Source of the DNA: Opitutia bacterium | Lineage (GTDB): Bacteria > Verrucomicrobiota > Verrucomicrobiia > Opitutales > T3Sed10-336 | DNA: 12,176 nt | Direction of reading: 5' to 3' | NCBI GenBank assembly: GCA_050506795.1 | Contig: JBJHCF010000073.1 | Location: 1 to 12,176, forward strand | In this document: positions 1 through 12,176 of the stretch, in pieces | How the letters are laid out: each line of letters starts with the position of its first letter | Position numbering within the stretch: position 1 is the first letter of the stretch | Made by a program: the position numbers and the translations under genes | The notes under the pieces: model-generated | Seen by the model: only the letters and a program-made list of their open reading frames with translations | What the model was told of the DNA's origin: nothing | Databases searched by the model: none

Positions 1-83
1 CCCCACCCCCCCCCCCCTCTCCTCGTCGCCCGCTTCATAAGTGTAGACGCGACATCCTCTAACTCTCTCACGCCCCCCCGCGG

Positions 84-174
84 CTCGACCCTCGCCCCCT
101 CGCCCCCTCGCCTCTCGCCCCTCGCCCCCTCGCCCTCTCGCCCCCTCGCCCCCTCGCCCTCTCGCCTCTCCCCC
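84..174. repeat. C-rich tandem repeat, about 11-12 copies of a 7-8 bp unit (consensus CTCGCCCC)
   Basis: Units read directly: CTCGACC 84-90, CTCGCCCC 91-98 and 99-106, CTCGCCT 107-113, CTCGCCC 114-120, and so on to CTCGCCT 161-167, then a degenerate CTCCCCC. Confidence 0.9.
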
Positions 175-204
175 CTCTTCCCGCGTCCCGCGCCGGAATT
201 TGTT

Positions 205-232
205 TTGACTTTCAATCCCGCAGGAAAAAGCT
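205..232 (+). promoter_or_regulatory. possible sigma70-type promoter for the mre operon
   Basis: TTGACT at 205-210 in a locally AT-rich stretch about 95 bp upstream of the mreB ATG. The -10 candidate (AAAGCT, 227-232) is weak. Confidence 0.3.
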
Positions 233-304
233 GGAATCCGATCCCTGGAGACCTGCCGAACGGCAAAGCGTCTGGTCCGGGGCAAATTCGGATCCAACTC
301 GATC

Positions 305-1339
305 ATGGCAGGAAAGTTTCTCGGCATATTCTCCGAAGATATCGGAATCGATTTAGGCACGGCCAACACGCTGGTCTTCGCTAAAGACAGAGGAGTGGTA
401 CTCCGGGAACCCAGCGTGGTCGCCATTCACGCCAACACCCGCAAAGTTTTGGCGGTGGGCTCGGAAGCCAAGATGATGCTGGGCCGGACCCCCGGCAACA
501 TCATCGCGATCCGTCCGATGAAGGACGGGGTAATCGCCGATTTTGATATCACCGAGGCGATGTTGCGCTACTTCATCAAGAAGGTGCACAACAACGTAAA
601 AGTGATCCCACCTCGAGTGGTGGTCGCCATTCCCTCCGGCATCACCGAGGTCGAGAAGCGCGCGGTGAAAGAGTCGGCCATCCATGCCGGAGCCCGGGAA
701 GTCCTCCTGCTGGAAGAACCGATGGCGGCGGCGATCGGCGTCGGTTTGCCGGTGGAGGAACCCGCCGCCAATATGATCGTCGACATCGGTGGCGGCACCA
801 CCGAAGTGGCCATCATTTCGCTCGCCGGCGTCGTTTTTTCAAAGAGCATTCGGGTCGGCGGCGACGAGTTCGACACCGCGATCATCAACTACATGAAGCG
901 CGCCTACAACCTGATGATTGGAGAACGGACGGCGGAGGAGATCAAACTCCGAATCGGTTCGGCCTACCCGCTTGACGACGAGTTGAGCATGGAAGTAAAA
1001 GGTCGCGATTCGGTGGCCGGGCTTCCCAAAACCCTGCATGTGAGTTCTCAGGAGATCCGGGAAGCTTTGGCCGATACCGTGAGCTCGATTGTCGAGTTGG
1101 TCCGCAACGCGCTGGAACGTTGCCCCCCCGAGCTTTCCGCCGACTTGGTGGACAGGGGTTTTATCCTAGCCGGAGGGGGCGCCCTCCTGCGCAACCTGGA
1201 TCGCCTGCTCAGTGAGGCCACCGGGCTGCCTGTGGTGGTGGCGGAAGACGCCCTGAGTGCCGTGGCCATCGGGACCGGTGCCGTTCTCGAAGACTTGAAT
1301 TTCCTGCTTCTCCACGTCACATCGTCCTCGAAATCCTGA
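305..1339 (+). CDS. mreB: rod shape-determining actin-like protein MreB
   Basis: 344 aa with the actin-fold motifs [41 protein letters not shown] and GGGALL. First gene of the mreBCD cluster. Confidence 0.99.
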
Positions 1340-1348
1340 TTCCAAGCA

Positions 1349-2200
1349 TTGGCCATCAGACGTCTTGTTCCATCCCGGCCATTTTTCGTCCTAGCCGTTG
1401 TCATTGCACTTTGGCTGGTGTTGCCAGTGATCCTCAAAACCCTGTTGCGAACGGGATTTCACGAATTGCATGCGCCGGCGGTTCAGGCCGTGTCGTTGAT
1501 TCGTGACGTGCAGGATTACTGGTCCTACCGGGCGCAATCCAAAGACGATCTGATTGAAGCCATCAGGGATCTCTCACGCCAGCGTGCTCATGACGAAATT
1601 CGCCTGCAGGAGGCCGAGGCGCTGGAACGCGAGGTGGCCCGACTGGAGGAGCTGCTGGAAATCCCTCCCATCCCGGGATACCGTTTCGAAATCGCCCGGG
1701 TCGCCCGCCGCGAAACCGGCGTCTGGTGGCAGCGAGTCACCATTCGCAAGGGCCGGAATCACGGCCTGTCTGCGGGAGCTCCGGTGATTTTCAGCGGAGG
1801 AGTCGCCGGGAAGATAACCGAGGTGTATCGAAACACCGCGGTGGTGGAACTGATATCCAGCCCGGCCTTCCGCCTTTCCGCCCGCATCGAGGGTGACGAT
1901 CGTCCCATCAGCTACCAGGGTGCGTTGGCCCCGCCCTTTGCCCCGGCCGTGGGAGTGGCGGAATTCGTTCCCCTGGACACTCGCACCGACTCCTCCAACG
2001 CGCCCCGCTTGGTGACTTCCGGACTTGGGGGCGTCTTTCCCCAGGGGTTATTCATCGGAGAACTGAGTTCGCTGGAGCCCAGTCCGGACGGGCTGTTTCA
2101 AACCGGCAGAGTGCGTCTCGACCAGAGTCTCAACCGCCTGTATGAGGTCGCGGTGCTCATTCGGGAAACCGGGGAGGGGGATGACCCGCCAACCCCATGA
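1349..2200 (+). CDS. mreC: rod shape-determining protein MreC
   Basis: N-terminal TM helix, coiled coil (LEREVARLEELL), then a beta domain with TIRKGRNHG and LVTSGLGGVFPQGLFIG. Directly follows mreB. The TTG start is slightly uncertain. Confidence 0.95.
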   Translation: MAIRRLVPSRPFFVLAVVIALWLVLPVILKTLLRTGFHELHAPAVQAVSLIRDVQDYWSYRAQSKDDLIEAIRDLSRQRAHDEIRLQEAEALEREVARLEELLEIPPIPGYRFEIARVARRETGVWWQRVTIRKGRNHGLSAGAPVIFSGGVAGKITEVYRNTAVVELISSPAFRLSARIEGDDRPISYQGALAPPFAPAVGVAEFVPLDTRTDSSNAPRLVTSGLGGVFPQGLFIGELSSLEPSPDGLFQTGRVRLDQSLNRLYEVAVLIRETGEGDDPPTP

Positions 2201-2727
2201 GCATCCAGCTGAGAACCGTCGTGCTGATCGGGGTCGGAGTGTTGTTTCTGCTGCTTCTGGCCGAGACCAACCACCACCTGGCATATTTCAACCTTCATAT
2301 TTACGCCGCCGGTCTTCTGTTGGCCTTCCCGCTTCTGCGCCTGCGGTACAAACAGGGCCTGATTTTCGTCTGTCTGATGGCCTTCTTCCACGACATCATG
2401 GCTCCTCTTCCCTTCGGGGCAAGTTTTGTCCCGTTCCTGCTGGCGCATACCGTAACCTATGTCCTCCGTTCGCATTTCCGGCGGGAGGAAGCCACGGCCG
2501 GTATCGCCTACGCCCTGCTGCTCAACACCCTTCTCTTCCTTGGATTCGCCTTTCGCGGCATGGGAGAGGCTCCTTTGCCCGGCCTGTACTGGCAAAGGGT
2601 ACTCGTCGACGGAATCCTGTCCCAGGGGGTCGTGATTTTTATCGCTGGATGGTATTTTTCGCTGCAAGATACAGCTTTGAGATTTTTCGGAATCTTTCTC
2701 GATCAGGAACAACGCCAGGCAGGTTAA
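2197..2727 (+). CDS. mreD: MreD-like polytopic membrane protein
   Basis: 176 aa with about 5 hydrophobic segments. ATGA overlap with the mreC stop, and position between mreC and PBP2. The call rests mainly on synteny. Confidence 0.8.
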   Translation: MSIQLRTVVLIGVGVLFLLLLAETNHHLAYFNLHIYAAGLLLAFPLLRLRYKQGLIFVCLMAFFHDIMAPLPFGASFVPFLLAHTVTYVLRSHFRREEATAGIAYALLLNTLLFLGFAFRGMGEAPLPGLYWQRVLVDGILSQGVVIFIAGWYFSLQDTALRFFGIFLDQEQRQAG

Positions 2728-2746
2728 ACCTGCCGGTCCGCAATTG

Positions 2747-4645
2747 ATGAACCAGCTTCTGGAAAGCCATAAGAACTACAACCCACGCCTGCGGCTTTTT
2801 TACGGCGTGGTAGTCGTCCTTATCCTGGTCCTTCTCGGCGGCCTCACCTACCGGCAACTCATCATCGGCACCCTGTACAGCGACCGCGAGGAGTTGCAGA
2901 ATCTGCGCCGCATCCTCGTGCCCGGACCCCGCGGCAACATTTTCGACCGCAACGGGGAATTGCTGGTAGGCAACCGCCCCCGGTTTGCGGCCGTGGTCTA
3001 CCTGGCGGAGCTACGACAGGAGTTCCGGCAGGAATTTCGCGACCTGAGGAGACCTTACCTCGAACAGAACATTCCCACAACAGGCGTTCCCCTCCCCAGC
3101 ATGGCGCGCGCGGCGGTGATCCAACGTTATCTCGACCAGATCAACGACCTCCTGGGTCGCGACGAGCAAGTTGACTCCCGGCTGCTGGAGAGGCACTTGC
3201 GCCAACAGTTGATCCTTCCCTTTTTCCTGGTCAACGACCTGTCCCCGGAAGAGTACGCCCGGTTGCTGGAGCAGATTCCCATCGACTCTCCCATCCAGGT
3301 CTACAGTTCCAGCGTTCGCCACTACCCGCATGGCCCGGCCGCAGCGCACGTTCTGGGGTACGTCGGTTCGACTCTGGAAATTCCTGAGGAGGGGGTTCCG
3401 GGCGAACGTCTCATGACCTTCAATATTCGCGGCAGCATCGGACGCGATGGGTTGGAAAGGTCCATGGATGATCGCATCCAGGGACAGACCGGGGGTGAAA
3501 TCTGGGTCGTGGATCCGGACGGCTTTCAATTCGAACGCATCGATCGGAAGCGTTCGGTGCAGGGCGAAGACATCGTCAGCAGCCTGGATATTCGCCTGCA
3601 GAAGCGCATGGAGGATTTGCTGGGCGGTTACACCGCCACCGCCGTGGCGCTCGACCCCCGGAATGGAGAGGTTCTTGCCCTGGCCACCAGTCCGGGCTAT
3701 GACCTCAACGATTTCACTCCCTCCCTGCCCGGCCCGGTCGTGACGGAGATCACGGAAACACAGGCGTGGACGAACCGCGCCTTGCAGGGGTTGTACCCAC
3801 CGGGTTCAACCTTCAAAATGGTCACCGCGATGGCGGCGCTGCGGGCCGGGGTGGTGGATGCCCGCACCACCTCCTTTTGCCGCGGTTCCCACCAGGTATC
3901 CGGCCGAACGTTCCATTGTCACAACCGCGCCGGACACGGAGAGGTCGACCTGGTGCGGGCCTTGAGCGTGAGCTGCAACGTCTATTTCTACGAGCATGGC
4001 GTTCGCACAGGGATCGAATCGATCGCGGCCGAGGCTCGCCGCTTCGGTCTGCATGAGCAAACCGGCATCGAACTGCCGTTTGAAGCGCGGGCCATGCTGG
4101 TCGGCACTCCTGAATGGAAGCGACGGGTGCACGGGACCGCCTGGTTTCCCGGCGACACCGCCAATGTCTCAATCGGCCAGGGCGACGTTCGCAGCACACC
4201 CCTGCAAATGGCCGCCCTGACCGCCGCCCTGGCAACCCGCCGTGAATCGGTGCGCCCTACCATTCTCCTGAATGGGAATCGCGGCCAAACCCATGGATTC
4301 CGGCCGCTGGAAATCAAAGACGCCCATTACGAATTAATCATCCGCGGCATGATCGACGCCGTTGAGTCGGGGACCGCGCGCAGCGTTCGTCTGCCGGGGG
4401 TGTCCATCGCTGGAAAAACCGGTACGGCGCAGGTGCCAACCCGCGAAGGCCGGCTGCATATGGCGTGGTTCGTCGGGTTCGCCCCGGTGGAGAATCCCGA
4501 AATCGCCATCGCGGTTCTGGTGGAAGGCACCAATCCCAACGATAATTTCGCCGGAGGTTCCACCGCCGGGCCCATCGCCCGTGAAATCCTCCGGGAATAT
4601 TTCTCTCATCGCGAACCGGAACCGCTGGCACATTCCCAACGATGA
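2747..4645 (+). CDS. mrdA: penicillin-binding protein 2 (elongasome class B transpeptidase)
   Basis: N-terminal TM anchor, PRGNIFDRNG and RHYPHG motifs, and the catalytic motifs SxxK (GSTFK), SxN (SCN) and KTG (AGKTGTAQ). ATG 2747 is preferred over TTG 2744. Confidence 0.97.
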   Translation: MNQLLESHKNYNPRLRLFYGVVVVLILVLLGGLTYRQLIIGTLYSDREELQNLRRILVPGPRGNIFDRNGELLVGNRPRFAAVVYLAELRQEFRQEFRDLRRPYLEQNIPTTGVPLPSMARAAVIQRYLDQINDLLGRDEQVDSRLLERHLRQQLILPFFLVNDLSPEEYARLLEQIPIDSPIQVYSSSVRHYPHGPAAAHVLGYVGSTLEIPEEGVPGERLMTFNIRGSIGRDGLERSMDDRIQGQTGGEIWVVDPDGFQFERIDRKRSVQGEDIVSSLDIRLQKRMEDLLGGYTATAVALDPRNGEVLALATSPGYDLNDFTPSLPGPVVTEITETQAWTNRALQGLYPPGSTFKMVTAMAALRAGVVDARTTSFCRGSHQVSGRTFHCHNRAGHGEVDLVRALSVSCNVYFYEHGVRTGIESIAAEARRFGLHEQTGIELPFEARAMLVGTPEWKRRVHGTAWFPGDTANVSIGQGDVRSTPLQMAALTAALATRRESVRPTILLNGNRGQTHGFRPLEIKDAHYELIIRGMIDAVESGTARSVRLPGVSIAGKTGTAQVPTREGRLHMAWFVGFAPVENPEIAIAVLVEGTNPNDNFAGGSTAGPIAREILREYFSHREPEPLAHSQR

Positions 4646-5400
4646 AAAACGGAAATGACGATGCCTGCGCGTCGGGAGGTGAGGTCGATTCGCGGTCACT
4701 CCAGACGCTGCAAGAAAAAATTGGATACACTTTCAGCGACCTCGATCTTCTTCGGCAAGCGGTCACCCATCCCTCCCACCAACCGGATGCTCCCGAGTCG
4801 GTTCGGTCAAACAATCAGCGCCTGGAGTTTCTGGGGGATTCGGTTCTGAGCCTGGTTCTCTCCGAACAACTGTTCCGGCGATTCCCCGACGTTCGCGAAG
4901 GACAATTGAGCCGCTATCGCTCGAACCTGGTTCGCGGCCCCGTGCTCAGCGACCTGGCACGGCGGTTGCGCATCGGCGATCACCTGCATTTAAGCCGGGG
5001 CGAAGCCGAAACCGGCGGTCGGGACCGGGACAATCTGCTGGAGGACGCCCTCGAAGCGCTCCTCGGCGCAATTTTCATCGACGGAGGCTTCAACGCCGCC
5101 AAACGCGTAGCGCTCCGCTGGTACTCGGATCTGGAAACCCGCCTGGAAGAAGCGGACAGGATCGACAATCCCAAGGGGCGCTTGCAGGAGGCTATTCAGG
5201 CCGAACACCCCGGTGAAGGACCGGAATACCTAACCCTCTCCGCAGAGGGCCCCTCTCACCAACCCAGCTTCGAAGTGGAAGTCAGCTTTCGCAACCGACC
5301 GCTGGCCCGCGGACGAGGCGCCTCCAAAAAGGAAGCCGAATCGCGCGCGGCGAACTCCGCCCTGCAGCAGTGGATCGAAAACTCCGCAACGCAACGCTGA
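4642..5400 (+). CDS. rnc: ribonuclease III
   Basis: RNase III signature NQRLEFLGDS, DALEALLGAIFID, and a C-terminal dsRBD (NPKGRLQE...GRGASKKEAE). ATGA overlap with mrdA. Confidence 0.97.
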   Translation: MKNGNDDACASGGEVDSRSLQTLQEKIGYTFSDLDLLRQAVTHPSHQPDAPESVRSNNQRLEFLGDSVLSLVLSEQLFRRFPDVREGQLSRYRSNLVRGPVLSDLARRLRIGDHLHLSRGEAETGGRDRDNLLEDALEALLGAIFIDGGFNAAKRVALRWYSDLETRLEEADRIDNPKGRLQEAIQAEHPGEGPEYLTLSAEGPSHQPSFEVEVSFRNRPLARGRGASKKEAESRAANSALQQWIENSATQR

Positions 5401-5507
5401 ATCGGTTTCCCTGCCCGGATTCCTTCGACGCCGTCAATCGCCTCAGATTGAGACAAACCGGCTTGCTCGCGAGTCGTGCGGAAATAAGGTGACGTTGCCT
5501 GAACACC

Positions 5508-8500
5508 ATGCCGTCCACCACCGAAAAGAGTAATCGCACCGCAACCGCTGTCCCGCTGACCGGACATACCGGGGTCATCCCGGCGGCATCCCCCGCGGTG
5601 ATCACTCGCCTGCTGCGGGAGGAGACCGGAAACCTTTTTCTCGTGCTCTGCGCCGACCTGCCGACGGCGGAGCGCCAGGGGGAAGCGCTCGACTCGTTGT
5701 TCGCGCTGACCTCGCCGGAGCAGAAGCCCCGGACCGTTCTGCTGCCGCCCGGCGGTGACGAGAGCGGCCGCGATCAGGAAACGGACGCCGATCGCCTGCA
5801 AGTGTTCAACCTCCTGCGGGAACACCTCGAACGGAAATCGCCGGACCCATTGATCGTGGTGACCACCCCGACCGCCGTTCTGGGGCCGGCACCGGATCCC
5901 GCCTTTCTGAAGCGATCCGAAATTCGCGTTGTCGCCGGCGACGACCTGCCCTTCGAGGGCTTTGTGGAAACCCTTCGCCAACTCGATTACGATTCCGAAA
6001 CCGTGTGTGAAAGCCCGGGGCAATACGCGGTCCGCGGAGGAATCATCGACGTGTATCCGCTGGCCGCCGACACCCCCTATCGCATTGATTTTTTCGGCGA
6101 CACGGTTGAGGAAATTCGGGCCTTCGATCCGGCCGACCAACGTTCGGGAGAAAGGGCTTCGTCCATCCTGATCTCTCCCGCGCTCCCCCGGCTTCTCCGC
6201 GAAAAGCCGACGCAAACCAGCGCCTACCTCGGTGAATCCACCACCTGGATACTGCTTCACCCGGAGACATGGGAAAAGGCGCCGATCGAGAACACCAAGG
6301 CCGCTTCTTCGACCGCCGACCTTCTGGCCTCCCGCCGGGAGTTCGCCGACGCCTGGCACATCATCAGTGACCTGGACCTTCCGGCCGACCTTCCAGTTCC
6401 CTCCGGTCCGCTTCGCGAATGGAGAACCGAAGCCCTTGACACCCACCGGCGGAACCCCGAGTGGGATGGTGCCGTGAGCGACGCGCGGGCAGGCGAAGAC
6501 GAAGCGCGGCGCCGCTTTTTCGATCAACTTGCCAACTGGCGCCGCGAAGGATTTGCGGTCGCCCTTTTCACCAACAACGAGGGCGAGGAGTCCCGCTTGC
6601 GGGAGATCCTGGAGGAATGGGGTCTGTTGAAGGCCGTGGATCCGGTTTTCGTGCGAGGGGGGCTCGGCGAGGGATTTCTCCTCCGTGACGCCTGGGGTCC
6701 CGCCGGCGAGAGCAGGTCGTCCACCGTCGGGTTGGTTGCCGTTTCCGACAGTGAAATCTTCGGCCGTTACCGGCGCCGTCGGCCGCTGCGGACCAACCGC
6801 AAGCGCGTCCAACGCACCCAGGTCGAACACCTGCTCGACTTCTCGGAACTTGGCGAAGGCGACTACCTGGTGCACCTCCAGCACGGGATCTGCCGTTTCC
6901 GGGGAATCAATCCGATCGTTTCCCGCGGAGAGCGCCGGGAAATGATCTCCGTTGAGTTCGCGGACGCGGTCACCCTGCACGTACCCTTTCATGAATCCCA
7001 CCTGCTCACCCGTTACGTCGGTCTGTCCAAGGCCCGCCCGCCGCTCGGTCGAATCGGATCGGGAAGCTGGGAGAAGACCCGGCGCGCCGCGGAAAAGGCC
7101 ACCCTCGATTTTGCCGCCGAGTTGCTGCGCACCCAGGCCCTGCGGGACAGCCGGGACGGCGTCTCCTATCCTCCGGACGATTCCTGGCAGAAGGAGTTCG
7201 AGGCGGCGTTTCTGTACACCGAAACCCGTGACCAATTGCGGGCGGCGGCCGAGTGCAAGGCAGACATGGAAAAACCTCGTCCAATGGACCGCCTGCTCTG
7301 CGGAGACGTCGGTTTCGGAAAAACGGAGGTCGCGATGCGCGCCGCCTTCAAAGCCGCCATGGGCGGAAAACAAGTCGCGGTGCTGGTCCCGACCACGGTG
7401 CTGGCTCAGCAACATTTGCAGAGTTTCCGCGAGCGCATGGCGGATTATCCGGTGATCGTGGACATGCTCAGCCGGTTTCGCACCCGGCCCAATCAGAAAT
7501 CGGTGATCCGGGCGCTTTCCCAGGGAAAGATCGATATCATCATCGGAACCCACCGCCTGCTGAGCGCCGATGTTCGTTTCCGCGACCTCGGTATGGTCGT
7601 AATCGATGAAGAACACCGCTTCGGACTGCGACAGAAGGAACAGTTGAAAAAAATCAGGGAATCCGTGGAGGTCCTTTCGATGAGCGCCACGCCTATCCCC
7701 CGCACGCTTTACCTCGCCCTTTCCGGCGCGCGTGATTTGAGCGTCATCGAAACACCCCCGGCGGATCGCTTGCCGATACGGACCATCGTGCGCAACTACG
7801 ACCCGAATTTGATTGCCGACGCCATCCGCTTCGAACTGCGGCGCGGCGGACAGGTATTCTACCTGCACAACCGGGTGGACACCATCGAATCCGTCGCCGC
7901 CCGACTGCAAGACCTCGTCCCCGAAGCCACGTTTGCGGTCGGCCACGGTCAGATGGGGGAAGGGGCGCTGGAGCGGATCATGACCGATTTCACCGCCGGA
8001 CGCTACGACGTGCTGGTTTCCACCACCATTATCGAGTCGGGATTGGACATCCCCAACTGCAATACTCTCATTGTGGAAACAGCTGATCGTTTCGGCCTTT
8101 CCCAGCTCTATCAGTTGCGCGGGAGAGTCGGCCGCTTCAAACAACAGGCCTACGCCTACCTGCTCCTGCACCGGCACGGTCGCGTGCACGAGATCGCGCG
8201 CAAACGGCTGGCCGCCCTGCGGCAGCACAATCAACTCGGAGCCGGCTTCAAGATCGCCATGCGGGACCTGGAACTGCGAGGGGCTGGAAACCTGTTGGGA
8301 GCTAAACAAAGCGGACATATCGCGGGCGTGGGTTTCGACCTTTATTGCCAGCTCTTGCGTCAGAGTATCGCCCGCCTCAAGGGAGACAAAACCGCCGCGG
8401 CCATTCGAGCCACCCTGAGGATTGATTTCATTCACACCGGCGAAGGCCGGGCCGAAAAGACCTTGACCGCCGACCGCTTCGGCGCCCTGAAGGAAGTGGA

Positions 8501-8885
8501 ACGGCAACAAGGGAGCTGTCCGCCGATCGAAGCGAGGATCCCGGAGGAGTATATTCGTGAGATGCGTCTGCGCCTCGACACCTATCGCCGCCTGGCCATG
8601 GCGGCAACCCCGCAAGAGGTCGACGCACTCCGCGCAGAGTTGACCGATCGTTTCGGGCACCCTCCCCCTGCGACCGAAGCCCTGATTCGCGCTTCGACGA
8701 TTCGTTGTCTGGCCGAACAAAAAGGAATTCTCGCGGTCGAAACAGATGGGAACCGCCTAAAATGTTTGCGGGCGACAGGCAAGGAAAACGACTACCTGCG
8801 GGTGGGCAATCGCTTTCCCCGCTTGACGCGCCAGAAGGCACTTCCAAGACTCGGCGAGATCGCCGATTTTATAAAACGCATCTGA
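5508..8885 (+). CDS. mfd: transcription-repair coupling factor Mfd
   Basis: UvrB-homology segment (PGQYAVRGGIIDVYP), CarD-like RID (DYLVHLQHGICRFRG), helicase motifs GDVGFGKT, DEEHRFG, SATPIPRT and QLRGRVGR, TRG motif (RDLELRGAGNLLG), and a C-terminal TRCF domain. Confidence 0.98.
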   Translation: MPSTTEKSNRTATAVPLTGHTGVIPAASPAVITRLLREETGNLFLVLCADLPTAERQGEALDSLFALTSPEQKPRTVLLPPGGDESGRDQETDADRLQVFNLLREHLERKSPDPLIVVTTPTAVLGPAPDPAFLKRSEIRVVAGDDLPFEGFVETLRQLDYDSETVCESPGQYAVRGGIIDVYPLAADTPYRIDFFGDTVEEIRAFDPADQRSGERASSILISPALPRLLREKPTQTSAYLGESTTWILLHPETWEKAPIENTKAASSTADLLASRREFADAWHIISDLDLPADLPVPSGPLREWRTEALDTHRRNPEWDGAVSDARAGEDEARRRFFDQLANWRREGFAVALFTNNEGEESRLREILEEWGLLKAVDPVFVRGGLGEGFLLRDAWGPAGESRSSTVGLVAVSDSEIFGRYRRRRPLRTNRKRVQRTQVEHLLDFSELGEGDYLVHLQHGICRFRGINPIVSRGERREMISVEFADAVTLHVPFHESHLLTRYVGLSKARPPLGRIGSGSWEKTRRAAEKATLDFAAELLRTQALRDSRDGVSYPPDDSWQKEFEAAFLYTETRDQLRAAAECKADMEKPRPMDRLLCGDVGFGKTEVAMRAAFKAAMGGKQVAVLVPTTVLAQQHLQSFRERMADYPVIVDMLSRFRTRPNQKSVIRALSQGKIDIIIGTHRLLSADVRFRDLGMVVIDEEHRFGLRQKEQLKKIRESVEVLSMSATPIPRTLYLALSGARDLSVIETPPADRLPIRTIVRNYDPNLIADAIRFELRRGGQVFYLHNRVDTIESVAARLQDLVPEATFAVGHGQMGEGALERIMTDFTAGRYDVLVSTTIIESGLDIPNCNTLIVETADRFGLSQLYQLRGRVGRFKQQAYAYLLLHRHGRVHEIARKRLAALRQHNQLGAGFKIAMRDLELRGAGNLLGAKQSGHIAGVGFDLYCQLLRQSIARLKGDKTAAAIRATLRIDFIHTGEGRAEKTLTADRFGALKEVERQQGSCPPIEARIPEEYIREMRLRLDTYRRLAMAATPQEVDALRAELTDRFGHPPPATEALIRASTIRCLAEQKGILAVETDGNRLKCLRATGKENDYLRVGNRFPRLTRQKALPRLGEIADFIKRI

Positions 8886-8908
8886 CACATCGCTCATCAA
8901 ACTCATTC

Positions 8909-9913
8909 ATGTTCCGCATCGCCGCTTCAATCTCAAGCCACTTACGCCGTTCCACCTCAGGGATCGTGCTGGCGCACCTGCTGCTCACAGTGCCGGCGGC
9001 GGGACAACCGGCGGCATTGCTACCCCGGGATAACGTCGAGGTGGACAACGCCATCGCGGTCGTGGTCGAGGATCAGGTCATCACCTACCAGGATGTGCGT
9101 AACGAAGCCGCGCGACTGGCGGATCAGGTCCGGCGGACCAGCCGCAACGCCACTGAATTTCAGCAACGCATGCGTGAACTGGAACGAGAAATCATCCAGG
9201 GCAAAATCGACCGCATCCTGATCATAAAGGCTTTTGAAGACAAAGGCATGCAGATTCCGGCCAGTTTTATCGACAACGAGATCAACGAGATCCTGGTGCG
9301 CGATTTTGATGGAGACCGCAGCCGGCTGCTGGCCTACCTGCGGGAAAATGGTATGTCCAGGAGCGACTTTCGCCAGGAGACACGCAAAGAGATCATTCTC
9401 CGCTACATGAGGAGCCAGATGCGCCAGTCCGAAGCGGTCGTCAGTCCTGTGCGCATCGAGGAATTTTACCGGGATAACCCGGAACGCTTTCACCGGGAAG
9501 CGGCGGTGCATCTGCGCATGATTCAGCTGGGTGGCGCCAATGCGCGCCAGACGGCGACCCAAATCATCACGGCATTGGAGGATGGGGCCGATTTTGCCGA
9601 ACTCGCCCGCGAACACAGTCGCTACCGGCGACAGCAGGGCGGAAGTTGGGGATGGGACAATATGTCGAACCTGCGGGAAGACTGGCGGGAAATTGTCGCC
9701 TCTCTGGCTCCCGGCGAACACAGCGCCCCGATCGAGGCGGGAGCCGGCGACATCTTCATCCTTTACGTCGAAGACCGGCGCGAAGCCGGGGTGGCGCCCC
9801 TGCAGGAGGTTCGCGAAGAGATCGAAGAGATCCTGGTGAACCGAATGGCGCGCGAAGCCCAGGAACGATGGCTGGAACGCCTCCGGCGCGACGCCTTTGT
9901 GCGCTATCACTGA
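8909..9913 (+). CDS. SurA/PrsA-like periplasmic foldase (SurA N-domain plus one parvulin domain)
   Basis: NAIAVVVEDQVIT (SurA-N like), GADFAELAREHS...GGSWGW (parvulin) and a C-terminal WLERLRRDAFVRY helix. Start placed at ATG 8909, just after the mfd stop and ahead of a signal-peptide-like segment. Confidence 0.88.
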   Translation: MFRIAASISSHLRRSTSGIVLAHLLLTVPAAGQPAALLPRDNVEVDNAIAVVVEDQVITYQDVRNEAARLADQVRRTSRNATEFQQRMRELEREIIQGKIDRILIIKAFEDKGMQIPASFIDNEINEILVRDFDGDRSRLLAYLRENGMSRSDFRQETRKEIILRYMRSQMRQSEAVVSPVRIEEFYRDNPERFHREAAVHLRMIQLGGANARQTATQIITALEDGADFAELAREHSRYRRQQGGSWGWDNMSNLREDWREIVASLAPGEHSAPIEAGAGDIFILYVEDRREAGVAPLQEVREEIEEILVNRMAREAQERWLERLRRDAFVRYH

Positions 9914-10016
9914 CCGGTTCAAGTCAACCCGGACCGAACGATCGCAATTTACGTGTTTGGATCAAATGGATGAATCTTAGGGAGATGTCCATTCAGGCAA
10001 GAACTCCGAGAACCTG

Positions 10017-10036
10017 AGTCGGCGCTGCCGATTTTT
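10017..10036 (+). terminator. possible intrinsic terminator after mfd-surA
   Basis: GTCGGC-GCT-GCCGAT stem running into a short T tract (TTTTT 10032-10036). The stem is short. Confidence 0.4.
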
Positions 10037-10040
10037 CCAG

Positions 10041-10070
10041 TTGACACCCCCTGTCATTCCCTGTGATTTT
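10041..10070 (+). promoter_or_regulatory. promoter of the tRNA pair
   Basis: Perfect TTGACA at 10041-10046, with TGATTT/GATTTT 17-18 bp later, about 17 bp before tRNA-Lys. Confidence 0.6.
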
Positions 10071-10086
10071 CACCTCTTTTCCTGTT

Positions 10087-10162
10087 GCCTCCCTAGCTCA
10101 ATTGGCAGAGCAGTTGACTCTTAATCAATTGGTTCCGGGTTCGAGTCCCGGGGGGGGTACCA
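10087..10162 (+). tRNA. tRNA-Lys (anticodon CTT)
   Basis: Acceptor GCCTCCC/GGGGGGT, D-arm GCTC/GAGC, anticodon arm GTTGA-CTCTTAA-TCAAT, T-arm CCGGG-TTCGAGT-CCCGG, encoded CCA. 76 nt. Confidence 0.97.
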
Positions 10163-10165
10163 GCC

Positions 10166-10238
10166 GCCGGCGTAGCTCAATTGGCAGAGCAACTGATTTG
10201 TAATCAGTAGGTTGCGGGTTCGAGTCCCATCGCCGGCT
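10166..10238 (+). tRNA. tRNA-Thr (anticodon TGT)
   Basis: Acceptor GCCGGCG/CGCCGGC, anticodon arm ACTGA-TTTGTAA-TCAGT, T-arm GCGGG-TTCGAGT-CCCAT (one C-A mismatch). Followed by CCC rather than CCA. Confidence 0.96.
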
Positions 10239-10288
10239 CCCTAAAGGGCAAAGACTTACAGAATCCCGCCCCGAAGAAAAAAAAGACG

Positions 10289-10310
10289 CTTGGCCACTTC
10301 TTGGCCACTT
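10289..10310. repeat. perfect tandem 11-bp direct repeat CTTGGCCACTT x2 (candidate tyrosine-integrase arm-type sites)
   Basis: Copies at 10289-10299 and 10300-10310, about 50 bp from the tRNA 3' end and preceded by an A8 tract (10277-10284). The repeat is certain and the function is inferred. Confidence 0.7.
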
Positions 10311-10321
10311 TCGCGACCGCC

Positions 10322-10452
10322 CTTCGCCTTCGGCAGCTCCCGAATCTTCCCATCCCTACCCGTCCTGGTCTCCGCTTCCGCCGCCTTCCTACAAGCTGGT
10401 CTCCCACCCCACACAACTCCGCAATCGCCCGGTCGGATAGGTCCGGGAATAG
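10322..10452 (-). pseudogene. HTH gene fragment D with an internal frameshift
   Basis: LFPDLSDRAIAELCGVGDQLVGR (HTH pattern) in one frame, continuing as AEAETRTGRDGKIRELPK in another frame. No credible start. Confidence 0.6.
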
Positions 10453-10640
10453 CCCCCCACGCTCCCCAGGTTGCCCCAGGAATCGCTTGCCCGGTCTGGG
10501 TGCGATACCCAACACCCCGGCCCGGAAACCGCATTTTCCGCTTGCGCCGCATCCGGCCCCGGGGTCAACCTCCATCGGTTGCCCCCAAACATGGACGGCC
10601 CGTTTAGGGGTAGGCGGGTCGTCCACCGTTTTCCCGGGTT

Positions 10641-10784
10641 CCCCGCCCGTTTCACCGTCTCCCGAGAAACCCCGTGCTTTTCGGCCAGGGTGTCGGCGGT
10701 TTTGGCGGGCTCACTTTGAGCACCCGAAAAGTCCCGCCCTTCGCGTCCTCCGGCTGGCTTCTTCGCCCTATTGTAAATCCGGCC
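10641..10784 (-). pseudogene. HTH gene fragment B (ParB-like phage protein type)
   Basis: Reads GRIYNRAKK-PAGGREGRDFSGAQSEPAK-TADTLAEKHGVSRETVKRAG. Paralogous to 10885-11031. Confidence 0.7.
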
Positions 10785-10864
10785 GCTCCCGGGATAGACG
10801 GGACAGGGTGTAGGAACGGGAGGTGCCGTGTGAAGGATCAAGGCTTATATTACCCTGGTCCTTC
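10774..10864 (-). pseudogene. gene fragment C (putative phage DNA-binding protein piece)
   Basis: Reads KDQGNISLDPSHGTSRSYTLSRLSRERPDL. Fused in frame to fragment A, and overlaps fragment B out of frame through the shared GGCCGGATTTA. The family assignment is from recollection of similar phage motifs and needs a search. Confidence 0.45.
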
Positions 10865-10866
10865 CC

Positions 10867-11049
10867 CACCCTCTCGGCAAACTGCCCCGCCCGCTTCACC
10901 GTCTCCCGTGAAACCCCGTGCTTTTCGGCCAGGGTGTCGGCGGTGGAAATCAAAGGCTCATTTTGTGCTTTTGATTCTTCGCTCTTCCTGTCCCCTCCGT
11001 GCGCCTTCTTCGCCCGGTTGTAAATCCGGCCAAGGATAAGGCGGAAGTT
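10867..11049 (-). pseudogene. HTH gene fragment A (ParB-like phage protein type)
   Basis: Reads NFRLILGRIYNRAKK-AHGGDRKSEESKAQNEPLIS-TADTLAEKHGVSRETVKRAGQFAERV. Preceded by an in-frame TGA (11050-11052) and has no ATG, so it is N-terminally truncated. Confidence 0.7.
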
Positions 11050-11077
11050 TCACCCCGTGCGCGCGTGCGAGTTGCTA

Positions 11078-11266
11078 CTACTCCGGCAACGCGACGTCAC
11101 CACGGCAGAAGCATTCCCACAGCTCCAGGGTCGACGGCGCAGGTAGTCCGGGTTCGATGTTCAGCGCCGTTTCCGCCTGGTCCATGATCGCCCGTTTCTC
11201 CCGGTCGGAAAGTCCGTTCCACCAGAGTTCGGCGCAATCGCTCCGGGTGAATGTGGTCCTGCTCAT
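11078..11266 (-). CDS. hypothetical 62-aa protein
   Basis: ATG start, protein-like composition (WWNGLSDREKRAIMDQAE), tandem TAG TAG stops (11075-11080), same strand as the capsid gene. No clear RBS. Confidence 0.5.
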   Translation of the reverse strand: MSRTTFTRSDCAELWWNGLSDREKRAIMDQAETALNIEPGLPAPSTLELWECFCRGDVALPE

Positions 11267-11269
11267 CTC

Positions 11270-11303
11270 AAAAAAGCCGCCCTGGTGGGAACTCCAGGAC
11301 GGC
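11270..11303 (-). terminator. intrinsic terminator downstream of the capsid gene
   Basis: Minus strand GCCGTCCTGG-AGTTCCCA-CCAGGGCGGC-TTTTTT: a 10-bp stem with one G-U pair, followed by U6. Confidence 0.85.
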
Positions 11304-11460
11304 CTTTAGGACTTATATGCCCCGCGTGGATAGCGCGGGAAGTGGGTGCCGGAGGTTGGCTAGACCCCCGGCTGAATCCCTAGACCGGCCAAGGTCCGTT
11401 TGCTCCGGCATTTCCGCCAAGTCATGCCGGTGGGATGTAGTTATGATGGTTTTATCCATC
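11270..11460 (-). ncRNA. candidate structured RNA or 3' UTR of six consecutive hairpins
   Basis: Stems at 11445-11460, 11405-11430, 11382-11397, 11348-11372, 11320-11340 and 11276-11303. Non-Watson-Crick positions in four stems become G-U pairs on the minus strand. Confidence 0.45.
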
Positions 11461-11472
11461 GAAAGGTTTAGT

Positions 11473-12174
11473 TTAGGACTGATTTCCATCGTCGGTTGAA
11501 ACCGCGAAGGACTCAGGATGCCTGACGGCAATATCGGCGGCGGCCAAGACCGTCACGCCCAGCATTCCGCGCCGGTGAAGTGCCGAAGACTGGTCGATCA
11601 AAAGCTCGATACCCCCGAACAGCAAAACCATGAGTTGAGCCCAGTTTCCGAAAACCGCCCGGTTGGCAAAGTCGGTTCCGGACATTTGAGACGAGACGTG
11701 TAGCGGATAGTCGTTTGCCTGATTGCCCGAAGCCAGGAACAATCCGCTGCCGGTGTCCTTGCTGGTGGCCTTCCATTTCCCCTTGACGGTCGCGGAGGTG
11801 ATCCAGGCCAAACGGCCCATCTCGTCTTGCTCCTGGATCTTGCTCTCGAATTCAACGATCTTCTCCCAGGTAGGTGAACCGCCGAAAGAAACCGTGTTGA
11901 TGCCGCTGGTCGACGTATCCAAACGGAAAACACCTTTCGGCTGTCCGTTGGTCCCGGTACCGACCAGACCGGCCCGGTCGATACCGATGTTCAGACGCCG
12001 AAGCAATTCCTGCCTGACGAACGCTTCGGCGTCCAAGTCGGTACCAATGACCAGTTGCCGTGAAATCTCCGTGTAAGCGGAGACCCGATGCGGAGTGCCC
12101 ATGACGTCGCCGGTTCCGGGTGTCGACTCCGGCACCTCGGCACCTTCAGCCAACCAGTGAACCGTCGCGCCGGT
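11473..12174 (-). CDS. HK97-fold phage major capsid protein, 3' part (5' end outside the window)
   Basis: The frame stays open to the window edge: TGATVHWLAEGAEVPES...PHRVSAYTEISRQLV...AVFGNWAQLMV...DIAVRHPESF, all typical HK97-family capsid segments. TTG 12153 is an internal Leu. Confidence 0.92.
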   Translation of the reverse strand, partial: TGATVHWLAEGAEVPESTPGTGDVMGTPHRVSAYTEISRQLVIGTDLDAEAFVRQELLRRLNIGIDRAGLVGTGTNGQPKGVFRLDTSTSGINTVSFGGSPTWEKIVEFESKIQEQDEMGRLAWITSATVKGKWKATSKDTGSGLFLASGNQANDYPLHVSSQMSGTDFANRAVFGNWAQLMVLLFGGIELLIDQSSALHRRGMLGVTVLAAADIAVRHPESFAVSTDDGNQS

Positions 12175-12176
12175 TT

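Follow-up and report, generated by a model that had tools for sequence, protein, structure and literature searches.

Palindromes in the linker codons of a ParB-related phage protein family and of its cut-down copies in an Opitutia genome

The contig and its integrated element

The stretch of DNA analysed here (hereafter the window) is a whole contig of 12,176 nt, C73, from the 4.94-Mb genome of an Opitutia bacterium. Positions 1-9913 carry mreB, mreC, the genes of a PBP2-type transpeptidase and of RNase III, mfd and the gene of a SurA-like isomerase, and are followed by genes for tRNA-Lys and tRNA-Thr. At tRNA-Thr the window enters an integrated element of about 8.9 kb, and just inside it, on the minus strand, lie the imperfect palindromes (dyads) that are the subject of this work. 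The region that holds them consists of two diverged tandem copies (A and B) of a short module made of a helix, a flexible linker and a helix-turn-helix (HTH). The features of the element that surround these copies in the window are the following.

10166 to 10240, plus strand: tRNA-Thr(TGT), detected with ARAGORN
10196 to 10240: att repeat, formed by the final 45 nt of tRNA-Thr and present with 100% identity at C44:36927-36883, next to a tyrosine integrase
10287 to 10311, no strand assigned: 25-nt box with a small hairpin, a 100% match to C44:37080-37056, near the integrase end of the element
11078 to 11266, minus strand: ORF of 62 aa that belongs to the element and has a conserved counterpart of 70 aa in the related element of another genome of the genus
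11473 to 12174, minus strand: C-terminal part of a fusion gene of prohead protease and HK97-type major capsid protein, which continues on C44

At its right end C73 shares an overlap of 127 nt with the end of contig C44, and it is from the att repeat together with this overlap that the element could be bounded at about 8.9 kb. It carries the integrase, a 203-aa ORF, an excisionase-like HTH (an HTH_17 protein), primase-helicase genes, two small ORFs (one of them a weak match to the small terminase), the protease-capsid fusion, the 62-aa ORF and, adjoining the tRNA, the module copies. The capsid fusion matches Pfam PF05065 (2.1e-24) and phrog_617 (6.8e-42), and its N-terminal part contains the S78 protease. 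No portal or tail genes were found in the element, which, judged from its genes, would be a phage satellite-like element, PICI-like in gene content. The 25-nt box may be an arm site for a recombinase, or else a terminator. A terminator scan gave two sites (10307 to 10291 on the minus strand, and 11057-11042), a number not above that of shuffled sequences, and a promoter scan gave 0 sigma-70-like sites in 10000-11600.

A second, related element sits at a tRNA-Ser on contig C39, the last 99 nt of which are those of C73:11033-11131. Read depth was 10.7 over a piece specific to copy A, 13-15 over the chromosome and 21.9 over 11018-12176, and these depths fit two element copies sharing sequence from about 11033 on. 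Among the contigs of run X1 there were no joints across 9900-12176. In a genome of the same genus (G171) a related element occupies the same tRNA-Lys/tRNA-Thr site with different cargo in the slot of the modules (a 71-aa ORF and two small ORFs), so that the tRNA-proximal end can be regarded as a variable cargo region. The possibility that integration had split a gene was rejected, since about 400 nt separate the modules from the att core.

Module copies and their dyads

The module copies, the reading frames that contain them and the dyads have the following positions.

10768 to 11037, minus strand: ORF A, 89 aa if ATC at 11037 is the start, otherwise a 61-aa ORF from TTG at 10953
11043 to 10768, minus strand: module copy A, ..NFRLILGRIYNRAKK-AHGGDRKSEESKAQNEPLIS-TADTLAEKHGVSRETVKRAG-QFAERV.., then 30 codons and a stop
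10389 to 10841, minus strand: ORF B, 150 aa with a TTG start, in a frame that differs from that of copy A
about 10790 to 10635, minus strand: module copy B, GRIYNRAKK, linker PAGGREGRDFSGAQSEPAK, HTH TADTLAEKHGVSRETVKRAG
10641 to 10700, minus strand: HTH-coding repeat of copy B, 97% identical to 10885-10944
10885 to 10944, minus strand: HTH-coding repeat of copy A
10785 to 10884, minus strand: unique 100 nt, tail of ORF A (QFAERVGKDQGNISLDPSHG...), with the counterpart absent in B and in the copy on C39
contig C39, 52808 to 52620: third module copy, with its own linker, the upstream flank of A and B-type flanks
10948 to 10976, no strand assigned: dyad A, 11/13, core GCaCA-AAA-TGAGC, outer arms of the ATCAAR..YTTGAT class
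10701 to 10729, no strand assigned: dyad B, 10/13, core GCTCA-AAG-TGAGC perfect, outer arms poor
10832 to 10864, no strand assigned: dyad C, 10/12 with a 9-nt loop, at chance level

In ORF A the module reads MLGRIYNRAKK, linker AHGGDRKSEESKAQNEPLIS, HTH and QFAERV. The resemblance between A and B takes the form of two direct repeats, one of 60 nt (97%, the HTH part) and one of 38 nt (84%, the GRIYNRAKK part), with a spacing of 244-247 nt. Neither copy A nor the copy on C39 has an ATG, GTG or TTG start ahead of the module; with an ATC start they have 89 and 69 aa, respectively. Past the residues RAG, ORF B consists of unrelated sequence without protein conservation, and here the copies B and C39 differ in frame. 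The stretch 10241-10640 has the look of a patchwork of open frames, without matches to the family described below. The predicted structure of module A is of moderate quality (pLDDT 69.7), the linker being its low-confidence part (pLDDT 50-59 vs 82-85 in the HTH), and for this reason the linker can tolerate the amino-acid changes that a DNA site within its codons would impose.

The sequences, coordinates and match counts that the first-pass annotation had assigned to the dyads are all exact (A 11/13, B 10/13, C 10/12), and A and B are indeed centred on AQ(N/S)EP codons of the minus strand. It had also described an array in which each of three variable linkers hides a different dyad, and this description holds in part. 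Dyads A and B do lie in linkers between conserved flanks, but C falls in the unique 100 nt past the HTH of A, overlapping the TTG (10841) at which ORF B starts, and neither copy B nor the C39 copy has a counterpart of it. The linker that does count as the third is found elsewhere, on C39, with a dyad of 11/13 (C39:52705-52733), so what had been called an array amounts to two copies in the window and one on another contig.

Dyads as good as these (at least 10/13, loop 0-12) often arise by chance. The 12,176 nt of the window hold 28 of them, counted as distinct centres, and 100 dinucleotide shuffles gave 19.7 +/- 4.4; the region 10241-11070 holds 5 against 1.34 expected, a value of 5 being reached in 1.4% of 500 shuffles. 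When codons were resampled synonymously, the 11/13 of dyad A was reached in 0/300 cases with the host codon usage and in 2/300 with uniform usage (p=0.040 with 12-nt arms). For dyad B the corresponding figures were 38/300 and 18/300 (p=0.114 with 12-nt arms), and alone it is not significant (p about 0.06-0.13). Dyad C (p=0.08 on synonymous resampling) is a chance dyad; an equal one was present in 15/198 windows of 100 nt from housekeeping genes. By itself the window would be weak evidence for the dyads, and dyad B gains meaning solely through homology, since its codon-anchored position is the one that the dyads of relatives occupy.

A palindrome anchored to the linker codons of the family

A search with phmmer gave 579 cluster representatives at E<=1e-3. 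The full-length relatives are phage genes that encode a ParB-like N-domain, then this module, and then a Dam, MT-A70 or HNH domain. Among 10 relatives scanned with Pfam, the C-terminal domain was Dam in 4, MT-A70 in 2 and HNH in 1, with nothing recognised in 3. The N-domain (DGHNRY ... NQLGRRNLTP) matches the solved ParB-domain nuclease 5k5a (4.9e-5). In 4/8 loci with neighbours scanned (L027, L034, L050, L062) the full-length gene lies between helicase and primase; most genes of the family belong to phage replication modules. A tblastn search against deposited phages gave 3 weak matches, all unannotated, and these were left aside.

The copies of the Opitutia genome carry the signature of this family, namely the bridging helix GRxYNRxKK, the linker with a conserved Gln and the HTH TAxxLAxxHGVSxxTVKRAG. 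Against the family profile the E values are 9.7e-29 for A (positions 95-153), 4.6e-14 for B (positions 100-146) and 3e-18 for C39. There are three module copies in all in the 4.94-Mb genome, confined to profile positions 95-153, and the profile search found neither a ParB-like N-domain nor a full-length family member in it. No C-terminal enzyme domain (Dam, MT-A70, HNH) was present in ORFs A and B, where Pfam gave weak HTH matches alone. Relatives devoid of the N-domain exist elsewhere: 18 of the 150 matches listed begin with the module, at residue 3 or earlier, and several have a Met exactly at the spot of the ATC of A and C39 (MLGRRYNRAKK.., MGRIYNRAKK..). Truncated copies are also found beside tRNA genes or in decayed arrays (L019, L015-L018).

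The DNA of the relatives came from genome, metagenome and viral contigs (1 genome, 1 viral and 10 metagenome loci for the single-protein scans) and provided 87 distinct linkers, 84 of them foreign. The best dyad with 12-nt arms reached at least 9 of 12 pairs in 84/87 linkers; the mean best dyad was 7.46 on synonymous resampling and 7.45 in control windows of the same ORFs. With synonymous-codon controls, p was <=0.05 in 74/87 linkers and at the floor of 0.005 in 33/87, and in 66/87 the linker dyad exceeded every other window of its own ORF. The strongest examples are a perfect 13-3-13 palindrome (L012) and one of 12/13 (L014). The proposal made from the window, that the linker is constrained as nucleic acid and not only as protein, is borne out by these relatives: their symmetry is above that of codon controls, and they keep the dyad at the same place with different letters.

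The alignment of 69 ungapped rows of 29 nt illustrates this behaviour, with 83.9% of the cells paired against 48.5 +/- 1.3 in shuffled and 29.7-41.0 in slid rows, 307 doubly changed cells against 100.8, and compensatory changes at 12/13 pairs. These rows were chosen by their best dyad and are biased toward structure. A count without this bias was obtained by anchoring the dyad centre at the first base of the codon that follows the conserved Gln, and gave at least 9/13 in 59/93 profile matches (duplicates included), most of the remaining ones having the palindrome shifted by a few bases. The anchored scores of the three copies, which comprise 12 informative pairs because the innermost pair is usually loop, are 10/13 for A, 9/13 for B and 11/13 for C39. 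With the centre at a first codon position, position 1 pairs with position 1 and the second with the third, which fixes synonymous sites. Along these lines, the codon after Gln has T at the third position in 65/69 rows and a variable second base (Asn, Ser, Ile, Phe, Val), a pattern that is the reverse of ordinary coding constraint. Dyads A and B belong to this family-wide in-gene palindrome as degenerate members.

Candidate readers of the palindrome and the role of the copies

The inner part of the palindrome varies together with the recognition helix of the HTH encoded beside it. The GVSRET helix is found with GCTCA-N3-TGAGC (L012, L034, L006, A, B, C39), V(D/N)EKT with GGACA-AAA-TGTCC, xATVER with CCTCA..TGAGG, SPAT and SAPT with GATCA..TGATC, and SHDTI with CAGA-AT-TCTG; as an exception, SEAT was seen with both GGTCA and GATCA in newly fetched loci. 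At matched N-domain identity, core identity was 0.74-0.92 for the same helix and 0.38-0.66 for different helices, and the helix-core partial correlation was 0.49 against 0.26 for N-domain identity alone. Co-inheritance of the adjacent linker and HTH could be a partial cause of the association. The viral records have the exact core once, inside the gene, in 7/9 cases, as a single copy elsewhere in 1/9 and not at all in 1/9, many of these records being fragments, and a dispersed set of exact 10-nt cores was found neither in the 9 viral records nor in the Opitutia genome.

By analogy with parS inside parB, the palindrome is most likely the own DNA site of the HTH. A putative dimer of the HTH of the protein would read the palindrome as duplex, making it a self-encoded docking or operator site comparable to parS in parB and to ori-lambda in gene O. 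It is the inner 5-bp half-sites that track the recognition helix; the outer arms belong to old linker classes. The account as a whole, that a linker palindrome of the family is the candidate site of the HTH and appears here in cut-down copies, we consider probable, if well short of certain.

A different use of the same symmetry would be as a folded single strand, either an mRNA hairpin that would slow or regulate translation between the domains or a DNA hairpin or cruciform acting in replication or recombination. The stems of 12-13 pairs, the compensatory changes and the freedom of the outer-arm letters as long as symmetry is kept are what such a structure would produce, and the helicase-primase neighbourhood in 4/8 of the loci scanned and the predicted RNA hairpins of A, B and C (-5.3 to -15.0 kcal/mol) agree with it. 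Identical HTHs pair with different outer arms, and the outer 7-8 bp remain symmetric yet differ between copies, so that the HTH cannot explain the symmetry of this part. Against folding, G-U is very rare among the paired cells, mismatches on the coding strand are A.C in 34 cases and G.T in 10 (an mRNA hairpin predicts the opposite), many dyads have a loop of 1-3 nt only, and, with relatedness matched, the inner half-site goes with the HTH helix. Whole-linker folding energies are also ordinary on synonymous resampling (A p=0.52, B p=0.64), and a search of 10000-11500 against Rfam 15 at E<=1 gave the two tRNAs and weak chance matches away from the dyads, with no family on the dyads themselves. 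We regard this alternative as unlikely. None of A, B and C was among the sites of the terminator scan, and a role as intrinsic terminators was rejected.

The first-pass annotation knew of no described system like this one, which is too strong in view of two precedents, parS inside parB and ori-lambda inside gene O. The site parS-359 lies inside the parB gene of B. subtilis (PMC4442127), and the likeness to ParB/Spo0J-parS is that both involve an HTH-containing protein of the ParB family and a palindromic site that recurs within the protein's own gene. The differences are that the window and the ORFs of the element have no ParA-type domain, that the family site has 27-29 bp and is always in linker codons, and that the window copies lack the ParB N-domain. 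The canonical 16-bp parS consensus has 0 matches in the window at up to 3 mismatches, and with both ParA and the parS consensus absent a canonical ParABS/parS system was rejected.

In phage lambda, the iterons fall in the linker-coding part of O. Here too the sites of a DNA-binding protein lie inside its own coding sequence, the gene and the specificity of its site can change together, and a cloned gene-O fragment that carries the iterons silences lambda replication and can in this way interfere with an incoming phage (PMC3349717). Lambda has four 18-bp iterons and an AT-rich tract (PMC3349717), whereas each module has one palindrome. The O protein is unrelated to the module proteins, and the marks of an in-gene origin of the ori-lambda type are absent here, with a single palindrome per module, a GC of 0.52-0.69 around the dyads and no AT-rich tract.

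Integron attC sites are also imperfect palindromes whose sequence varies with the symmetry kept and which are tied to swappable units. They lie between genes and have conserved core motifs. Such motifs are not visible in A, B or C, and the element has as its recombinase a tyrosine integrase of phage type that uses a tRNA site, so this candidate was rejected as well. Close to the family, too, are the ParB-fold fusions with DNA methyltransferase or HNH domains of phages, for which roles in anti-defence or in phage-host interaction have been suggested (PMC12704722). The full-length relatives share the architecture of these ParB-CTPase-fold fusions and are likewise phage- or prophage-borne, whereas the window holds the middle module alone. 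The main text of that paper gives no DNA target and has the stem 'palindrom' 0 times (PMC12704722), and we did not find an in-gene linker palindrome described in the literature for ParB-methylase or ParB-HNH proteins.

Within the Opitutia genome, the three copies encode the same HTH ('GVSRETVKR') and have a common core, GC(T/a)CA-N3-TGAGC, in which dyad A has one pair broken by a single synonymous change (GCT to GCA). Beyond the core their linkers are unalignable, with alignment scores of 30-42 to the other two copies and of 98, 61 and 94 to the best foreign protein. Over the 87 nt of their flanks, A, B and C39 show 6 differences, each of them synonymous; as the synonymous share of possible flank changes is 0.272, P is about 4e-4 if the changes were random. 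Linkers nearest to foreign proteins between near-identical flanks indicate that old linker types have been shuffled between the flanks by recombination. To this extent the cassettes with recombination handles of the earlier description are recognisable, but the flanks are under protein-level constraint and are not mere handles.

That description had gone further and seen the linkers as foreign binding sites that had been captured to act as operators, either decoys or sensors, for repressors or replication proteins of phages, with the HTH-coding flanks serving merely for recombination. What would suit this idea is the mosaic, in which near-identical flanks enclose three old linker types, together with the location in a satellite-like element, which has to cope with helper phages, and there is a parallel in the silencing of lambda replication by a cloned gene-O fragment with iterons (PMC3349717). 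However, the dyads are a native feature of the family, in which 84/87 linkers carry one at a fixed codon position, and one core, matched to their own HTH, is common to all three copies, the flanks of which change at synonymous sites only. There are two copies here and one elsewhere, no more; the 4.94-Mb genome contains 5 core sites, no enrichment over the about 4.7 expected; and the module was found in 0/400 other genomes of the same order (module profile, E<=1e-5), the same-genus element having other cargo. We therefore consider capture of foreign sites very improbable. The native sites, as distinct from captured ones, may still have a decoy role.

As to what the copies do now, those in the window may be mini HTH genes devoid of the N-domain (A and C39 would then need an ATC start, B has TTG) or recently disabled remnants, occupying the variable cargo end of a satellite-like element; their linkers were shuffled by recombination. 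Plain decay would make them fragments of dead ParB-methylase genes at a prophage end and their dyads uneroded fossils without a present role. The missing canonical starts of A and C39, the absence of the ParB and enzyme domains, the different frames of B and C39 past RAG, the broken core of A and the outer arms of B (10/13) all point this way, and so do the other truncated copies beside tRNA genes or in decayed arrays and the patchwork of frames without family matches at 10241-10640. On the other hand, flank differences that are all synonymous would be improbable in dead sequence, the module frames remain open, and standalone proteins that begin with the module are present in databases. Decay is a serious possibility, although we would not put it as high as probable; it is compatible with the family-level explanation and differs from it solely on present function.

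The most speculative reading is that the element keeps mini-genes of reader plus site as a swappable kit against the ParB-methylase and ParB-HNH enzymes of phages. In each cassette the same HTH would be combined with a palindrome from another of the old linker classes, the conserved flanks serving for the exchange, and either the sites would be decoy docking sites or the truncated readers would be dominant-negative competitors, directed at incoming or helper phages, much as the cloned gene-O fragment with iterons silences lambda. More broadly, a whole class of phage ParB-effector enzymes may have its loading site in the codons of its own linker, with protein and site passed on and diversifying together. 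We think this reading improbable.

For the window itself, the account of a family palindrome in cut-down gene copies implies inherited family features and not a new operator array. Fusions of the ParB fold with methylase or HNH domains are common in phages, and the linker palindrome supplies candidate DNA targets for them, the helix-tracking core in the linker codons being a concrete candidate target for each ParB-effector enzyme. More generally, a flexible protein linker may double as a cis-acting DNA site, in which case the reader and its site would travel as a pair and diversify jointly.

The tRNA-Thr element and its relative at tRNA-Ser

window 10196-12176 and G000:C44:36883-43912 (another contig of the same genome): ~8.9-kb element integrated at tRNA-Thr; its att repeat is 45 nt long
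G000:C39:52131-52890 and G000:C1:314208-314885: mosaic relative of this element, adjoining tRNA-Ser(TGA)

The gene content of the element at tRNA-Thr comprises an integrase, an excisionase-like HTH, primase-helicase genes and a protease-capsid fusion, together with a weak match to a small terminase. No portal or tail genes were found within its ~8.9 kb, and altogether the element looks like a capsid-encoding phage satellite.

For the relative at tRNA-Ser, the final 99 nt of C39 match window 11033-11131 exactly, and C1 ends in a capsid fragment (61% identical). Sequencing depth over window 11018-12176 is roughly double the depth over the piece specific to module copy A.

Intergenic hairpin and the cargo slot of a related genome

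window 11272-11310, minus strand: GC-rich hairpin followed by TTTTTT
L114 (G171:C165) 3446-4800: same cargo slot in the element of the same-genus genome G171

The hairpin is located in the gap separating the capsid gene from the 62-aa ORF, has its dyad centre at 11289.5, and was absent from the sites returned by the consensus terminator scan. In the cargo slot of L114, the 62-aa ORF is represented by a homologue of 70 aa, accompanied by an ORF of 71 aa and by two small convergent ORFs (102 and 88 aa); our impression is that the two convergent ORFs might be a candidate toxin-antitoxin-like pair.

Other open frames in the window

window 5256-8720, minus strand: 1154-aa open frame antisense to mfd
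window 10380-10480, minus strand: peptide ..GGLFPDLSDRAIAELCGVGDQLVGRRRK.. in the frame of ORF 10204-10626, between module copy B and the tRNA

Neither of these had a family match. The long frame most likely arose as a side effect of high GC content. The peptide looks like another eroded HTH segment.

Truncated and eroded relatives of the module

L019 492-980: module truncated at both ends, with two Gln-Asn linker motifs
L015-L018 (e.g., L018 2674-3462): one decayed stretch common to four metagenome contigs

The truncated module of locus L019 and a tRNA-Leu(CAA) gene are ~130 nt apart, in the convergent layout also seen in the window. The stretch common to L015-L018 consists, in order, of the end of a ParB domain and two linker-like segments, the HTHs being broken. 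Each of the linker-like segments has a GATC-containing dyad, and the stretch is a further example of eroded linker-dyad repeats.
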